A program made the translations under genes and the position numbers. The notes beneath the pieces were generated by a model. That model was given only the letters and a program-made list of their open reading frames with translations. It did not search any database and was not told the DNA's origin. Positions 1 to 64,000 of a DNA stretch of 64,000 nucleotides are shown piece after piece. This DNA comes from an uncultured Eubacterium sp. (GTDB lineage Bacteria > Bacillota > Clostridia > Lachnospirales > Lachnospiraceae). The stretch spans positions 2,185-66,184 of the forward strand of contig CAMUHY010000019.1 in the NCBI GenBank assembly GCA_947088865.1. The letters are read 5' to 3'. How positions within the stretch are numbered: position 1 is the first letter of the stretch; every line of letters starts with the position of its first letter.

Positions 1-1221
1 CATAATACAAGTAGCAATACTTGTCCCAAAAAAGAGATTATCTGGAAGCTGAATTATACAGTCTATATAATTATTATCAATCAAATATTTACGAATTTTT
101 TGTTCTGCACCGCCTCGATACATCACACCTGGAAAACATACAATAGCAGCTACTCCATTTGTTGCAAGCCATGACAAAGAGTGCATAATAAATGCCAAAT
201 CTGCTTTTGACTTTGGTGCTAAAACGCCAGCAGGAGAAAAACGCTCATCATTAATAAGAAGTGGATTATCATTCCCTTCCCAATGGATAGAATATGGCGG
301 ATTAGAAACAATTGCCTCAAATGGCTCATCATTCCAATGTTGTGGTTCTGTCAATGTATCTCCATGTGCAATACTAAATTTTTCATAACCTATATCATGT
401 AAAAACATATTAATGCGGCAAAGATTATATGTTGTAATATTAATTTCCTGTCCAAAAAATCCCTGTCTCACATTTTCTTTTCCCAATACTTTTGCAAACT
501 TCAACAAAAGTGAACCACTGCCACAAGCAGGGTCATAAACTTTATTTACTTCCTTTTTTCCTATCACAGTAATTCTTGTAAGAAGTTCTGAAACTTCCTG
601 TGGTGTATAATATTCCCCTCCGCTTTTTCCAGCATTGGAAGCATACATTCCCATTAAAAACTCATATGTATCACCAAACGCATCAATCGTATTATCTTGA
701 TAATCGCCAAGTTTCATATCTGCAACACTGTTAAGAAGTTTAACCAACTTTTCATTTCTTTTTGCAACAGTACCGCCAAGCTTATTACTATTAACATCAA
801 TATCATCAAATAATCCCTTTAAAGCGCCTTCACTATCATAACCTTGCGCTGAGGTTTCAATATTACGAAATGCCTTTTCCAATGTTTCATTTAAATTTTC
901 ATTATTTTGTGCATTTTCTTTCACATTGCAAAAAAGCTCACTTGGCAAAATAAAATAGCCTTTTGACTGTATTAAATCTTCTCTTGCTTCTTCGGCATCT
1001 ATATCTGTCAATTCTGCATAATCAAACTGAATATTTCCTGCGTCTATTTCTCCTGCATTTACATATTTTACAAAATTTTCTGAAATATATCGGTAAAACA
1101 ATATGCCTAATACATATTGTTTAAAATCCCAACCATCTACACTGCCTCTAAGGTCATTTGCCATATTCCATATGGTACGATGGAGTTCATCTCGTTCTAG
1201 TTCTTTCTTGTTATCAATCAT
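1..1221 (-). CDS. hsdM: Type I restriction-modification system methyltransferase subunit M (5' part; runs off the left edge)
   Basis: Manual translation from the ATG at 1221 gives [45 protein letters not shown]. It later contains [11 protein letters not shown] (motif I) and VSNPPYS (motif IV), and is still open at position 1 ([13 protein letters not shown]). Confidence 0.93.
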
Positions 1222-1435
1222 CTATTTATAGTCCTTCCTAAATTCAACAGATACTATCTGACAAATTTAATCCTCCTTTTCCATAATACTATTTTTATAT
1301 TCTTCCATAATTTTATCTAATTCCGGCTTATAATTTTTATTATACTCTATATCTTGTTTTAGCAAAATAAAAAACAATACAATAGACAAAAAAATAAAAA
1401 ATATATCATATGGAACTAATGTAAATATATTATCC

Positions 1436-2125
1436 TTACAATTCTATTAAATTTCCTTCTTTAAAATAATAAATATTTTCTTTCTTATAGCCAAAAACAG
1501 AATTTTCAATACCAATATGCGGTTCAAAAGTAAACAATGCCACATCGGAAAGTTTGGTATGATTTCCTTTTTCAATATAAATCCGGTCAGCTTTGTCCTT
1601 CACAATAGAATGTCCCAAATTTCCAAGAAAATCAAGATTGATATAACCATTTTGAACAATAAAATTATTGACATAAAAATACAATTCTTCAAATGTTGTA
1701 TTGGTTGTTACAAACTGTTTCATTTCCAAATGTAATTTTTCCTGCATTTGTAAGCCATGTTTCCACTCAACATTATGGATAGCTTCTATATCATTTACAA
1801 CTTGTCCATTTTCTACAATAATTGTTCTTGCAAAATCACCCCATATATTATTATTTTGAGGACTTAAATCAATGGTAATAATATCATTATCTTGAATTGT
1901 TTTATTGGATGTCTGATAGTTTTTGCCAGATACTGAAATAGCCGTTTCATCACCAGAAAAACAAAAGGCTCCAATATCCCAATACCAAAATGAAGTAGCT
2001 CCTAACTCTATCATTTTTTCTTCACATTTTTGACGAATATCTATCAGATTCATTTCTGGTTTGATAACCTGTTTTATATAATTTATGGTCTGTTTTGCAA
2101 TGTTTTGAACTTGTAAATAATCCAT
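1436..2125 (-). CDS. M24 family metallopeptidase (aminopeptidase P/MetAP fold)
   Basis: Metal-ligand pattern IDLSP..GDFART, GHS and FEPH..ENIY. Confidence 0.8.
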   Translation of the reverse strand: MDYLQVQNIAKQTINYIKQVIKPEMNLIDIRQKCEEKMIELGATSFWYWDIGAFCFSGDETAISVSGKNYQTSNKTIQDNDIITIDLSPQNNNIWGDFARTIIVENGQVVNDIEAIHNVEWKHGLQMQEKLHLEMKQFVTTNTTFEELYFYVNNFIVQNGYINLDFLGNLGHSIVKDKADRIYIEKGNHTKLSDVALFTFEPHIGIENSVFGYKKENIYYFKEGNLIEL

Positions 2126-2185
2126 ATAACTCCCCTATTTTGATTTAAACTGTATTTTTATTGAAACTTGATATATTAAACAGAA

Positions 2186-2212
2186 AAGCGGATAGTTACA
2201 ATCCGCTTTTTT
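2186..2212. terminator. Intrinsic terminator downstream of parC
   Basis: AAAAGCGGAT-agttaca-ATCCGCTTTT inverted repeat with A/T tracts on both sides. Confidence 0.7.
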
Positions 2213-2233
2213 ATTTGTTTACAACTTATTTTT

Positions 2234-4546
2234 CTATATTCTTATTTTCGTTCCCTTTGTATCCCTATGAGCCATCTTCATCTTTCCAAAATCAACCATT
2301 TTTCCCTTATAATCCATTGAGAGAATGTCTCCATTTGCAATAAGATACACTTCCTCTAAATAATCATCTTTCCCAAGCTTAATGCTTCGTACCCCAACAG
2401 CGCTTTTTTTCTTTATTGGTATTTCTGTAAGTGGAAATTTCAAAAATACGCCATTTGCTGTCTGCACAATGACATTTTGTTCACTTGTTATTACTTCCTC
2501 TTCTATAATTTGTCCTTCATAGTTAAATTTAGAAAACAATTCCACTTTGACATCCGTAAACAATATATCAAGCACTTTATCATTATCTGTAAGTTTGGTA
2601 GCGGTAACGGTTTTTTTTGCGACATCAAATTCATCGGTTTGAACCAGTTTCATCATACCTAATTTTGTGACAAATAATAATTTTTGATTTTTTATCCTTG
2701 CTGCCTCGCATAGAAAAATCATTTGCTCATCACTGCTGTTAAAATTCCCTAAATTATCAATCGGTGTTCCTTTATCTCGGAATTTCGTGCTAAAAGGAAT
2801 ATCTTTTACTTTAATTTGATGAAACATTCCTGTATCGGTAAAAATACATATTTTATCGTTGTTCATACAAGAAAAAATGTATTTATACTCATTATGCACG
2901 GCTTCTTTATTTCGCTCATAAGCAGTCTTATCAATGGTCTTGGCATAGCCAAACCGGTCCATAATAAACATAACCTCCGTTGCTGGCACTTCCTTTTCAA
3001 CCACCACTGCTGCCTTGCCGTCTTCAATCACCGTTTTTCTCTCAAAGCCATATGATTTTTTAATTTTTTGCAAATCGGCTTTAATTACTTTTGCCATTTC
3101 TTTTTTGCTGTTCAATATTTTTTCGTACTCTGCAATTTTTTTCAGACATTCATCATATTCTTTTTGCAGTGAAAGAATTTCAAGACCAATCAGCTTATAT
3201 AATCGCATCTCTAAAATCGCTGCTGCCTGCCTTTGTGTAAAATCCAGCTTCATTGCCTGTTTTTTTGATTTTTCGGTCTTAAACTTAATCCCTTCTACAA
3301 TACCATCCGTCAAACACTCTTTTGCCATTTTCAAATTGGTGCTTCCTCTTAAAATCTCAATAATTAAATCAATCATATCACAGGCTCTTATCAATCCTTC
3401 TTTGATTTCCTTATTATCAAGTTCTTTCTGGAGAAGTGTGGTATATTTTCTTGTCGCCAAATCATATTGAAAATCAATATGGTGTTGAATAATACTTTTA
3501 ATTCCCAACGTTTTAGGTCTTTTATCGACAATCGCAAGCATATTGACGCCAAATGTATCCTCAAGTTTTGTCTTTTTATAAAGAATATTTTTTAAATTTT
3601 CTACATCGGCATTTTTCTTTAATTCTAATACAATTCGTATTCCCTCTTTAGAAGACTCATTCGACACATCAACGACATCGGTTATCTTCTTTGTCTCAAT
3701 CAAATCGACAATATCGGATATAAATTTTCCAATATTAACACCTATCATCGTATATGGAATTTCGGTGATAACAAGCTTATCCTTATCCGCACGCCTTGCC
3801 GCCTGCTCCAATTCCACTTTGCCGCGAATCTTAATCTTTCCTGTGCCATGTTCATAAATATCAAGCAATTCTGATTTATTAATCACTATGCCGCCTGTTG
3901 GAAAATCAGGACCAGGTATATACTCCATCAACTCTTTTGTTGTAATATCTTCATTATCCATACAAGCACATACTGCATCGACTACTTCCCCCAAATTGTG
4001 TGTGGGAATATTTGTTGTCATACCCACAGCAATGCCGTCTGCACCATTTACCAATATATTCGGTACTCTCACAGGCAGCACTTCAGGTTCTTTTTCGGTC
4101 TCATCAAAATTGGGAACAAAATCAACCACATTTTTATCCAAATCAGCAAGATAAACTTCCTGTGTAAACTTTTTCAGCTTTGCTTCTGTATAACGCATGG
4201 CAGCCGCTCCATCACCTTCAATAGAGCCAAAATTTCCATGCCCGTCCACAAGAGCCATCCCTTTTTTAAAATCTTGGGAAAGCACAACAAGCGTCTCATA
4301 TATGGAACTATCGCCATGCGGATGATATTTACCCATTGCATCGCCGACAATACGAGCCGATTTTCGATGTGGTTTATCATAATTTAACCCAAGCTGGTCC
4401 ATCGCATACAATACTCGCCTCTGAACGGGCTTTAGTCCATCCCTTATGTCTGGAAGCGCTCTTGCTGTGATAACGCTCATTGAATAATCAATAAACGACT
4501 TTTGCATTAACTCTGAATATTCTGTTTTAATTATATTTTCTGCCAT
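2234..4546 (-). CDS. parC: DNA topoisomerase IV subunit A (ParC/GyrA family)
   Basis: RALPDIRDGLKPVQRR, YHPHGDSSIY and AAMRYTE (catalytic Tyr). No GyrA box is evident in the C-terminal domain. The start is placed at MAENII (4546, GGGGA RBS) rather than at the ORF-track start 4612. Confidence 0.85.
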   Translation of the reverse strand: MAENIIKTEYSELMQKSFIDYSMSVITARALPDIRDGLKPVQRRVLYAMDQLGLNYDKPHRKSARIVGDAMGKYHPHGDSSIYETLVVLSQDFKKGMALVDGHGNFGSIEGDGAAAMRYTEAKLKKFTQEVYLADLDKNVVDFVPNFDETEKEPEVLPVRVPNILVNGADGIAVGMTTNIPTHNLGEVVDAVCACMDNEDITTKELMEYIPGPDFPTGGIVINKSELLDIYEHGTGKIKIRGKVELEQAARRADKDKLVITEIPYTMIGVNIGKFISDIVDLIETKKITDVVDVSNESSKEGIRIVLELKKNADVENLKNILYKKTKLEDTFGVNMLAIVDKRPKTLGIKSIIQHHIDFQYDLATRKYTTLLQKELDNKEIKEGLIRACDMIDLIIEILRGSTNLKMAKECLTDGIVEGIKFKTEKSKKQAMKLDFTQRQAAAILEMRLYKLIGLEILSLQKEYDECLKKIAEYEKILNSKKEMAKVIKADLQKIKKSYGFERKTVIEDGKAAVVVEKEVPATEVMFIMDRFGYAKTIDKTAYERNKEAVHNEYKYIFSCMNNDKICIFTDTGMFHQIKVKDIPFSTKFRDKGTPIDNLGNFNSSDEQMIFLCEAARIKNQKLLFVTKLGMMKLVQTDEFDVAKKTVTATKLTDNDKVLDILFTDVKVELFSKFNYEGQIIEEEVITSEQNVIVQTANGVFLKFPLTEIPIKKKSAVGVRSIKLGKDDYLEEVYLIANGDILSMDYKGKMVDFGKMKMAHRDTKGTKIRI

Positions 4547-4619
4547 TCTTTTAATCCCCATTTCTATGCCATTTTTGTACAAAAAATCACTCAATTGATT
4601 TCTTTGATACAATTAAAAT

Positions 4620-6566
4620 TTATGAATCAATTTCAGCTTCGCTGGCATGTGCATATATAAATTCTCTTCTTGGCGGAACATCACTGCCCATCAGCATGGA
4701 TGTAATCTCTGTCGCCATTCTGGCATCTTCAATCTCGACCTGTTTTAATATTCTTGTTTCCGGATTCAATGTAGTCTCCCACAATTGTTCCGGGTCCATC
4801 TCGCCCAACCCTTTATACCGCTGCAATGTAAAAGAACCGCTTGCATGTTTTGCTTTATATTTTTCTAATGCTTTATCATCATAAAGATATTGACTATCGC
4901 TTTTTTTACTGCCCTTTTTGCTTTTATCCGATTTTTTTAGCTCCGCCTTATACAATGGAGGTGTTGCAATATATACATGTCCTTGATTGATAAGTTCCGG
5001 CATAAAACGGTAAAAAAACGTCAATAGAAGCGTATCAATATGCGCGCCGTCTACATCGGCATCCGTCATAATAATAATCTTATTGTAGCGCAATTTTGAT
5101 ATATCAAAATCATTTCCATACCCTTCTAAAAATCCACAGCCAAACGAATTAATCATCGTCTTAATTTCCGCATTTGCTAAAACTTTATCAATAGATGCCT
5201 TCTCCACATTTAAAATTTTGCCTCGTATTGGTAAAATAGCCTGTGTCCTTCTATTGCGGGCTGTTTTAGCAGAACCTCCTGCGGAGTCTCCCTCCACAAT
5301 AAATACTTCGCATTCCTCTGGATTTTTACTTTCACAATTTGCCAATTTGCCGTTAGAATCAATTGAAAATTTAGGCTTTACCAAAAGATTCGTCTTTGCT
5401 TTCTCCTCCGCCTTTCGTATCTTTGCTGATTTTTCAGCACAGGCAATTACCGCTTTAAGCTGCTCTAAATTTCGGTCAAAATACAATTGAACTTCATCTC
5501 CAGTAATCGTACTTACTACGGTTCCTGCATCGGGATTATCAAGCTTTGTCTTCGTTTGACCTTCAAATCGTGGCTCTGGATGCTTGACAGCAACAATTGC
5601 TGTCATACCATTTCTTACATCTAAACCTGTAAAATTATTATCTTTTTCCTTTAATATGCCAAGCTCTCTTGCATACTGATTGATAATCATTGTAAACTTT
5701 GTCTTAAATCCTGTAATATGTGTGCCTCCTTCTTGTGTGTAAATATTATTACAAAATCCAAGTATATTTTCTTCAAACTCATTGACATACTGAAAAGCAA
5801 CCTCAACCTCAATTCCATCTTCAACCTTTTTAAAATAGACAAGGTCATTGATTACTTCTTTGCCATTATTCAACTCTTTGACATAAGCCTTAATTCCATC
5901 TGGCTCATAATAGGTTATCTTTTCTTCACTGCCAATACGCTTATCTTCATAGACGATTGTAAGATTAGGATTAAGATAAGCCGTTTCATGGAGTCTGCTC
6001 TTAATAGACTCTCCCTTAAATCGTACTTTTTCAAATATTTCATCATCTGGCAAAAATGTTACAATTGTACCTGTATCATTTTTTCTACAAGTGCCAATCT
6101 GCTTTAATTGTTCTATGGGTTTGCCTTTTTCATACCGCTGAAAATAAACTTGTCCATCAACATGCACTTCCACTTCCAACCATATTGATAACGCATTGAC
6201 AACCGATGCACCTACACCGTGAAGTCCTCCTGAAATTTTATATCCTCCATCACCAAATTTGCCACCTGCATGAAGCATTGTAAAGACGACTTCAACAGCA
6301 GGTATTCCAGCCTTTGGGTGGATTCCCACTGGTATGCCTCGTCCATTATCTTTTACCGTAGCTGTTCCATCATTATTTAATATAACATTTATCTGAGAAC
6401 AATATCCCGCAAGATGTTCATCTACCGCATTATCTGCAATTTCGTATATCAGATGATTTAATCCTTTTGTTCCAACACTTCCTATATACATTCCCGGACG
6501 CAGCCTTACAGCTTCAAGTCCTTCTAATATTGATATGCTATTTGCATCATAACTTTGCTTTGTCAT
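4620..6566 (-). CDS. parE: DNA topoisomerase IV subunit B (ParE/GyrB family)
   Basis: LEGLEAVRLRPGMYIG, GGLHGVGASVVNALS, VEGDSAGGSAK, DADVDG and QRYKGLGEM. Confidence 0.88.
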   Translation of the reverse strand: MTKQSYDANSISILEGLEAVRLRPGMYIGSVGTKGLNHLIYEIADNAVDEHLAGYCSQINVILNNDGTATVKDNGRGIPVGIHPKAGIPAVEVVFTMLHAGGKFGDGGYKISGGLHGVGASVVNALSIWLEVEVHVDGQVYFQRYEKGKPIEQLKQIGTCRKNDTGTIVTFLPDDEIFEKVRFKGESIKSRLHETAYLNPNLTIVYEDKRIGSEEKITYYEPDGIKAYVKELNNGKEVINDLVYFKKVEDGIEVEVAFQYVNEFEENILGFCNNIYTQEGGTHITGFKTKFTMIINQYARELGILKEKDNNFTGLDVRNGMTAIVAVKHPEPRFEGQTKTKLDNPDAGTVVSTITGDEVQLYFDRNLEQLKAVIACAEKSAKIRKAEEKAKTNLLVKPKFSIDSNGKLANCESKNPEECEVFIVEGDSAGGSAKTARNRRTQAILPIRGKILNVEKASIDKVLANAEIKTMINSFGCGFLEGYGNDFDISKLRYNKIIIMTDADVDGAHIDTLLLTFFYRFMPELINQGHVYIATPPLYKAELKKSDKSKKGSKKSDSQYLYDDKALEKYKAKHASGSFTLQRYKGLGEMDPEQLWETTLNPETRILKQVEIEDARMATEITSMLMGSDVPPRREFIYAHASEAEIDS

Positions 6567-6575
6567 TTTATCTCC

Positions 6576-7574
6576 TTACTTTACATGGGAATTAAATACA
6601 TCTTCAAAACTTTTATCCATTATCACCATACCAGACACATTGCATTGTTCCCACAATTCTTGATTAAAACAAATATATTTTTGCGCCTCGTAAGGCTCAA
6701 ACATTTCATTAAATGAATCTAATTTTTTCTTTTCTAATATTGCTACTTTATTTGCTTCTGTCTTTGATTTTTCATTATCACTATTGCATTTTATAATGTA
6801 ATACTTTCCGTTTACCTCAACAATATCGCTAACTTCACCGCTTTTAAGATTATAGGCGGCTTTCTCAAATGTTTCATCAAGTTCACCTCTTCGGCATTCC
6901 CGCTCATACTCGCCCTGATTGACATCTTTTGCTACGACATAAAAAATTTCATTATTATCCAATCGAGTCTTTGCTGCATCAATCTTTTCTTTCGTATCTG
7001 CACATATATATTGAATGGTAATTACTCTTGCATCATCTAAACTAATCTCTGCTGCAAAATCATCCGTACAATCATTGTAAAGAGCTGCTGCCTTTGCAAA
7101 GCATGTAAACATATTTTTTACTTTCTCTTTTGTGATTCCATATTTATCAATCACACCTAAATTAAGGGCGGCAAAATATTCATCTGTGGCAGCCTCAATG
7201 CCGTCCTTTACATTCCGGGACAGAGCAACGCCTGTCTCATCTGCCATCAAATTCATGCAATACACTCGAATCAATTTTGCTTTCACTTGCTCCTTGACAT
7301 AATCATTAAATGTGACATCTTCAATGTTTTGATTCCAAATACTGCTTCCAAATAATTTTTCATATTCTTTTTTGGCATCGGCAAGCAACAAATTCGCTTC
7401 CATAACATCTGCTTTCATCGTATCTACCTTAAATAATTCCGTCTCTTTAAATCCCGTAGAAATATAAATAAATTTTCCATTCCAAAACTTAATATACGCA
7501 AATATTCCCAACGCAATTATTGCTATCAAAAAAACTGCTATAAAATCCCATCTTCTTCTTTTTTTTCTTCTCAT
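6576..7574 (-). CDS. Membrane-anchored parvulin-type peptidyl-prolyl isomerase (PrsA/SurA-like)
   Basis: N-terminal basic stretch plus TM helix; C-terminal rotamase signature (FEKAAYNLKSGEVSDIVE..GKYYIIK). Confidence 0.75.
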   Translation of the reverse strand: MRRKKRRRWDFIAVFLIAIIALGIFAYIKFWNGKFIYISTGFKETELFKVDTMKADVMEANLLLADAKKEYEKLFGSSIWNQNIEDVTFNDYVKEQVKAKLIRVYCMNLMADETGVALSRNVKDGIEAATDEYFAALNLGVIDKYGITKEKVKNMFTCFAKAAALYNDCTDDFAAEISLDDARVITIQYICADTKEKIDAAKTRLDNNEIFYVVAKDVNQGEYERECRRGELDETFEKAAYNLKSGEVSDIVEVNGKYYIIKCNSDNEKSKTEANKVAILEKKKLDSFNEMFEPYEAQKYICFNQELWEQCNVSGMVIMDKSFEDVFNSHVK

Positions 7575-7977
7575 TTAATACTCCAATCTTAATTCTACAT
7601 CACTTATATTGAACTATCATTTATTTTTATAAATCATAATCAATAAATCTTATACCCCATTTATACTAGTAAATTCCATAAAAATAAAATAATTCTTACC
7701 ATTTGATAATTACTATTGAATCTCATTAGGAAAGAATTAGACTTGCTTGATTAAAAAATATCATCTTTTTGTACAAACAGAGTCATTATACACCATTATT
7801 TGTTAAAATCCAACCATGTATTTGGTTTTAAACAGCAAATCAAAGAAAAATCCTTTTTTAATTGCTATATAAAATATCAATCAAAACACATTTTTAATAT
7901 ATTTTAGCAAACCTCTATCATTAATATACCATATAAAACATATGTTCGGCAACTACTATTTTTATAATATATTTTGC

Positions 7978-8065
7978 AAACCAAATGAACAGACAATTCG
8001 GCTGCAAATATGTCCGTTTAGCTCGTTGTTTGCGCAAATAAATAACAGGCAGCCGAATTTTCCAG
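7978..8065. repeat. Intergenic palindromic repeat, family A copy 1
   Basis: AATTCGGCTGC...GCAGCCGAATT inverted repeat enclosing GCAAATATGTCCG; the core is shared with 16501-16560. Confidence 0.55.
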
Positions 8066-8090
8066 ATGCCTGTTATCATAAAACTATATT

Positions 8091-8375
8091 TTATTCTATT
8101 TCTATCTTTTTATGTTTTTTTACTTTTAATATCAATTCACTGAATAAAACCAAACCTTTTTTCTCAAACTTTCTTGAAAAATTAACAAGCAACAATATAA
8201 TAGGCGTAATTAGCCATTCTCCGCCAACAGCCTCATAACCTCTTTGATTACACACACATTCCACAACCCACATTGTAAGCAAAGTGCCTATTACAAGACA
8301 TACCCCGTTTTTCAAAATAAAAAATTTCATCGTAGAGTCTCCCATTCTTTGCGTCTTACTTAAGATTTTTGTCAA
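8091..8375 (-). CDS. Small phage-like membrane protein (RGYxAxGGE motif)
   Basis: Two hydrophobic segments around QRGYEAVGGEW; lies downstream of the Cro-like gene. Confidence 0.55.
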   Translation of the reverse strand: MTKILSKTQRMGDSTMKFFILKNGVCLVIGTLLTMWVVECVCNQRGYEAVGGEWLITPIILLLVNFSRKFEKKGLVLFSELILKVKKHKKIEIE

Positions 8376-8396
8376 AAGAATGAACCTTATCTTATA

Positions 8397-8810
8397 TTAA
8401 TTGCTGCTTATAACACTTGCCTCACTTGAAATGTCAAGCAGTTGATTAATAGCCTCAATAACTGCTTTATCATAGCTGCCATTAATCACTAATGACACTC
8501 TATCTCTATTATAACCAACCAATGATGCCAACTGATTTACTTGATTGATTCCCCTATCAATCATAGCCTTGCGAACAGATTTTATCCAATCTTCTGAAGG
8601 TATTTGAGGTCTTTCTGGAAGCTCCTTAATTTTCAGCACATGATTAATTTCTGTCACTATTTTGATAAAATTCTTTTTGCCATAACGCCCATTGATAACC
8701 ATTGAAATGGTTGTACTACAATACCCCGTCTTATCTGCAAGTTGTTTCAAATTCATTTCCTCATCAATCATCGCTTTGCGAACTTCCTTGCTCCACTTGG
8801 ATAATTTCAT
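8397..8810 (-). CDS. Tandem two-domain XRE/Cro-like HTH protein
   Basis: Two internally similar HTH repeats (WSKEVRKAMID..LADKTGY..TISMVING and WIKSVRKAMID..LASLVGY..RVSLVING). GGAGG RBS before the ATG at 8810. Confidence 0.8.
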   Translation of the reverse strand: MKLSKWSKEVRKAMIDEEMNLKQLADKTGYCSTTISMVINGRYGKKNFIKIVTEINHVLKIKELPERPQIPSEDWIKSVRKAMIDRGINQVNQLASLVGYNRDRVSLVINGSYDKAVIEAINQLLDISSEASVISSN

Positions 8811-9041
8811 TTGTATATCACCTCCTATGTATTCTAAAATATATGTATTTTTACGTATTTGCGTGTTATAATAAACAAAACACTCTTTTGCAACTCGTAA
8901 ATAATAGAAAAACAACGCATTAAAACTCGCAATTTTGATATATTTGTTTTTCTTATCTGCATTTTATCACGCAATAACGAATTTGTAAATAATTAATTCG
9001 CAAATGAGTGTTTATTTTTTATAAACTGATGGGGGTAAGCT

Positions 9042-9407
9042 ATGGAAATCATTGAGCGAATTTACCAAATATTAGACGAAACAGACAAAAAAGCAGTTGA
9101 TTTATGTAATGTGCTTAAAATACGCACCTCTACAATGTCAACTTGGAAAATCAGGGTAAACGACCCACCCGCCAAATATATGAAAACGATTGCAAACTTT
9201 TTAGGGGTGTCATTAGATTACCTTCTTACAGGTGAAGAAACGCCTTCCAAAAAAACAACTTCTTTGGATGAAGATGAAATGTTAGAATTATATCGAATGT
9301 TACCAGACGCAAAAAAATATGAGTTTAAAGGAGAAATAAAAGGGTACTTAAAAGCTATGACTGAAACACAAAAATATCTTGATAAGGAAAAAAGATTATC
9401 CGTTTAG
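9042..9407 (+). CDS. XRE-family (CI-like) HTH repressor
   Basis: HTH with IANFLGVSLDYLLTG; divergent from the Cro-like gene. Confidence 0.85.
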   Translation: MEIIERIYQILDETDKKAVDLCNVLKIRTSTMSTWKIRVNDPPAKYMKTIANFLGVSLDYLLTGEETPSKKTTSLDEDEMLELYRMLPDAKKYEFKGEIKGYLKAMTETQKYLDKEKRLSV

Positions 9408-10020
9408 CATGGTACCTTTTATAATTTGATTGTAATGGATACATGAAATGTTATGATAAATATTATATAAAAATAACAAAGACTATGAAAAAAAATCTAT
9501 AAATTAAAATTCCTATGATAATGATACAAATAAATATCATGTTTGATTAATTTTCAACTATACTTTGTATATATCAACGTTTTTTTAGTATGCCAATAGC
9601 AGGTGAGAAAATTCCACCTATTATTGACATACTTTTTTCTATTCTAGAAAGTTGGTGAAAACTTAATTAATCTATTTTATTACAAATATTTAGATAAAAC
9701 ATAAAATGATGATTAAACAGATACCTTTAATACTAATTTATTTAAAACTTTCTATACATGTGAGTGAGATAATGACACAATTCAAAATAATTTTAATATC
9801 ATAAATAAAATCGAAGTAATAACTCCTGTTTTATACATTTCAATTTTGCTTTTATTAAGGAAAGTTAATAACTAAATCTCTTTAATATAAAAATCAAAAA
9901 GAACAAAATAATTTCATAGCAATTTTTGACAAGATATGATATAATTCTTTCTAATCAGATTAGAACAACGTAGGGATAGTCTGGTGATTGCTCTTTCTGG
10001 AAACAGAAGGGGGGGGTTCT

Positions 10021-10101
10021 ATGAATACATTAGAAGTATTAATACTACTATTAGTAGTATTTGCCGCCTTGACTTACATAGACAATCACCACAAAAAGTA
10101 A
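10021..10101 (+). CDS. Candidate type I toxin, 26-aa single-TM peptide MNTLEVLILLLVVFAALTYIDNHHKK
   Basis: Manual translation. G-rich RBS (GAAGGGGGGG) upstream, hydrophobic core and basic C-terminus. Extended -10 TGATATAAT at 9937-9945. Confidence 0.7.
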   Translation: MNTLEVLILLLVVFAALTYIDNHHKK

Positions 10102-10212
10102 AATGGCTATCTCCTACGCCAAATAGGAGATAGCCTGTTGTAACTCTTAAACATCGTTTATTAGTTTCCGGTGGCAATCATCGGACAGGTCAATATCCTT
10201 TGATTGTTTCTA
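10100..10212 (-). ncRNA. Candidate antisense antitoxin RNA
   Basis: Minus-strand promoter TTGCAA(10241-10246)-17 nt-TATAAT(10218-10223) points toward the toxin 3' end. A perfect 12-bp hairpin GGCTATCTCCTA/TAGGAGATAGCC lies at 10105-10135. Confidence 0.55.
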
Positions 10213-10259
10213 AGATGATTATAAACAATTTCTTGCATATTTGCAAGTGAAAAGTTTAG

Positions 10260-10292
10260 AAAATGGGGATGTTTTTCGCATCCTCATTTTTT
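10260..10292 (-). terminator. Probable terminator in the intergenic region downstream of metA
   Basis: AAAATGGGGATG-tttttcg-CATCCTCATTTT imperfect inverted repeat. Confidence 0.5.
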
Positions 10293-10544
10293 ATAGCTTT
10301 TTTCATTTTTAGAATAATCTTTTAACATAAAACTCTTTCTTTATTACTAATATTATATTTTATATATAATAAATTATATAAATTTGTCTCCATTTAAAAA
10401 TTTAAAATCTCCATTTTATCTCCACTAAAAAGCTATAAAAGACTAATTTATGCTAAAATATGCCATAAATTATAGCATTTTAATTTTTCACACACTACTT
10501 CTTAATCCCTTTAAACACCATACAAATCGTTATTTTAAGCCATT

Positions 10545-11465
10545 TTACTGCCATTCATAAGGCGTGTTTTGATAAACATAATAATTCAACCAATTAGTAT
10601 ACAAATTATTTGCATGACTTCGCCACGACAAGACTGGTTTTCTATTGCAGTCATTATCAGGATAGTAGTTAATAGGCATATCCACATCTGTAAGTCCTTT
10701 TTCTAAATCTCTCTTATACTCTAAACCTAATGTTAATCGGTCATATTCTGGATGTCCCATCACAAATATTTTTTTACCATCTTTGCTTATTGCTAAATAA
10801 ATTCCTGCCTCGTTGGAATCAGCAAGCACGATTAAATCATGATTATTTAAAATATCCTCTTGACTCGCCTGTGTATAACGTGAGTGCGGAGCCATAAAAA
10901 AGTCATCAAAACCTCTTACAAGAGGTTCTTTACGATTCATTACTTTATGTCTGTACACACCAGAAAGTTTTTTTTCTAAAATCTCCTTTTTAACCCCATA
11001 ATGATAATAAAGACCCGCCTGTGCGCCCCAACATATATGCAATGTCGAGGTCACATGCTTCTTTGACCATTCCATAACGGTTGACAACTCTTCCCAGTAA
11101 TTGACTTCCTCAAAATCTAATTTTTCAACAGGAGCTCCTGTTATAATCAAACCATCAAATTTTTTATTCTTAATTTCTGAAAATGTCTGATAAAATTTTT
11201 TAATATGAGAAGCCGATGTATTTTTAGAAACATGACTTTCCATCTGTAAAAAAGTGACGTCAATCTGCAATGGCGTGTTGGATAATGCGCGCAATAACTG
11301 TAATTCTGTATCTTGTTTAATAGGCATCAAATTTAAAATAACAATTCTTAATTCTCTAAAATCTTGAGAAAGCGCTCTGCTTTCGTCCATAACAAATATA
11401 TTTTCTTCTTCCAATTCCACCTTTGCTGGCAAATCACTTTGAATCCTAATTGGCATATATCGCAC
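10545..11465 (-). CDS. metA: Homoserine O-acyltransferase (MetA/MetAA)
   Basis: [32 protein letters not shown] and GHPEYD motifs. Confidence 0.95.
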
Positions 11466-11591
11466 TCCTTGTATATAAAATTATTTATCCTCATTTTTTA
11501 TCAAACGGATAGTTGCAGATCATTTTGATACTTACTCATATCTTTATTACTACTTTTCATGACATTTTAACAGAAAATTGAATTATTATGC

Positions 11592-13574
11592 TTACATTTC
11601 CACATTGGCAATCTTTAAAAATTCATCTTCTGTGATAACAGGTACATTTAATTTTGCTGCTGTCTTATTTTTCGTTGATTGAGAGGTATTATCATTGTTA
11701 ATAAGGTAGGTTGTATTTTTACTAACAGAGCTAGCCACCTTTCCGCCAAGTGATTCTATCAAATCTTTCAGCTCATTTCTATTATTAAAATGATGTAATG
11801 ACCCTGTTATTACAAAAATCTTTCCATCCAGTATCTTAAGGGTATCATCAACCACTTCTTTTTTAATATCAAGCTCATTGAGCAATCTTAAAAAAACATC
11901 TTTTTTATCTTTATCTTCAAAATAAGATACAAATGCATCTGCTATAACAGCTCCAACACCATCAATTGATTCTAATTCATCTCTTGTCACACAAAGAAGT
12001 TTCTCAGAATCACTGCCAATCCATTGAACAATCATTTTGGCAACGGAAAGTCCAATATTAGAAATGCCAAGACTAAATATCACTTTTGGCATTGTTGTAT
12101 GTCTGGAATGTTCAATAGCTTCTATCAGTTTATCAAATGACCGTTTTCCAAATCCTTCCAGCTCAACAATATCTTCCTTATATTCTTCTAAATGATACAA
12201 AGATACATAATCCTTTAAAAATCCATGTTGTACAAATTTTTCAATGGTAGCCTCTGATAATCCATCAATATTCATGGCATCTCTTGAGACAAAATGTGCA
12301 AAACTTTTAATATGTTTTGCCTGACAATCTGGATTTGTACAATACAACGATTTTACACCATTTTGTTGTTCTATACTCGTCAAACCACCACATACTGGAC
12401 AATTTTTTGGAATTTCACAATTACCACTTTTCGTCTTGTTTTCAGCAATTTGAGGAATAATCATATTGGCTTTAAAAACAGAAATGGTATCTCCTATTCC
12501 TAACTGCAAACCTTCCATAATACTGATATTGTGAACACTGGCACGGGATACATTGGTACCTTCCAGTTCAACGGTGTCAAAAATAGCAATGGGATTAATC
12601 AAACCCGTTCTGGAAGCACTCCATTCAATTTCTCGAAGAATAGTATCTGCCGTTTCATCTGTCCATTTATATGCAAGTGAATTTTTGGGGAATTTTGATG
12701 TTTGTCCCAAAGAATCGCCATAAGCAATATCTTCATATATAATAACTAGCCCATCCGAAGGAAAATCATTTGTTTTTACCTTTTCCTCAAACCACAAAAC
12801 CATTTCCTTTAAATTATCTTGGTCTACTTCCTTATGTTCAACAACATCAAATCCTAAATCACTCAACCATTGAAACTGTTTCATTATAGAGTTATTAAAA
12901 TCTTTTTCGGTCGCAGTCACTAAATGAAAAGCAAAAAATTTCACATTGCGTTCAGCTGTTATTTGATTGTTAAGTTGTCTCACAGAACCGCTACAAAGAT
13001 TACGTGGATTTTTATACTTGGCGTCAACTTCTGGAATATTGGCGTTGATTTTTTCAAAATCAGAATACGTAATAATCGCTTCGCCTCGAACAATAAGTTT
13101 TCCAGTATAGGGTATTGTCAATGGAATATTTTTAAAAACTTTTGCATTGTTTGTAATGATTTCTCCAACTTCTCCATTGCCTCTGGTTACCGCTTTATAA
13201 AGTGTTCCATTTTCATACGTCAAGACAATGGTTAATCCATCCAACTTCCATGAAAGAACACCCTTTTGACTTCCAAGCCAATCTGAAAGTACTTCTATTT
13301 CTTTTGTTTTATCAAGACTAAGCATAGGGCTTTCGTGTCGTTCTTTTGGTAATTCGCTTAAAACTTCAAATCCCACATGAATTGTAGGGCTATTCGACAA
13401 GACATGTCCTGTTTCTTTTTCAAGTAAAACCAACTCGTCATAAAGCTTATCATATTCAAAATTAGTCATAATTTCAACCCCTTTTGAATAATAACTTTTG
13501 CCAGCTTCATTTAAAATCTTAACAAGTTCTTTAATTCGATTAAGCTTATCTGCCATACTCTTCCTTTCCAACAT
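11592..13574 (-). CDS. ligA: NAD-dependent DNA ligase
   Basis: KLDG adenylation motif, TRGNG, NPRN..GS, C4 zinc finger and C-terminal BRCT (FVITGSL). Confidence 0.96.
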   Translation of the reverse strand: MLERKSMADKLNRIKELVKILNEAGKSYYSKGVEIMTNFEYDKLYDELVLLEKETGHVLSNSPTIHVGFEVLSELPKERHESPMLSLDKTKEIEVLSDWLGSQKGVLSWKLDGLTIVLTYENGTLYKAVTRGNGEVGEIITNNAKVFKNIPLTIPYTGKLIVRGEAIITYSDFEKINANIPEVDAKYKNPRNLCSGSVRQLNNQITAERNVKFFAFHLVTATEKDFNNSIMKQFQWLSDLGFDVVEHKEVDQDNLKEMVLWFEEKVKTNDFPSDGLVIIYEDIAYGDSLGQTSKFPKNSLAYKWTDETADTILREIEWSASRTGLINPIAIFDTVELEGTNVSRASVHNISIMEGLQLGIGDTISVFKANMIIPQIAENKTKSGNCEIPKNCPVCGGLTSIEQQNGVKSLYCTNPDCQAKHIKSFAHFVSRDAMNIDGLSEATIEKFVQHGFLKDYVSLYHLEEYKEDIVELEGFGKRSFDKLIEAIEHSRHTTMPKVIFSLGISNIGLSVAKMIVQWIGSDSEKLLCVTRDELESIDGVGAVIADAFVSYFEDKDKKDVFLRLLNELDIKKEVVDDTLKILDGKIFVITGSLHHFNNRNELKDLIESLGGKVASSVSKNTTYLINNDNTSQSTKNKTAAKLNVPVITEDEFLKIANVEM

Positions 13575-14268
13575 AAACTGCTTTACAAAGTTCTATATAC
13601 TCCTCATCTGTAATGCGTCTTATTGCCCCAACAGGCAAATCATTTAACATAATGTTTACAATTCGTATTCGTTCTAATCGTATTACCTTCACTCCAAGAC
13701 TTTCACACATACGTCTTATCTGTCTGTTTAATCCTTGTTTTAAAATAATACTAAATCTTCTCTTACTTAGCAATTTTACCTCACATGGCATTGTTGTTCT
13801 ATCCAACTCTTTAATATACATTGGAGCTTCCATTTTTTTTACAAATGTTTTATCTAAATCTTTATCAACATCAACAATATATTCTTTTTCATGTCCATTG
13901 ACAGAACGCAACAACTTATCCATTAATTCTCCGTCATTTGTCATTAAAAGCAATCCTTGTGAGTCTTTATCCAGTCTTCCTATGGGATAAATTCTTTTCG
14001 GATAATTTAAGTAATCAACAATATTGTTACTTCCCTGATTGCTCGTTGTTGTACACACAATACCAACAGGTTTATTCACTGCAAGCAATATTCGCTCTTT
14101 TTCTATTTTGACAAGTTTTTCGTCAATATAAACATTGTCGTTTTCTGTCACTTGACTTCCCATCTGTGCAAGGTCTTGATTGATTTTAATTTTTCCTGCA
14201 GCTATCAACCTATCTGCCTCTCGTCTGGAACACACGCCTGCCAAACTCAAATATTTATTAATGCGCAT
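13546..14268 (-). CDS. rRNA pseudouridine synthase (RluF/RsuA family)
   Basis: S4 domain (MRINKYLS..G.CSRREAD), GRLDKDSQGLLL and GLNRQIRRM. Confidence 0.9.
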   Translation of the reverse strand: MRINKYLSLAGVCSRREADRLIAAGKIKINQDLAQMGSQVTENDNVYIDEKLVKIEKERILLAVNKPVGIVCTTTSNQGSNNIVDYLNYPKRIYPIGRLDKDSQGLLLMTNDGELMDKLLRSVNGHEKEYIVDVDKDLDKTFVKKMEAPMYIKELDRTTMPCEVKLLSKRRFSIILKQGLNRQIRRMCESLGVKVIRLERIRIVNIMLNDLPVGAIRRITDEEYIELCKAVYVGKEEYGR

Positions 14269-14402
14269 GGGTATCCATTTCCTTTCGTATAGCTATAACT
14301 TATGATATCCTAATAAAAAACATCAAAATTTATTTTATAAACTTTACAATGACAGCTTTGCTATGGCTATTATATCATAACTTCTTATGTAGTAAGATGC
14401 CA

Positions 14403-14445
14403 AAAGTTTGCAAAGCAAACTTTTATAACTCGGCTTTGCCGAGAT
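14403..14445. repeat. REP-like double hairpin
   Basis: AAAAGTTTGC-AAA-GCAAACTTTT followed by CTCGGC-TTT-GCCGAG. Confidence 0.5.
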
Positions 14446-14578
14446 TATTATATCATAAAACACTCTTTTAAAAAATGTTAAAATTTCGCAAAACAAACTT
14501 GTTTTTTACAAGTTCCATTATCGTATTTTTTTCTTACAATTATTTTTCTACATGATAAAATTTGTTTCCTATAATAAA

Positions 14579-15040
14579 TCATTTTTCTTTTTCAAGCAAT
14601 TTATCTAATTCTGCACACAATCGAGTTTTTAAATCTTCTAATTCTTCTGGCGTTGGCAAAAATTCATCTGCTAATAATTCCTGTCCTAATTTCCAGACAG
14701 GTCCTCCTGTCTCAACGTCTCCTGTTCTTCTAGGAAAAAGATGCCAGTGCATATGTACACCACTGCCTGCTCCTAACAGTTCATAATTCAACTTATCTGG
14801 CTTAAAGGCATTGTAAACAGCCTCTGCTACAATTGCCATTTCGTGAAGAAATTTATCCCTAAAATCAGGCTCCAAAAAATGTAACTCTGTTGCATGTTCT
14901 TTGCAAAGAAACAAAGAATACCCTTTAATACGCTGATGGTCTCCAATGACAACATATCCTGTATTCAATTCTTTAACAAAATATGGGTTCTTACCATTTT
15001 TAATCCAATCAATTCTCTCACAAACCATACAATGTCCCAT
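14579..15040 (-). CDS. HIT family hydrolase
   Basis: HMHWH histidine triad. The start is probably MGHCMVC at 15040; the longer ORF-track N-terminus reads through a repeat. Confidence 0.85.
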   Translation of the reverse strand: MGHCMVCERIDWIKNGKNPYFVKELNTGYVVIGDHQRIKGYSLFLCKEHATELHFLEPDFRDKFLHEMAIVAEAVYNAFKPDKLNYELLGAGSGVHMHWHLFPRRTGDVETGGPVWKLGQELLADEFLPTPEELEDLKTRLCAELDKLLEKEK

Positions 15041-15044
15041 AAAA

Positions 15045-15140
15045 ATCCTCATTTCTGCGCTGCTTTTTGCGCATAAGCAACTTTGTGTCAAGCAACGCGC
15101 AGACACAAATTGCGGTGTGAAAAATTTATTTTTCACACTA
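15045..15140 (-). repeat. Intergenic repeat family B copy 1 (RBS-proximal)
   Basis: GTGTGAAAAAT-nn-ATTTTTCACAC palindrome (15115-15138) plus a TTTGTGTCTGCGCGTTGCTTGACACAAA hairpin, ending in GCAGCGCAGAAATGAGGA just before the HIT start codon. Confidence 0.65.
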
Positions 15141-15257
15141 CCTGCCTCCATTTATTCTATCTACTAATTATTGTATCATTCCTGTTTTTAATTATCTACT
15201 GCTCCATTATCAATATTATAAAAACTTTACAACCATCTGTTTTTAAAATGCGCTCAT

Positions 15258-15926
15258 TCAATTCTCCATCTTAACCTTTTTGTAAATATAATACGTATAA
15301 TAAACACTAACGATTGTAACAGCAGCAAGAATTCCCATTGTCCATAAAAAGCAGGTCATTCCTTTTGTCAAACAAGAAACTGCAAAAATAAAAATGCCTG
15401 CTGCTATAAATAAAATGCCGCCAAATCGTTGGCTTTTTTTCCAAGTCCATTCATTTTCCATACTCCAAATTGTTCTTACACCTAACATTGAATTTAAGCG
15501 CGCTTTTGGCATAATATTTCCTATAATTATCATCAATACGCCAAGTATTCCACATGTAATTTGATTAATATCAATAGCAGCTAAAGAAAGATTTTCAATG
15601 TTAGTGAAATCTGTATATAAAGAATATCCTGTAAGCGCATTAAAAAGAATAAGACATCCAATACCTGTAATCAGACAGATATTTTCATTATTTTTTCCGT
15701 CTTCTTCTTTTTTTGCACAGTACCTTGCCATACCCAGCATAAAAAAGCCAAAAACTATTGTAAATACAGGAAAAATAAGCGATTCATATTTGCTTCCCCA
15801 TCGAGTAATTTCACCATGAAAATCATAATGCGCTGGTATTGTATCCGGCAAAAATGGCAATGCAATACAAACTACTACTAATGGCAAATACATAAAAATA
15901 TACAATATTATTTTTTTCATTTTCAT
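15258..15926 (-). CDS. SdpI/DUF1648 family membrane immunity protein
   Basis: LPDTIPAHYD..GEITRWGSK, GVRTIWS..NEWTWKKSQRFGG and multiple TM helices. Confidence 0.85.
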   Translation of the reverse strand: MKMKKIILYIFMYLPLVVVCIALPFLPDTIPAHYDFHGEITRWGSKYESLIFPVFTIVFGFFMLGMARYCAKKEEDGKNNENICLITGIGCLILFNALTGYSLYTDFTNIENLSLAAIDINQITCGILGVLMIIIGNIMPKARLNSMLGVRTIWSMENEWTWKKSQRFGGILFIAAGIFIFAVSCLTKGMTCFLWTMGILAAVTIVSVYYTYYIYKKVKMEN

Positions 15927-15983
15927 ATTTAACCTCCATACCTGACTAATTTTTACAAATTCCTAATCGTCTTATTATTGTTT

Positions 15984-16253
15984 TTAATTTTGGTTTTTCC
16001 GCAAATTATCTATCCACAATATTGTTTCATCAAGAATGGATAAATTTAACTCATAATATATAAAATTTTTATAACGTGTCTCATAAATCAAATCCGCCTT
16101 TTTTAACTTTGATAAATGATAGGATAATGCTTGCGGTGTCATATCTAATTCAATAGCCAAATCACCAGAACTAATTTTTCCCTCCTTCAATTTTAATAAA
16201 ATATTTCTACGAGTCTCATCTGCCAGTGCTGCCAAAGTTTCGTTTATTGCCAA
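15984..16253 (-). CDS. ArsR/SmtB family repressor (SdpR-like)
   Basis: LAALADETRRNILLKL..LSYHLSKLKKADLI; directly upstream of the SdpI-like gene. Confidence 0.88.
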   Translation of the reverse strand: MAINETLAALADETRRNILLKLKEGKISSGDLAIELDMTPQALSYHLSKLKKADLIYETRYKNFIYYELNLSILDETILWIDNLRKNQN

Positions 16254-16270
16254 TCTTTCACATTCCTAAG

Positions 16271-16348
16271 TATTTCAAATTTTCTTTAAATAGATTATAC
16301 TATTCTATATTTTTAACGTCAATAGCTATTTAAAATTTTTTTTAAATA
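16271..16348 (-). promoter_or_regulatory. sigma-A promoter flanked by two imperfect palindromes (candidate SdpR-like operators)
   Basis: Minus-strand TTGACG-17-TATAAT. TATTTCAAATTTTCTTTAAATA (16271-16292) and TATTTAAAATTTTTTTTAAATA (16327-16348) lie on either side. Confidence 0.55.
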
Positions 16349-16500
16349 CTCAATTATCCTTTAACACATAGAAATTGAATCTCTTTTACAAGTAAAAAAC
16401 AGCTCAAAAAATTTATGCCTGTTATAAAAAAACATTTCAATATATATTATCTCTATAAACTATCATTGATTTTTACACTTATCTGCTATATAATTTTTAT

Positions 16501-16560
16501 CAAGTCAAATGGAAAGGCAAACATGCCGCAAATATGTCCGCTGAGTTTCGTTGCTCACAG
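16501..16560. repeat. Intergenic repeat family A copy 2
   Basis: CAAGTCAAATGGAAAGG..GCAAATATGTCCGCTGAGTTTCGTTGCTCACAG resembles the element at 7978-8040. Confidence 0.55.
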
Positions 16561-16607
16561 GAATACAACAGTAAAAATAAACAAAAAATAAAGGATAAAG
16601 AACAGAT

Positions 16608-17090
16608 ATGAGACGTGCTGATAGGGAAATTCAAAATATAAAGGATATTATTCAAGTGATGGAAAAATGCGATGTGTGTCGTTTAGCTTTAAATGACCAC
16701 GATTATCCATATATTCTGCCGCTTAATTTTGGTATGCAGACAGAAAAAGAACAAATCATTTTATATTTTCATGGAGCAAACGAAGGAAAAAAATACAAAT
16801 TGATTGCAAAAGACAATCGTGCCAGTTTTGAGATGGATTGTTCACACAATTTAGTTACCAGCATATCCAATGGAAGCTGCTCTTGTACAATGGAATATGA
16901 AAGTGTTATTGGTCATGGTCGAATCGAAATTGTCCCTGACGATGAAAAATATCAAGCCTTATGTTTATTAATGAAACATTATCACAAAAAAGACTGTTCC
17001 TTTAACCCATCTGTAATGTCACACACTACGGTGTTAAAGCTTACCGTAGAACAAATCAGTGGAAAAATTCGCATGAAAAAAGAGCAATAA
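16608..17090 (+). CDS. Pyridoxamine 5'-phosphate oxidase-like flavin-binding protein (NimA-like)
   Basis: MRRADREI..CRLAL..YILPLNFG..LYFHGA.EGKK..YESVIGHG pattern. Confidence 0.82.
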   Translation: MRRADREIQNIKDIIQVMEKCDVCRLALNDHDYPYILPLNFGMQTEKEQIILYFHGANEGKKYKLIAKDNRASFEMDCSHNLVTSISNGSCSCTMEYESVIGHGRIEIVPDDEKYQALCLLMKHYHKKDCSFNPSVMSHTTVLKLTVEQISGKIRMKKEQ

Positions 17091-17180
17091 ATTTTTTATC
17101 TTTGCTCTTAAATATTGGTAATATTATTATTTTATATCTATACAAATGCAGAATCGAATAAAAATTTATAATTTATTGGA

Positions 17181-17208
17181 TTGACTTTTTACGATTCTTT
17201 GATATAAT
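17181..17208 (+). promoter_or_regulatory. sigma-A promoter upstream of the tRNA
   Basis: TTGACT-16 nt-TATAAT with an extended TG. Confidence 0.6.
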
Positions 17209-17320
17209 GGTATTCGTTTGATAAAAAAAGAGTGGATTGAATTTACCTAAGGATGCCATTTCCTAATAGGGAAATCATAAGCGTAAGTCCAATTTATGGA
17301 TTTGCGCTTCTTTATATTTC

Positions 17321-17393
17321 GTGCATGTAGCTCAGTGGACAGAGCGTTTGCCTCCGGAGCAAAAAGTCGTGGGTTCAACTCCCATCATGCACA
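17321..17393 (+). tRNA. tRNA-Arg (anticodon CCG)
   Basis: Acceptor stem GTGCATG/CATGCAC, D arm GCTC/GAGC, anticodon arm TTTGC-CTCCGGA-GCAAA, T arm GTGGG-TTCAACT-CCCAT. CCA is not encoded. Confidence 0.93.
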
Positions 17394-17559
17394 TTTATAT
17401 CAACATTATTGATACTAGATTAATAATAACAGTCTCTTTTACAATATTTTTATGTTAATTGAAACTGCTTGAGGGTCAACCGCCTTTTCGTAAAATAAAC
17501 TATACTAAAAATATATTGGCATTATGACCCTCATTACATGTTGATTTATCAAATTGTTA

Positions 17560-18471
17560 TCAAACGTGCATAATAATTTCTCCGTCTTTTCTTACATACT
17601 CATAAATATTATCCGATAAAACTTCTTCTGCTGAAACCCCTTCAATATTGACTTCTCGAACCATTTTTTTTAATATTTCTTTGTCAAATCCTTTTGACTT
17701 TGGCAAAAGAATAACCTCATGCACAGAAGATGGCAATATGTAAACATCTGAATTAATGGAATCTGCAAAATGCTCTAACACCCCATCATAAAAAATACAG
17801 GAAGCCCCACTAATTCTTGTGTTATTTGTCATTACATACATTTCATAATCTCGATTAAATACATTGATATGATAATCTCCTGTGCCGCCTTGACATTCTC
17901 TTGCGAACTCATTTAACAGTGAACTCATTGGTTTTATAACACATTCAAACAATTCTGGCGTATTATTTACTGCTGCTAAATATAAATCATCCTCTGTAAT
18001 TTCCCATACTGCAAGATGTTCATTATGCACCATTGCTGATGCGCTAATATTATCCCAATGTTCAATAATAAAATAATAAACGACTGCTAAATCCAGCACT
18101 TTTCTATGTGGCACATCCGCTAAAAGTTTTTGATTTTTATCATAATTTATCACTTTATATATAATCTTATCTTTAATATTTCTATAATCCTCAAAAAATT
18201 CTGTATTGATATCCATATTATTTTTATTTTCTACATGTGTATTATAAATTTCATCACATATTGTATCAATACTGCATCCATTTACATAATCTTTATAATA
18301 GCTGTTTACATAAATAGTCGGTGCAACTTTGCTGCCTTCTTCCATTATTACAATACCATCTAATTCTTTGCCATTATTTTTAATAATATGGTTTATTGTA
18401 ATACTATCCTTTTTATCAGCGAGTTTTGCCACCCCCTCTTTTACATTATTTAAAAAATCATAATAGTTCAT
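17560..18471 (-). CDS. DUF5688-like family protein
   Basis: KNNG..LDGI, APTIY, DLAVVY and YILPSSVHEVIL..LS..IYEY. The start is placed at MNYYDF (18471). Confidence 0.7.
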   Translation of the reverse strand: MNYYDFLNNVKEGVAKLADKKDSITINHIIKNNGKELDGIVIMEEGSKVAPTIYVNSYYKDYVNGCSIDTICDEIYNTHVENKNNMDINTEFFEDYRNIKDKIIYKVINYDKNQKLLADVPHRKVLDLAVVYYFIIEHWDNISASAMVHNEHLAVWEITEDDLYLAAVNNTPELFECVIKPMSSLLNEFARECQGGTGDYHINVFNRDYEMYVMTNNTRISGASCIFYDGVLEHFADSINSDVYILPSSVHEVILLPKSKGFDKEILKKMVREVNIEGVSAEEVLSDNIYEYVRKDGEIIMHV

Positions 18472-18475
18472 ATGT

Positions 18476-18540
18476 ATCCTCTTTTCTGCGCTGCTTTTTT
18501 TGTATAAACAGTTTTGTGAAAAGCAACGCGCAAACACAAA
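18476..18540 (-). repeat. Intergenic repeat family B copy 2 (RBS-proximal)
   Basis: Aligns without gaps to 15045-15109 and ends GCAGCGCAGAAAAGAGGA just before the start codon. Confidence 0.65.
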
Positions 18541-19187
18541 CTTCTCGATTCAAAATTTCCATTTTCATCTTTGTACCTCTTTTATTATTAATTTATAAAC
18601 TACCATAAAATGAAAATTTGTTATTTGTTAGAATAGAATAGGAATTAAACCATACTGTTATTTTAAAAACGATTACTTAAAAAATAGTATCTAAAATAAT
18701 CATGATGGTATGAATAAGTATATCTTTTGGATATACTCATATTGGATACAGATTAAATATCTGCAAAGTATTCATAGATTGTGTTTCTTAATAAAAAGTA
18801 AGTAATCTCATTTTTATAAAATTTACTTGTTGACTTATCATATTTACTAAAAAATTTAAAATGGTTGTATTAAAAAAATATTTATCCATTCTTATAACCT
18901 TTTTATTAAATCAATCACATAACCATACTATGAAAGAGAATTATAACTTTTAGTACTATAAAATTATATATATCAATATTAAATCTTTAATATACAAAAA
19001 GTATATATCTTTGCTTTTATTCTGTCAATATACTAAATGTAAATTTTTTATTCTATTTTGGAAATTATGTTTATTTTATTTAAAAAAATGTTATACTATT
19101 TTTAAAGGATAAAAGTTATTATAGCATTCTATCCAAATCAAACGATTAACTTCTTTATAAAAAACTCTTGCAACATGGAGGTTCAAC

Positions 19188-20720
19188 ATGCTCACATATT
19201 CATTTGAAAATATTGGCTCTCAACATTTATATGAATATCTTTATCACTGCATCAAAACAGATATTATAAACGGTATTCTCCCATCAGGTGAAAAACTGCC
19301 TTCCAAAAGGTCTTTTGCTAAAAATCTTGGAATCAGTACGATTACTGTTGAAAATGCCTACGAACAATTAATTGCAGAAGGATATATTTATTCCATTGCC
19401 AAAAAAGGATATTATGTAGCAGATATAACAATGATTGAAACGTTACATCCGCTTCCGTCTTTAAATTCAAATGACACTACATATTACAATACATTTTCTG
19501 CTAATCAAAATAATCTTATATCGGAAAATACTTATTTTGCTACACAAAATAACTTGACATCAAATAACATTTTTCCTGCCACACAAAATATTTTTCTTTC
19601 AAAGGATAACATACACCAATCTTATAAGATTGATTTAACATCCAACAAAACACCTGCTGCCATGTTTCCTTTTTACACTTGGTCTAAATATCTTCGTGAA
19701 GTGATAACGAACCAAAGCGATGCCCTGCTGCAATCTTGTCCTTCCGGCGGAATTTATGATTTAAGATGTGCAATCAGCCGCCATTTACGAGATTTTCGAG
19801 GAATGAATATTCATCCAGAACAAATTATTATTGGTGCAGGAACAGAATATCTCTATGGACTTATTATACAACTTTTAGGACGAAACCATACGTTTGCTAT
19901 GGAAGAACCTTGTTACAGCAAAATACGAAAAATTTATAAAAGTAATGATGTTTCCTGTAAATCCATTGTTATGGATGAACAAGGTGTCGATATTCATGCC
20001 CTCTATAAAAGCAAAGCCAATATTATACATATATCCCCATCACACCACTTTCCAACAGGCGTTGTCACCAGTATAAAAAGGCGTTATGAACTTTTATCTT
20101 GGGCAATGAATAATAAAGACCATTATATTATTGAAGATGATTACGACAGTGAATTTCGCTTATCTGGAAAGCCTATTCCTTCCATGCAAAGTATTGATAA
20201 AACAGGACGTGTTATCTATATCAATACTTTTACAAAATCCTTAACACCAACGATACGAATTAGTTATATGATTTTACCAATCAATCTTTTGCATCTTTTT
20301 AACAAAAAATTAGGTTTTTATTCTTGTACCGTATCCAATTTTGAGCAGTATACATTGGCTCGTTTTATAGAGACAGGACATTTTGAAAAGCATATCAACC
20401 GAATGAGACTTTATTATAGAAAACAGCGGAATCAATTTATTGACGCTTTAGAACATAGCCCTATATCCGATAAAATAACGATTGACAAAGCCGATTCAGG
20501 GATTCATTTTCTAATGCAAATAGACACTCCTTTAACTGATAAACAACTGATAGAACACGCTTACAAAAATGGTTTAAAATTATCTTGTCTTTCGGATTAT
20601 TATGAAAATTCTATATATGCCAAAAGCGGAATAATTGTTATCAATTACTCCGCCTTAAGCTCTGAAAATATAAGCACTACCGTAGAACTATTGTGCAAAA
20701 CTATTCTTCATTCATTTTAA
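19188..20720 (+). CDS. MocR/GabR (PdxR-like) regulator: GntR HTH plus PLP-dependent aminotransferase domain
   Basis: GEKLPSKRSFAKNLGISTITVENAYEQL, ISPSHHFPTG, IIEDDYDSEFR and TFTKSL.P..R.SY. Confidence 0.9.
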   Translation: MLTYSFENIGSQHLYEYLYHCIKTDIINGILPSGEKLPSKRSFAKNLGISTITVENAYEQLIAEGYIYSIAKKGYYVADITMIETLHPLPSLNSNDTTYYNTFSANQNNLISENTYFATQNNLTSNNIFPATQNIFLSKDNIHQSYKIDLTSNKTPAAMFPFYTWSKYLREVITNQSDALLQSCPSGGIYDLRCAISRHLRDFRGMNIHPEQIIIGAGTEYLYGLIIQLLGRNHTFAMEEPCYSKIRKIYKSNDVSCKSIVMDEQGVDIHALYKSKANIIHISPSHHFPTGVVTSIKRRYELLSWAMNNKDHYIIEDDYDSEFRLSGKPIPSMQSIDKTGRVIYINTFTKSLTPTIRISYMILPINLLHLFNKKLGFYSCTVSNFEQYTLARFIETGHFEKHINRMRLYYRKQRNQFIDALEHSPISDKITIDKADSGIHFLMQIDTPLTDKQLIEHAYKNGLKLSCLSDYYENSIYAKSGIIVINYSALSSENISTTVELLCKTILHSF

Positions 20721-23383
20721 ACAATATCGACAACGGTATAATCTTGCTCTTCAATTGCATTTTTTATTATATCATTGTCGATATCTGCATTTAAAGAAAT
20801 AACGGCTTTTCCATCAACATGGCTCACCTTTGCTTCATTGACCTGCTCCAATTTTTCCAGTACTTTCTTTACTCTTGCCTCACAGTGTTCACACATCATT
20901 CCTTTAATTGTAATTGTTTTTTCCATAATAGCCTCCTTTTTATTCAATAAATAGTCCGCTTGCAAATCACGCTGACCATTCTTATTTACTTCCCTACTTG
21001 CTGTCCCATTATTTTTTGACAACTCTTGCTGTTCCTCAATAAATTCATCTTCTTTAACCTCTACCAGGTCTGACGATACTTCATTTTGCGCCCTATAAAA
21101 AGATTTAAAAAAATTAAGACGCAGCGCATTTGTCACCACGCAAAAACTGGATAAACTCATTGCGGCTGCACCAAACATAGGATTGAGTTCCCAGCCAAAT
21201 ATAGGTATCCAAAGCCCTGCTGCAAGCGGTATTCCGATAACATTATAAAAGAATGCCCAAAATAAATTTTCATGGATATTTCTCAATGTCGCTTTACTGA
21301 GTTTAATGGCTGTCACAACATCGGTCAACCTGCTTTTCATCAATATTACATCAGCGGCATCAATAGCAACATCTGCCCCAGCGCCGATAGCAATACCCAT
21401 ATCGGCCTGAATCAATGCAGGTGCATCGTTAATTCCATCGCCTACCATTGCCACTTTGCTCTGTTTTTTTAAATCCTTTATTGCGTTTTCTTTTCCATCT
21501 GGAAGTACTCCCGCAATGACCTTATCGACGCCCACTTGTCTGCCAATAGCATTTGCGGTCTTTTCATTATCGCCAGTCAGCATAACAACTTCAATGCCCA
21601 TATTTTTTAAAGCATCTATTGCCTGTGGGCTTTCTTGTTTTATAACATCAGCAACCGCAATAATTCCTAAAAGCTTGTTATCATAGACAAAATATAATGG
21701 GGTCTTTCCATTTTGCGCTAGTATATCCGCACAATTTTTTACTTTTTCGGAAACTGATGCATATTGATTGACAAATAAAAAATTGCCTCCAACAAGCTGC
21801 TTTCCCTTGTACATAGCCTGTAAACCATTTCCAGCAACCGCCTTAAAGTCTTGTACTTCTTCCAATGAAATATTTTTTGTGTTGCCATATTCCACAATAG
21901 CTTTCGATAGTGGATGTTCACTTTTTTGCTCTAATACATATGCCATTTTAAGCAACATATCGCGGCTTTTTTGTTGTTCTTTTTTTGCACAGTAAGGAAT
22001 AATATCCGTAACCTTAGGCTGTCCTTTTGTAATTGTTCCTGTTTTATCTAAAACCACAACGCCAACTTTTCCTGTTTCTTCCAAAGAGACAGCCGTTTTA
22101 AACAAAATCCCATTTCTTGCGCCTACGCCATTGCCAACCATAACAGCTACGGGTGTTGCAAGCCCTAAAGCACATGGGCAACTGATTACCAAAACTGATA
22201 TTCCTCTTGCCAGTGCATATCCAAAAGCCGCTCCTGACACAAGCCATACTAAAATAGTAACCATTGCTATCACAATGACTGCTGGTACAAATATACCCGA
22301 CACTTTATCTGCTACCTTCGCAATGGGCGCTTTTGTTGCAGTCGCATCACTTACCATCTGTATAATCTGCGCAAGTGTTGTATCCTTGCCGACATTGACC
22401 GCCTGACAGCGAATAAATCCCGATTGATTGATTGTTCCCGCATAAACATGGTCTCCTTTTTGTTTATCCACAGGTATACTTTCCCCTGTAAGCGCCGATT
22501 CATTGACAGCACTGATACCATCTGTTACAACACCATCAACAGGAATATTTCCTCCTGGTCTTACAATAAATTCATCGCCAGCGACTACTTCACTTACAGA
22601 AACCGTAACTTCCTGTCCATCTCTTATAACAACGGCTGTCTTAGGCGCTAATTTCATCAGACCTTTTAAAGCATCGGTCGTTCTTCCTTTTGATTTTGCT
22701 TCCAGCATTTTTCCAACCGTAATTAATGTTAAAATCATGGCAGCAGACTCAAAATAAAACTCGTGCATATACGCCATCACAAGAGCAGTATTGCCTTTCA
22801 CCTGTGCATCCGTCATCATAAATAATGCAAATGTACTATATATAAAAGCCGCACCTGCACCTAATGCAACCAATGTATCCATATTAGGCGCTCGGTGAAT
22901 CAATCCTTTAAAACCGCTCACAAAAAACTTTTGATTGATAACCATGATTATAATGGTAAGCAACATCTGCAACAGTCCCATAGCAATATGATTTTGTGCT
23001 AAAAAGGATGGTACAGACCAATTCCACATCATATGCCCCATAGAAAAATACATTAATATAAGTAAAAAAACAACTGAAAAGAGAAGTCTCTTTTTTAATT
23101 TTGGCGTTTCCTTATCCTGCAATGCTTCCTCTTGTGCAGCATAATCGACAAAAGAATCCGCATTGCTATTTTTTGTTGAATCCCCTGATTTTACTGATGC
23201 ACCATATCCTGCATCTTCTACCGCCTTAATAATATCAGAAGGTTTCGCAGTCCCCTCCACGCCCATTGAATTGGTGAGAAGGTTTACGGAACAAGCGGTC
23301 ACGCCATCTATCTTTTTTACTGCTTTTTCCACTCTGGCACTACATGCCGCACAACTCATGCCAGTCACTTGATATTGTTCCAT
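20717..23383 (-). CDS. copA: Copper-exporting P1B-type ATPase with N- and C-terminal HMA domains
   Basis: GMSCAAC, TGES, CPCALGLATP, DKTGT, SEHPL, MVGDGINDAP, YN..GIP and a C-terminal GMMCEHC. The start is placed at MEQYQV (23383). Confidence 0.93.
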   Translation of the reverse strand: MEQYQVTGMSCAACSARVEKAVKKIDGVTACSVNLLTNSMGVEGTAKPSDIIKAVEDAGYGASVKSGDSTKNSNADSFVDYAAQEEALQDKETPKLKKRLLFSVVFLLILMYFSMGHMMWNWSVPSFLAQNHIAMGLLQMLLTIIIMVINQKFFVSGFKGLIHRAPNMDTLVALGAGAAFIYSTFALFMMTDAQVKGNTALVMAYMHEFYFESAAMILTLITVGKMLEAKSKGRTTDALKGLMKLAPKTAVVIRDGQEVTVSVSEVVAGDEFIVRPGGNIPVDGVVTDGISAVNESALTGESIPVDKQKGDHVYAGTINQSGFIRCQAVNVGKDTTLAQIIQMVSDATATKAPIAKVADKVSGIFVPAVIVIAMVTILVWLVSGAAFGYALARGISVLVISCPCALGLATPVAVMVGNGVGARNGILFKTAVSLEETGKVGVVVLDKTGTITKGQPKVTDIIPYCAKKEQQKSRDMLLKMAYVLEQKSEHPLSKAIVEYGNTKNISLEEVQDFKAVAGNGLQAMYKGKQLVGGNFLFVNQYASVSEKVKNCADILAQNGKTPLYFVYDNKLLGIIAVADVIKQESPQAIDALKNMGIEVVMLTGDNEKTANAIGRQVGVDKVIAGVLPDGKENAIKDLKKQSKVAMVGDGINDAPALIQADMGIAIGAGADVAIDAADVILMKSRLTDVVTAIKLSKATLRNIHENLFWAFFYNVIGIPLAAGLWIPIFGWELNPMFGAAAMSLSSFCVVTNALRLNFFKSFYRAQNEVSSDLVEVKEDEFIEEQQELSKNNGTASREVNKNGQRDLQADYLLNKKEAIMEKTITIKGMMCEHCEARVKKVLEKLEQVNEAKVSHVDGKAVISLNADIDNDIIKNAIEEQDYTVVDIV

Positions 23384-23399
23384 ATTTATCTCCCATTCT

Positions 23400-23463
23400 T
23401 GCTCAGCCTGCAAGTCCTAGCATAAGCACAAACTTGCATATGAAAAATTTATTTTTCACACTA
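23400..23463 (-). repeat. Intergenic repeat family B partial copy 3 (between csoR and copA)
   Basis: TGAAAAATTTATTTTTCACACTA at 23441-23463 is identical to 15118-15140. Confidence 0.6.
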
Positions 23464-23468
23464 TCTTT

Positions 23469-23762
23469 TTACTTCATCAATTTTTTTAACACTTCTAAAA
23501 GCTCATCAATCGTTTCTTCATTGCCTTCCTTGATATCATTCATCACACATGTTTTGATATGATTTACCAGCAATTCTTTGCTAAATCCGCTGAGTGCTGC
23601 GCTTACTGCCGCCACTTGTGTTAAAATATCAATACAGTAGACATCTTTTTCAACCATACCGCGAATACCACGTATTTGTCCTTCTATTCTATTAAGCCTG
23701 TTAATAAGTGCTTTGTACTCCTTTTCTGTTCTCTGTTTTTTTCTGTTGCAGCAAGAATCCAT
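23469..23762 (-). CDS. csoR: Copper-sensing repressor CsoR family
   Basis: RLNRIEGQIRGI..YCIDILTQVAA..NHIKTCV (Cys/His/Cys Cu ligands); adjacent to copA. Confidence 0.9.
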   Translation of the reverse strand: MDSCCNRKKQRTEKEYKALINRLNRIEGQIRGIRGMVEKDVYCIDILTQVAAVSAALSGFSKELLVNHIKTCVMNDIKEGNEETIDELLEVLKKLMK

Positions 23763-23820
23763 ATATTCTCCTTATTTTTTTTAATAAATAAACCACCTTT
23801 TTTGTAAAATATTGAAAATC

Positions 23821-24384
23821 TTACCTTTCCATTGAAATGGAACATTCCTTCCAACTCGAAATGCGCTCCAAATTCTTCAACCACTCTAGTTGAAATCCAG
23901 TAGAGGAATAGCCACGCCCGTTGAAAAAATATTCCTGTGGAAATACATCCTCGCCAATCCAACGTAAATTTTCTTTCGGTATATTATAATCAAAACTCCA
24001 GTTTTGCCAGAAACCCAACATCGAATCACCAAACGGATTGTCATAGTCAGGTCGAGCTAGAAACACGCCTTCTGCCGTTCGCTCTGCGGGCGGAAAGGCT
24101 ACAAAAATAGGATTTTCTCCGCCTAGACCGGCACGATACCCCATCAGCCATATGGTCAAGTTCATCAAATCAAAAAATCTTCCTGGTTGAGGCCAGCGCA
24201 CAAGAGTCCACTTTGCTTCCTCTGGCAAAGCAGTGATTTGAAAAGAAAAAGGAACCCTATCCTCTGCGGCGCAAATGTCAGGATACTCTTTCAAAAGCTG
24301 AATTGCCTGCTCCACAGGACAGTTGATAATAGAAAAACAGGTATAACCTGTCAGGTCAAAAGGAAAATTTGGCTGTTTGCTCAT
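23821..24384 (-). CDS. Hypothetical protein located between the CsoR operator and csoR
   Basis: 187-aa ORF with an AAGGAG RBS; visibly more GC-rich than its neighbours. Confidence 0.65.
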   Translation of the reverse strand: MSKQPNFPFDLTGYTCFSIINCPVEQAIQLLKEYPDICAAEDRVPFSFQITALPEEAKWTLVRWPQPGRFFDLMNLTIWLMGYRAGLGGENPIFVAFPPAERTAEGVFLARPDYDNPFGDSMLGFWQNWSFDYNIPKENLRWIGEDVFPQEYFFNGRGYSSTGFQLEWLKNLERISSWKECSISMER

Positions 24385-24430
24385 TGTATTTTACTCCTTA
24401 AATAAATGATAATTTTATATTTATACGAGT

Positions 24431-24459
24431 ATAATATACCCATATAGGGTATATGTCAA
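24431..24459 (-). promoter_or_regulatory. Promoter with a CsoR-type operator in its spacer
   Basis: Minus-strand TTGACA-17-TATTAT. The spacer holds ATATACCC-atata-GGGTATAT (24434-24454), which matches the ATACCC..GGGTAT form of Firmicute CsoR operators. Confidence 0.75.
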
Positions 24460-24618
24460 TAAAAAAATAATTTATTATAGTGTATCCAAAAATTGATGGA
24501 AACAAATTGACAAAAATTTGATGGACAAATACAATAATAAAATCAAGATGAAAGGAAATGTTTGCAGTGATTTGTTACAATTTTCACCTAAAAAAATCAC
24601 TTTATAACAGGTTAATTA

Positions 24619-24954
24619 ATGTATTATGAATTACAGCCGTTACGGATTCAGGCAGGATGGAAAGTAGTATATAATAATTTTACAGAATATGATATCCATA
24701 TACATGACAAAAAAGATTCATTTGAATTACATGAAGATTTATTACAGCTATATAATGAAAAAGCCAATTTACTGATTGATTTGGGCTGGTATCCAAGTTA
24801 TGACATAAATGGAAATTATCTTTTAATGCTTGTCCAAAATCTTCAGTGGAATTATCCATTAGAACAGATTTCATCAACATCAAAAAAAGAAATTATTGCC
24901 TATATCGAAAAATGGGTATGCCGTGATTTTTTTGCAAAATACTGTAATAAATAA
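24619..24954 (+). CDS. Hypothetical protein (possible orphan immunity-type protein)
   Basis: 111-aa ORF with LQPLRI..GW and IDLGWYP motifs; function not established. Confidence 0.55.
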   Translation: MYYELQPLRIQAGWKVVYNNFTEYDIHIHDKKDSFELHEDLLQLYNEKANLLIDLGWYPSYDINGNYLLMLVQNLQWNYPLEQISSTSKKEIIAYIEKWVCRDFFAKYCNK

Positions 24955-25232
24955 TTTCGTTAAGTGGATATTCGCAATCCGTTATGCTACTTGCTCAAAC
25001 CATCTAGCTACTATCGCAGCTTTTCAGCAGAATCTTATACTCCCACTGAAACAAGAAAGTCCCCCACTTATGCCTTTGTAGCATTGAAGTAAAGAGGTTA
25101 AAATGGATATAAAATAATCAACAAATCTCTATAAACAATACAAAACAACTTAAAAAGCCGCAGTGCAGCAAACAGCATTACGGCTTTTCTTACAGTTTCT
25201 TTTCTGTGGCTATTTTGTAGTAAAGGATTAAT

Positions 25233-27686
25233 TTATTGTGTTAAATACTCCATTAAAACATCAAATACAGGCTTTTCAAGCTGCATTGCCATTAAATTTG
25301 ATATTATTATCATCTTATCCTGAATATCTTTAAACATATTGTAAATATCACGCTTTGTATTATTGTTTATCTGAGCTTGCAGCAAAAAATCATAAATTCT
25401 GTCATCCATCCATTCACCGCTGTATTCCAAAGACTTGCCAGAAGACGTTGCAAGCTGTATCATAAAATTACTACCTTCCTTAAAATGTTCATAAGACATA
25501 GAATCCATCGTAACCGTCCATGTATGCGTTTTGGCGTCATAGACTGCCGGAATAATGGCTTTTTTACTGCTAAAGGTTACATCTGAACCAAATCCTCTAA
25601 ACAACAGTCTGTATGCTCTTGCTTTTGGAAGAATTGAGGTATCTCCTTTAACATGGATTGAAAACTGTGCGCTGTTTTGATTCCAGTCAAGCGTAAAACA
25701 TGTCAACGCGTAAACACCTTTTTGATATTCAAAACCATCTCCCTCATCTTCATAAAGTGAAAATGTATTTGAACCGCCAGGACATATAAGAACATCAAGA
25801 ACATCGGGCAATTGAATTGAATTACATAAAACGTGGTCTAAATTGTCAAAACTATTAAAAGAATCTATATTTCCTGAAAGCGGAACAATTGCGCCCGATT
25901 TTGCAAGGACAGGGATATTTTGAATACTTCTGTTTAATATAGCTTTTTTACCACAATCCCCGCCATTATAGACATCACCTGTAAAAATATCTGTCCATAA
26001 TCCTTTAGGTATAAAACATTCTACTCCTGCCCTGCACGAACTATGTTCACATGGAACGGTAATCGGACATACCAGCAGCTCACTTCCAAGAAAGTATTGA
26101 TTTTTATATAAATATGCCATCTCCTCAAAAGGATAATAATAATATACAGGTATAATCACAGGAACAAGCTCTGTATGACAGCGATAATTTAATGTATATA
26201 AATACGGAATCATACAATGTCTGAAACGCAGTATATCTTCCATAATACTGCAATACGGTTCGGGATAATTCCATGTCTCTTTGCCGCAGAAAAGATTTGA
26301 GCTGCTGTGCAGTCTGTTAATTGGTGAAAATACACCAAACTGATACCAGCGGACTGCAAGCTCATTGTCTTTGTAACCATTCATATGCCCGCCAATATCA
26401 TGGCTCCACCATGTATAGCCAACATTGGAAGCAGTCGCTGTAAAATACGGCTGAAATGCCAGCGATTCCCATGATACAATGGTATCTCCTGAAAATCCAA
26501 GAGGATAACGATGACTGCCAAGCCCACTGTAACGGGACAAAATAAGCCCCCGTTTCCCACTGTGTTCCATATCGTGAAAATGATAATAATTAAGGAGCCA
26601 CAGCGGGTCTAATCCGCTGATTACACTGTTGCTTCCCTGCTGCCAGTCAATCCACCAAAAATCAACGCCTTCCTTTTCACGAGGATGATGCAAAAACTTA
26701 AAATATGCCATTATAAATTCTTTATTGGTCAAATCAAATTCAATCGTTTTATTGCTTTCAGGATTTATTCCCATAAACTGTGCCATATCCGTGTACATTT
26801 CTTCAAAAGAACGCACGCCTGACGCAGGATGTACATTTAATGTTACATGGTAGCCATGTTTATGAACCCACTCAAGAAATGCTGCAGGATTCGGAAAAAG
26901 CTCGCGATTCCATGTATAGCCTGTCCAGCCTCCACCTGATTCCATTGGCACATTAACAATATGCCAGTCCATATCCATAACAGCGACCGTAAATGGGATT
27001 TTTCGATTTTCAAATTCTGTCAGAAGTTGTGTATAACTGTCTTCACTGTATTTCCAATAACGGCTCCACCAATTGCCCAGCGCATATCTTGGAAGAAGCG
27101 GAACGGCTCCCGACAACAAATAAAAATCATGTATACATTGAAAATAATCACGTCCATATGCAAGATAATATACATCGGTTTCTTTATGCAGTCTTTTTAC
27201 AGGATTGCCTTCCTCATCAATAACAAAGGAATTGCTGTCATCAAAAAATGTTCGCCCGCTTTTGTCCATAAGCCCATAGTCAAGAGGAAGCTCACCATCA
27301 ATACGGTCTAGTGTCCTTGCAGTTCCTTTTAAATTATGCTCACGCGGAGGATATCCATAGGTTTTCGTTCCAAAATACCATCTGCCCCCATAATTGGTAA
27401 AATCATATTTGACATCAATAAAAAGATTGACCTCATTAAATTCCTGTTTATTATACACCATATGAAATGCTTTCGTATCAATTTCAAGTCGCTGGTCTGA
27501 TTCTGTAACCGTAAATTCAGGTACAGAGAAATTTCGGTTAAGAACCGTCTGTGTAGCCAAATCTTCAAAAATACCCGATTCTGAATATTCCATTCTCAGC
27601 ATTTGCGGTGTTAAAACAGAAAAACGATAATGTTTTCCCTGTACAATACAAGCTGGATTGCACATACTATGCTTATTGTTGTTCAT
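25233..27686 (-). CDS. Glycoside hydrolase family 31 (alpha-glucosidase/xylosidase-like)
   Basis: GNWWSRYW, AVMDMDWH, DFWWIDWQQG (nucleophile region), HRYPLGFSGD and WSHDIGG. Confidence 0.9.
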   Translation of the reverse strand: MNNNKHSMCNPACIVQGKHYRFSVLTPQMLRMEYSESGIFEDLATQTVLNRNFSVPEFTVTESDQRLEIDTKAFHMVYNKQEFNEVNLFIDVKYDFTNYGGRWYFGTKTYGYPPREHNLKGTARTLDRIDGELPLDYGLMDKSGRTFFDDSNSFVIDEEGNPVKRLHKETDVYYLAYGRDYFQCIHDFYLLSGAVPLLPRYALGNWWSRYWKYSEDSYTQLLTEFENRKIPFTVAVMDMDWHIVNVPMESGGGWTGYTWNRELFPNPAAFLEWVHKHGYHVTLNVHPASGVRSFEEMYTDMAQFMGINPESNKTIEFDLTNKEFIMAYFKFLHHPREKEGVDFWWIDWQQGSNSVISGLDPLWLLNYYHFHDMEHSGKRGLILSRYSGLGSHRYPLGFSGDTIVSWESLAFQPYFTATASNVGYTWWSHDIGGHMNGYKDNELAVRWYQFGVFSPINRLHSSSNLFCGKETWNYPEPYCSIMEDILRFRHCMIPYLYTLNYRCHTELVPVIIPVYYYYPFEEMAYLYKNQYFLGSELLVCPITVPCEHSSCRAGVECFIPKGLWTDIFTGDVYNGGDCGKKAILNRSIQNIPVLAKSGAIVPLSGNIDSFNSFDNLDHVLCNSIQLPDVLDVLICPGGSNTFSLYEDEGDGFEYQKGVYALTCFTLDWNQNSAQFSIHVKGDTSILPKARAYRLLFRGFGSDVTFSSKKAIIPAVYDAKTHTWTVTMDSMSYEHFKEGSNFMIQLATSSGKSLEYSGEWMDDRIYDFLLQAQINNNTKRDIYNMFKDIQDKMIIISNLMAMQLEKPVFDVLMEYLTQ

Positions 27687-27726
27687 TATACTCTCCTAAA
27701 TTTCTATTGCAAAACATCCTACAAAA

Positions 27727-27738
27727 ATTTGCGCAAAT
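27727..27738. promoter_or_regulatory. Candidate LacI-family operator upstream of the GH31 gene
   Basis: Perfect palindrome ATTTGCGCAAAT about 40 bp upstream of the start codon. Confidence 0.35.
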
Positions 27739-27800
27739 ATTGTTACAGCAAGCCTTATTTGTCATGCTTTAACACAAATAAGGCAATACCTATTTTTATT

Positions 27801-28595
27801 TTACAACTCTTTTTTATTAAAAACAACAACAGCCAATATCATATTGATTATAATAAGTCCTATCGCAATCACCGCTGCCCACAAATAATCATCAGGTTTG
27901 GCAGCATCAATCAATAAATTTATAGAATCCATAAGATGTGTTGGCATATAGTTGCTTAATTTAGGTATCATCTGCAATAAATATGGCACGAGAACTGCTG
28001 CTGCCTCCATTAAAAGACATGCTCCCAATGAATGAAATAAAGCCGAAGCCAGTGGAATTACAGAGATAATCCACACACAGCAAAGCCAATACATTCCTGC
28101 TGAACTAAAAAGATGATTTACAATTGTATTGTCCCATAAATAAGCATTATATCCATACGTGATGCCATAACATATCCAAAATCCAACAGTCCAAAGAACT
28201 GTAATAACAAACATTTTTGAATATATAATTTTATACCGCACCATTCCTTTTGTAATCATATTAATTAATGTTTTATGCTGAAATTCAACAATAAATGTAC
28301 CGCTAAAAAAAATCATAAATGCAATAAATGCCATTGGCATATTTTTATAAAACTGCGCCCATGAAGTCATTGCATCAACACGGATTTCCGGCAACGCCAT
28401 ACCAGTCTCCCTAAGCTGGTCTGACAATAAATCCATTATCCATGGCGTCAATTTTGTGATTGCCGGATTCATAATGCCAACAACAATAAAAATAATAAGA
28501 ATAATAAATAATTTTCCACTTCTAATTTGTTCTAAAATTTCTTTTTTCGTAAATGCTATAAATTGTTTCATATTTATCCTCCATGCTGCAACCAA
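27801..28595 (-). CDS. ABC-2 type exporter permease
   Basis: Six-TM pattern; downstream of the ABC ATPase. Confidence 0.85.
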   Translation of the reverse strand: MVAAWRINMKQFIAFTKKEILEQIRSGKLFIILIIFIVVGIMNPAITKLTPWIMDLLSDQLRETGMALPEIRVDAMTSWAQFYKNMPMAFIAFMIFFSGTFIVEFQHKTLINMITKGMVRYKIIYSKMFVITVLWTVGFWICYGITYGYNAYLWDNTIVNHLFSSAGMYWLCCVWIISVIPLASALFHSLGACLLMEAAAVLVPYLLQMIPKLSNYMPTHLMDSINLLIDAAKPDDYLWAAVIAIGLIIINMILAVVVFNKKEL

Positions 28596-28629
28596 TTTTT
28601 AGAAACAGCTAATGATTCTACTCCATTCT

Positions 28630-29544
28630 TTATGACTTATCCTGTTTGATAATGGTTAAAAATAAATCTTCCAGCGAAGGTTCCTGCCTTTGCACGCAGG
28701 CAACATCAAACTGATTTTCTGATAAAAATCCAAGAATTTTTAACATATTGGACTTACTTTTTGCAGATAAGACAACTTTATTGGTTTCTGTCAACTCACC
28801 CTCACCATATAATTGAATAAAATGGAGCGCTTCTTCATGCTGAATAAAATCAATCTCTATATTGCTCACTCTTTCTACATTTTTAATATCTGCAATATCC
28901 CTTTCAAGAACAATACTGCCATTGTGTAAAAATGCTGCTCTATCACAAATTTTTTCTACATCAGAAAGAATATGTGTCGAAAATACAACCGTTGTATGTT
29001 CTTTTACTGATTTTAAAATATCTAATATTTCCTTTCTTCCAACAGGGTCTAGTGCGCTTGTTGGCTCATCGCATATTAACAATTTAGGATTGTTGATAAG
29101 CGCTTGCGCAATACCAAGCCGCTGTTTCATTCCTCTTGAAAATCCTTTTATACGCTTTTGCTGTGAGGCAAGACCGACCATCTCAAGCAATTCATCGCTT
29201 CTTTTCTTAATCAAATCAGCGTTCATTCCTGTAATCTCACCGCACATTTTTAAATATTCACTTGGCGTCATAAATCCATAAAATTCTGGTACATCAGGCA
29301 GATATCCTATCCACTGATTTGTCGAATTGGAACCAAACTGCACCTTTTCTCCATTGACAAAAATATCTCCTTTATCGGACTTTAACAGTCCCAATATCAA
29401 TTTCATCGTCGTGGTCTTTCCTGCTCCATTTTGCCCAATAAAGCCAAATATACAATGCTGTGGAACATTAAAACTCAAATCATTTAATATCTGATGTTTT
29501 CCAAACGACTTGTTAATATGTGAAATTTGTAACATATCCATCAT
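28630..29544 (-). CDS. ABC transporter ATP-binding protein
   Basis: GQNGAGKTT, FSRGMKQRLG and CDEPTSALD. The start at 29544 overlaps the upstream stop (TAATG). Confidence 0.92.
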   Translation of the reverse strand: MMDMLQISHINKSFGKHQILNDLSFNVPQHCIFGFIGQNGAGKTTTMKLILGLLKSDKGDIFVNGEKVQFGSNSTNQWIGYLPDVPEFYGFMTPSEYLKMCGEITGMNADLIKKRSDELLEMVGLASQQKRIKGFSRGMKQRLGIAQALINNPKLLICDEPTSALDPVGRKEILDILKSVKEHTTVVFSTHILSDVEKICDRAAFLHNGSIVLERDIADIKNVERVSNIEIDFIQHEEALHFIQLYGEGELTETNKVVLSAKSKSNMLKILGFLSENQFDVACVQRQEPSLEDLFLTIIKQDKS

Positions 29545-29786
29545 TAATCCTCTTTTCCAATAATAAAATATAAAACGGGTCCAATAAACTGCATACCAAT
29601 AATAGCTACAATAATCCATAATGTTCGATTGCCGCATTTATAATTCTTATAGGTAAGAATATGCCATAAAGTAAATCCCAACAATGCCAATTCAGCAATG
29701 GCAATTGGAATGATAAACGGCAACAGTGATTTTAAATCTTCCATAATAAATAACCATACCTTTCCATTCATCTTTACATTTAACAA
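29544..29786 (-). CDS. PLDc N-terminal-like small membrane protein
   Basis: Two TM helices with LWIIVAII..QFIGPVLYFIIGK; the true start may be MEDL at 29744. Confidence 0.75.
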   Translation of the reverse strand: MLNVKMNGKVWLFIMEDLKSLLPFIIPIAIAELALLGFTLWHILTYKNYKCGNRTLWIIVAIIGMQFIGPVLYFIIGKED

Positions 29787-29867
29787 ACAACTTGCTGCTC
29801 TCTATTTTGCAAACAAACATATGTTTGATTTATAACAAAACCACTTTAACACAAATAGACAACAAAC

Positions 29868-30998
29868 TTATAATATTTTTTTAAGTCTGTCTTTTATCAT
29901 GTTGTACTCGCTTTCCTTTTGGAGATTCGCAAATACAGGATTTTCAAGAGAATCATAGACATCTTGCAATATTGCTTTTCTGTTTCTTGGCGCCTTTAAC
30001 CCAACGCCAAACTCTTTAAAACTTTCCATAATACTGTCAAAATACCAGTCTCCATGCAGCATTATCTCATCATTTTTAAATAATTCTTCCAGACAATCCA
30101 CATAAAGATTCAAATAATGCAATGTATTTTTTATATCCTTGTTTGTGCTATAACATACTGCTGCCTGATAATAAAATACAGCTGTATCATTGGGGTGAAG
30201 TTTTATCAATTCAAATGCTTCAATGACTTTATCAATACGTTTTACAGTTTCATTGCAAATGTCAAAATTATCAATCGATATCGAACAATATTGTTTTGCA
30301 TCGCCAACTAATGCTAAAATATCATAATATAAATTAAGTTGCGTAACGCTTTTTGCCTTTTGAATATCGCCCAACATCATATAAGCCATTGTCAAATATA
30401 TACTGCTTTGATTAACTAATTTATACGGCTTTGTTATATCTTCCAACAGTTCAATGACTTCTTGTGCCTTTCCCATCTGCAAATTTGCAATAGCTTGTAA
30501 AACAACAATACTGCTACATATGTTCATATCTTTGCAGTCACTTTGAACATGCTCGCACAGCGTAATAATAAGCTGTAAAACTTCTGTCTGCTGTGATTTT
30601 TCCTTTGCAAGTGTATAATAGTTTATCAGCAATATACATACTTGAAAAATAAAAGGATAACATGAATAATACATTTTTACATGAACATTAATTTTATCCA
30701 TTACTTCCTCAAACGATTTTTTTGCAAAATCCTCTGAAAATTCATAATACAACTGTATGATTTCTTCTTTTGAAAGCTGTGGATGATAGCCAATCAATTC
30801 ATCAACAGAAATATCAAAAAAAGAAGCAAGCAATGGCAGCAGGCTTATATCAGGAAGACTTTGTCTAGTCTCCCACTTTGAGACGGAAGCCTTTGTCACT
30901 CCTAAAAAGTATGCTAACTGCTCCTGTGTAATTTTCTTTTCATGCCGAAGTCTTACAAGATTTTGTGCTATATTAAAATGATTCATTGCTCCCTCCAT
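29868..30998 (-). CDS. XRE-family HTH regulator with a helical (TPR-like) C-terminus
   Basis: ITQEQLAYFLGVTKASVSKWET..PDI..LASFFDISVDELIG. Confidence 0.85.
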   Translation of the reverse strand: MEGAMNHFNIAQNLVRLRHEKKITQEQLAYFLGVTKASVSKWETRQSLPDISLLPLLASFFDISVDELIGYHPQLSKEEIIQLYYEFSEDFAKKSFEEVMDKINVHVKMYYSCYPFIFQVCILLINYYTLAKEKSQQTEVLQLIITLCEHVQSDCKDMNICSSIVVLQAIANLQMGKAQEVIELLEDITKPYKLVNQSSIYLTMAYMMLGDIQKAKSVTQLNLYYDILALVGDAKQYCSISIDNFDICNETVKRIDKVIEAFELIKLHPNDTAVFYYQAAVCYSTNKDIKNTLHYLNLYVDCLEELFKNDEIMLHGDWYFDSIMESFKEFGVGLKAPRNRKAILQDVYDSLENPVFANLQKESEYNMIKDRLKKIL

Positions 30999-31113
30999 TC
31001 TTCAATAAAACTAATTATCTCTTGTATTTTATACAAAAATTATAATCTGTTTTTAAAAAGAATACAATGGATTAATACGATATTTAATTCTATTTTGTCA
31101 ACTGTGAGGAAAC

Positions 31114-31608
31114 TTATCCATTTAATGCCTCAACAGCAACATTGCCTCCCCTTACAATTTCCATGCGATTGCTATAACATTTTTCCAATAAAGCAATAAA
31201 TCGGTTATTATCGTCTTCTGTCTGCACACTTTCTATCAATACATTTTCTTGATTATAATCCATTACTGTGACAGGAAAGACTTGTGCCATTCTAAAAATT
31301 TCTTCTACATCTCTATCTGAACAATGACTTATTTTAACAAACATCAACTCTTTTATATGTATATCCATCTCTGTATAGTCCACTACTTTAATAACCTCTA
31401 CACTTCTATTAAGAGACTTTTTAATCTGTTCAAATGTTCGGTCATCACTCGTCAGTCCAATTGTCATACGAGAAATACTCTTATCTTCTGTCACCCCTAC
31501 TGTCAACGAATCGACATTATAAGACTTTCCAGAAAATAAACCAGAAATTCTAGCAAGCACACCAATTTCATTTTCAACAAACAGACATATCCATCGTTTT
31601 TTTATCAT
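31114..31608 (-). CDS. ilvN: Acetolactate synthase small (regulatory) subunit
   Basis: ACT domain VENEIGVLARISGLFSGKSYNVDSLTVG; C-terminal EIVRGGNVA. Confidence 0.9.
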   Translation of the reverse strand: MIKKRWICLFVENEIGVLARISGLFSGKSYNVDSLTVGVTEDKSISRMTIGLTSDDRTFEQIKKSLNRSVEVIKVVDYTEMDIHIKELMFVKISHCSDRDVEEIFRMAQVFPVTVMDYNQENVLIESVQTEDDNNRFIALLEKCYSNRMEIVRGGNVAVEALNG

Positions 31609-33339
31609 TTACAGTTCCTCTCTTTCTATCATCATTTGATTTAAAGCATTTCCTGGTGGAACAATAGGCAGCACATTTTCTTCTCTGTCAATTATAAATT
31701 CAATAATCGTCGGCACATTTTTTGTATTTTTCGCTGTTTGCAGAGCTTTTCTTATTTCTTTTTCTTCTGTCACACGAATGCCCTTAGCGCCATAACTTTG
31801 CGCTAATTTTACAAAATCCGGCGTATATTTTGGACAACTTTTTGTTGGCGTATTACAGTGTATGGCACAACTTTTTCTGTAACGCATACAAGTACTAGAA
31901 TAATGCTTGTCAAAAAACAGTTCCTGCCATTGTCTTACATTTCCTAAATAACCATTATTAAAAATACAAATGGTGATTGGCAGCTCATAAACAATCGATG
32001 TAGCCATTTCTTGAATATTCATCTGTATACCGCCATCACCTGCAATTACAACAACGTCTGTTTGAGGATTTCCTATTTTTGCTCCAATTCCTGCTGGGAG
32101 ACCATATCCCATTGTACCTAATCCACCAGAAGTCAACAGTTGTTTCTTCTCATCCATGTCAAGAAATTGTGTTGCCCATAATTGATTTTGCCCTACATCC
32201 GTCGCAATAATTGCACTGTCAAAAATCTGATTGATATGCTTTATAATTTTTTCAGGCGTTATCCCCTCTTTTTTCATTGTAATTGGATGCTGCTTCTTCC
32301 ATGCATCAATCTGATTGACCCATGTTTTTATATTTAAAGGCATTGCCTTTTCTATCAATAAATGAATTGCTTTTCTTGCATCTGCTACAATTGGAATATC
32401 AACAACAATATTTCTTGAAATAGAAGCTGAATCAATATCAATATGAATAATCACAGCATGGGGAGCAAACTGTTCTATTTTGCCTGTAATGCGGTCATTA
32501 AATCTCGTTCCAATCGAAAAAAGCACATCACATTGAATAATGGCAGTATTCGCTGCATAGCTGCCATGTATCCCGATATTTCCTACATATAAAGGATGGG
32601 TTGTGGGAAGAACTCCTTTTCCCATTATCGTAGTAACAACAGGAACCCCTGTTATTTCTGCAAGCTTTTTCATTTCCAAAGCTGCATGACTGCTCTTTAC
32701 ACCGCCTCCAATTAAAAAAATGGGGCTTTGTGCATGGTTTAACACCTCCATTGCCCTTTTTATCTGTCCAACATGGACATATTTATTAGGCTTATATCCT
32801 CTGATTTCGATTTTATCTGGATATTCATCACTTCCATATTCTTGTTGTATATCTTTTGGCAAATCAACCACCACAACGCCATGCTTTCCAGTTTTTGCAA
32901 TATAAAACGCCTTTTTGATAATTTCAGCTAAATCCTGCCTTCTGCGAACAGTCACTGCATACTTGCAAATATTTCTTGTAATTCCTACAATGTCAACTTC
33001 TTGAAATGCATCATTTCCAATAAGATGTGTTGGCACTTGTCCTGTAAAACAGACAAGCGGAACACTGTCATAATTAGAAGTGGCAATTCCTGTCACTAGA
33101 TTGGTTGCTCCCGGACCGCTTGTAACCAAACAGACGCCAACCTTTCCAGTAGAACGTGCATATCCGTCAGCAGCATGAATCAATCCCTGTTCATGTCTTG
33201 GCAAAATAATATTAATATCGTCTTCTTTATATAAGGCATCAAATAAATCAATCACTTGTCCTCCTGGATATGCAAAAAGTGTATCTACGCTTTCTTTTTT
33301 CAGTGCTTTTACAAATAATTCTGCTCCTGTTATATTCAT
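31609..33339 (-). CDS. ilvB: Acetolactate synthase large subunit
   Basis: RHEQG..HAADGYAR, TSGPGATN, SGGLGTMGYGLP and GDGGIQMN..NN (TPP motif). Confidence 0.95.
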   Translation of the reverse strand: MNITGAELFVKALKKESVDTLFAYPGGQVIDLFDALYKEDDINIILPRHEQGLIHAADGYARSTGKVGVCLVTSGPGATNLVTGIATSNYDSVPLVCFTGQVPTHLIGNDAFQEVDIVGITRNICKYAVTVRRRQDLAEIIKKAFYIAKTGKHGVVVVDLPKDIQQEYGSDEYPDKIEIRGYKPNKYVHVGQIKRAMEVLNHAQSPIFLIGGGVKSSHAALEMKKLAEITGVPVVTTIMGKGVLPTTHPLYVGNIGIHGSYAANTAIIQCDVLFSIGTRFNDRITGKIEQFAPHAVIIHIDIDSASISRNIVVDIPIVADARKAIHLLIEKAMPLNIKTWVNQIDAWKKQHPITMKKEGITPEKIIKHINQIFDSAIIATDVGQNQLWATQFLDMDEKKQLLTSGGLGTMGYGLPAGIGAKIGNPQTDVVVIAGDGGIQMNIQEMATSIVYELPITICIFNNGYLGNVRQWQELFFDKHYSSTCMRYRKSCAIHCNTPTKSCPKYTPDFVKLAQSYGAKGIRVTEEKEIRKALQTAKNTKNVPTIIEFIIDREENVLPIVPPGNALNQMMIEREEL

Positions 33340-33390
33340 ATAAACCCTCCATTCTGAAACATATTATAAATATTGTATCAAGTTATTCAA

Positions 33391-33402
33391 GCATGTACTT
33401 GC
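33391..33402. promoter_or_regulatory. Candidate TetR operator next to the ilvB promoter
   Basis: GCATGTACTTGC is an 11/12 match to the palindrome at 34041 and abuts a minus-strand TTGAAT-16-TATAAT. Confidence 0.5.
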
Positions 33403-33453
33403 ACGCATAAAATGCAATTTAAAGGACGCTATAATATTAGCGTCACTTTTTCT

Positions 33454-34044
33454 TTATAAAATCCCTTCTAAAAAAATTTTCACACTGCATTTAATAAATT
33501 CTTCTCTGCTAACCTTTGCAAGATTTTGATTAAAAGAAGCGCTTAAAAAGGTATAACCAAACGTAGAAGAAAAAATCGTCATTGCCAAGCTCTCAAAATC
33601 AAGTGGTGCTATCTTTCCCAATTCTTGCATTTTCTTAAAATATTCAATTAAAGAAGATACAAAAGCCTGCGGCACTTTCATAATTAATGGCGCTGTTTCA
33701 GCATAAAGCTGCGGCGCTCTTAATCCAATAGACAAATTCACAAAATCGGGCGTTATCTTGTCCATATAAGCATTCATAAACATTTCTAAATCAGGCGCCA
33801 ATTCCCACTGCACATGTTGAAAAATATCTTCTGTAACATTTGCTCGCCATTTTTCTTGAGCCACTCCCTGCAACACAATATCTTTTTTATTTTGAAATTT
33901 TCTAAATAAGGTACATTCATTTACCCCTGCCAAACGTGCAATATCTTTTGTTGTCGTAGCTACATAACCCTTATCACGTATCAGAGTCATCGTAGCATCT
34001 ATAATTTTTTGACTTGTCTCATCCATCGTACAACCTCCATGCAA
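33454..34044 (-). CDS. TetR/AcrR family regulator
   Basis: KIIDATMTLIRDKGYVATTTKDIARLAGVNECTLFRKF; the true start is probably MDET. Confidence 0.9.
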   Translation of the reverse strand: MHGGCTMDETSQKIIDATMTLIRDKGYVATTTKDIARLAGVNECTLFRKFQNKKDIVLQGVAQEKWRANVTEDIFQHVQWELAPDLEMFMNAYMDKITPDFVNLSIGLRAPQLYAETAPLIMKVPQAFVSSLIEYFKKMQELGKIAPLDFESLAMTIFSSTFGYTFLSASFNQNLAKVSREEFIKCSVKIFLEGIL

Positions 34045-34052
34045 GTACTTGC
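34041..34052. promoter_or_regulatory. Candidate TetR autoregulatory operator
   Basis: Perfect palindrome GCAAGTACTTGC between a TTGACA-17-TAAAAT promoter and the RBS. Confidence 0.6.
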
Positions 34053-34173
34053 TATCATTTTAGTAGAGTTTTATTAAAATGTCAATGAAAAAAATTCTAT
34101 CGTTCAACTTCGCAAAATAATTAAAATAGGACAATTCCCTATTTCAGTGAAATGTCCTATTATTTTAAACTAT

Positions 34174-34806
34174 CTATTTATATTCATTCATAAATGTCTG
34201 TAACTTTTCTGTAAATCTTCCAATATGTAAACCATCAACAAATGAATGATGTGCCTGCACAGAAACGGGCATTAGCACTCTGCCCTCTCTTTCAAAATAT
34301 TTCCCCCAATCAAATAAAGGTGTTGCATTTCCTTTTTTACCTGAATTGGTATGCGATATATGCGTATATGTTACCCAAGGCATAGGCGAACATTGAAAAA
34401 CATCATTTCCTAATGGTCCTGTAAAATATTGTGTTTGTTCTTTTGCCGTTTTCGTCGCCAAGTCAATGTATTCTTGCATTGTATGTGTCATAGGCACTTG
34501 AACAACTTTAAATAATTCTGTTTCCTGATTTAGATATGTAAAAGCAGTATCAATCTTATCAAACAATACGACATTGTCCTCCACAAAACGATACCGAAAT
34601 TCCTCTATCTCATTGGCACATTTACAGACAGCATAAACCATTGCAATAGTAAATGAATATCTTTGTTCTTTGATTCTTTTTAGAAAATTTGTAATATCCA
34701 ATTCAAATGTCACACAAAAAGCAGGTTCAATACTATTCTTAAATACCATGCAGTGCATTGCTCTTTTCCACGTTTTTTCATCTATTATTTGATATGTATT
34801 AGCCAT
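34174..34806 (-). CDS. CatA-like O-acetyltransferase (chloramphenicol acetyltransferase family)
   Basis: SPMPWVTYT, GKY..EGRVLMPVSVQAHHSFVDGLH (catalytic His motif). Confidence 0.85.
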   Translation of the reverse strand: MANTYQIIDEKTWKRAMHCMVFKNSIEPAFCVTFELDITNFLKRIKEQRYSFTIAMVYAVCKCANEIEEFRYRFVEDNVVLFDKIDTAFTYLNQETELFKVVQVPMTHTMQEYIDLATKTAKEQTQYFTGPLGNDVFQCSPMPWVTYTHISHTNSGKKGNATPLFDWGKYFEREGRVLMPVSVQAHHSFVDGLHIGRFTEKLQTFMNEYK

Positions 34807-35811
34807 AGAATTATCCTTTCTCTTTTATTTTTATTCAGCATTCTTGGTAAACTCTTTGATTGACTCAACAAATTCAAAATATTTCTATTCATATTAGCCA
34901 TATTTTCTTGTCCGAAAATCTGTGATGCATAGTTCAATAATTCTTTATTAATTCCATTGATAGCTCATTTTAAATAATATTTCCCACCGATTCTTATAAG
35001 AATTTGTCATGACATCCCCCCTTCTCTTTCACTCTTTGTACGAAGCTTTGCTGATACAACAAATATTTTTATAATTGTTTTATTATATCATACATAGTCT
35101 ATTTTTTCAAATCAAAAGCACATTTTTATATATCAAAAAAATAACAATAAATTTTTCAACATATATAACTCATATAAACCAATTCAAACGCTATAACATC
35201 TACCATAGCACTTAACCCAACAAAACAATCTATATATCCAATATTTCCATATTTCCTATTCCATTTGCACTTGGATAAATTCTTCTGTCTTTTGTTTCTC
35301 ATAATAATCATTCAAAAGCCTAGCTTCCTTATAAATAAAAGTTAAGTGGATATTCGTAATCTACTATGCTGCTTGATAAGGTTAAAATTCCTGTTTAGTC
35401 TGGCAATTTCAAAACCAATTTTTACCATCCCAAGTAACAAACTGCCTACCTTGCCGACAACAGTCAAATACAAGAATGCTTTGAGCGCCTCATAGAGGAC
35501 ATGAAATAGGTACAAGACATAACAAAACGCCTAAAGAAAAAAACGTTTTAGAATGAGTCGGGAATATCCAAAAATTCTAATTTTAGAACAGCTCAATAAT
35601 ATAAAAGCTTATGCAAGAGAAATTATGAACAGGTAAATATTCTATATAAAGATAATAATTTTACAAAGTATTTATTGTAATGAGATAAGCATACAAACTA
35701 TAATATTTTGAATAGTTGAAGTTATGATAATATGAATTTTTATAAAAAAATAAATTTTTTCTGTCACACAAACAAGAAAACGTTGTCTAATTAAATAGGA
35801 GGTAAAAATCG

Positions 35812-36663
35812 ATGAATAAAAAAACGAATGAAGAATTACTCACTTTGGTAGAAAAAGCCACAGCGGGAGATAAAAAATCCCTTGAAACCCTTGTCACAAA
35901 CGTGCAGGACATTATATTTAATTTATCCCTGCGGATGCTTGGCACATTTGCAGATGCAGAAGACGCCACACAGGATATTTTGCTGAAAATGATTACCCAT
36001 TTATCCTCTTTTAAAGGTGAAAGTTCATTTACAACATGGGTTTTCAGTATTGCTGCTAATCATCTGAAAACTTATAAAAAGCATATGTTTGCCCACTATC
36101 CGTTGAGTTTTGAATATTATGGAGATGACATAAAAAACGGAAAAATACAGGATGTGCCAGATTTAACACAAAATGTAGAAAAAGACATTCTGGCTGAGGA
36201 ACTGAAAATGTCTTGTACCAACGTAATGCTGCAATGCCTTGATATGGAAAGCAGATGTATTTTCATACTGGGTACAATGTTTAAAATTGACAGTCGCATT
36301 GCAGGAGATATTTTGGAAATGACCCCAGAAGCATATCGTCAACGGCTTTTCCGCATACGTAGGAAAATGGCAGATTTTCTTGGACAATATTGCGGAGAAT
36401 ATGGTAATGGCAAATGTAAATGTAAAGACAGGGTGAATTATGCAATACAAAGTCATAGAATAACCCCACTTCAACTGGATTATACAGTAGCCACAGAAAT
36501 TCCTATTAAGACTATGTTTGAGGTAAAAAATGCTATGGAAGATATTGACGATTTATCACAAAATTTCTCGTTCTGTAAGTCCTACCAATCTCCCGAACGC
36601 ATAAAACATCTAATACAGGAATTATTAGATTCTACACAGCTTTCCATTATCCAAAATTCGTAA
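35812..36663 (+). CDS. ECF RNA polymerase sigma factor with a C-terminal extension
   Basis: DAEDATQDILLK..FKGESSFTTWVFSIAAN (region 2) and region 4 TPEAYRQRLFRIRR. Confidence 0.85.
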   Translation: MNKKTNEELLTLVEKATAGDKKSLETLVTNVQDIIFNLSLRMLGTFADAEDATQDILLKMITHLSSFKGESSFTTWVFSIAANHLKTYKKHMFAHYPLSFEYYGDDIKNGKIQDVPDLTQNVEKDILAEELKMSCTNVMLQCLDMESRCIFILGTMFKIDSRIAGDILEMTPEAYRQRLFRIRRKMADFLGQYCGEYGNGKCKCKDRVNYAIQSHRITPLQLDYTVATEIPIKTMFEVKNAMEDIDDLSQNFSFCKSYQSPERIKHLIQELLDSTQLSIIQNS

Positions 36664-36678
36664 AGGAGATAATAGATT

Positions 36679-37362
36679 ATGAATATACAGACAATTATAG
36701 ATTACTTATCGTTACTTAGCATGAATAACAACCGTGATTGGTATCATGCAAATAAGGAGGATTACAAAAAAGCAAATACTGAGTTTGAAAATCTGTTACA
36801 AGCGTTGATATTAGAAATTGGAAAATTCGACAACAGCATTTTACATAATAATCCAAAAGACCTTACATTTAAAATTGTAAGGGATACACGTTTCAGCCAT
36901 GATAAATCACCTTATAATCCTGCTTTCCGTGCCCATATTTCCTCTGAAGGTAAACTGCCTGTTCCTGTCGGATATTATCTTATGATAAAGCCAAACAATC
37001 AGTCCTTTTTGGGAGGGGGCTTATTTACAGATATGTTTAAAGATGCAACAACGATGATACGGAATCATATTGCCCAAAATGGAGAAGAATGGGAAAAGAT
37101 TATCCACGAGCCAAAATTTAAAAAATATTTCACTATAAAGGGAACAGCATTAAAGAATGTTCCTGCGGGATATGAAAAAGAGCATCCACAGGCAGAATAT
37201 CTAAAATATAAGAGTTGGTATCTGGAATATCCGTTAGAAGATAAAGAACTCAATAATGCAAAAACATTTCTTTCAAAAGCAGTGGAAATTTTCCGAATTA
37301 TGAAACCATTTAATGATTTTCTGAACAAAGCACTTGTAAATTTTCAGATGCCGACAAGATAA
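36679..37362 (+). CDS. DUF2461 family protein
   Basis: NNNRDWYHANK, RDTRFSHDKSPY and LKNVPAGYEKEHP.AEYLKYKS. Confidence 0.85.
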   Translation: MNIQTIIDYLSLLSMNNNRDWYHANKEDYKKANTEFENLLQALILEIGKFDNSILHNNPKDLTFKIVRDTRFSHDKSPYNPAFRAHISSEGKLPVPVGYYLMIKPNNQSFLGGGLFTDMFKDATTMIRNHIAQNGEEWEKIIHEPKFKKYFTIKGTALKNVPAGYEKEHPQAEYLKYKSWYLEYPLEDKELNNAKTFLSKAVEIFRIMKPFNDFLNKALVNFQMPTR

Positions 37363-37513
37363 AGAAATATTTAATATTGAGATTAATAGCAAATTTATAT
37401 AATTAAGAAAGATTCTATTGCATTTTTTTATAAGGTATCCATATGTTTTTATATTTTTTGGTATGGCGACCTGAGTTATATATTTTTTATGATAAAAATT
37501 GGTATATATACAA

Positions 37514-37551
37514 AATCACTCCCTATTTAATTTTACATTAATTAGGGAGTG
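37514..37551. terminator. Probable terminator between convergent genes
   Basis: ATCACTCCCTA...TAGGGAGTGAT inverted repeat. Confidence 0.55.
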
Positions 37552-37657
37552 ATGGAGTAAATAAAAGGTTCCATATTTTCAAAGATAGATGGTTGAAAAT
37601 ATAAATTATTATAATTTAATGATTTTGAGAAAAAATATTGCATATGCTAAATGCCAA

Positions 37658-38443
37658 TCAAACATTACTAAACATACCATTCAACATGGATAACACTTTC
37701 TCCATCCCGTTCTCCTTAGAGCCGGAAGTCTTGTAGGTATCTTTCCATGCCTGCGCCAGTCGTTTCATTTTCTGTCCGATTGTTTCTTCTTTATCTGTTG
37801 TCTGTGGCTTTTTATTAGTATCCATAAAAGATGTTTGCTTGCTCCCCGCTTTAGAAGAAAGCCTTTGAAATTCACTTGTAATCATTTCCTTGACATCTGC
37901 CCCGTCTGCCACCCTTTGGAACGCTTTATCCAGTTCGTTTAATTCTTCTTCCATAGTCATTTTCCGATAACCTGCTTCAGAAGTTTCATCTTCTACATAA
38001 CGCTCCCTTGTGCCATTCTGATAACCTTGCACAATTTCATCATAAAGATTCCCATAAGCCCTGACACAATCCTCTGCCTTGTTTGAAAGGTTGTATGTAC
38101 TGCCGCTTTTCCTCTGTTCTTTCAGCATTTCCGTTTCTTTGGCTAAATCATTGCCATAATTATTTGCAAGCAGAGCATTTGTCGCCTGCTTTGCCTGCCT
38201 TATGATGCTGTCCTTGTCTGCTTTTACAATGACTTTGCCGCTCCCGTTCATGCCACTTTCATAGAGCTTTTTTCGATAACTTTTTATGCCCTCCTGCGAA
38301 ATTAAAATTTTTACCGCATTATCCTCTTTTGTAGATAATGCGCTTTTTTCTTTTTCACCGGAATTATCAACTTTCATATTTTGAAACCAATTACTTCCTG
38401 CTCTAACTTGACTTACATTCCCATCAACATTATTTACTGACAT
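37658..38443 (-). CDS. Hypothetical helical protein
   Basis: 261-aa ORF with an AGGAGG RBS; no recognisable catalytic motif. Confidence 0.7.
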   Translation of the reverse strand: MSVNNVDGNVSQVRAGSNWFQNMKVDNSGEKEKSALSTKEDNAVKILISQEGIKSYRKKLYESGMNGSGKVIVKADKDSIIRQAKQATNALLANNYGNDLAKETEMLKEQRKSGSTYNLSNKAEDCVRAYGNLYDEIVQGYQNGTRERYVEDETSEAGYRKMTMEEELNELDKAFQRVADGADVKEMITSEFQRLSSKAGSKQTSFMDTNKKPQTTDKEETIGQKMKRLAQAWKDTYKTSGSKENGMEKVLSMLNGMFSNV

Positions 38444-38605
38444 ATCAATTCCTCCTAAATATCTAAAACTTTATAAACAATACTGCTGCAACATTCCTAC
38501 GCATTAAAGTCTACCCCGCCAAGTGTCCCATCAAGCTATTCAAAAACGAATAATGCGAAAACTCTCTCATATTGTTACTGTTGATATTCATATCTTCGAC
38601 TCCTC

Positions 38606-39418
38606 TTATATCTTCAAATCCAAATTTGCACCAACCGCATTTGCATTATTGCCCTGCTTTTTACCTATCTGTTCTTCTTCCTGTTCCTTTGCTGCTTCAA
38701 TGATTTTCTGCATATCGTCATTACCAAGCAATATTCTTCCGTCCTTTGCCTTTTCTATCTTTTCTGACAGCAATTGTTCCACTTTATCCTGATTGGTATC
38801 CAATTTGACAACCATAATGCCTGTCTTATCCTGTTCTTTTTCTGCCTCCTCTGCCTTTTTTGCCATATTCTCCGAAAGCTGATCTGCTTTTTTACGGGCA
38901 TTTTCACGTATCTTCTCAATCTGCTTTTCAGCATTTTCCTGTGCCTCTTTACGAAGCTTTTCATTCAACTCATCTTTTCTTATTGAAATGGAAAAATTAG
39001 AAAAATTGCCGTTTTCGTCAACATACCCATGCCTGACAATTGTCGTATGCCCTATTGATTTTTTATAATTATCAAGCCATTTTGTAGCCGCTTCAATATC
39101 TTTTAACCGCTGTGTATATTCCTTTGCCACCTTTGGATCATTTTGCATCTTCTCTAGGAACTTAGGGCTGACATCCAAAACATTCACTCTGCCATCATTA
39201 TTTGTATTAAGCCCATATCCAATCTGCAGCTTCATATAAGGTACTTGTTTCTGCAAATCATTAAGATATTCCTCATTGCTGCGTTTCTTTGCTGTTTCAG
39301 TACTTTTTTGTGTAGCTGTTGTTTCTTTTGTTTCCTCTTTCTTTACCACTTCTTTTCTTGTTGAAGTATATGTGCTTTCATAAACATTGTTGTAATTGCT
39401 CAATCCTGTAATTGCCAT
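38606..39418 (-). CDS. Hypothetical protein (DUF6033-like)
   Basis: 270-aa ORF with an AGGAGG RBS, ISPKFLEKM..DP motif and C-terminal GANLDLKI. Confidence 0.65.
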   Translation of the reverse strand: MAITGLSNYNNVYESTYTSTRKEVVKKEETKETTATQKSTETAKKRSNEEYLNDLQKQVPYMKLQIGYGLNTNNDGRVNVLDVSPKFLEKMQNDPKVAKEYTQRLKDIEAATKWLDNYKKSIGHTTIVRHGYVDENGNFSNFSISIRKDELNEKLRKEAQENAEKQIEKIRENARKKADQLSENMAKKAEEAEKEQDKTGIMVVKLDTNQDKVEQLLSEKIEKAKDGRILLGNDDMQKIIEAAKEQEEEQIGKKQGNNANAVGANLDLKI

Positions 39419-39497
39419 AATACAATCCTCCTTGATAAAAATTTGATTGTAATCTATATTTATTTTTAAAAGGTAATCCCTCTTAAAATTCTGCGCT

Positions 39498-40937
39498 CTA
39501 ACCCTTTAGCATAACAGACAATATAAATCTTCCTTTTTCTGCAATACAATCCATATCACCCGCATATTTTAAGGCACAATACCTGATATTTTTAAGCCCA
39601 ATGCCATGTAAATTGCTATCAGCCTTTGTGGTACTAGGATAGCCGTCTTTTCCCCATTTCACTTCTCCGTCAAAGCTGTTCTCAATTTCTATGAAAAACA
39701 TGTTCTGTTTCCAAAAAGACTTTATCTTGATATACAGCTCTTTATCTTGATTTTTCAGCCTTGCTTTACGACAGGCTTCAATCGCATTATCTAACCCATT
39801 ATTTAGGATAATGCCTATGTCATAAGCCCTTATATGAACCTTATCCGTCAAAAGAAAGCCGTCCGCTTCTAAATAAATACCTTTTAATTCCTTTGACGCA
39901 TAATAAAACTTACTGCTGATAACTGCGTCACTTACCACATTTCCTGTATGTATTTTCTGTTCCAAATTCATCAGCGTTTTCTTCATATCTTCAAAATACC
40001 CAGTTATTTCTTCATTTTCCGTTATCTGTCGTTCTCTTAATAATTTTTCCATAACCGACATTTGGTTTTTCATATCATGCTTTACATGGCTGACGCTCTC
40101 ATAAAAACGCTCCATTTCCAACATGGAATTTTCCATTTGGGAAATCTGGTTCTCTAATACATTTTTTTGTGTGCGTTCTTCCTGCAATCCTACCATTTCT
40201 TGTTGCAGTTTAAAACTATATAAAATAGCAAGCCAAACAACAACGGATATTAAGGTAATAAACAAATATATTTCCATGTAGTTATCGTAATAAACAAGAT
40301 GATGTTCCTTGTTTATAACTGCTATGATGAACCGAAAAATAATAGCGGTTAAAGCACCCATAAATGCAGGCAATGTGTAAAATATTGTTTCTTTTGTATT
40401 GCTTCCATCTATGGAGCGGCTATGATTTTTTATGATAATTTTCACAGAAAGATATAGCAAAATTTCTATGATTGCCTCTGCCATTAAATCAATATACTTT
40501 ACCATTGTTGGTATTATGGCAACGTTATACATAACTTCTGATAATTTATCTACCACATAATTCAAAAACAACATAGCAGCATATCCTATTTGATTAAAAA
40601 TGCTGTCTAAAGCAACAAAAAGTAATGCTATAAATATCTTTGCTGACTGACTGCCTTGATAAAGAAACACGCCGATAAAATATATTACAATCAGCTTAAA
40701 AACAAAGTATGGCATTTCCATTTCTAACATAATCAACGGATTAGCATACATGGCATATCTGACCGCAATTTTTATGATAAGCCACACCATAATCACTAAA
40801 AAGTCATGTACGCTTCTCTGCCTTATCTTCGGCTTCGTAAATTCTCTAAAAAGCAGGCACAAACAATATCCATCAAATAAATATCTGATTACAGTAATGA
40901 TAAACTCTGCCGCTTTATACATGGGAGACACCCCCAT
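39498..40937 (-). CDS. GHKL sensor histidine kinase (AgrC/VirS-like)
   Basis: Multi-TM N-terminus, HVKHDMKNQ, ILNNGLDNAIEA and HGIGLKNI. Confidence 0.9.
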   Translation of the reverse strand: MGVSPMYKAAEFIITVIRYLFDGYCLCLLFREFTKPKIRQRSVHDFLVIMVWLIIKIAVRYAMYANPLIMLEMEMPYFVFKLIVIYFIGVFLYQGSQSAKIFIALLFVALDSIFNQIGYAAMLFLNYVVDKLSEVMYNVAIIPTMVKYIDLMAEAIIEILLYLSVKIIIKNHSRSIDGSNTKETIFYTLPAFMGALTAIIFRFIIAVINKEHHLVYYDNYMEIYLFITLISVVVWLAILYSFKLQQEMVGLQEERTQKNVLENQISQMENSMLEMERFYESVSHVKHDMKNQMSVMEKLLRERQITENEEITGYFEDMKKTLMNLEQKIHTGNVVSDAVISSKFYYASKELKGIYLEADGFLLTDKVHIRAYDIGIILNNGLDNAIEACRKARLKNQDKELYIKIKSFWKQNMFFIEIENSFDGEVKWGKDGYPSTTKADSNLHGIGLKNIRYCALKYAGDMDCIAEKGRFILSVMLKG

Positions 40938-41628
40938 TCCGTAGGTATCTCATATACTGTTTAACAAAATCATGGTATCTGTTTTTTGATAAATATATTT
41001 TCTCCCCATTGGTAAGCATAATATTTTTCGTATCATATTCAGCCACATAGGATAAATTTACTAAATACCCTCTATGACAGCGGCAAAAACCCTCCCCTGC
41101 TTCTCGTTCCATATCTGCCATAACGCCATAGAATGAAATTTCTCCTCTCACAGTATGGACTGCAATTTTACGCATTTCATTTTCAAAATAAAAAATATCT
41201 GCAACATTCAAGGTTATGTTCTTGTTCCTTGTTTTGATAAATATATGTCTGCTTTTTAAGTCCTGCTTTTTCTCTATTTCTTTTTTTGCCCTTTCAAGCA
41301 CTTCTTGTAATTTTTTATCATCAACAGGCTTTATCAGATAATGCAGAGCTGCCACGTCAAAGGCTTCAAACACATATTCTTTTGCACCGGTTATAAACAC
41401 GATAACGCTTTCTTCGTCCAGTTCCCGTAATTTCTTAGCAGTTTCCACACCGTTCATTTTTTCCATTTGAATATCCAAAAAATAGATGTCAAATACCTCT
41501 CCCTGCGATAATAATTCTTCACTGGAAAAAAAGCCCTGTATCGTAACATTCGGCATATATTTTTTAATCCTGCCGCTAATCTGTTCAACAAATACTGGCT
41601 CATCATCACAGACTGCGATCTTTAGCAT
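40915..41628 (-). CDS. LytTR-family response regulator
   Basis: IAVCDDE, FLDIQM, YLIKP and FCRCHRGYLVNL. Confidence 0.93.
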   Translation of the reverse strand: MLKIAVCDDEPVFVEQISGRIKKYMPNVTIQGFFSSEELLSQGEVFDIYFLDIQMEKMNGVETAKKLRELDEESVIVFITGAKEYVFEAFDVAALHYLIKPVDDKKLQEVLERAKKEIEKKQDLKSRHIFIKTRNKNITLNVADIFYFENEMRKIAVHTVRGEISFYGVMADMEREAGEGFCRCHRGYLVNLSYVAEYDTKNIMLTNGEKIYLSKNRYHDFVKQYMRYLRNGGVSHV

Positions 41629-41692
41629 ACAACCACCCCTGTTTCTTTATAGGTTTATTACATATATCGGCAAATTTTTTGTTTAAATTTCC

Positions 41693-41729
41693 GAAATGTA
41701 ACCAATCCCCCTTTGAAATGTAACCAATC
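41693..41729. promoter_or_regulatory. Candidate LytTR binding site (direct repeat)
   Basis: GAAATGTAACCAATC occurs twice with a 22-bp period, upstream of the LytTR gene. Confidence 0.6.
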
Positions 41730-41907
41730 TCTTTTTACTGAAAATTGAATAATCCCTTTTGTGCGATTATCTTTTTATTGTTCTGTCCCGTTTCAGCTGC
41801 TTCGCCTGCCTCAAGATACTGTCTACATTCTGCTTGATTGTGTCGTACTGCTTTACTTTCTTTTTTAGCTTCCCATACTCTTAATATAAAAAAGATTATC
41901 AAAATTA

Positions 41908-42091
41908 GAGGATTTTCACTTCCATACATTAAGGCAATATCTACACGACCAACCTATTATCAAACGGGACGCAACCAAAAGATGCGCAGGAACTTTTAGG
42001 ACATTCGGACGTAAGCACGACCATGAATGTCCATGATGAAATCATTGCACACATCACAAGGGAGACTAAACGGGATTCCGCAAAGCTTTAA
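41908..42091 (+). pseudogene. Tyrosine integrase C-terminal remnant
   Basis: FHFHTLR, then a +1 frameshift into YTTNLLSNGTQPKDAQELLGHSDVSTTMNVHDEIIAHITRETKRDSAKL*. The usual catalytic Tyr position (MNVY) is disrupted and there is no N-terminus. Confidence 0.8.
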
Positions 42092-42457
42092 AAATTAAGG
42101 AAAGTTAAAATAGTCCATAGATAAACTGAAAGTTGTTTATTCAATCGTTACTTATAATCTGTTTTATATAATCACTCCTACTTCCATTCCAATGACAATG
42201 TATACATATACCATTCATGTCATACCTCTGCTAAATCTCTATTTATCGCTAAGTTAGTCAACTCTGCGTTTTCACTTCAAACCTTTTAATCACCGTTATC
42301 TGTAAATCCTTTGCGTCAATCAAACTTTCCTATCTGCAATTCGGGCAACAGGGAAAGTTTTTCAATTCTGTATCTTTTTGTATCTACAATCTTGTTTTAT
42401 TTCCACAGACAGGGCAGCATACGCATTCTATTATATTTATTATTACCTCATTATTTT

Positions 42458-43489
42458 TTATGGAGCAAACATAGCAAGTTGCATCACAAACTTTATAGGC
42501 AGTGCAGGATATTTCATTTGATTAAAATCCCCAACAAAAAATAATTCTTTGTTAGGATAATAAAATGCAAATGAGCCGGTTGAGCCGCTATGACCTATCA
42601 AATCACCTTGACCTAAAAAAGAAGTGGAAAATCCGCCCATTTTTATTCTCATATAGCCGCTTCCATAATAAATAGGAAACATAGATAGTTGCAATTTTCT
42701 ATACCATTTCAAATCAAGAATTTTTTTGTCAAAAAGTTCTCCATGAAAAAACGCCTGTATAAATATCATTAAATCTCTTGTAGTGGTAATACAACCACCG
42801 CTTGCTTTACTACACATTATAAATTGTGGTCTATATAACTGCTTATCACCATAGTAAACCATAGGTATATATTCTTTTTCCGAAACAGGCAAATAAGTTT
42901 TAGTCATATTTATTTTTGAAAATATGTATTTTTCAAATACCTTTTTTAATGAACATTTTGTGACTTTTTCAATAATATCGCCCAATATATTATAGTTAAT
43001 ATCTGCATAGTAGGCATTATTTTTGTAATCCGGTAGAAAATGAGCTTCTTTTTCTTTAGTTAAAGCAATATTTTTGTCAAAGGTAATAAATGTATCTGAA
43101 ATTATAACTTGTTTTTTGATACTGTTTTTCCCCTCCTCATATATATCTGCCAATCCGCTTGTTTGGTAGAGTAAATCTGATATTTTCAAATCATAAGAAT
43201 AATCTTTACCTTTATAAAAATGCAAACCATTTAGATAATCAGGTTCATAAAAATTCAGCAAATTATTATTCAGTGTTATATAACCTTGCTGAACAAGAAT
43301 AAAAATACATGCAGCAGTAAACATTTTTGTTATGCTCGCCGCTATTATTGGAGTATCTATATCTTTTCCTCCATAAGCCTTTGAGAATATAGTTTCCCCA
43401 GTTCCTTTTTCAATTAGGACTACACTTTCATAAATCTTTTTTTCTTGAATATATTTATCAAATAAATCATCATAACTTTTTGTTTTCAT
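42458..43489 (-). CDS. Serine hydrolase, beta-lactamase/PBP-like family
   Basis: SITK (SxxK), YADINYNILG (YxN-like) and GHSG. Confidence 0.85.
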   Translation of the reverse strand: MKTKSYDDLFDKYIQEKKIYESVVLIEKGTGETIFSKAYGGKDIDTPIIAASITKMFTAACIFILVQQGYITLNNNLLNFYEPDYLNGLHFYKGKDYSYDLKISDLLYQTSGLADIYEEGKNSIKKQVIISDTFITFDKNIALTKEKEAHFLPDYKNNAYYADINYNILGDIIEKVTKCSLKKVFEKYIFSKINMTKTYLPVSEKEYIPMVYYGDKQLYRPQFIMCSKASGGCITTTRDLMIFIQAFFHGELFDKKILDLKWYRKLQLSMFPIYYGSGYMRIKMGGFSTSFLGQGDLIGHSGSTGSFAFYYPNKELFFVGDFNQMKYPALPIKFVMQLAMFAP

Positions 43490-43571
43490 AACATCACCAT
43501 GTTATCTATTTTTGTTCACCTTTCTGTAATATTTTCAATTTTTTACTTTCTTAAAGAATAAATGTGTTATA

Positions 43572-44168
43572 CTATTTGGTATGTTTAACTATCATATCCA
43601 TAAGCCAATCTATCTTTGGTAATGGTGTGTTGGGGACTCTGACTTTTTCCTGTGCAATTCCCTGTATAGCGCCCAAAATAGCGACGCATAATGAATGAGA
43701 ATGACCTGCTCGAAACTCGCCGCGCCGTTGCCCTTCTAAAATGATAGGAATCCACTGTCTACAAATATCTATTGATTTCAAAAGCAACTCTATTTCTTTA
43801 TCATTAACTGCTGTATATTGAACATTATCCATAAACACAAACATCTTCCCAAATGAGGGATTGCTCTCCAATTGCTCAAATACATTTTTTATGGTTTGAA
43901 AAAGGTATTCATAAGGTGCTTCCATTGCTATTTCTATATCTATTTTCATTTCTTCAACACCAATTCTTATCAATTCAAGATAAATACTTTCTTTATTGCT
44001 AAAATAGTGAAATAACAAACCAGAACTGACACCAGCTCTTCTTGCAATTTCACGTGTACTTGTACCATAGTAACCTTTTTCTATAAAAACATCTAATGCA
44101 ACCTGTAAGAGTTGTTTTTTTCTTTTATCTCCTTTATCCATAAATAACCTCCCACAAAAATTAAGCAT
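43572..44168 (-). CDS. TetR/AcrR family regulator
   Basis: FIEKGYYGTSTREIARRAGVSSGLLFHYF. Confidence 0.9.
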   Translation of the reverse strand: MLNFCGRLFMDKGDKRKKQLLQVALDVFIEKGYYGTSTREIARRAGVSSGLLFHYFSNKESIYLELIRIGVEEMKIDIEIAMEAPYEYLFQTIKNVFEQLESNPSFGKMFVFMDNVQYTAVNDKEIELLLKSIDICRQWIPIILEGQRRGEFRAGHSHSLCVAILGAIQGIAQEKVRVPNTPLPKIDWLMDMIVKHTK

Positions 44169-44177
44169 ATGCTTAAT
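44160..44177. promoter_or_regulatory. Candidate operator of the adjacent TetR gene
   Basis: Perfect 18-bp palindrome ATTAAGCATATGCTTAAT just upstream of the probable start (MDKG). Confidence 0.6.
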
Positions 44178-44402
44178 ATTATATTGTCATCTAAATATTG
44201 TCAAGAACTTTACAGAAACTTTCACTTTTCCGAAAAACGGTATGACGGTAATAGAAATTGTCTTAATCAACTGATAGAACTGTTCAGACATACTCTAAAT
44301 GTACTGGTATACTAAATTAGTAACACCTCATATGAATAATATGATAAAATATTATTATTCAAAGAGGACATATAAGTGATACTACGCAGGAAATAAGACG
44401 AC

Positions 44403-45092
44403 CTAATCAGCTGTTAAAGGAAAAAGATAACGAGATTGTGAATATTGTACCTCTTCTAACGTATCATTATATGGTCTCCGACTTCTCCAATTCAATGTAA
44501 GCTGTGCTGATCCATCATCTAATATTTTCAGTTTTGGGTCATTCACACGTATCCAGCTTCCCTTAATCTTACTGCCATCTTCTAAAATAAGCGGTATAAG
44601 ATTTCTTGCTGCTCGTATTTTTGTAACCACCATAAGACCAAGTGAATATGCATCCTCTTCTTTTTCATGAAAAATCTTAATATACCAAGAATACTCCATA
44701 GCATAAGTAAGGAATGTTTCTCCATCTGTGTCAATTTCTGACATAGGAAAATAAATCGATGGAACAACAAAATTTGATGGAATTTTCCAATAATAGGGAA
44801 CTACTTTTGTCTGGTCAATCAAAAATTTCATAATACTTGCTATTTCTTGCTCAAGCTCAAGCATATTCCACACATTTCCATTACTGCCCTTTTCAAAGCT
44901 GGCAAGAAGTAATTTGCTGTCCATTACTTTCCGTCGCACGATTTCATCTTGTAATATTCTTAAAAATTCATATCCAAGTCCCTCTAAAAATCGTTCAAAC
45001 TCTTTGCGAAATTCACCTTTTGCTGCGCGCTTCACACTTCCAAAAAACTTCTTAAATTCCGACATATCAACTTCAACATATCTACTGCTCAT
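44403..45092 (-). pseudogene. Apparent in-frame fusion of an HK97 gp10-like protein N-terminus and a tail-terminator-like protein, with an aberrant C-terminus
   Basis: The N-half (MSSRYVEVDM..LLASF..GNVW) is joined at NMLELEQEIASI to a second domain that looks like a separate gene start. It ends in QSRYLFPLTAD next to non-phage DNA. Confidence 0.55.
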
Positions 45093-45460
45093 AATGCCTT
45101 TTGCCCTCCTACCTTTTTGATATAAACAAATATATGGTGGTCTCTAACATTAACTGGAAGCTCTGCTGTATACTCAAGCCCTGTCATACAATCTACAATT
45201 TTGTCATTAAGACGAATATCTGTACCTGCTGGCAAAGTAAGCTTTATTTTAGCGTCCATAAGATTTGCTGGAGCTGTCTGTGTAATTGTAATGGTCTGTG
45301 AACGTACTCCAAAATGACACTTTTGACTGCTGATGTCTGGCTCATCTGAATACGAAAAAGATAAGGCAGCAGATAATCCCCAACCTAGCCCAGCTTGCTT
45401 TTCTCTATTATGGTAAATATCACAAAGATGATTTAAAAGACTTCCTAAACTCATAATCAC
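45089..45460 (-). CDS. Phage head-tail adaptor/closure protein (YqbH/XkdH, DUF3599-like)
   Basis: LLNHLCDIYH, DIRLNDKIVD and VRDHHI; position after the connector gene. Confidence 0.7.
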   Translation of the reverse strand: MIMSLGSLLNHLCDIYHNREKQAGLGWGLSAALSFSYSDEPDISSQKCHFGVRSQTITITQTAPANLMDAKIKLTLPAGTDIRLNDKIVDCMTGLEYTAELPVNVRDHHIFVYIKKVGGQKAL

Positions 45461-45463
45461 CTC

Positions 45464-45847
45464 CTAGAGCTTTCTCATGCGGAGTGTTACTCCATTTCTT
45501 GGCTCTGCTTGAACAAAATCATCAAGCAATGCCGCAAGGTCTAATGCTTCTATGCTGATTTGATTTGTTTCTTTGGTATAACTGTAATCGTCAAAAGTTT
45601 CTGATTTAACCTCTTTTGCTGCCATACTTGCATTATGTCCATATGCCTCTGCAAGTATCAATACTGCCGTTTTTACTGCTGCTGGTATTTCCTTTTTATC
45701 TTTAAACAAATTATGTGTATATGTAATTACATATTGTTCAGCTCTCGCAATATCCACTGTGAGCCGTGTGTCGCTGCGCTTCTGTACTGCTGGTATCTCG
45801 GAGTATTCCTTAACCTCCTCTGGCGTTACCCACGGTCTTTCCGCCAT
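45464..45847 (-). CDS. Phage head-tail connector (YqbG, DUF3199-like)
   Basis: WVTPEEVKEYS and KSETFDDYSYT; GGAGG RBS before MAERP at 45847. Confidence 0.72.
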   Translation of the reverse strand: MAERPWVTPEEVKEYSEIPAVQKRSDTRLTVDIARAEQYVITYTHNLFKDKKEIPAAVKTAVLILAEAYGHNASMAAKEVKSETFDDYSYTKETNQISIEALDLAALLDDFVQAEPRNGVTLRMRKL

Positions 45848-45863
45848 ATCGTACCTCCTCCGC

Positions 45864-46229
45864 TTAATACTCCTGTAATTCCTGCATAGTAGGACTACCA
45901 TAGTCTACCTCGTTCTTGGTTTCCTTATCGCTCAGCTCCTTCTTAAGTTTTGTAATTATGTCAGCCTTTTTAGAAATTCCTTTAAGACTGACATTGTGAT
46001 AGGCTGCGTAGCTTTCCAGTTCCGACACCGTCATTTCTTCCAGTGTCTTTCCATGTTTGTCATCCTCTGGGTCTGCTGGGATTTCTTCATTGTGAAGTAA
46101 TTTAAAATAACCAGTAGCTACCGCTGCATCTGCGGTAGTCTTGTCCTCAACAAACACGTCCGGTTTTTCTTTCGTGGCTGAAACAATGCCAGTATAGGAG
46201 AGAGATTTTAACAGTCGCAAGTGATACAT
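45864..46229 (-). CDS. YqbF-like phage protein with a C-terminal HeH/Rho-N-like domain
   Basis: LRLLKSLSYTG..GYF N-terminus and MTVSELESYAA..KKADII motif. Confidence 0.68.
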   Translation of the reverse strand: MYHLRLLKSLSYTGIVSATKEKPDVFVEDKTTADAAVATGYFKLLHNEEIPADPEDDKHGKTLEEMTVSELESYAAYHNVSLKGISKKADIITKLKKELSDKETKNEVDYGSPTMQELQEY

Positions 46230-46247
46230 AATCGTTCCTCCTCTCTC

Positions 46248-47300
46248 TTATTTCAGTCCTGTAATAATTGCCGTTGCATCCAGTTCCTCGATAATTGGGT
46301 CATAGTCAAGGTGGGTAACATAAAAACGCTTATCCATCATAACTGCCTCTTTGCCTTCAGTAGTCTTACGAATCTGCACATTATAGGTATTTACAACAAT
46401 AAGATTTTTAGGGTCCGTTAAAAGAATAGTACTGTCATCTAAAGATGGACATTCAATTGCAGGAATACGTGCAGGGGCTTTGTAAATACTTTCAGGTACC
46501 GCACCACCTGCGTTTACAACCTTATTCAATAAAAATAGTTCCCACTCCTGCGTTCTGCGAGGAGACATAAGCCAACGAAGTTTGCCATTATTGTACTTAT
46601 TAGGAAGTTGCGCCAATGTCTTGTAGAATAAATCAAGACTCATATTTGTTTCACTGGAAGCATCATATACATGACCACCATTGCTAATCTGCTTAATCCA
46701 ACCATCATTAATTTTTAAGAAATCAGCATCGCTTTGTGTGCCAAATTCTTCAACTTCACTTTCATTCCAAGCTCCTGCTGTATGAGCTGTTGTAAATTTA
46801 TAGAGTTTATCATTATAGGCAACTTCATCCCCTTTAGCATATGTATCGGTAGTACTGAACGTCGGAATTTTTGCCATATTCTCGTCACCGTTAAGATACA
46901 AATCTTCAAGGTCAATTCCAAGCTGTGTTGTCATAAGGTCAGTAATAATCTTTTCAAGGTTTTGCCCTTCAATATTCTCACGCAAAGTTTCTTCTGTAAT
47001 TTCCCATGGCAGCCGTACAGCAGTAGTGCTATACTCAATCTGACTTGTATTTACGCCTGCTCTATAACCATCATCCGTATTTTCAGTCTTTTTACGAAGA
47101 ATACGACGACCAATGCCAATTTTATCAATTTCACCCGTTTTTGCTGTACGCATTTCGTGACGAATAAGGCTGCCTAAATTTGTAGTCTCAAAAGTTTGCT
47201 GAATAAATTTTCGAGCTTGCTCTGGATTAAGTAAACCAGAAGTTAAAGCTCCTGTGGAAATAGCTGCCTTTCGGATAATAGTGCTGTTATCAATTCCCAT
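46248..47300 (-). CDS. Phage major capsid protein (XkdG/YqbE-like) with an internal insertion
   Basis: GLLNPEQARKF, KIGIGRRILR, LPWEITEETLRENIEG and DLYLNGD; position after the XkdF-like gene. Confidence 0.88.
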   Translation of the reverse strand: MGIDNSTIIRKAAISTGALTSGLLNPEQARKFIQQTFETTNLGSLIRHEMRTAKTGEIDKIGIGRRILRKKTENTDDGYRAGVNTSQIEYSTTAVRLPWEITEETLRENIEGQNLEKIITDLMTTQLGIDLEDLYLNGDENMAKIPTFSTTDTYAKGDEVAYNDKLYKFTTAHTAGAWNESEVEEFGTQSDADFLKINDGWIKQISNGGHVYDASSETNMSLDLFYKTLAQLPNKYNNGKLRWLMSPRRTQEWELFLLNKVVNAGGAVPESIYKAPARIPAIECPSLDDSTILLTDPKNLIVVNTYNVQIRKTTEGKEAVMMDKRFYVTHLDYDPIIEELDATAIITGLK

Positions 47301-47328
47301 AATATTTCTTTCCTCCTACTTTATTTTA

Positions 47329-48669
47329 TTAGAGAATACCATGCAGATAATGCGTATCACCTGCTGATTTTTCTATGCTTCCATTAAGGTTACTAGGAAG
47401 TCCTTTGCTCTTTAATACAGGGTCAATCGCTTTTGTTACTGCTGTGGTAATCATTTCTTGTACTTGTTCTATGGTGACTTGTGATTCTTGCTGTGGCTCA
47501 AGTGCCTTTGTTATCGCCTCCTCAACCATTTTTTCCACACTTTCTGGCGTAATTTCTGTTGTAATAGCACTTTTACCTTCTGTCTTTTCAACTACTTCTG
47601 TACTATTTTGTGCCTTTTGTATGGCACTTTGCTGTGTACTAGTGCCAATCGCTTTTTCAATGGCAGCAGACACTATCTGCTCAATATCTTGCTTTGTCAC
47701 TTCTTTATCCTCCTTATCCATTTTTGATTTTTTGCTTTCATTCTCTTCCTGCTCATCAAACTCTTTAAGGAATGCTCCTAAACTCTCATAAATTCCGTTT
47801 AATATTTCCTTATTTTTGCTACTTATTTTCTTTCCTGCCTTTTCAACTGGTCTGTTCGTTTGAATAGCTTTTATAACACTTTCTTTACCAGTAAGAATAC
47901 TAGTGATAATCTGATTAAACTCTTCAAGACACTCACGTACCTTATCTTCATTTGTTTCATATTGCCAGCGTCCAGTAATATTGTCATATTTATATAAAAT
48001 CTCCTCAAGAGAATTAAAAGCATTCCAAAAGAGTGTACCTTTGCTACGTTCTTCATAAAGTTCCGACATAGCGCCTTTTTCCACTACATTGACGCCCAAG
48101 GCTGCTGCCAACTGTTTTAACAATCCTTTCTTTTCTTTAGTTTCTTGCTTACTCACATTGTCCAATTCAATATCCTCCTCGCTATAATTTCCAAGTCCAC
48201 CCATACTAAACCCTGTGATGTCGCCTTTTTCAATGCCTTTCCATACACTCTCATCAGTCACTTCCACCGTCATAAGCCATGTTCCTTTTTGTATTGCTTC
48301 TCCATCAATCTCAAAATCTGCCTTTGCAATCCAATTTTCTACAACAGTTGCACCATCTAATGGCTCAAAACTATGTTGTAAATCAACCTTATCGCCATTC
48401 TTAGCAAACCAGTACGCTGCTTTTGTAATCTCCTCCTCTGTCATAAAATTACCATGACTATCTTCTTCCATAGGTTCATACACAATTCCTGTGACATAAT
48501 GATTTTCTGTATCAGCCTTAATAATTCTGCCATAGGTAGTAAATGTTGCCTTACCACTTGCTTCTTTCTTCAAAAGGAACTGCCGCTTATTAGCTGCTTT
48601 ATCCACAAGGCTCACAAATTGAATTTTTGCGTCTGTAATTTCATATGCTTTTTTCAAACCTTTCTTCAT
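47329..48669 (-). CDS. XkdF-like putative prohead protease/scaffold
   Basis: VSLVDKAANKRQF, VTGIVYEP..DSHG..M..EEI.KAAYWF, GTWLM and GFSMGG. Confidence 0.8.
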   Translation of the reverse strand: MKKGLKKAYEITDAKIQFVSLVDKAANKRQFLLKKEASGKATFTTYGRIIKADTENHYVTGIVYEPMEEDSHGNFMTEEEITKAAYWFAKNGDKVDLQHSFEPLDGATVVENWIAKADFEIDGEAIQKGTWLMTVEVTDESVWKGIEKGDITGFSMGGLGNYSEEDIELDNVSKQETKEKKGLLKQLAAALGVNVVEKGAMSELYEERSKGTLFWNAFNSLEEILYKYDNITGRWQYETNEDKVRECLEEFNQIITSILTGKESVIKAIQTNRPVEKAGKKISSKNKEILNGIYESLGAFLKEFDEQEENESKKSKMDKEDKEVTKQDIEQIVSAAIEKAIGTSTQQSAIQKAQNSTEVVEKTEGKSAITTEITPESVEKMVEEAITKALEPQQESQVTIEQVQEMITTAVTKAIDPVLKSKGLPSNLNGSIEKSAGDTHYLHGIL

Positions 48670-48784
48670 GTCTTATCTCACCCCCTCTCATTGAAATTTT
48701 TATATATAAAAAAGAGCTTCGCAAACATGCAAAGCTCTTTTTTAGCAAAATTATATTTTGTTCATTTAAATCTATACTAATTCT

Positions 48785-49222
48785 TTATAAACCAAGAATT
48801 TGAATCTTTTTCTTATCAAAATCTTCTTGTGTTATAACGCCTTCATCTAAAAGTTGTTTTAATTGTCTTAAACTATCCATATTAAGGTCATCAACAGATT
48901 GAACTGTTTTTGATATTTCATTTTCTACAATAACTTTTTCAATTGCCTCTTTAAATTTTATGGCTTCCTCATACTGTGGTTTTCTAAAGCAAATTGTATT
49001 TATATCTGTTGCATAATGAGCTACATTTGCAACAGAAGAATAGGTTTTTGCTCCAAAAACTTGAATATGTATACACCCCGCAGCAGTAAAAACAGGCTTT
49101 TTTAATATCACAGAAACAATATCCGAAATTTTTATTATTCTTCCTAAATCCTTTTTTCCCTTTTTAATTTTTATGATACCATCACCTATTTCAATTTCTC
49201 CATCATAACCTATAAATTTCAT
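48785..49222 (-). CDS. Moron: PH-like domain with a C-terminal SHOCT domain
   Basis: C-terminal LRQLKQLLDEGVITQEDFDKKKIQIL. Confidence 0.78.
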   Translation of the reverse strand: MKFIGYDGEIEIGDGIIKIKKGKKDLGRIIKISDIVSVILKKPVFTAAGCIHIQVFGAKTYSSVANVAHYATDINTICFRKPQYEEAIKFKEAIEKVIVENEISKTVQSVDDLNMDSLRQLKQLLDEGVITQEDFDKKKIQILGL

Positions 49223-49327
49223 AATCAGCTTTACTCCTTTTTAGTTTCTTTACTATATATTAACAGAAATATTTTTTATAAAACAATAAAAAGTAAAATA
49301 ACAGTCCTGTATTTTTATTATTCAATT

Positions 49328-50020
49328 TTATGAATTACAACGTGTACATGGAGAATACCCATTCTTAATTAATTGTTCTCTTGTTCCGAATCTCTCTAAC
49401 ACATTTGCAGTTGTAGCATTTTTTATAATAGAACAATTTTTTTTATGAAACTTTTTTGTATTTACATTTACCATATACCACTCTAACTTTTGTTTCGTTT
49501 CTTTCTCATTAGATGCAACTTTATCTAATTTTTCCCAATCTATGCTATCGAAATGTTTTAATACATCTTCACTTGTACAATCTTTTTTTCCCATACCAGC
49601 AGCTGCCACAAATAAAAATCCTGTTTTTCCATCATTAGAGCGCCAATTTACAATTTTATCTTTTATCGAATCTCCTTTTTCATCTTTTTCATTGTAGCCA
49701 ATTGAAATATTTTTTAATATGTAACCATTTTTTTCAACTAATTCCAAAACTATAGGACAAAGAATATCAATAACTTTTGGAATATCATCAATACGATGAA
49801 CATATGCTGAAACATCTACTCCATTGTATGTTGTAATAAAAATACTATTTTTCCCATCATAAAGTAGTCCTACTTGGTCATCTGGATATTTGTCTATTAT
49901 TTCCTTTTTAAATTTTTCTTCTGGTGGTACGGCACTTATATTTCTTTTTTGATTATTTCCACAAGCTATTAGTGACATAATGAAAATCATCACAATAATA
50001 AAGCAAAAGTTTCTTTTCAT
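49328..50020 (-). CDS. Moron: lipoprotein with a C-terminal Ada-like metal-binding domain
   Basis: Lipobox SLIAC; C-terminal NTKKFHKKNC..GYSPCTRC. Confidence 0.72.
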   Translation of the reverse strand: MKRNFCFIIVMIFIMSLIACGNNQKRNISAVPPEEKFKKEIIDKYPDDQVGLLYDGKNSIFITTYNGVDVSAYVHRIDDIPKVIDILCPIVLELVEKNGYILKNISIGYNEKDEKGDSIKDKIVNWRSNDGKTGFLFVAAAGMGKKDCTSEDVLKHFDSIDWEKLDKVASNEKETKQKLEWYMVNVNTKKFHKKNCSIIKNATTANVLERFGTREQLIKNGYSPCTRCNS

Positions 50021-50188
50021 AATTCATGCCTCCTTGTAATTAGAGTATAATTTTTATTTTAATAGAATTATTGTTATATTTTATATCATACCCCTTGTTT
50101 TTGCAATAGTTTTTATACAAATTTACAATAAATCTTATTTTTTTAATTAAAAGCGACCTCATTATAGAAGCCGCTTAATACACTACTC

Positions 50189-50350
50189 TCAAACCACAGT
50201 CTCTTGATAAACCTTATCTATTCCCATTCTAATTACATCTGTTTTACTGATCCCTTTTTTTTCCATACAAATTTTTATTTTCTGCATATCACTTTCTGAA
50301 AGTCTGAAACTTTCTCTATAACTTTTTGGATTTTCAGTAGGTCTACCCAT
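50189..50350 (-). CDS. Ribbon-helix-helix (CopG/Arc-like) DNA-binding protein
   Basis: MGRPTENPKSYRESFRLS..SKTDVIRMGIDKVY; the start is uncertain. Confidence 0.75.
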   Translation of the reverse strand: MGRPTENPKSYRESFRLSESDMQKIKICMEKKGISKTDVIRMGIDKVYQETVV

Positions 50351-50485
50351 TTTCTTTTTTTCTATTTGAAACCACCCCTTATACTTGCCTTTTTCCTTCA
50401 TATATGTTAAATTATATATGAGTACTGGCGGTGGCAAGTACCGCCAGCTTTTTGGTTTTGTAGCTCTGTCATAGCAGAGCTATTT

Positions 50486-50641
50486 TTAATCCTCTAATGT
50501 CTTTTGAAGATTCTCAATAACCTTATCTAATTTTTGTTGTTTTTTTTCGTCTTCTTTTTCTTCTTTTATTTCCTTAAGGTCATCAAGTACAAATCGAACA
50601 AAACCATTAAATTGTTTATCCGTCATTCCCATTTCTTGCAT
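50486..50641 (-). CDS. Small 51-aa charged protein MQEMGMTDKQFNGFVRFVLDDLKEIKEEKEDEKKQQKLDKVIENLQKTLED (missed by the ORF track)
   Basis: Manual translation; AAAGGAG RBS; promoter TTGATT-17-TATAAT at 50704-50732. Confidence 0.75.
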   Translation of the reverse strand: MQEMGMTDKQFNGFVRFVLDDLKEIKEEKEDEKKQQKLDKVIENLQKTLED

Positions 50642-50937
50642 TGTTTCTCCTTTCCAGCTTCTTGCCTGCCTTACTCGTCTTGGTTTCCCTTAACTGTACT
50701 TATATTATAACTTATGTCATGACAAAAATCAATACCTACTTTCCAATTTATTAAAACCCCTTGTTCATTATCATTAAATATGATATATTAAACTCACAAA
50801 AAGGAATAACCGCTCACAAAGTGGTTAACCTCCAAATTCATTTATAAGCTTATTTGTTCTAGCAAAGATACAAGGTAGGCTTATTTATTTTTGTTTATTT
50901 CATTTTATTATTATATAGATTTAAGCAAACCTCAAGC

Positions 50938-51903
50938 CTATATCTCTGACCTTGCTCTATTTCTTGCATCTAATTCTTTCTCCCAATCATCATCCATTTC
51001 ATCAATGGCTTGCTGCTGTAATCGCTGCCTTTCTTCAAGAGACAAGCCTAGTATTTCCTCGCTAACAATAGGCTGTTCTATACAATGACAATTTATTCTT
51101 TCTTCTGGTGGTAAAATAGTATCACCTGGAAACATTGGATTATAGATACTGCCATCTGCTCCAATAAGTTCAAAAGGTTCATTTACAGGTACCCGCTGTC
51201 CATCCATGTCAACATGGTTCTGTCGTGGCTCGTTTCTATATTCTCCTGTGTGCTTCCACATTTTTTCGCTAACTACTGGACTTTGCATAAATGCCTCTTG
51301 CTGTGCTGCTCTATGTGCTGTTAAAACCTCTGTAACAGCAACTCTCCTAGCCTTGTAATATTCATTTCGTATGCCACTGTCAAGAATTTCATGAGTAAAC
51401 TCTGCTATACTGCTGCCCTCTTTCAGTCCTTTTTCAAGTATACGTTCAATTTCTTTGTGGCTGTTTAGCTGCATAATTTCTCCAAGTTCTTTACTCCAAC
51501 CTTCTACCCATGCCATTGTCCTCTCTGACACTTGTGTCAATTTAAGGTCTTTATCTGTCTGCGCTATATAATAACCAATAAATTCTGGCATAAATTTATT
51601 AAGTTTTTCTTTAAACACTTTAATAAGTTTGACTTTTGTTGTATTATCCAATTTTACTTTTGACCAAACATCCTCTGCAAAAGTTTCAAGGTCAATAGCC
51701 TTTTCTACCTCTGCAATAATCTCGTCCGTTTCGTCTAAAAGTGCCTCCGCCACACCATCCTCAATTTCTTGTATATATTTAATGGTCTTTTCAGACTTTA
51801 TATAGCCCTGTGCTTCAAGCTCATCAGAAAGGTTATCGTCTGCCTTTTTAATATATACATCAATCGCCTTTATAAGGGAATTGCAATGTATACACATAAT
51901 CAT
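50938..51903 (-). CDS. Phage minor head protein (Mu gpF/SPP1 gp7-like)
   Basis: ARRVAVTE, KMWKHTG..PRQNHVDMDGQ and EERINCHC. Confidence 0.85.
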   Translation of the reverse strand: MIMCIHCNSLIKAIDVYIKKADDNLSDELEAQGYIKSEKTIKYIQEIEDGVAEALLDETDEIIAEVEKAIDLETFAEDVWSKVKLDNTTKVKLIKVFKEKLNKFMPEFIGYYIAQTDKDLKLTQVSERTMAWVEGWSKELGEIMQLNSHKEIERILEKGLKEGSSIAEFTHEILDSGIRNEYYKARRVAVTEVLTAHRAAQQEAFMQSPVVSEKMWKHTGEYRNEPRQNHVDMDGQRVPVNEPFELIGADGSIYNPMFPGDTILPPEERINCHCIEQPIVSEEILGLSLEERQRLQQQAIDEMDDDWEKELDARNRARSEI

Positions 51904-53465
51904 TCCCCCTTATCCATTTTAAGTAAAAGATTCTTAACCTCTTTCATCACAGCTACAACTGTATCATCATGTTTTCCTGCTGCCTTTTCAATCTGTTTTT
52001 GTAAACTCATAGTAAGCTGGTTAAGGTCAAAGCCCATTTTATTCGTCTGTGATTTGCTATAAGCAAGTGGGACATTTCCCCATTCTTCTGGATAATCTTC
52101 TGCTATTTCTCCATATGCCTCAAAAATAATTTGCTTTGCTTTATTTGGTGTTAAACCACCTGCATTATTACAAACCGTTAAAATTTTATAAAGGTCGTCC
52201 ATATTAGTAATATCTGGTTCCAAAAAATATGCCTCAACATACTTAAATTGATAACTATTCAAAAGGCGATTATTAATTGCCCATGCAAGACTTTTACGCT
52301 CTGGCTGAAATACCTGTTCCTCTGTTACCTCCATCGCCATTTGTGCTGTAGCTCTGTTAAAATCAGTTGTATATCCAACATAAAGGTCTGGAAGCTGAAA
52401 AGAAGATTGCACTTTTCGACGATTATTGTCCAGATAATCTTGAAAAAGTTCATCTTTCTGGAGAATATTAGCAAGGTCTTTTATCTCAATCTCTGGCTTT
52501 TCTGATTGGTCAAAATCTATACGTCCATCTGTGCTTTCTGTTTCCAATATAATAAATGCGTGCTGCCCAGCTGCTCCCTTAATATCGTTCATATATTGCT
52601 GAAGTTTATCAAAACTTTCATTGGTTAATGTACCACCTTTAATCATAATCATAAGCGGCGTATGCCTACCATTTTCAAAATAATTATTATTAAGACTTTC
52701 TGCTTTCCTACTGCCATCTACTCCAAGTACCTGCCCCATCCAACGTACTTCACCATATGGCTCTATACCTATAGAAAATTCCATAATCTCATTAGCCTGC
52801 TGTGCTAAATTAAGAGTTTCACCTTCTTCAAGATATTTGCCATCTGTGCTATTCATAATACGAGGGTCGCCAAATTCACGGAAATATACGGTCTTTCCAC
52901 CTATTATTTCCTGCTTATATTTACAATAACGCTTTTTGCGTTCAAGCTGTTGTCCATGATGATAATATGTCGAGGGAATATATGGTTCAAGCGGCTTTGT
53001 CTTTTGAATAGATGATGTATCCTTAATAAAATCAATCTGTACAACCTCTCCTGCAATATTTCGTATTACTTCAAGATAAGCTATACCATATGTTTCTCGT
53101 GCTTCTATAATATTCTCAAACACTTCTTTAGTATCCTGTTCTGTATTCAATAATTCAATAATTCTCTCAGCTTTGCTAAATTCTTCTTTCATTTCTTGTG
53201 TTTCTTCCATGTCATCAATATATCTCACACCAATGCCAAATCCAGCAATATTATTTTTATAAGCTCTGATACATTGGGGAAGAATAGTACTATTTTTTAC
53301 TAAATTATGAAGCCCCTTAAAATCATTTGATGGTTTTATCCAATCTTCTGCATTATAAATATCATTTTCTGATATCTGTATAGAAGTATCTGCTTTTTCA
53401 ATAGGAACTTGCTGTCCTTGTTCTTTGATTATTCGTACTTGCATTCCACATTTCGATTTATTCAT
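51900..53465 (-). CDS. Phage portal protein (PBSX/XkdE-like)
   Basis: ILPQCIRAYKNNIAGFG, YGEVRW and NNNYFENGRHTP; follows the terminase. Confidence 0.88.
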   Translation of the reverse strand: MNKSKCGMQVRIIKEQGQQVPIEKADTSIQISENDIYNAEDWIKPSNDFKGLHNLVKNSTILPQCIRAYKNNIAGFGIGVRYIDDMEETQEMKEEFSKAERIIELLNTEQDTKEVFENIIEARETYGIAYLEVIRNIAGEVVQIDFIKDTSSIQKTKPLEPYIPSTYYHHGQQLERKKRYCKYKQEIIGGKTVYFREFGDPRIMNSTDGKYLEEGETLNLAQQANEIMEFSIGIEPYGEVRWMGQVLGVDGSRKAESLNNNYFENGRHTPLMIMIKGGTLTNESFDKLQQYMNDIKGAAGQHAFIILETESTDGRIDFDQSEKPEIEIKDLANILQKDELFQDYLDNNRRKVQSSFQLPDLYVGYTTDFNRATAQMAMEVTEEQVFQPERKSLAWAINNRLLNSYQFKYVEAYFLEPDITNMDDLYKILTVCNNAGGLTPNKAKQIIFEAYGEIAEDYPEEWGNVPLAYSKSQTNKMGFDLNQLTMSLQKQIEKAAGKHDDTVVAVMKEVKNLLLKMDKGE

Positions 53466-54903
53466 TCTTTCTCACCTTCTTCCTTCTTGGTGGTTTTACT
53501 GGTAAACAAAGAAGCAACACACAGTCAGCCTCATCTGGAGAAGGCAATCCTCTTTTCTTTACTGCACCCTTACTTTCTATCCTGATTTTACTTGCTTCTG
53601 TTAATTCATACTTTCGCCCTGAAAGCTGTGCTACAAGGTCATCATCATCTGGAAGTATTAATTCTACTGGCTTTTTGTTTCCCTCCTCATCAAAAGGTTG
53701 TAACAATTTTTTAACTACTGCCATCATATATGTAGTACTGTCATGGTAATACTTGTGCTTTATACGCTGACCAAAAATTATTGGATAAACCTCCAGCCAC
53801 CAAAACCGCTCTGGATTATTCCGTTTTATCTGCCGCAAGCGGTCTACCACACCGCCACCCACACCACCATCATCTACTTTGACTGGGATAGGACTATCTA
53901 TTTCTGGTTCAAGCCTATATCTGCGTACTAAAATTTCACCTAATAGGATAATATCATCTGCCGTTTTCATAGTGTCCTGCCCTTGCCGTTTCTTATAAAA
54001 CTCTGCTTTCTCGTCTATCTTGTATCCGATTACCGTTTTGTCATCACCAAAACGTGCAACATCACAAGAAATATGGATTAAATTAGGAGTTTTTCGAGGT
54101 GAAAATTCTGTCATAATAGAATTTTCTATAAGTGACAGCGGAATAAATATATCATCTTCCTGTTTTGGAAATTCTCCAAAAACACGAACCAATACAACAT
54201 TGCTATCTCTGCCATATTTTCGTATTAAAACGTCAATATTTTCTTTATTCGTTCTTAAGCTATCCATAGAGGATACGGTATGACATTTATAAAGAACTCT
54301 GTCTGAATTAAATGCATCAAAAAATGTGCCAGATGTCCTTGTTGGATTCCCGCACATTAATAATTTATTATTCGCGCCGGACAATGTACCAAGTATTGCC
54401 TCCATAATAGGGTCCGCAACACCGGAAGCCTCATCTACAATAAACAACATATTATCCTCATGGAAGCCCTGCATATTTTCTGGTTTTGTAGCCGTTCTTG
54501 CTACGGCAAACCAGCGCTTCTCATTGCCAACCAGATAAATATAAGTCTTTGTCCATTTAAGAATTTTTGAAAGCAAAGGAGATTTACTCATCCATTTACT
54601 AACTTCGGACCATAACACATCATGTAATTGTTGCTTTGTTGGTGCAGTTGCCACAATTCTTGGATAAGGATAACAACAAAGAAACCATAATAAAGTCACA
54701 GCCTCTAAACCTGTTTTTCCAACACCTTGCCCAGACTTAATTGCAACCTTTGCATTTTCTGCCAAATCCATTAATGCTGCCTGCTGCCATTCGTCAGGTT
54801 CAAACAACAAGACTTCTCTAGCAAATAAAACAGGATTCTTGCGATATTGTGGTATTCTCTGTTGAAAAAATTGTTTCCGTAAAATGTGTAAATCCTTATT
54901 CAT
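53458..54903 (-). CDS. Phage terminase large subunit
   Basis: SGQGVGKT (Walker A-like), FIVDEASG, GNPT, DVARFGDD and SPDEAD nuclease motif. Confidence 0.92.
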   Translation of the reverse strand: MNKDLHILRKQFFQQRIPQYRKNPVLFAREVLLFEPDEWQQAALMDLAENAKVAIKSGQGVGKTGLEAVTLLWFLCCYPYPRIVATAPTKQQLHDVLWSEVSKWMSKSPLLSKILKWTKTYIYLVGNEKRWFAVARTATKPENMQGFHEDNMLFIVDEASGVADPIMEAILGTLSGANNKLLMCGNPTRTSGTFFDAFNSDRVLYKCHTVSSMDSLRTNKENIDVLIRKYGRDSNVVLVRVFGEFPKQEDDIFIPLSLIENSIMTEFSPRKTPNLIHISCDVARFGDDKTVIGYKIDEKAEFYKKRQGQDTMKTADDIILLGEILVRRYRLEPEIDSPIPVKVDDGGVGGGVVDRLRQIKRNNPERFWWLEVYPIIFGQRIKHKYYHDSTTYMMAVVKKLLQPFDEEGNKKPVELILPDDDDLVAQLSGRKYELTEASKIRIESKGAVKKRGLPSPDEADCVLLLCLPVKPPRRKKVRKNE

Positions 54904-55627
54904 TGCTTTCTACCTCTTTTCCTAAAACAGCCATCATCCAATTATCAACCAGTTCATCACCCATGTTTTCACTATCTAGCTTTGCCTTTTCTGCTCGATA
55001 TTTTGATAATACTTCAATAGCTTTCGTTCTTGCTTTTTGCACTTTTGTAAGCTCTGCTTCTAATGCCATAATACTATTCATAACCGATTTTGTATTTGTA
55101 ATCGTTGTTTCTGTAACCTTTTTACCAACACATTTACCATCTGCATTAATTGAATTTTTTACATTCTTTTTTTTGGATACAGTTTCTACAGCAAGTCCAT
55201 GATTTTCTTCCTCTATTTTTTTATACCTTTTAATACTTTTCATAAACCTGTGTTCTCGTATAGAAAACATTTGCAACTGCATGATTAATTGCTGCTCTTC
55301 CTTATCATCCATACTATCAACTAAAATCTGTTCTTCCTTATCAAGAGTATCCCAATATACTTTAGAATAAGCTCCATGCTTTTGTGCATTCTTATTTCGT
55401 TGTTGCCCACCCTTTGATTTTTTTTGCAACGTTGCATTTTTTTTACTATCTTTTTTTGCAACGTTGCATTTATTTTTTTTTAACTTATTGCCCCAATCAT
55501 ACCTATTTTTCCAACTGCGAACAGTACTATCTGAAACCCCTAATCTTTCTGCAATTTCTACCATTGTTAAGCCATCATTAAATAACTTTTCGGCTTCAAT
55601 CATTTTGTCGCTTGGCGCTCTTGGCAT
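54896..55627 (-). CDS. Phage terminase small subunit
   Basis: N-terminal HTH (IAERLGVSDSTVRSWKNRYDW) and GGQQRNKNAQKHGAYS. Confidence 0.88.
   Translation of the reverse strand: MPRAPSDKMIEAEKLFNDGLTMVEIAERLGVSDSTVRSWKNRYDWGNKLKKNKCNVAKKDSKKNATLQKKSKGGQQRNKNAQKHGAYSKVYWDTLDKEEQILVDSMDDKEEQQLIMQLQMFSIREHRFMKSIKRYKKIEEENHGLAVETVSKKKNVKNSINADGKCVGKKVTETTITNTKSVMNSIMALEAELTKVQKARTKAIEVLSKYRAEKAKLDSENMGDELVDNWMMAVLGKEVESNE
55425..55468. repeat. Tandem palindromes inside terS (candidate pac/TerS-binding sites)
   Basis: TGCAACGTTGCA at 55425-55436 and 55457-55468, separated by A/T tracts. Confidence 0.6.
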
Positions 55628-55719
55628 ATCACCACCCCTCTTCTATTCGTTTTATTTTTTTTACTGAAAAGCAACGATACTTTTTCAGTTTATTTATACG
55701 AATATTATTCGTTATGACA

Positions 55720-56241
55720 TTAAATCTTTGTTATAAATTCTGCTTTGGAATATCCCTCGTTTGGCTTAATCATCATTCTTAGAAAATCCTCTTTTGAAAA
55801 ATCAGAAAGACGAAATACCTCTTCTGGTTTCATACCAAGTTGCTTACCAATTTCTTCAACCGATTTTCCCTCTCCTAACAGTTCCTTTATAATCGCTTTC
55901 ATAGGCTCTAACAGATGGGTACCTCTAGCTCTATTATGAGTAACTGTTCCATAAATATTGCTTGCTTTATCTTTATGTTCTACAATAACAATAGGCACTT
56001 TTCCTTCTAACATTGATTTTAGAGGTTCTTCTCCTGCAATAGTCCAACGATGAAAGCCATCAATAATTGTAAAATCAGGTCTTACTACAATTGGCAATGT
56101 CCATCCATTGGTTAAAATAGATTGCTTCAACAATTCCAGATTCTGTTTTGACACCTTATTAGGGTTATAATCATTTGGCTTTATAACGCCTCTATCTACC
56201 CATTGAAGTGTAGAAAGAGGGCTACTCAGTTTGCTGTCCAT
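55720..56241 (-). CDS. ParB/Srx-like protein (IbrB-like)
   Basis: PNDYNPNKV, GWTLPIVV, IIDGFHRW and HNRARGTH. Confidence 0.85.
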   Translation of the reverse strand: MDSKLSSPLSTLQWVDRGVIKPNDYNPNKVSKQNLELLKQSILTNGWTLPIVVRPDFTIIDGFHRWTIAGEEPLKSMLEGKVPIVIVEHKDKASNIYGTVTHNRARGTHLLEPMKAIIKELLGEGKSVEEIGKQLGMKPEEVFRLSDFSKEDFLRMMIKPNEGYSKAEFITKI

Positions 56242-57406
56242 TTTTCAATTTCTCCTTTTTTTTCGCTTCTTCAATGTATTTACTATATATTTGCTGATAT
56301 AAAGACCTTAATGACCGTTCCTTTGGGTCGCCCGAAATTAATGCTTCATATATAGCTTTACAATCTTTGTTATCTGCAATAACAGACACATTCATAAAAA
56401 AATTTCTATACCTATCTGCTACATATCGCTTATGCTTTGTTTGAAAATGAGTATCCATATCGGAAAATAACTCTAAAAGAGCGGCTTTATAATCTTTTTG
56501 AGCTTTTCCTTTTTCATTTTGCCTTCTAATAGCTGTACTTCTTCCAAACATCTCACTGTCCCAATATAAAGCAGCAAGGTACGCGTTTGGTTCTCTTCGG
56601 ATTATCCTTTCCATAAGGTCTGGATAATACTCATTCATCTTTACTAAAGTTTTTGCAGTATCAATAGAAAAAAACTGCGACACTCTTAATTGCGATTTTC
56701 GTGTTCCAGATTGCCACAAAAACAAATAAACTTCTGGTATATCAATTTTTTCTCTAAGCAAATACAGCCATACATCATTATTAGTCCAATCATATATGGG
56801 GAATACCTGATGCTTATTGGTCATAGATTTACCTGCTTTAAGCATTGCTGCAATATTTTGTAAACGCTGAACGGACTCTGCAGCTCTTATCCCTGTTATT
56901 GTAATTCCATCATTACATATTCGTGGCAAAAAGTCTTGATAGGCATCGATTCGTGGTCTTAATAATGGGTGACTTTTAATGGAAAAGGATGGTGGCTGCC
57001 TTACCCAAACATCCTTTTTATACCTATCCCAGCAAATAAATGTTTCATCATTCGATAATTCATTAAAACAATTATAATGTTTTACTTCTAAACAAAACCA
57101 TTCAAATTTTGCTCCAATCAACATAAACTTTTTTCGCCACTCTCTTACTTTTTCATCCATACATGGAAAGATAGCTTCTTCATCAATAAATTGTACCATT
57201 AATTGTGCTGGATTAATTTCTCCTGCTTGTATCAAATCCATTACAAGCTGGGATAAGCATAAACTATCTTTTCCACCACTAAAAGACATATATACTGGCA
57301 ATCCATTTTGAAATACATTTTTAATTCTAATTTTTGCTGCTTCTACAACATCAATACTAGCTATACATCTTTTTATAGCCATATTTTTTCTCCACATTTT
57401 GGACAA
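56222..57406 (-). CDS. PAPS-reductase-family PP-loop protein (IbrA/DUF3440-like)
   Basis: SFSGGKDS PP-loop, FIDEE, GIRAAESVQR and PIYDWTNNDVW. Confidence 0.85.
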   Translation of the reverse strand: MSKMWRKNMAIKRCIASIDVVEAAKIRIKNVFQNGLPVYMSFSGGKDSLCLSQLVMDLIQAGEINPAQLMVQFIDEEAIFPCMDEKVREWRKKFMLIGAKFEWFCLEVKHYNCFNELSNDETFICWDRYKKDVWVRQPPSFSIKSHPLLRPRIDAYQDFLPRICNDGITITGIRAAESVQRLQNIAAMLKAGKSMTNKHQVFPIYDWTNNDVWLYLLREKIDIPEVYLFLWQSGTRKSQLRVSQFFSIDTAKTLVKMNEYYPDLMERIIRREPNAYLAALYWDSEMFGRSTAIRRQNEKGKAQKDYKAALLELFSDMDTHFQTKHKRYVADRYRNFFMNVSVIADNKDCKAIYEALISGDPKERSLRSLYQQIYSKYIEEAKKKEKLKNGQQTE

Positions 57407-58011
57407 ACCATAAACTTTTGTATTTCCGTAGCATTATTTTCTATAACATGGCTTTCTGTAATATTATTTTTCTCTGTTTCTGCATGATTAGAATCAAAAT
57501 CATTTATATTGGATTGTATGTCATTTATTTTTTGTTCTTTTCTTTCACCATTTTTTTTAATATTTTGGATTTCTTCATCATCCAGTGTTCCATATTCTGA
57601 AATTTTATCCGTAACTTCTTCTGCTTCACAGACCATTTGTTTTAAAATTTCTTCATCAAAACCAGGTATATCTAAATCTCCTTGCAATTCTTCTAAAAAG
57701 CTGTTTAACGTGTCTAAATTTTCAATACCTAAATTAAAAATTTTATTGTCTGCAATCATCAGCTTCTTTTTTTGATTTTCAGTAAGATTACTATATTGAT
57801 ATACTTCTGCTGTTTCTTCTCCCATAGCAACCAATGCATCATACAAGCCATTTCCTGCTAAAATAACCTTCTTTTCATCAATAACAATGGGACGAATTTG
57901 TCCAAACATCTTTATACTACGTTCAAATTCCTTTAATTGCTGCCCTGTATGAATCCGAACATTCTTTTCTGGCTTTATAAGGTCTGTCAATTTCATTATC
58001 GTTACTTTCAT
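57373..58011 (-). CDS. ParB N-terminal domain protein with an acidic linker and C-terminal zinc knuckle
   Basis: NVRIH..SIKMFGQIRPIVID..ILAGNG, ADNK and terminal CPKCG. Confidence 0.82.
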   Translation of the reverse strand: MKVTIMKLTDLIKPEKNVRIHTGQQLKEFERSIKMFGQIRPIVIDEKKVILAGNGLYDALVAMGEETAEVYQYSNLTENQKKKLMIADNKIFNLGIENLDTLNSFLEELQGDLDIPGFDEEILKQMVCEAEEVTDKISEYGTLDDEEIQNIKKNGERKEQKINDIQSNINDFDSNHAETEKNNITESHVIENNATEIQKFMVCPKCGEKIWL

Positions 58012-58083
58012 ATTTGATTCATATCCTCCTACTTATTTTGGAGGAACGATTGACGTATGATGTATATGCTATCTGCAAATAAC

Positions 58084-58127
58084 AAAAAAAGACAACACTT
58101 GCACTCTTTTGTATGCAAATGCTGTCA
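58084..58127 (-). terminator. Intrinsic terminator inside the cassette
   Basis: Minus strand GACAGCATTTGCAT-acaaaaga-GTGCAAGTGTTGTC followed by T8. Confidence 0.7.
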
Positions 58128-58925
58128 AGTGTTAGCAATCGTATTCATTGTTTCCAAAAACACTTTTGCACTCTGTAAATATTGTGCCGCCTCAATTACT
58201 ATTGAACGGTCAATCTCATAAATTTCAGACCATGCGTTTTCAATACTCCCAGTCCATTGTCTTGCTGGCCATGGGTGAGTTCCGCATAAATAACCATTTT
58301 TCCAATTATAAATTGGCGGCATTTTTAAATGATAATAATAAATATATGCTAATATCTGCTCATGTGTCCAATCAGACAGTGGACTATACCTTGTCACTCC
58401 TTGTCTGTTTGTATAAATATTGTCTCCTTTACCGACATAATTCCCATCTGCTCTGCGCCTTCCAAGAAGTAGCATATCAAGACCATTCTCTTTATAATAT
58501 GTTGCTTGTCCCCTATGTTGAACAATCTGAAACCATTGTGATGCAATTTTACTATCTTGCGGAAACAACATATTTTGATGAGCAGCTAACCATTTTATAT
58601 CTTGTCCTGTATTGATTATAGATAATTCTGGAGGCTTATTTTCCTCTATCCATTCCATAAATGGTTTATATTCCAGCTTACAGATTACAAGAACACATGG
58701 TGTTATTCCTGCCTGTTGGCAAATATCTCCAAGTACTAAAGAATCTTTCCCACCGCTCCATGCGTAAGCTGCTTTTTTATTTTTAGTCTTCTCTTTGATA
58801 TCTTGTATTGTTTTATAAACGAATTGCTCCAATTCCTCTTTAGGCACAAGCTGTTCAATTTTTTCAAAGGCATGAATCCAATCCGCATTTTTTACTCTCT
58901 GCTTTTTTCCAAGTACATCACCCAC
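58125..58925 (-). CDS. Second PAPS-reductase-family PP-loop protein
   Basis: AWSGGKDS PP-loop, GRRRADGN and SPLSDWTHEQ. Confidence 0.8.
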   Translation of the reverse strand: MGDVLGKKQRVKNADWIHAFEKIEQLVPKEELEQFVYKTIQDIKEKTKNKKAAYAWSGGKDSLVLGDICQQAGITPCVLVICKLEYKPFMEWIEENKPPELSIINTGQDIKWLAAHQNMLFPQDSKIASQWFQIVQHRGQATYYKENGLDMLLLGRRRADGNYVGKGDNIYTNRQGVTRYSPLSDWTHEQILAYIYYYHLKMPPIYNWKNGYLCGTHPWPARQWTGSIENAWSEIYEIDRSIVIEAAQYLQSAKVFLETMNTIANT

Positions 58926-58926
58926 T

Positions 58927-60303
58927 TTATAAATTCCTCCTTCTGCTTACAATGAAAGCGATTACACCAGACAAAAGAACGGTTAAAAGACTGCCTATTG
59001 TTTTGTAAATTGCGATGCCTTGTATATTTCCATATGCAAATATTGGCAAACCAATCATCCAAGCAAAAATAATCCCTATCACAATTCCTTGTGATTTCAA
59101 TGTTACTCCTTTAAGCGTAAATATTGTTGGAAGCAATGTAGCTGCCCTTAACGTTCCATACATTAAAAATAGGTGTGTTACTGTTAATCTTGGTATATTC
59201 GCTATGATAATCCCAACCAGTAATAATACAATCATAACTAATTTTGTTTTTCCAAGTGTCGTTTTCTTGAAAATATCTGTTGTAAGAGAAGATATGGCAC
59301 ATAAATTACTATCAATAGTAGACAATAATCCTGATACAACCATAAATAAAAAGGCAATAACTGCTCCTGATGGAAATAATGTATTTATTAATTCAAAATT
59401 AATAACACTTGTGTCTGTTGCAATATATTCCATACCTGCACCAATAAACCCAAGTATCCCCATCGACAAAGGAACGATACCAAACAGCACTGCTCCTACA
59501 AAAAAGGCTTTACCTATCTTTTCTTTTTTCACACAAAAAGCTCTCTGCCAAAAACATTGGTCGCCAAATGGTCCAGAAAGAAGTCCTATCATGGTAGGAA
59601 GTCCAAAGCCTAAAAAGATTTCTAATCCTCTCCTTGAAAACAACGACCCTGCATCCTTTGTAATTCCTCCTAAGCCTTTAACCAATGTTCCTAGCCCTCC
59701 ACCATTCTTCACACTACAAATGATAAAGCCAATGCTAATAACCAACATAAAAATCATTTGAATGGCATCGGTCAGTATCGATGCTTTTATTCCTGAAAAC
59801 TGTGAATAAGAAAATGCTATAATTGCCATAATAAACGTCATTACTGCAAATGGTACTCCAGTCAATATACTTAGTATCTTACTACCTGCCAACAATTGCA
59901 CACCTGTTGACAATGCTGACAATACTCCTAATTGAAATAAATAAGTATTCCTTACAGCTTTAGAATGATACTTTTCATACATATAGCCAGACAAAGTAAT
60001 TCCATTTGGCATTTCTTCTCTTATTTTCTTTGCAAAAGGAATGAAAACGATTAAACATAACACATTTGGTACTAGAAACCAAAAAAGCCCTGCAAAGCCT
60101 TTTGTATAAGCATTTTCGGCAGATGTGAATAAAGCTGGCGCCCATATCCATGTTGCTGCAATGCTTAATGCTGATACAAACCAACCTGTATTTCTGTTTC
60201 CGACGCAAAATCGTTCTATATTGTTTTCTTTTTTTGTCATAAGTATTGTTGTTCCTAACATTACTATTGTATAAATCAATAATACAATCCATGTATAGTC
60301 CAT
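58927..60303 (-). CDS. Sodium:solute symporter (SSS/SLC5 family)
   Basis: About 13 hydrophobic segments; SIAATWIWAPALF, FSGIKASILTDAIQ, DQCFWQR and SGLLSTIDS. Confidence 0.88.
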   Translation of the reverse strand: MDYTWIVLLIYTIVMLGTTILMTKKENNIERFCVGNRNTGWFVSALSIAATWIWAPALFTSAENAYTKGFAGLFWFLVPNVLCLIVFIPFAKKIREEMPNGITLSGYMYEKYHSKAVRNTYLFQLGVLSALSTGVQLLAGSKILSILTGVPFAVMTFIMAIIAFSYSQFSGIKASILTDAIQMIFMLVISIGFIICSVKNGGGLGTLVKGLGGITKDAGSLFSRRGLEIFLGFGLPTMIGLLSGPFGDQCFWQRAFCVKKEKIGKAFFVGAVLFGIVPLSMGILGFIGAGMEYIATDTSVINFELINTLFPSGAVIAFLFMVVSGLLSTIDSNLCAISSLTTDIFKKTTLGKTKLVMIVLLLVGIIIANIPRLTVTHLFLMYGTLRAATLLPTIFTLKGVTLKSQGIVIGIIFAWMIGLPIFAYGNIQGIAIYKTIGSLLTVLLSGVIAFIVSRRRNL

Positions 60304-60380
60304 ATTTTTTCTCCCATCATTTATTTGAGAGGAACTTATGCCTCCTGCTTTTGTATTCTCTCCTTTCTTGGAAAAATTGC

Positions 60381-60416
60381 ATAAAAAAGGAAGCCTGATT
60401 TATTTTCAGACTTCCC
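60381..60416 (-). terminator. Terminator-like hairpin upstream of the symporter
   Basis: Minus strand GGAAGTCTGA-aaataaa-TCAGGCTTCC followed by TTTTTT. Confidence 0.65.
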
Positions 60417-60501
60417 CCGACGTTTGATTTAGAATTTTACAAATATGATTTTCTCACATTTATATTGAAAAATCAAGGAAGACTTTTTGCAGATGGAGGT
60501 T

Positions 60502-61092
60502 TTAATGTACGTTCAATCCATCCACCCCAAAAATAAGAGCAGCTAATCGTTCTGTTGCCATTTTAATATCTTCATATACATTTCTTGTTGATATATTTTG
60601 TTTTTCTGCAATCTTTTTCACAGATAAAATATTCTCTGATATATATCTGTCCCATAGGACTTCATATCGCCTCATATCAATATCTCTATTTAAAGACTTC
60701 TCACAATATACTGCATATAATCCTAACATGGTTTCAATATGTGATACAATAATAGCTGTTCTGGTAACGCTTCTTTTTATGCTTTCAATAATAATTTCAT
60801 TATCATACAATGACATCATGGACTCTAAAATATCAAGTGCGGACTCCTCCATTTGCGTTCTTCCAAACACTGAATTTTCTGCATGTTCTTTTAACATATG
60901 ATAATTGCGAAGCAATAACTTTGTATTATGTAGCTTCCTGCTTGCTCTCTTTTCCTGTTCTTTCTTTTGGTTTTGATGAAATATTTTTACACCTTCCTTT
61001 GCACCAATTATTGCTGCCTTGTTATAAATATCCTCTAATTGCTCATGTGTCAAAAACACTACTACATTTTTTTCTTCTGATTGGATTTCCAT
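60502..61092 (-). CDS. Phage late transcriptional activator (RinA/ArpU/sigma region 4-like)
   Basis: NTKLLLRNY and a C-terminal HTH (LSVKKIAEKQNISTRNVYEDI); sits at the early/late boundary. Confidence 0.72.
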   Translation of the reverse strand: MEIQSEEKNVVVFLTHEQLEDIYNKAAIIGAKEGVKIFHQNQKKEQEKRASRKLHNTKLLLRNYHMLKEHAENSVFGRTQMEESALDILESMMSLYDNEIIIESIKRSVTRTAIIVSHIETMLGLYAVYCEKSLNRDIDMRRYEVLWDRYISENILSVKKIAEKQNISTRNVYEDIKMATERLAALIFGVDGLNVH

Positions 61093-61242
61093 GCTATTCC
61101 CCTCCTAGATTTCATTGCACATTCTTATCGAATTATGATACAATATAGTTGCACGTTGGGAGGGCTGTGAAAACACTCTCCTTTTTCCTATTTATCCATT
61201 TTTATTTGATTATTATTTATATCTCATTATTAACCAACTCTT

Positions 61243-62241
61243 TTAAATCAGGAATCTCCAATTCTTTTTTTTACAAAATTGCTTAAAGCAATCCTTACAT
61301 AGAAAGCAAAACTGCTTTGGCTGTTCTCCACGTTTTGACCTAGCAAGCATAGTAATCATGTCACTTTTTCTTAAATAATCTTTACATTCTGCACATGTGT
61401 CAAACAACTTCTTTTCCATTTTGGGACTCACTTGTAAATGCTGTAATGTTTCTGGAAATTCTCTACGCATATTATCTTCACCAACAATAGGTATTAAGCT
61501 ATCCTTCATAAATACTGGTATTTTTGAATTTTCACACCATTCTACAATATCTTCTATCCATTCTTTTTTGGGAATAATTTTATCTTTTCTTCTGTCAGTT
61601 TCTGCACCAATAATTACCCAATTGGGAGGTGACTGTTGAATACTATTTCCCATTTCTCCAAATGGTTCAAAAAGTGGTTCAATACTCAAAAATGTATTGA
61701 TACCTTCTGCCCAGTAAAATTGGGTATGTGGATTGGTAATTGTTGAACCATACCACATATTTTTTTGTACTGGCAATCCAACTTTACTATGTGCCAATTC
61801 AATATAGCGTTTTGGATTCTTAGTAAGAAACAAATAATTATGTATTGGATAGTTCATACAGGTATTAAAAATCTCTTTAATCCATTCATCTGGCACCCAA
61901 GAACCAAACATATCACACATAGCACCAACAAAAAGAATATTTCCCATTTTTAATTTTGAAAGACTATCTACTCTATATCTATGAAATGTTGGTTCAAATC
62001 CAAACGGATATATTAATGGATTACCTGTTTCATTTATCATTGGAGTATCTAACAAATATAAATTTCCTCCACCATCAGCTGATGGCACTAAAGAATAATC
62101 TTTTTTTGCCATTTTATTTAGCATGATATTTCCAGCAAAACGCTTTGACATTTTCCTTGCATAACAATATTCACAATGATGTCGGCATCCTGTGATGGGA
62201 TTCCATGTATGGTCGCACCATTCAATTTTTGAACGATTCAT
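61243..62241 (-). CDS. DUF5131 (phage Gp37/Gp68, radical-SAM-like) protein with a C-terminal Cys-rich extension
   Basis: IEWCDHTWNPITGCRHHCEYCYA, FLTKNPKRY, FLSIEPL, WVIIGAET and PVFMKDSL. Confidence 0.88.
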   Translation of the reverse strand: MNRSKIEWCDHTWNPITGCRHHCEYCYARKMSKRFAGNIMLNKMAKKDYSLVPSADGGGNLYLLDTPMINETGNPLIYPFGFEPTFHRYRVDSLSKLKMGNILFVGAMCDMFGSWVPDEWIKEIFNTCMNYPIHNYLFLTKNPKRYIELAHSKVGLPVQKNMWYGSTITNPHTQFYWAEGINTFLSIEPLFEPFGEMGNSIQQSPPNWVIIGAETDRRKDKIIPKKEWIEDIVEWCENSKIPVFMKDSLIPIVGEDNMRREFPETLQHLQVSPKMEKKLFDTCAECKDYLRKSDMITMLARSKRGEQPKQFCFLCKDCFKQFCKKKNWRFLI

Positions 62242-62260
62242 AAATAACCTCCTTCTAATC

Positions 62261-62494
62261 CTAGTTTTTTACTTCCTGCTTACAGATAAAATCCATATTT
62301 ATTAATCTATATTGTGATGAATAATCATACTTTCTGATAATAATACCTTCTTCCACCAATTTATTCATATGCACATGAACAGTTGATTTTGTCCTATTAA
62401 CACCTTCTGCAATTTCATCATAGCTTGGATAAAATTGAGTTTTCTTATAGTAATCAACAATAAAGTTAATAATGCTTTCTTTAATTGATGTCAT
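62261..62494 (-). CDS. LexA N-terminal-like winged-HTH protein
   Basis: FYPSYDEIAEGV..KSTVHVHMNKLVEEGII. Confidence 0.78.
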   Translation of the reverse strand: MTSIKESIINFIVDYYKKTQFYPSYDEIAEGVNRTKSTVHVHMNKLVEEGIIIRKYDYSSQYRLINMDFICKQEVKN

Positions 62495-62898
62495 TTATTT
62501 ATCTTTCTCCTTTCTTTTACTGCCTGCTCTGCCTCTGATTTTGTAAGAAACACTGTTTTGCCAAATCTCTTTTCCATAACAGATAATGCAATAATAAAAG
62601 TATCTGCTTTCGTTTCTGTAAGAACAACTTTTCCACTTGGTAATGTATTAAGTATGTATATTGTATCTCCTACTACGCAAGGTAACTTCAATAATTTTCC
62701 TTGTTCTTCCAAGTTTTCGTATTCTCCCAATCTATTAAAACACTTATTAATTGCACAATTCGTACAATCTGCACATTCCTCTGTTGCTTTACAATATTCA
62801 AAACATAAATCACAATCATCTGCCCCGCCTAATTTATCTATACTGCATAATTCTTTTGGTAGATATTCTCCACAATATTCTATTGTCAATCTCTCCAT
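62491..62898 (-). CDS. Phage hypothetical protein
   Basis: RLGEYENLEEQGKLLKLPCVVGDTIY and GKTVFLTKSEAE, typical of Clostridial phage early genes. Confidence 0.75.
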   Translation of the reverse strand: MERLTIEYCGEYLPKELCSIDKLGGADDCDLCFEYCKATEECADCTNCAINKCFNRLGEYENLEEQGKLLKLPCVVGDTIYILNTLPSGKVVLTETKADTFIIALSVMEKRFGKTVFLTKSEAEQAVKERRKINK

Positions 62899-62914
62899 TT
62901 CAACCTCCTTATGA

Positions 62915-63436
62915 TTTACTCCATATTGGTCTACATTTTATTTACTTTTAATTGTTATTATCTTTTATGTTTATATTGTAGGGTTCAGGCAACCTAGCCT
63001 CGCACGCAATCCCATTCCAATTTAACACCACAATTATCACAAAAATTTTGGTAACTTCTAACAAGATTACCACAATTACATCTTCCATCTCTGCAACCAA
63101 TAACAACATTTTCTCCTAAGTATTCTGGTTCACATACTTTTCCTTGCTTTTTTAATTCCTTTTCCATTTTTGCTACTTCTTTACACTTTTCTGTGTATAA
63201 TAAGTCCATTTTCTCAACTTGCTTTGGACTTAAACCTGTCTTTTCATAATCCATCAGCTTATATAACGCACCATATACTTTAGATGAAAGTGTCTGCAAT
63301 TCCACACCTTTTATTCCCCAGCTTCCATCAGGCTCATCCCATGTTATTCTATTCATATATTTACTCCATATTTGTCTACATTTTATTTACTTTTCGTTGT
63401 TATTATTTTTTATTTTTATATTGTAGGGTTCTGGCA
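62915..63436. repeat. About 77-bp direct repeats flanking ORF 62994-63356
   Basis: TTTACTCCATATT..TCTACATTTTATTTACTTTT..TTGTTATTAT..TTATATTGTAGGGTTC at 62915-62991 and 63360-63436. Confidence 0.8.
62994..63356 (-). CDS. Phage hypothetical protein with a C-terminal zinc ribbon
   Basis: KLMDYEKTGLSP and CNCG..FCDNCGVKLEW. Confidence 0.72.
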   Translation of the reverse strand: MNRITWDEPDGSWGIKGVELQTLSSKVYGALYKLMDYEKTGLSPKQVEKMDLLYTEKCKEVAKMEKELKKQGKVCEPEYLGENVVIGCRDGRCNCGNLVRSYQNFCDNCGVKLEWDCVRG

Positions 63437-63641
63437 GCGGTTGCCATGCCAAAACTGTATTTATGGTATAATCATATATCCCATGAAACTTTTTATCATA
63501 ATATGTTAATATTGTAACAGCACCATGTGAAAAAGAAGCAAGCACTCGTTGATTTTCTTCTGGCAACCTATCTTCACATGCAATCCACCCATCATTACAA
63601 CATATTGATAATTGCTCCATATTAAATAATTTCAATCCCAT
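63387..63641 (-). CDS. DUF551-like phage protein
   Basis: GWIACEDRLPE and VLAWQPLPEPY. Confidence 0.8.
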   Translation of the reverse strand: MGLKLFNMEQLSICCNDGWIACEDRLPEENQRVLASFSHGAVTILTYYDKKFHGIYDYTINTVLAWQPLPEPYNIKIKNNNNEK

Positions 63642-63659
63642 TCCACCCCTCCAATGTTT

Positions 63660-64000
63660 CTAATCTTTTAAGTTATGATTCCTATTTTTAATGTTCTTCT
63701 TTAGTAATTCTGGATTATCAAATATATTACCAATAACCTCCATATCCAATTGCTTTATATCCACATCTATGAATGACATACTTAAATTAAAAGGGTGACA
63801 TTTACTTATTTCATCTGTTGGAATAACCTCATAATGCCAACCAATTGCTTCATCAATCTTTTCAAGAGTTTCTGCATTTATAACATGCAATTTTCCAAAT
63901 ACGACCTTTACTAAGTCCTTTTTGTTTTCATGACACATGAGAATATCTCCCTCAAAAATTTTTCTGCCTTTTTTGTCTGTCAATCCTGTGTATTGGCATA
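63660..64000 (-). CDS. YopX-family phage protein (3' part; start lies beyond the window)
   Basis: QYTGLTDKKGRKIFEGDI and MEVIGNIFDNPELL. Confidence 0.85.
   Translation of the reverse strand, partial: CQYTGLTDKKGRKIFEGDILMCHENKKDLVKVVFGKLHVINAETLEKIDEAIGWHYEVIPTDEISKCHPFNLSMSFIDVDIKQLDMEVIGNIFDNPELLKKNIKNRNHNLKD

Follow-up and report, generated by a model that had tools for sequence, protein, structure and literature searches.

Phage heads are usually regarded as inert containers; the structural I-domain of T4 and the Ig-like decorations, which have been tied to mucus adherence, are the best-known exceptions. The I-domain of T4 gp23/gp24 was called 'chitin-binding-like' (Fokine et al. 2005, cited in PMC3185693 and PMC11664910), and it acts as a capsomer stabiliser, not as a lectin (PMC3185693; PMC11664910; PMC9546572). 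The I-domain of P22, Sf6 and CUS-3 is likewise an extra folded, surface-exposed domain in an HK97-fold coat protein; that of P22 comprises about 120 aa, lies within the A-domain and serves in folding, size determination and stability (PMC11664910; PMC6775164). T4 Hoc, the BIG2 domain of phi29 gp8 and the BACON/Ig adhesins of gut phages are accessory, dispensable and multivalent head domains, and the head Ig-like and BACON domains are thought to give weak adherence to glycans or mucus, as in the bacteriophage-adherence-to-mucus model (PMC9853417, PMC13370021). In these two papers on gut-phage adhesins, CBM5/12 is not mentioned (PMC9853417) or is absent under its family or chitin names (PMC13370021). 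Literature searches on PF02839 in phages, or on a chitin-binding domain together with capsid and tail fiber, retrieved nothing relevant.

Modules of the CBM5 and CBM12 type occur in chitinases and chitin deacetylases (ChiA1 ChBD, 1ED7; S. marcescens ChiB; ChiC, 2D49; Vibrio COD, 4NZ1), where they are terminal modules of secreted enzymes and bind crystalline chitin. Phages also carry CBM5/12 domains on their tails, usually in tandem in trimeric fibres.

In this study, a lectin-type module that is recognisable by sequence was found in cis in the capsid subunits of a widespread group of phages of gut Clostridia, starting from a prophage in a 64,000-nucleotide stretch of DNA (the window) from an uncultured Eubacterium sp. 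The module lies within a virion shell protein, whereas the enzyme modules are terminal, and it is present as a single copy per capsid subunit, in contrast to the tandem arrays of the fibres. It also differs from Hoc and the Ig-like domains, which are separate proteins or terminal fusions with an Ig fold, in being a CBM5/12 module within an internal loop of the major capsid protein (MCP), and this capsid protein does not bear a decoration of the Hoc-like or Ig-like type. The I-domain of P22, unlike the insert described here, is not a recognisable carbohydrate-binding module.

Major capsid protein and its genomic context

The ORF at 46248-47300 on the minus strand encodes a protein of 350 aa, which is the HK97-fold major capsid protein of a PBSX/XkdG-like myophage. 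The profile of PHROG 1623 matches it with E = 2e-87, in two stretches with the insert between them. The full-length AF2 model (pLDDT 84.3, pTM 0.78) retrieved with Foldseek the capsid proteins of P2/P4 (gpN), phiRSA1, HK97 and D3 at about E = 1e-15 to 1e-10 and probability 1.00. The matches of the same model in a BFVD fold search were also major capsid proteins, and no close architectural twin of the module-bearing capsid was found in that search. Distant members of the family match Pfam Phage_capsid and Phage_cap_P2, and the annotation major capsid protein is given to homologues from Streptomyces phages (30% identity) and from Dulem virus 37. A search of NCBIfam with the 350-aa protein gave no match. 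The capsid identity, which had been proposed in the original prediction, follows from the HK97 fold, from the position of the gene between the XkdF-type protease/scaffold and the connector genes and from the homologues annotated as MCP, including those of isolated phages; the same evidence ruled out that the product is something other than the capsid protein.

PBSX-type synteny is present around the capsid gene (PF14550 (XkdF), DUF3599 and DUF3199), and homologues without the module, at 53-58% identity, were found in Bacillus badius, Domibacillus, Gracilibacillus and other Bacillaceae-type genera. By synteny and by these Bacillaceae homologues, the protein can be assigned to the PBSX XkdG / skin YqbE family that had been named for it.

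All genes of the head module are encoded on the minus strand, in the order TerS, TerL, portal, Mu-F, XkdF protease/scaffold, MCP and connector genes. The large and small terminases, the portal and the Mu-F-like minor head protein occupy 50938-55627. Immediately upstream of the MCP gene is the XkdF-type prohead protease/scaffold fusion (47329-48669; PF14550 Peptidase_S78_2, E = 3e-33), and just downstream is a small Rho_N/HeH-like protein (45864-46229) with a weak PF07498 match. The latter is a neighbour conserved in relatives, and a 'HeH/LEM domain protein' is annotated at the matching position in Dulem virus 37. Then come a head-tail connector (DUF3199 / gp6-like; 45464-45901), an XkdH/YqbH-like head completion protein (DUF3599; 45089-45460), whose DUF3599 counterpart in Dulem virus 37 is annotated 'xkdH', and the final phage ORF at 44403-45092, where the prophage ends. 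The synteny of the head module is identical in Dulem virus 37 and L003.

Beyond 44403, the window continues with TetR, beta-lactamase-like, Agr-like and other non-phage genes, and no sheath, tube or baseplate genes, nor a tail module, were found there. The complete relatives Dulem virus 37 and L003 go on with HK97-gp10-like, sheath, tube and tape-measure genes. Since the prophage has no tail module in the window, the local capsid copy may never reach a virion. We consider it rather probable that this copy is a relic, in which the tail and lysis module was lost and the capsid and its module are without current function in this host. Against such decay, every head gene is still an intact ORF and a 99%-identical protein was found on many contigs of up to 176 kb; head modules without a tail can moreover still serve, for instance in capsid-forming islands or together with tail genes located elsewhere. 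A relic state would concern the local copy only and is compatible with any functional reading for the family.

Sequence and predicted fold of the inserted module

The inserted peptide (KIPTF...VEEF) was found exactly on the minus strand at residues 144-186 of the capsid protein (K144-F186; 46743-46871). The span of 46736-46878 given in the original prediction falls on this module and is a few bases too wide and out of frame, and the length of about 48 aa stated with it has to be corrected to 43 aa, which is the length of the peptide quoted. The flanks DLYLNGD and DFLKINDGWIK had been named correctly, with ENMA and GTQSDA standing between them and the module.

Pfam PF02839 (CBM_5_12) matches the whole protein with 34.7 bits (E = 1.9e-8) against a gathering cut-off of 26.2 bits. 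The match extends over aa 148-183 (46752-46859) and profile positions 2-39 of 44; the module alone gives E = 5.6e-10, and most close homologues carry PF02839 as a precomputed match. With this HMM search, the proposed resemblance to CBM5/12 proved to be far above chance. A profile search with the module detected the CBM12 of Vibrio COD (E = 7e-6) and the ChBD of B. circulans ChiA1 (E = 1e-3). A sequence search of the PDB with the full protein returned nothing beyond noise (Csm3, E = 0.4) and CBM matches below threshold.

Residue alignment revealed that the signature W/F..Y..G..V.Y...Y...HT...W is kept. Compared with the CBM12 of Vibrio COD, Y154, G157, V160, Y162, Y167, H173-T174 and W178 are all retained. 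The module shares with the chitinase and deacetylase domains the Pfam family, the Y..GD.V.Y...Y...HT...W signature and a roughly 45-aa three-stranded fold. It departs from the chitinase modules at the first and last canonical Trp, which are replaced by Phe or Ile among the carriers (F148 and F186 here). In 107 carriers, whose overall identity to the query ranges from roughly 74 to 99%, F148, Y154, G157, Y167, F169, H173 and W178 are conserved at 97-100% (H173 100%, W178 97%) and D158 at 93%, and many other module positions vary freely. The His-Thr pair and the Trp of the module are the counterparts of H681, T682 and W687, which we take to be the binding determinants in the ChiA1 ChBD. The conserved residues are also those that define the CBM5/12 fold, and conservation alone is therefore no proof of a ligand site.

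The module, with both linkers, has a pLDDT of 92-96 within the full-length model, and of 81 when modelled alone by AF2. Foldseek with the module alone aligned this predicted model to the CBM5 of ChiB, the ChBD of S. griseus ChiC (2D49) and the CBM12 of Vibrio COD with rmsd of 1.5-1.9 A over 44-45 aa. The best structural matches were fibre or receptor-binding domains of the Agrobacterium phages 7-7-1 (9RKV) and Milano (8FQC), with rmsd of 1.0-1.7 A and 25-36% identity; TMq was 0.65-0.69 for the chitin-binding and fibre domains. By sequence and predicted fold, aa 144-186 are a CBM5/12 module, in agreement with the identity first suggested for the segment. A chance motif was ruled out by the Pfam score together with the fold match.

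Insertion site and exchange of cassettes

The module occupies a variable loop of aa 141-190 (46731-46880, minus strand), which follows the spine helix (H113-137) and leads into the A-domain, at a position equivalent to the G-loop. Among 90 representatives, the loop has 2-7 aa in most of the family, compared with 50 aa here. A clean 43-aa gap takes the place of the module in relatives whose flanks are 90-93% identical. Alignment with the homologues thus bears out that the module interrupts the capsid sequence. Most homologues lack the segment, which clearly rules out that it is a part of the HK97 fold conserved in all of them.

The closest comparison is between two capsid proteins, P0003 with the module and P0088 without it, which are 100% identical outside the loop except for K196Y, next to the loop. 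At the DNA level their flanks share 95-99% identity, and the replacement between them is sharp. Because the two bodies are nearly identical, the module is an autonomous, exchangeable cassette that appears dispensable for assembly, and, judged from these alignments, it is a true insertion. Such natural capsid proteins with and without the module, otherwise identical, offer a clean experimental handle on the question of whether capsid-borne glycan binders alter adsorption, mucus or particle retention, or capsid stability.

In a tree constructed from the body only, module-less forms are found at three separate places among the carriers, with weakly supported forks, and the starred branches alone are compatible with a single change. 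In close relatives, loss or replacement of the module has apparently occurred on more than one occasion. Across the 90 representatives, the loop takes quite different cassettes of 7 to 182 aa. A different loop module of ~85 aa, common to giant baseplate/tail proteins, is present in another clade, and inserts of ~20 aa and 182 aa occur in the loop elsewhere in the family.

It is possible, and we put it forward only tentatively, that in XkdG-type capsids the loop behind the spine helix is a general plug-in display site, into which recombination brings receptor-binding modules of tail fibres. If this is true, the head would be a second, several-hundred-valent organ of host or habitat recognition, and the swap of a cassette would retune the place where the phage sticks, be it the host wall or gut mucus, with the tail untouched. 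The loop also looks like a naturally validated permissive display site for about 45-180 residues on an HK97-type shell, which would be useful for phage-display and nanoparticle engineering.

Origin and distribution of the module

The best sequence matches in a search with the module only, at 41-51% identity, are fibre-like proteins from metagenomes, in which 3-19 CBM5/12 repeats stand in tandem. These proteins carry Fibritin_C or DUF1565 domains and have PHROG matches to tail fibre or minor tail proteins, and such tail-fibre-like repeat proteins are the likely donor pool. When the window and the initial 28 kb of Dulem virus 37 were scanned with the module HMM, no second copy was detected, so that no donor copy was seen within the phage in these regions.

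The module was found in 15 of 80 reference-genome loci. All 15 carriers are gut bacteria, either binned or isolated, and for the most part Clostridia, with Lachnospiraceae, Oscillospiraceae, Agathobacter and Faecalibacterium making up most of them. It is also present in the complete myophage genomes of Dulem virus 37 and L003. Other members of the MCP family possess C-terminal Cadherin-like or Big_5 Ig-like domains (P0123, P0230), which are classic accessory adhesion domains.

Position on the shell and putative function

In the capsid protein of P74-26, the spine helix is followed by the G-loop at 166-188 and by the A-domain from 192 (PMC6775164). The G-loop in solved capsids contacts external decoration proteins and the E-loop of the neighbour (PMC6775164; PMC9546572); in P74-26 it is the external decoration protein that is contacted (PMC6775164), and in T4 the external I-domain stands near the G-loop position. 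As the module lies at this decoration-contacting position, we infer with reason, by analogy with these capsids, that it is displayed on the outer face of the shell. The high pLDDT of the module and its linkers suggests rigid docking on the shell rather than a free tether.

The best reading of these data, to which we give about an even chance of being right, is that the module is a multivalent glycan adhesin shown in cis on the capsid. A 43-residue CBM5/12 beta-module would have been captured into the post-spine-helix loop of the HK97-fold MCP in PBSX/XkdG-like temperate myophages of gut Clostridia. Each capsid subunit carries one copy, which would give ~415 modules per head if T=7, a triangulation number taken from the roughly 54-kb genome of a relative, and the same body sequence would assemble the shell with or without them. 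The most likely role would be low-affinity, high-avidity binding through the conserved aromatic face of His173 and Trp178. The putative ligand is a beta-linked glycan, of the GlcNAc type or otherwise, with host cell-wall polysaccharide, peptidoglycan, gut mucin and particulate glycans as candidate sources. Binding may hold virions near susceptible cells, in the manner of Hoc or Ig-like decoration but built into the MCP in cis.

Several observations were counted on either side of the adhesin. The identity and fold of the module, its cassette behaviour, the tail-fibre type of the nearest relatives, the Ig-like domains elsewhere in the MCP family, the conservation of the aromatic residues and His, the dN/dS ratios of module and body, the decoration contact of the G-loop and the gut distribution were counted in its favour. 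Counted against it were the replacement of the first and last canonical Trp, the confident prediction of module and linkers as one rigid unit, the occurrence of the local copy in a prophage without a tail module, and the fact that the G-loop adjoins the E-loop of the neighbour, a place at which a stabilising clamp like the T4 I-domain would be expected as well (PMC9546572).

A built-in capsid cement, in which the module would rest on or next to the E-loop of the neighbouring subunit and reinforce the capsomer, and the CBM fold would serve for protein-protein contact, seems rather unlikely. The original prediction, sound as to module, insertion and capsid, had left the precedent for such a role, the T4 gp23/gp24 I-domain, unconsidered. 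In both cases an HK97-fold MCP bears a small chitin-binding-type beta-domain in cis, one per subunit, on the outer surface (presumably so here), and in T4 this insertion, described as chitin-binding-like, locks subunits to one another. The G-loop is known to contact neighbouring subunits and decoration proteins, the predicted rigidity of the module fits a clamp, and a separate decoration-protein gene was not recognised in the head module of the window or of Dulem virus 37. However, the I-domain is inserted in the E-loop through long linkers, whereas the module follows the spine helix with very short helical linkers in the AF2 secondary structure. The I-domain is 'chitin-binding-like' by the description of the papers, and the module scores above the Pfam CBM_5_12 cut-off; T4 gp23/gp24 is absent from its top 50 structural matches, among which tail-fibre and chitinase domains are present, and its closest sequence relatives are tail-fibre repeat arrays. 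The I-domain is an integral capsomer clamp, whereas the module is optional and absent from otherwise identical capsid proteins. With a body that is the same in P0003 and P0088 bar K196Y, there is no co-evolved docking surface, and both the apparently repeated loss or replacement and the unlike cassettes accepted by the loop speak against cement.

The remaining explanation is a tolerated passenger, a self-folding module taken up by a permissive loop through illegitimate or homologous recombination with a fibre gene, and persisting as harmless or with a non-binding benefit such as masking of the capsid surface. The loop is indeed a hot spot for many unrelated inserts, the module is dispensable in the comparison of P0003 with P0088, and at the protein level it evolves ~1.7 times faster than the body. 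We nevertheless judge a passenger improbable. The dN/dS ratio is about 0.27 for the module and 0.16 for the body, rough values with synonymous sites near saturation (pS about 0.75), and points to clear purifying selection on the module. In the 107 carriers, some six signature residues, H173 and W178 among them, are kept at no less than 97%, and the module itself is kept across phages of at least 15 gut-derived genomes.

The major capsid protein gene

The 350-aa ORF at 46248-47300 on the reverse strand encodes the major capsid protein (MCP) of a prophage, in agreement with the original prediction. This identity is supported by the HK97 fold, the synteny of the head module and annotated homologues. 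Apart from CBM_5_12, the only domain or family matched by the ORF is PHROG 1623 ('virion structural protein, head and packaging', E = 2e-87), in two stretches as expected if the family profile is interrupted by an insert; an NCBIfam search of the ORF gave no match. The genes are arranged in the order small terminase, large terminase, portal, Mu-F-like minor head protein, two inserted morons, protease/scaffold and MCP. The protease/scaffold protein adjoining the MCP is of XkdF type (PF14550, E = 3e-33), and on its other side the ORF is followed by genes for a small protein resembling Rho_N/HeH, a connector with DUF3199 and an XkdH-like protein with DUF3599.

An AlphaFold2 model built from 101 homologues (pLDDT 84.3, pTM 0.78) was matched by Foldseek to the HK97-fold capsid proteins of phiRSA1, P2/P4 (gpN), HK97 and D3 with probability 1.00 and E = 3e-15 to 1e-10, and a BFVD fold search likewise returned capsid proteins. 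Homologues with 30% identity are annotated as major capsid proteins in many Streptomyces phages, and the annotated MCP of Dulem virus 37, a complete circular 53.8-kb myophage, is 65% identical to the protein studied here.

A CBM5/12 module within the capsid protein

Residues 144-186 (46743-46871, reverse strand) form a CBM5/12 module. Its resemblance to this family had been proposed from a sequence pattern, and an HMM search bears it out: Pfam PF02839 (CBM_5_12) matches residues 148-183 with 34.7 bits (E = 1.9e-8 with the whole protein), above the curated cut-off of 26.2 bits, and the excised segment alone gives E = 5.6e-10. The peptide originally quoted is present at residues 144-186; the interval assigned to it was slightly wide and out of frame, and its length is 43 aa, not about 48. 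A profile of 41 capsid modules retrieved the CBM12 domains of Vibrio chitin oligosaccharide deacetylase (COD; E = 7e-6) and the chitin-binding domain of B. circulans ChiA1 (E = 1e-3). Residue alignment shows that Y154, G157, V160, Y162, Y167, H173-T174 and W178 are kept, while the first and last canonical Trp residues are replaced by F148 and F186.

Modelled alone (pLDDT 81), the module has its top Foldseek matches in the tail fibres of Agrobacterium phage 7-7-1 and the receptor-binding complex of Milano, with 25-36% identity and rmsd of 1.0-1.7 A. These are followed by S. marcescens ChiB, the chitin-binding domains (ChBD) of S. griseus ChiC and Pyrococcus, and Vibrio COD, with rmsd of 1.5-1.9 A over 44-45 residues and TMq of 0.65-0.69.

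An exhaustive representative search with the module alone also retrieved large proteins in which 3-19 copies, 41-51% identical to it, stand in tandem. Pfam recognises nothing but CBM_5_12 repeats in these proteins, except for Fibritin_C and DUF1565 in one of them, and PHROGs relates the regions outside the repeats to families of tail fibres, minor tail proteins and neck whiskers. These relationships suggest tail-fibre-type proteins as the likely donor pool of the capsid module. Very large metagenomic proteins composed mostly of such repeats include P0126 (1568 aa, 19 matched stretches), P0139, P0149, P0156, P0157 (2326 aa) and P0168; their repeats are 41-50% identical to the capsid module, and some carry Fibritin_C or DUF1565 and match tail-fibre PHROGs. 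The CBM5/12 repeat at aa 389-420 of the fibre-like protein P0216 has a further match in phrog_939, a 'head protein' family of 126 aa (E = 9e-8), a hint that small stand-alone head proteins bearing the module may exist.

The loop is an exchangeable insertion site

The module was proposed to interrupt the capsid sequence, and alignment with homologues that lack it supports this. Of the 120 best homologues, 107 have the module; the loop is 7 aa long in 10 and an acidic stretch of 19 aa in 4. In the alignment, forms without the module cleanly lack 43 aa between ...LYLNGDE.. and ..D.DFLKINDGW, and the flanking sequences are 90-93% identical. The wider capsid family comprises 1510 matches at E <= 1e-3, and in the majority of 90 representatives the loop has 2-7 residues. 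One clade has about 20 aa there, another has an unrelated sequence of about 80-100 aa, and one protein has 182 aa; in the clade of our protein the loop (aa 141-190, 46731-46880) is the CBM, with 50 aa.

The strongest single result for an exchangeable insertion is a pair of homologues, P0003 with the module and P0088 with NTETTDPDH in its place, which outside the loop differ only by K196Y. In DNA, their contigs are 95-99% identical on both sides of a sharply bounded replacement. K196Y (codon at 46713-46715), the sole difference in the body, lies two residues past the loop and may be part of the swapped cassette or a local packing adjustment. In a tree of the body only, module-less forms occur at three separate places within the module-bearing group, at nodes of modest support, with three changes against 13.7 expected from shuffles; the starred (supported) branches alone are compatible with a single origin of the change. 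The near-identical bodies and this tree suggest that the shell can take on or lose the module without compensating change.

A different insert of about 80-100 aa occupies exactly the same loop in P0162, P0163, P0164, P0174, P0184, P0186, P0195, P0197, P0198, P0203, P0217 and P0238, with the consensus ..GFP..S.AG.L.ID.E.I.Y.....TF..C.RG..GTT.AAH..G..VTW..HPL. Pfam and PDB sequence searches did not recognise it, and PHROGs relates it to the repeats of giant proteins of the baseplate-wedge, tail and virion structural categories (phrog_2885, E = 2e-10; phrog_1101; phrog_4406). The capsid loop seems to have captured a tail-type module here for a second time. Family members without a loop insert may carry a C-terminal Cadherin-like beta-sandwich (PF12733) or Big_5 Ig-like domain (PF13205), as in P0123 (414 aa) and P0230 (478 aa). 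Judged from sequence, the family thus displays accessory domains in at least two ways, as loop inserts and as C-terminal domains. The MCP of Dulem virus 37 (P0121; 7244-8344 of its contig) has, besides the CBM module, about 16 residues more than the window protein in the E-loop region (..ENVDANADGSVPTIDPATGQITGYRA..), a predicted second variable surface element. This phage also has a diversity-generating retroelement (Avd and RT) near its tail genes.

Distribution of the module

The module was found in 15 of 80 related loci from one-genome-per-species reference genomes, belonging to Lachnospiraceae, Oscillospiraceae, Agathobacter, Faecalibacterium, Jingyaoa, Monoglobus and similar gut-derived genomes. 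Two of these loci were assigned to Saccharibacteria or Bacteroidales bins, probably through mis-binning of phage contigs. Relatives without the module reach Bacillaceae. Module-bearing MCPs are present in complete-looking myophages with sheath, tube and tape measure.

Position on the shell and putative function

In the MCP model an N-arm and E-loop strands precede the spine helix (H113-137) and a short helix (140-144), followed by the module (strands 159-162, 165-169 and 183-188), a helix at 189-195 and A-domain elements. The module is the part modelled with highest confidence (pLDDT 92-96). The P74-26 capsid protein has the order spine helix, G-loop (166-188) and A-domain from 192, and its G-loop touches both an external decoration protein and the E-loop of a neighbour (PMC6775164); in T4 the external I-domain lies near the G-loop of a neighbour (PMC9546572). 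Since the module follows the spine helix and precedes the A-domain as in the P74-26 topology, we infer insertion at the G-loop position, on the outer face of the shell.

The function we favour, with about an even chance of being correct, is that of a putative multivalent glycan adhesin displayed in cis. One CBM5/12 would stand on the outer surface of each capsid subunit, about 415 per head if T=7, a count inferred from the genome length of a relative. Weak binding of a beta-linked glycan by an aromatic platform would be multiplied by avidity, so that virions could diffuse away more slowly from the walls of host cells, or from mucus and particles in the gut. We favour this role because the module has a bona fide CBM signature and tail-fibre relatives, acts as an optional cassette and is restricted to gut phages, and because Cadherin-like and Big_5 C-terminal domains occur in other members of the same family.

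The main rival, a capsomer clamp of the T4 type, seems rather unlikely. The T4 I-domain has been called chitin-binding-like and stabilises capsomers (PMC3185693; PMC11664910; PMC9546572), subunits touch one another at the G-loop, and the model predicts a rigid module. However, the capsid body is the same whether or not it carries the module, which was apparently lost or replaced repeatedly; the insertion site is unlike that of T4, and T4 capsid proteins are absent from the top Foldseek matches of the predicted module. A neutral passenger would fit the permissive loop, but is improbable given the purifying selection on the module.

This selection is clear. F148, Y167, F169 and H173 are invariant in the 107 carriers, Y154 and G157 are 99% conserved, G176 98%, and A175, A177 and W178 97%, while many remaining positions vary freely. 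By rough Nei-Gojobori estimates from 18 coding sequences, dN/dS is about 0.27 in the module and 0.16 in the body, both approximate with synonymous sites near saturation; the shell evolves more slowly than the module.

Extra domains in HK97-fold capsid proteins have ample precedent, and capsid-displayed Ig-like domains have been linked to mucus adherence (PMC9853417, PMC13370021). The I-domain of T4 is placed within the E-loop and those of P22, Sf6 and CUS-3 within the A-domain, and phi29 has a C-terminal BIG2, whereas the insertion described here is placed by topology at the G-loop position. In open papers we found no account of an MCP with a sequence-level CBM5/12 inserted at its G-loop, or of presence/absence polymorphism of such a module. 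A review of carbohydrate-interacting proteins of gut phages (PMC9853417) mentions neither CBM5, CBM12 nor chitin, and a 2026 paper on gut-phage adhesins (PMC13370021) has no match for 'CBM' or 'chitin'. The main value of the system lies in its natural isogenic plus/minus pair and in the evidence for the loop as a display hot spot.

The local prophage

The prophage genes end at 44403, and no tail, baseplate or lysis module was found within the window, so the local copy may be a relic. The last phage ORF (229 aa, 44403-45092, reverse strand) matches PHROG 5756 over aa 81-214 only; the next genes, in the stretch down to about 42458, encode TetR and a beta-lactamase-family protein, and Agr-like genes are also among those that follow. 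Outside the window, the predicted protein P0124 (435 aa) has an HMGL-like (pyruvate carboxyltransferase-type) domain at its N-terminus, fused to the last two thirds of the module-bearing MCP, and is probably a prophage truncation junction or an artefact of gene calling or assembly. The head operon in the window is broken at 48785-50020 by two non-structural genes, one for a lipoprotein-like protein of 230 aa and the other for a protein with a SHOCT domain. They sit between the Mu-F-like and protease/scaffold genes, and are absent there in Dulem virus 37 and in L003, another complete-looking relative with the module.

Follow-up and report, generated by a model that had tools for sequence, protein, structure and literature searches.

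The DNA phosphorothioation systems (DndB/DndC, SspD and BREX type 4 BrxP), which act on DNA, combine a PP-loop enzyme of the PAPS-reductase fold with a ParB-superfamily protein; DndC and SspD, of the PAPS-reductase family, and the regulatory gene dndB belong to DNA phosphorothioation gene clusters. In a Vibrio podovirus, a domain of the PAPS-reductase fold is functionally coupled both to a DNA-modifying enzyme and to evasion of a host defence based on DNA modification: a PAPS-domain::Dam fusion and the adjacent p0019, a gene of unknown function, were found by experiment to have anti-Dnd activity (Piel et al., bioRxiv 10.1101/2021.05.05.442762). Fusions of a ParB-N domain to a DNA methyltransferase (phrog_498) are found in phages and plasmids, typically near terminase genes. 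The phage genes ibrA and ibrB adjoin and overlap one another, and are annotated as a 'co-activator of prophage gene expression'. To our knowledge, the sole experimental phenotype of IbrAB is regulatory, namely activation of the eib genes in E. coli. ibrAB do not adjoin terminase genes in S. thermophilus and E. coli phages. A ParB1-IbrA-IbrB triad (phrog_620, phrog_2302 and phrog_2159) is, however, located upstream of terS/terL in Faecalibacterium phage FP_Taranis (gp36-38), Riemerella phage PJN03 and Arthrobacter phage Salgado (gp5-7). None of these three phages has an SSS-family permease or a further PP-loop protein beside the triad, and they differ from one another in that Salgado has an extra methyltransferase and PJN03 has a different gene order.

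The 64,000 nucleotide stretch analysed here (the window), from an uncultured Eubacterium sp., contains the same triad in an expanded form. Five intact, co-oriented minus-strand genes encode, in order, an SSS-family permease, a PP-loop protein that we call PP1, a ParB-like protein (ParB1) and homologues of IbrA (full-length) and IbrB. As a sequence-only reading had described, they lie between a regulator-like gene and terS. Relative to phage IbrAB, the IbrA and IbrB genes, which likewise adjoin and overlap, are accompanied by a permease, another ParB-like protein and, in many cases, a further PP-loop enzyme, and are directly before terS (54896-55627; phrog_1889, E = 1e-52, with Phage_terminase and Terminase_5 matches). 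Next are terL (53458-54903; phrog_5902 and phrog_2), also on the minus strand, and the portal gene. The terS/terL pair is 3' of the cassette in most loci, divergent ones included. At the other end, the 196 aa product of the minus-strand gene at 60502-61092 had been called a late activator. A conserved phrog_1558 gene is indeed present there (E = 1e-51), and is directly upstream of the permease gene in most gut-clade loci, but its similarity to the Q-like antiterminator phrog_79 (E = 4e-4) and to HTH_11 is weak, and a late-activator role is an assumption. A neighbouring DUF5131 gene matches the PADLOC candidates PDC-M41B and PDC-M30B.

The 458 aa permease (58927-60303, minus strand) matches PF00474 (E = 2.5e-21; 76.5 bits against a cutoff of 22.8) and phrog_20720 (E = 1e-218) and has at least 11 hydrophobic segments, supporting its assignment as an SSS-family (LeuT-fold) secondary transporter. 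Its clade is small and divergent, with 245 clusters (50% identity) at E ≤ 1e-30 among 1.84 billion representatives. Conserved SSS motifs in the clade (R37, GDQxFWQR and, in TM8, S328/D331/S332) stay intact in homologues down to 30% identity. When the clade profile was compared with the PDB, DUR3 was the best match over its full length (E = 1.9e-55, 191 bits), with vSGLT and CHT1 behind. Judged by these matches, the closest characterised relatives of the clade are the DUR3 urea/polyamine carriers, in line with one of the relationships proposed earlier. The DUR3 urea/H+ (and polyamine) symporters (TC 2.A.21.6) share the TM1 S-x-W-x-WA and TM2 GxxGxFW motifs with the phage proteins, but identity is only approximately 25-30% and the phage proteins are approximately 460 aa rather than 700 aa. 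Cellular members of the permease clade have other gene neighbourhoods, with TrmB regulators, a trp operon or an Asn-synthase-like gene.

A single base separates the permease stop codon from the GTG start of PP1 (58125-58925, minus strand; 266 aa). PP1 carries the motif AWSGGKDS and matches PAPS_reduct (E = 1.3e-10) and phrog_424, and its homologues conserve AWS(G)GKDS, Cys69 and Cys214. The AF2 model of PP1 is confident (pLDDT 89.6), and Foldseek returned TtuA, CysD, CysH, TilS and GMP synthase, though with TM-scores of only approximately 0.45-0.5. Of these, TtuA, TilS and GMP synthase are adenylating PP-loop enzymes with nucleic-acid or nucleotide substrates. It is missing from 13 cassette-bearing viral loci with full flanks, and in another locus is found after IbrB. 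As many loci do without it, we regard PP1, a PP-loop ATP pyrophosphatase with the PAPS-reductase fold, as accessory and dispensable to the cassette. Of the two PP-loop enzymes originally counted as cassette parts, only IbrA belongs to the core.

ParB1 (57373-58011, minus strand; 212 aa, ending ...CPKCGEKIWL) belongs to phrog_620 (E = 9e-46), is homologous to gp5 of phage Salgado and has no Pfam match. Its residues 1-147 match the ParB domain of the methyltransferase family phrog_498 (E = 1e-27) and PADLOC MTase_II (E = 1e-13). Unlike the phrog_498 fusions, ParB1 lacks a methyltransferase domain, ending instead in a CPxCG..WL knuckle, both cysteines of which are kept in 96-97% of homologues, and its gene overlaps that for IbrA. 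GxGL replaces the usual DGxHR motif.

The IbrA homologue (56222-57382, minus strand; approximately 386 aa, motif SFSGGKDS) matches PAPS_reduct (E = 5e-14) and phrog_2302 (E = 7e-97). Its reading frame could start at 57406, but as homologues are 382 aa, the ATG at 57382 is probably the real start, making the overlap with ParB1 10 nt and not 34. The relationship to the IbrA of E. coli phage PhiR5_2 extends from end to end (hhalign probability 99.4%, E = 3e-21) and includes a C-terminal DUF3440-equivalent region, though the Pfam DUF3440 model is below threshold on the protein in the window. SFSGGKDS is invariant in the clade, which also conserves Cys82, Cys105, Cys113 and Cys125, REPNAYLAALYWDSEMF and GDPKxR; two of the four cysteines are retained in E. 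coli IbrA. The predicted structure of this protein has a pLDDT of 50. The IbrB homologue (55720-56241, minus strand; 173 aa), the gene for which overlaps that for IbrA, has a ParB/Srx fold, with matches to phrog_2159 (E = 6e-73) and ParB_N (29.9 bits, cutoff 26.3). Its DGFHRW and THNRARG motifs are intact, and it is 37% identical to E. coli phage IbrB (E = 1e-31). Thus, the original IbrA and IbrB assignments hold.

The genes had also been described as tightly packed, which fits the overlaps and the 1-base gap but not the 113 nt between PP1 and ParB1. This gap contains a strong intrinsic-terminator-like hairpin (58126-58091 on the minus strand), with a 14 bp stem and a T7 run, beginning at the stop codon of PP1. 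In close relatives, too, the T-run is followed by the next hairpin (TGTCTTTTTGCTATTTGCAG...). As terminator-like hairpin sites are not more numerous in the region than expected by chance, we can only infer a function for the one at the end of PP1. The gap also includes a structured, covarying leader. Hairpin 1 of the leader (58068-58083, minus strand), a stem of 5-8 bp capped by an invariant UUGCAG loop, precedes ParB1 in 136 of the 283 cassette loci, with compensatory changes at all six stem pairs. Of the cells, 82.9% are paired, against 32-43% in slid controls, and the covariation score of 0.741 (0.08-0.19 in slid controls) was reached by none of 500 shuffles. In hairpin 2 (58023-58047, minus strand), an anti-SD UUCCUCC pairs with the ParB1 Shine-Dalgarno GGAGGA. 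Minimum free energy folds of 24 of 25 diverse leaders have the same two-hairpin layout with the Shine-Dalgarno sequestered. A search of Rfam with the leader returned no matching family.

More than 250 independent loci have the same gene set, placing the arrangement far beyond chance. ParB1 and IbrA genes accompany the permease in all 85 permease-anchored viral loci with flanks of at least 4 kb, the permease is present in 43 of 44 IbrA-anchored loci, and the set was found in 56 of 62 genome loci. The proposal that transporter, PP-loop and ParB genes stay together is borne out. Gene order varies (ParB1-SSS-IbrA-IbrB, ParB1-IbrA-IbrB-SSS and SSS-ParB1-IbrA-IbrB), with genes overlapping by 20-30 nt, and linkage is kept across phage backbones, terminase types and host phyla (Clostridia, Treponema, Bacteroidales bins and environmental viral contigs). 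Distances among permeases correlate more closely with those of the triad proteins (r = 0.71-0.76) than with those of TerL (r = 0.56). From the co-occurrence counts and the linkage kept in divergent gene orders, we conclude that the conserved core is permease, ParB1, IbrA and IbrB, and that the essential link is between the permease and the triad, not between the permease and PP1. The sequence-only reading had not recognised the system as one already described. For the coupling to a transporter this stands, as our literature search found no paper describing it, but the triad itself is not new, being already widespread in isolated phages. Isolates infecting Actinobacteria, Bacteroidota and Firmicutes carry it beside their terminase genes, with no permease. 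In FP_Taranis the permease slot is occupied by a 333 aa polytopic membrane protein that belongs to no known family; it could be a degenerate SSS relative (hhalign probability 12.6%, E = 0.002).

We tentatively suggest that phages use the cassette to modify nucleic acid, most likely DNA, or to counter restriction, and that it needs an externally supplied small molecule, a reading that we hold at somewhat below even. Infected cells would take up through the permease a solute that is small, polar and probably nitrogenous. IbrA would adenylate a target oxygen with ATP, as all PP-loop ATP pyrophosphatases do, given the invariant SGGKDS. ParB1 and IbrB may deliver the enzyme to DNA, as the domain fusions and the Dnd, Dpd and methyltransferase precedents suggest. 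More speculatively, the imported solute or a derivative could provide the group that replaces AMP, and PP1, where present, might pre-activate or process the solute. The marked DNA would then be packaged, shielded from host restriction-type defences, as the Vibrio phage precedent suggests. Gene position points to expression alongside the packaging genes, and the leader, by sequestering the ParB1 ribosome-binding site, may gate translation of the enzyme genes. DNA is proposed as the target by analogy: the ParB1 N-domain is the one fused to DNA methyltransferases in phages, the triad of Salgado is followed by a methyltransferase, the Vibrio phage PAPS-domain::Dam fusion counters Dnd, and DndC/SspD and dndB belong to phosphorothioation clusters. 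The Vibrio phage protein, which is likened to IbrA and PP1 by description, is one fused polypeptide and has neither ParB partners nor a transporter. Comparison with the phosphorothioation systems revealed only weak, local matches of IbrA to DndC and BrxP (the DndC model scores 28 bits on the cassette, cutoff 290), and a transporter instead of linked DndA/IscS, DndD, DndE, SspB/SspC or a restriction partner. The lack of a cysteine desulfurase, DndD/E-like or glycosylase-type partner, the absence of the catalytic His/Arg motif from ParB1, the retention of only two of the four clade cysteines in E. coli IbrA and the regulatory IbrAB phenotype count against modification. Moreover, as many phages have the triad without a transporter, an imported substrate cannot be generally required. 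Recurrence in hundreds of phages suggests small-molecule import for chemical DNA marking. The gene neighbourhoods of cellular members of the permease clade also favour this reading, as PP-loop enzymes are again adjacent: in a Phycisphaeraceae member, the permease adjoins an Asn-synthase-like gene that is beside a C5-methyltransferase, and in a Kaiserbacteria genome it adjoins two PP-loop ORFs. Overall, the earlier interpretation is partly supported.

The triad could instead co-activate late transcription, or mark or load DNA for the terminase as ParB-type clamps do, with the permease supplying a cofactor or a host- or environment-state signal. Its position abutting terS/terL in phages of three phyla, the regulator-like gene upstream and the translational leader would all fit, but a 380 aa enzyme with an invariant ATP-pyrophosphatase loop is unexpected in a pure regulator, ParB1 has the methyltransferase-fused type of domain, and IbrAB is found away from terminase genes elsewhere. 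A regulatory effect could also follow secondarily from DNA modification. Overall, we consider this explanation rather unlikely. Prophage defence or superinfection exclusion, in which DNA modification or sensing would protect the lysogen from other phages, with the permease as effector or supplier, is improbable. PAPS-reductase/ParBc combinations have been predicted in candidate defence operons, and the PADLOC matches of IbrA and of the DUF5131 product point the same way, but the PADLOC scores are low and local, no nuclease or other effector is linked, and the cassette co-diverges with its phages and keeps the same place in the late/packaging operon from lineage to lineage, as a variable hotspot would not.

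The 1 bp spacing of the permease and PP1 genes, the hairpin after PP1, the separate ParB1 leader and the variable presence of PP1 could indicate that permease and PP1 form a nutrient- or cofactor-salvage moron with its own terminator, merely adjoining an IbrAB-type triad. The comparative data largely refute this and leave it with little probability, as the permease stays with the triad in loci without PP1, accompanies nearly every IbrA-anchored locus and, in at least 10 divergent loci, has ParB1 on one side and IbrA on the other, with the reading frames overlapping. Least probable, and very much so, is that two 'cysH-like' genes raise assimilatory sulfate reduction during infection, a role that virome surveys have proposed for viral cysH. 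Despite the PAPS_reduct matches, and virome surveys that class genes of this kind as cysH/cysD auxiliary metabolic genes and report their highest abundance in human-associated samples, PP1 and IbrA both lack the C-terminal ECGLH catalytic cysteine tail of true PAPS reductases and both have the canonical SGGKDS ATP-PPase loop that is absent from CysH, which together argue for the PP-loop pyrophosphatase type. Their NCBIfam CysH and CysD scores are far under the cutoffs, and their genes associate with those for ParB proteins and not with cys genes. They are therefore not ordinary sulfur-assimilation enzymes, in agreement with the sequence-only reading.

All five genes that a sequence-only reading had placed in the cassette were present and intact on the minus strand when the window was examined by ORF and profile analysis. 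Following a regulator-like gene (60502-61092, minus strand; phrog_1558, with weak similarity to Q-like and HTH proteins), they are, in order, a 458 aa permease of the sodium:solute symporter (SSS) family (58927-60303; phrog_20720, E 1e-218), the 266 aa PP-loop protein PP1 (58125-58925; AWSGGKDS; PAPS_reduct, E 1.3e-10), the 212 aa ParB1 (57373-58011; phrog_620, E 9e-46), which ends in CPKCGEKIWL, an IbrA-like enzyme (ORF 56222-57406; SFSGGKDS; phrog_2302, E 7e-97) and an IbrB-like ParB (55720-56241; phrog_2159, E 6e-73). As its homologues are 382 aa, the IbrA-like protein probably starts at 57382. The terS, terL and portal genes lie downstream. The tight packing described from the sequence was also found, with one base between the SSS stop and the PP1 start and overlaps among the last three genes (ParB1, IbrA-like and IbrB-like), that between IbrA-like and IbrB-like being 20 nt. 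PP1 and ParB1 are separated by 113 nt that contain a terminator-like hairpin and two leader hairpins.

Whether this set stays together elsewhere, a question raised in the sequence-only reading, was addressed by scanning IMG/VR with the window permease (145 confirmed loci, 80 kept) and with a more distant member of its clade (104 further loci, 80 kept), by a scan with IbrA (214 loci, 80 kept) and by an alignment-based scan in which each species was represented by one genome (400 loci, 80 kept). The last was needed because exact-peptide scans with the distant SSS representative P0248 returned no match in the viral or genome collections. Cassette proteins were placed on the loci by tblastn and iterated HMMs, and counts were restricted to loci with at least 4 kb either side of the anchor gene. 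ParB1 and IbrA were present in all 85 permease-anchored viral loci, and IbrB in 84 of these. The permease was found in 43 of 44 viral loci anchored on IbrA (at least 69% identical), and the set was present in 56/62 genome loci. The co-occurrence is therefore robust.

The strongest argument for linkage comes from the divergent loci, where the arrangement varies. The permease gene lies between ParB1 and IbrA, in overlapping frames, in ten loci (L216, L217, L219, L220, L226, L229, L230 and L232-L234), follows IbrB in L221, and immediately precedes ParB1 in the absence of PP1 in L215, L222-L228 and others. The terminase genes downstream of the cassette belong to different families across loci, and the hosts include Lachnospiraceae, Oscillospiraceae, one Clostridioides difficile chromosome and Treponema bins. 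Pairwise distances for the permease follow those for IbrA (r 0.71) and ParB1 (r 0.76) more closely than those for terL (r 0.56); for IbrA and terL, r is only 0.44. From the co-occurrence counts and the persistence of the set in divergent loci, we conclude that the conserved unit is the permease with ParB1, IbrA and IbrB. PP1 is an accessory gene, mostly of the gut clade.

The ParB1-IbrA-IbrB triad itself is already known and is not new. A tblastn search with IbrA matched 222 isolated-phage records, and the same three PHROG families are found upstream of the terminase genes in Faecalibacterium phage FP_Taranis and Riemerella phage PJN03. In Arthrobacter phage Salgado, the triad also precedes the terminase genes and is followed by a methyltransferase. 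A single phage record, a faecal contig that lacks annotation, contains the permease. The module described here is thus a permease-coupled variant of a widespread IbrAB-type triad. The sequence-only reading had not recognized the transporter and enzyme set as a described system, and the literature searched (IbrA/IbrB, DUF3440, PAPS reductase with ParB, symporter with PAPS reductase) likewise contained neither the permease-triad coupling nor a mechanism for IbrAB. In Taranis, the permease slot is occupied by gp35 (L155:4350-5351), a 333 aa membrane protein that has approximately 8-9 hydrophobic segments and belongs to no Pfam or PHROG family. Its match to the SSS clade profile is collinear and weak (hhalign probability 12.6%, E 0.002), and possible kinship to the permease clade is a lead only.

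The permease matches PF00474 over residues 32-376 with 76.5 bits, against a gathering score of 22.8, and scores 124 bits with the stricter superfamily model TIGR00813, for which the cutoff is 184. It has at least 11 hydrophobic segments, and members of its clade align over their full length to the DUR3, vSGLT, CHT1 and SGLT structures. The SSS motif criteria are an Arg before TM1, DQxxxQR and a Ser/Thr pair in TM8; R37, D248-Q249-x3-Q253-R254 and S328/D331/S332 are nearly invariant in the 60-103 clade members compared. That these hallmark residues are retained in the clade down to 30% identity argues for a working transporter. The clade is small and divergent, with 1677 of 1.84 billion representative proteins matching at E<=0.001 and 245 at E<=1e-30. 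The top PDB match of the clade profile, over its full length, was to the DUR3 urea/H+ symporters (E 1.9e-55), followed by vSGLT (E 5.9e-36), with CHT1 also among the next best. DUR3-type carriers move urea and, in yeast, also transport polyamines.

Outside phages, permease-clade members were found at six genome loci. The cellular permeases are repeatedly located beside adenylating enzymes, a suggestive neighbourhood that does not point to a particular substrate. In L235, L236, L238, L239, L240 and L283, the permease gene is divergent from one for a TrmB-family regulator, the hosts being Bdellovibrionota and Alphaproteobacteria bins, an unclassified uncultured-bacterium bin (L239) and one archaeal-labelled bin. 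A Micavibrio bin carries trpF-permease-trpB with overlapping stop and start codons (L237:2870-6065). In Phycisphaeraceae (loci L305, 4165-7338, and L308), one permease gene has, 12 bp upstream, a gene for a 580 aa asparagine-synthase-like PP-loop amidotransferase, near a C5 DNA methyltransferase gene. In a Kaiserbacteria locus (L285:4402-8352), the permease gene is between two unclassified PP-loop ORFs (SWSGGIDS and ASSGGTDS).

The IbrA-like and IbrB-like assignments both stood. The window enzyme is homologous to IbrA over its whole length, the part that follows the PAPS_reduct domain being covered as well (hhalign 99.4%, E 3e-21; columns 23-380 aligned with 3-383 of 394). The DUF3440 Pfam model, which matches the E. 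coli and Streptococcus thermophilus phage proteins, did not match the window protein at E<0.01. An AlphaFold2 model of IbrA, built from an alignment of homologues at least 79% identical, had a pLDDT of 50, too low for use. An Fe-S cluster in IbrA, considered because of four conserved Cys, was weakened as a candidate by the retention of only two in E. coli IbrA. The IbrB-like protein is genuinely homologous to IbrB (37% identity, E 1e-31); in it, ParB_N scores 29.9 bits against a threshold of 26.3 and the DGFHRW and THNRARG motifs are at least 90% conserved. In ParB1, the ParB domain is visible via PHROG models only, and a GxGL motif replaces the DGxHR type; by these profile matches ParB1 can be placed in the ParB/Srx fold but does not have its motif. 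Partition ParB proteins (ParABS) have a ParA partner, HTH and dimerization domains and parS sites, whereas the cassette ParBs are short (173 and 212 aa). TIGR00180 scored 24.8 bits against a cutoff of 58, and there is no ParA gene within the cassette.

Both PP1 and IbrA have Pfam matches to the PAPS_reduct fold. The possibility, allowed for in the sequence-only reading, that the PP-loop proteins are ordinary sulfur-assimilation enzymes is not supported by their sequences, because the ECGLH cysteine is missing, both contain a canonical ATP-pyrophosphatase loop, and scores with the CysH, CysD and DndC models are low. CysH carries the C-terminal ECGLH cysteine, with Fe-S cysteines in addition in APS reductases, and PP1 and IbrA share only the fold. 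The profile alignment of PP1 to CysH ends at the GYLSVGD...KW region, beyond which PP1 lacks both the catalytic cysteine and any other Cys, and no ECGLH-type motif is present in IbrA. A CGTH in PP1 was ruled out as the ECGLH motif, since in the profile alignment it falls within GYLSVGD, further towards the N-terminus. The NCBIfam CysH models scored 16-22 bits against cutoffs of 154-235, and the CysD scores were far under cutoff. With the DndC equivalog TIGR03183, the IbrA-like protein scored 28.4 bits against a cutoff of 290 over the local stretch 166-219 only, and its PADLOC DndC match (E 7e-9) was likewise local. The PP1 model (pLDDT 89.6) resembles PP-loop enzymes only generally (TtuA, CysD, CysH, TilS, GMP synthase and FAD synthase, TM about 0.45-0.5; about 0.5 for CysH structures), and a BFVD structure search with it found no closer named relative. 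PP1 and IbrA are distant paralogues only. Two database proteins are PP1/IbrA chimeras that may be deletions between paralogues or assembly artefacts: P0284 (411 aa) joins PP1 1-264 to IbrA 203-390, and P0391 (460 aa) joins PP1 1-69 to full-length IbrA. In virome surveys, viral cysH-like genes are usually read as sulfur metabolism, and PAPS-reductase-like genes are among the most counted gut auxiliary metabolic genes. The genes described here represent a large group that lacks the reductase catalytic residue and is in an operon with ParB-fold proteins and a permease by the packaging genes.

The sequence-only reading had proposed that the phage imports a solute that the PP-loop enzymes activate for modification of DNA or virion components. 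The linkage of the permease to the triad and the non-reductase character of the enzymes favour this proposal; the part assigned to PP1 fared less well, as PP1 is accessory and absent in many loci. Several indirect lines of evidence make DNA the likely target. The N-terminal domain of ParB1 is of the type fused to phage DNA methyltransferases (phrog_498, E 1e-27; PADLOC MTase_II, E 1e-13), and the ParB/Srx motif DGFHRW is intact in IbrB. In the Dnd and Dpd systems, DNA-modifying enzymes have ParB-superfamily partners (DndB and DpdB, respectively), and the PAPS-reductase-fold enzymes DndC, SspD and BrxP act on DNA. A Vibrio phage PAPS-reductase::Dam fusion, together with the adjacent p0019, whose function is unknown, gave engineered phages resistance to host Dnd (10.1101/2021.05.05.442762). 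The cassette has a fixed position heading the packaging operon, which would suit the marking of DNA shortly before encapsidation. We therefore lean, tentatively, towards nucleic-acid modification for anti-restriction as the most likely role. Several points weigh against a DNA target. DNA phosphorothioation clusters have linked dndA/iscS, dndD and dndE (or sspB/sspC). None of these lies in the interval from the regulator-like gene to terS, either in the window or in more than 250 loci, where every ORF falls in one of the five cassette families; partners typical of phosphorothioation are thus lacking. Many phages also carry the triad without a transporter. Furthermore, the sole phenotype ever attached to IbrAB is, to our knowledge, regulatory, namely the activation of prophage (eib) genes, which is known from E. 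coli genetics only. A regulatory or packaging role for the cassette is the main rival to nucleic-acid modification, and we consider it unlikely.

A more specific form of the modification reading is that a donor group that the host does not make is imported from the environment via the DUR3-like permease and installed on tailed-phage DNA by the IbrA-type enzyme and two ParB-fold DNA-targeting partners, with an RNA leader as translational switch. Such hypermodification is rather doubtful as a complete scheme. Were it correct, it would supply a biochemical function for IbrAB and be the first transporter-dependent phage DNA modification. IbrAB are widespread in phages and prophages, and we know of no chemistry assigned to them in more than 20 years. 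Should the module modify DNA, its anti-restriction chemistry would be a new one, and common among phages whose hosts are Clostridia of the human and mouse gut; a Clostridioides difficile prophage is among the carriers. A practical route to that chemistry leads through the transporter, namely to find the imported solute and then seek that group on DNA.

The gap between PP1 and ParB1 contains RNA elements on the minus strand. A strong terminator-like hairpin (58126-58091; 14-bp stem and T7) begins at the PP1 stop codon, and its T-run was found again in close relatives; SSS-PP1 may thus be a transcription unit of its own, unless there is read-through. The sequence-only reading did not list the two-hairpin leader that follows (58023-58083). 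The arms of hairpin 1 (58083-58068) covary and its UUGCAG loop is invariant, and in hairpin 2 (58047-58023) an anti-SD pairs with the ParB1 Shine-Dalgarno (SD) sequence. Hairpin 1 is upstream of ParB1 in 136/283 cassette loci, with compensatory changes in all six stem pairs. Pairing was retained in 82.9% of cells, compared with 32-43% when the partner column was slid, and the covariation score was 0.741, compared with 0.08-0.19 for slid controls and 0.26 for shuffles, 0/500 of which reached 0.741. As the loop is asymmetric and the arms covary, selection acts on a single-stranded structure, most simply mRNA, and we infer that the leader is a translational operator for the enzyme genes. Rfam 15 gave only chance-level matches (E>1) across 55500-61300, so the leader has no Rfam family, and it was rejected as a known riboswitch, the preQ1 classes included. 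The leader is thus a covarying RNA of no assigned class. Cultured lysogens with the complete cassette, which provide material for tests of these proposals, are Acetatifactor muris DSM 23669 (L254), Otoolea muris DSM 111138 (L277), Acetatifactor aquisgranensis DSM 110981 (L270), Anaerotruncus colihominis DSM 17241 (L298) and the C. difficile strain of L309.

A four-codon mini-ORF (58008-58022, minus strand; ATG AAT CAA ATA TGA) starts 1 nt after the SD. Because its stop codon overlaps the ParB1 ATG (ATATGA), ParB1 translation may be coupled to it in the window phage. TTGCAG 'hairpins' in the SSS gene are by-products of conserved codons (GFAGL and QLLAG) and were dismissed. Another TTGCAG hairpin with a 5-bp stem (TGTTATTGCAGATAACA) is present within the IbrA gene (56368-56384, minus strand); approximately 0.4 are expected by chance per window.

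Ordinary chromosomal genes, including those for topoisomerase subunits, an NAD-ligase, a copper ATPase, a GH31 enzyme and acetolactate synthase, occupy the first 41.6 kb of the window, and the phage-derived part extends from approximately 42.4 kb to the window end. Between 41600 and 52000 there are portal, head-morphogenesis, XkdF-type protease, capsid and head-tail adaptor genes and no tail tube or tape-measure genes. The element resembles either a truncated prophage or a capsid-only one. A 343 aa fragment-like 'minor tail protein with lysin activity' is encoded at 42458-43489, followed by non-structural genes. These begin with a 237 aa ORF (40915-41628), whose only matches are phage families without an assigned function, and continue with the gene of a GHKL-type kinase. 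When the window was compared with all retrieved loci by megablast, nothing exceeded 78.5% identity. In sampled-word searches, the window sequence occurred in mouse-gut metagenomes and in isolates of one organism. Two runs of the same organism (X24 and X26), flagged as possibly RNA, yielded thin contigs covering 54200-59800 that derive from a related prophage, being 95-99% identical from terL through SSS and not at flanking phage genes, and are uninformative on expression. The minus-strand gene at 61243-62241 encodes a DUF5131 protein whose N-terminus carries a radical-SAM-like CxxxCxxC motif. Its matches are to TIGR04471 ('radical SAM mobile pair protein A') and to two PADLOC candidates, PDC-M41B and PDC-M30B, and many related phages likewise have it upstream of the cassette, at a distance of a few kb.
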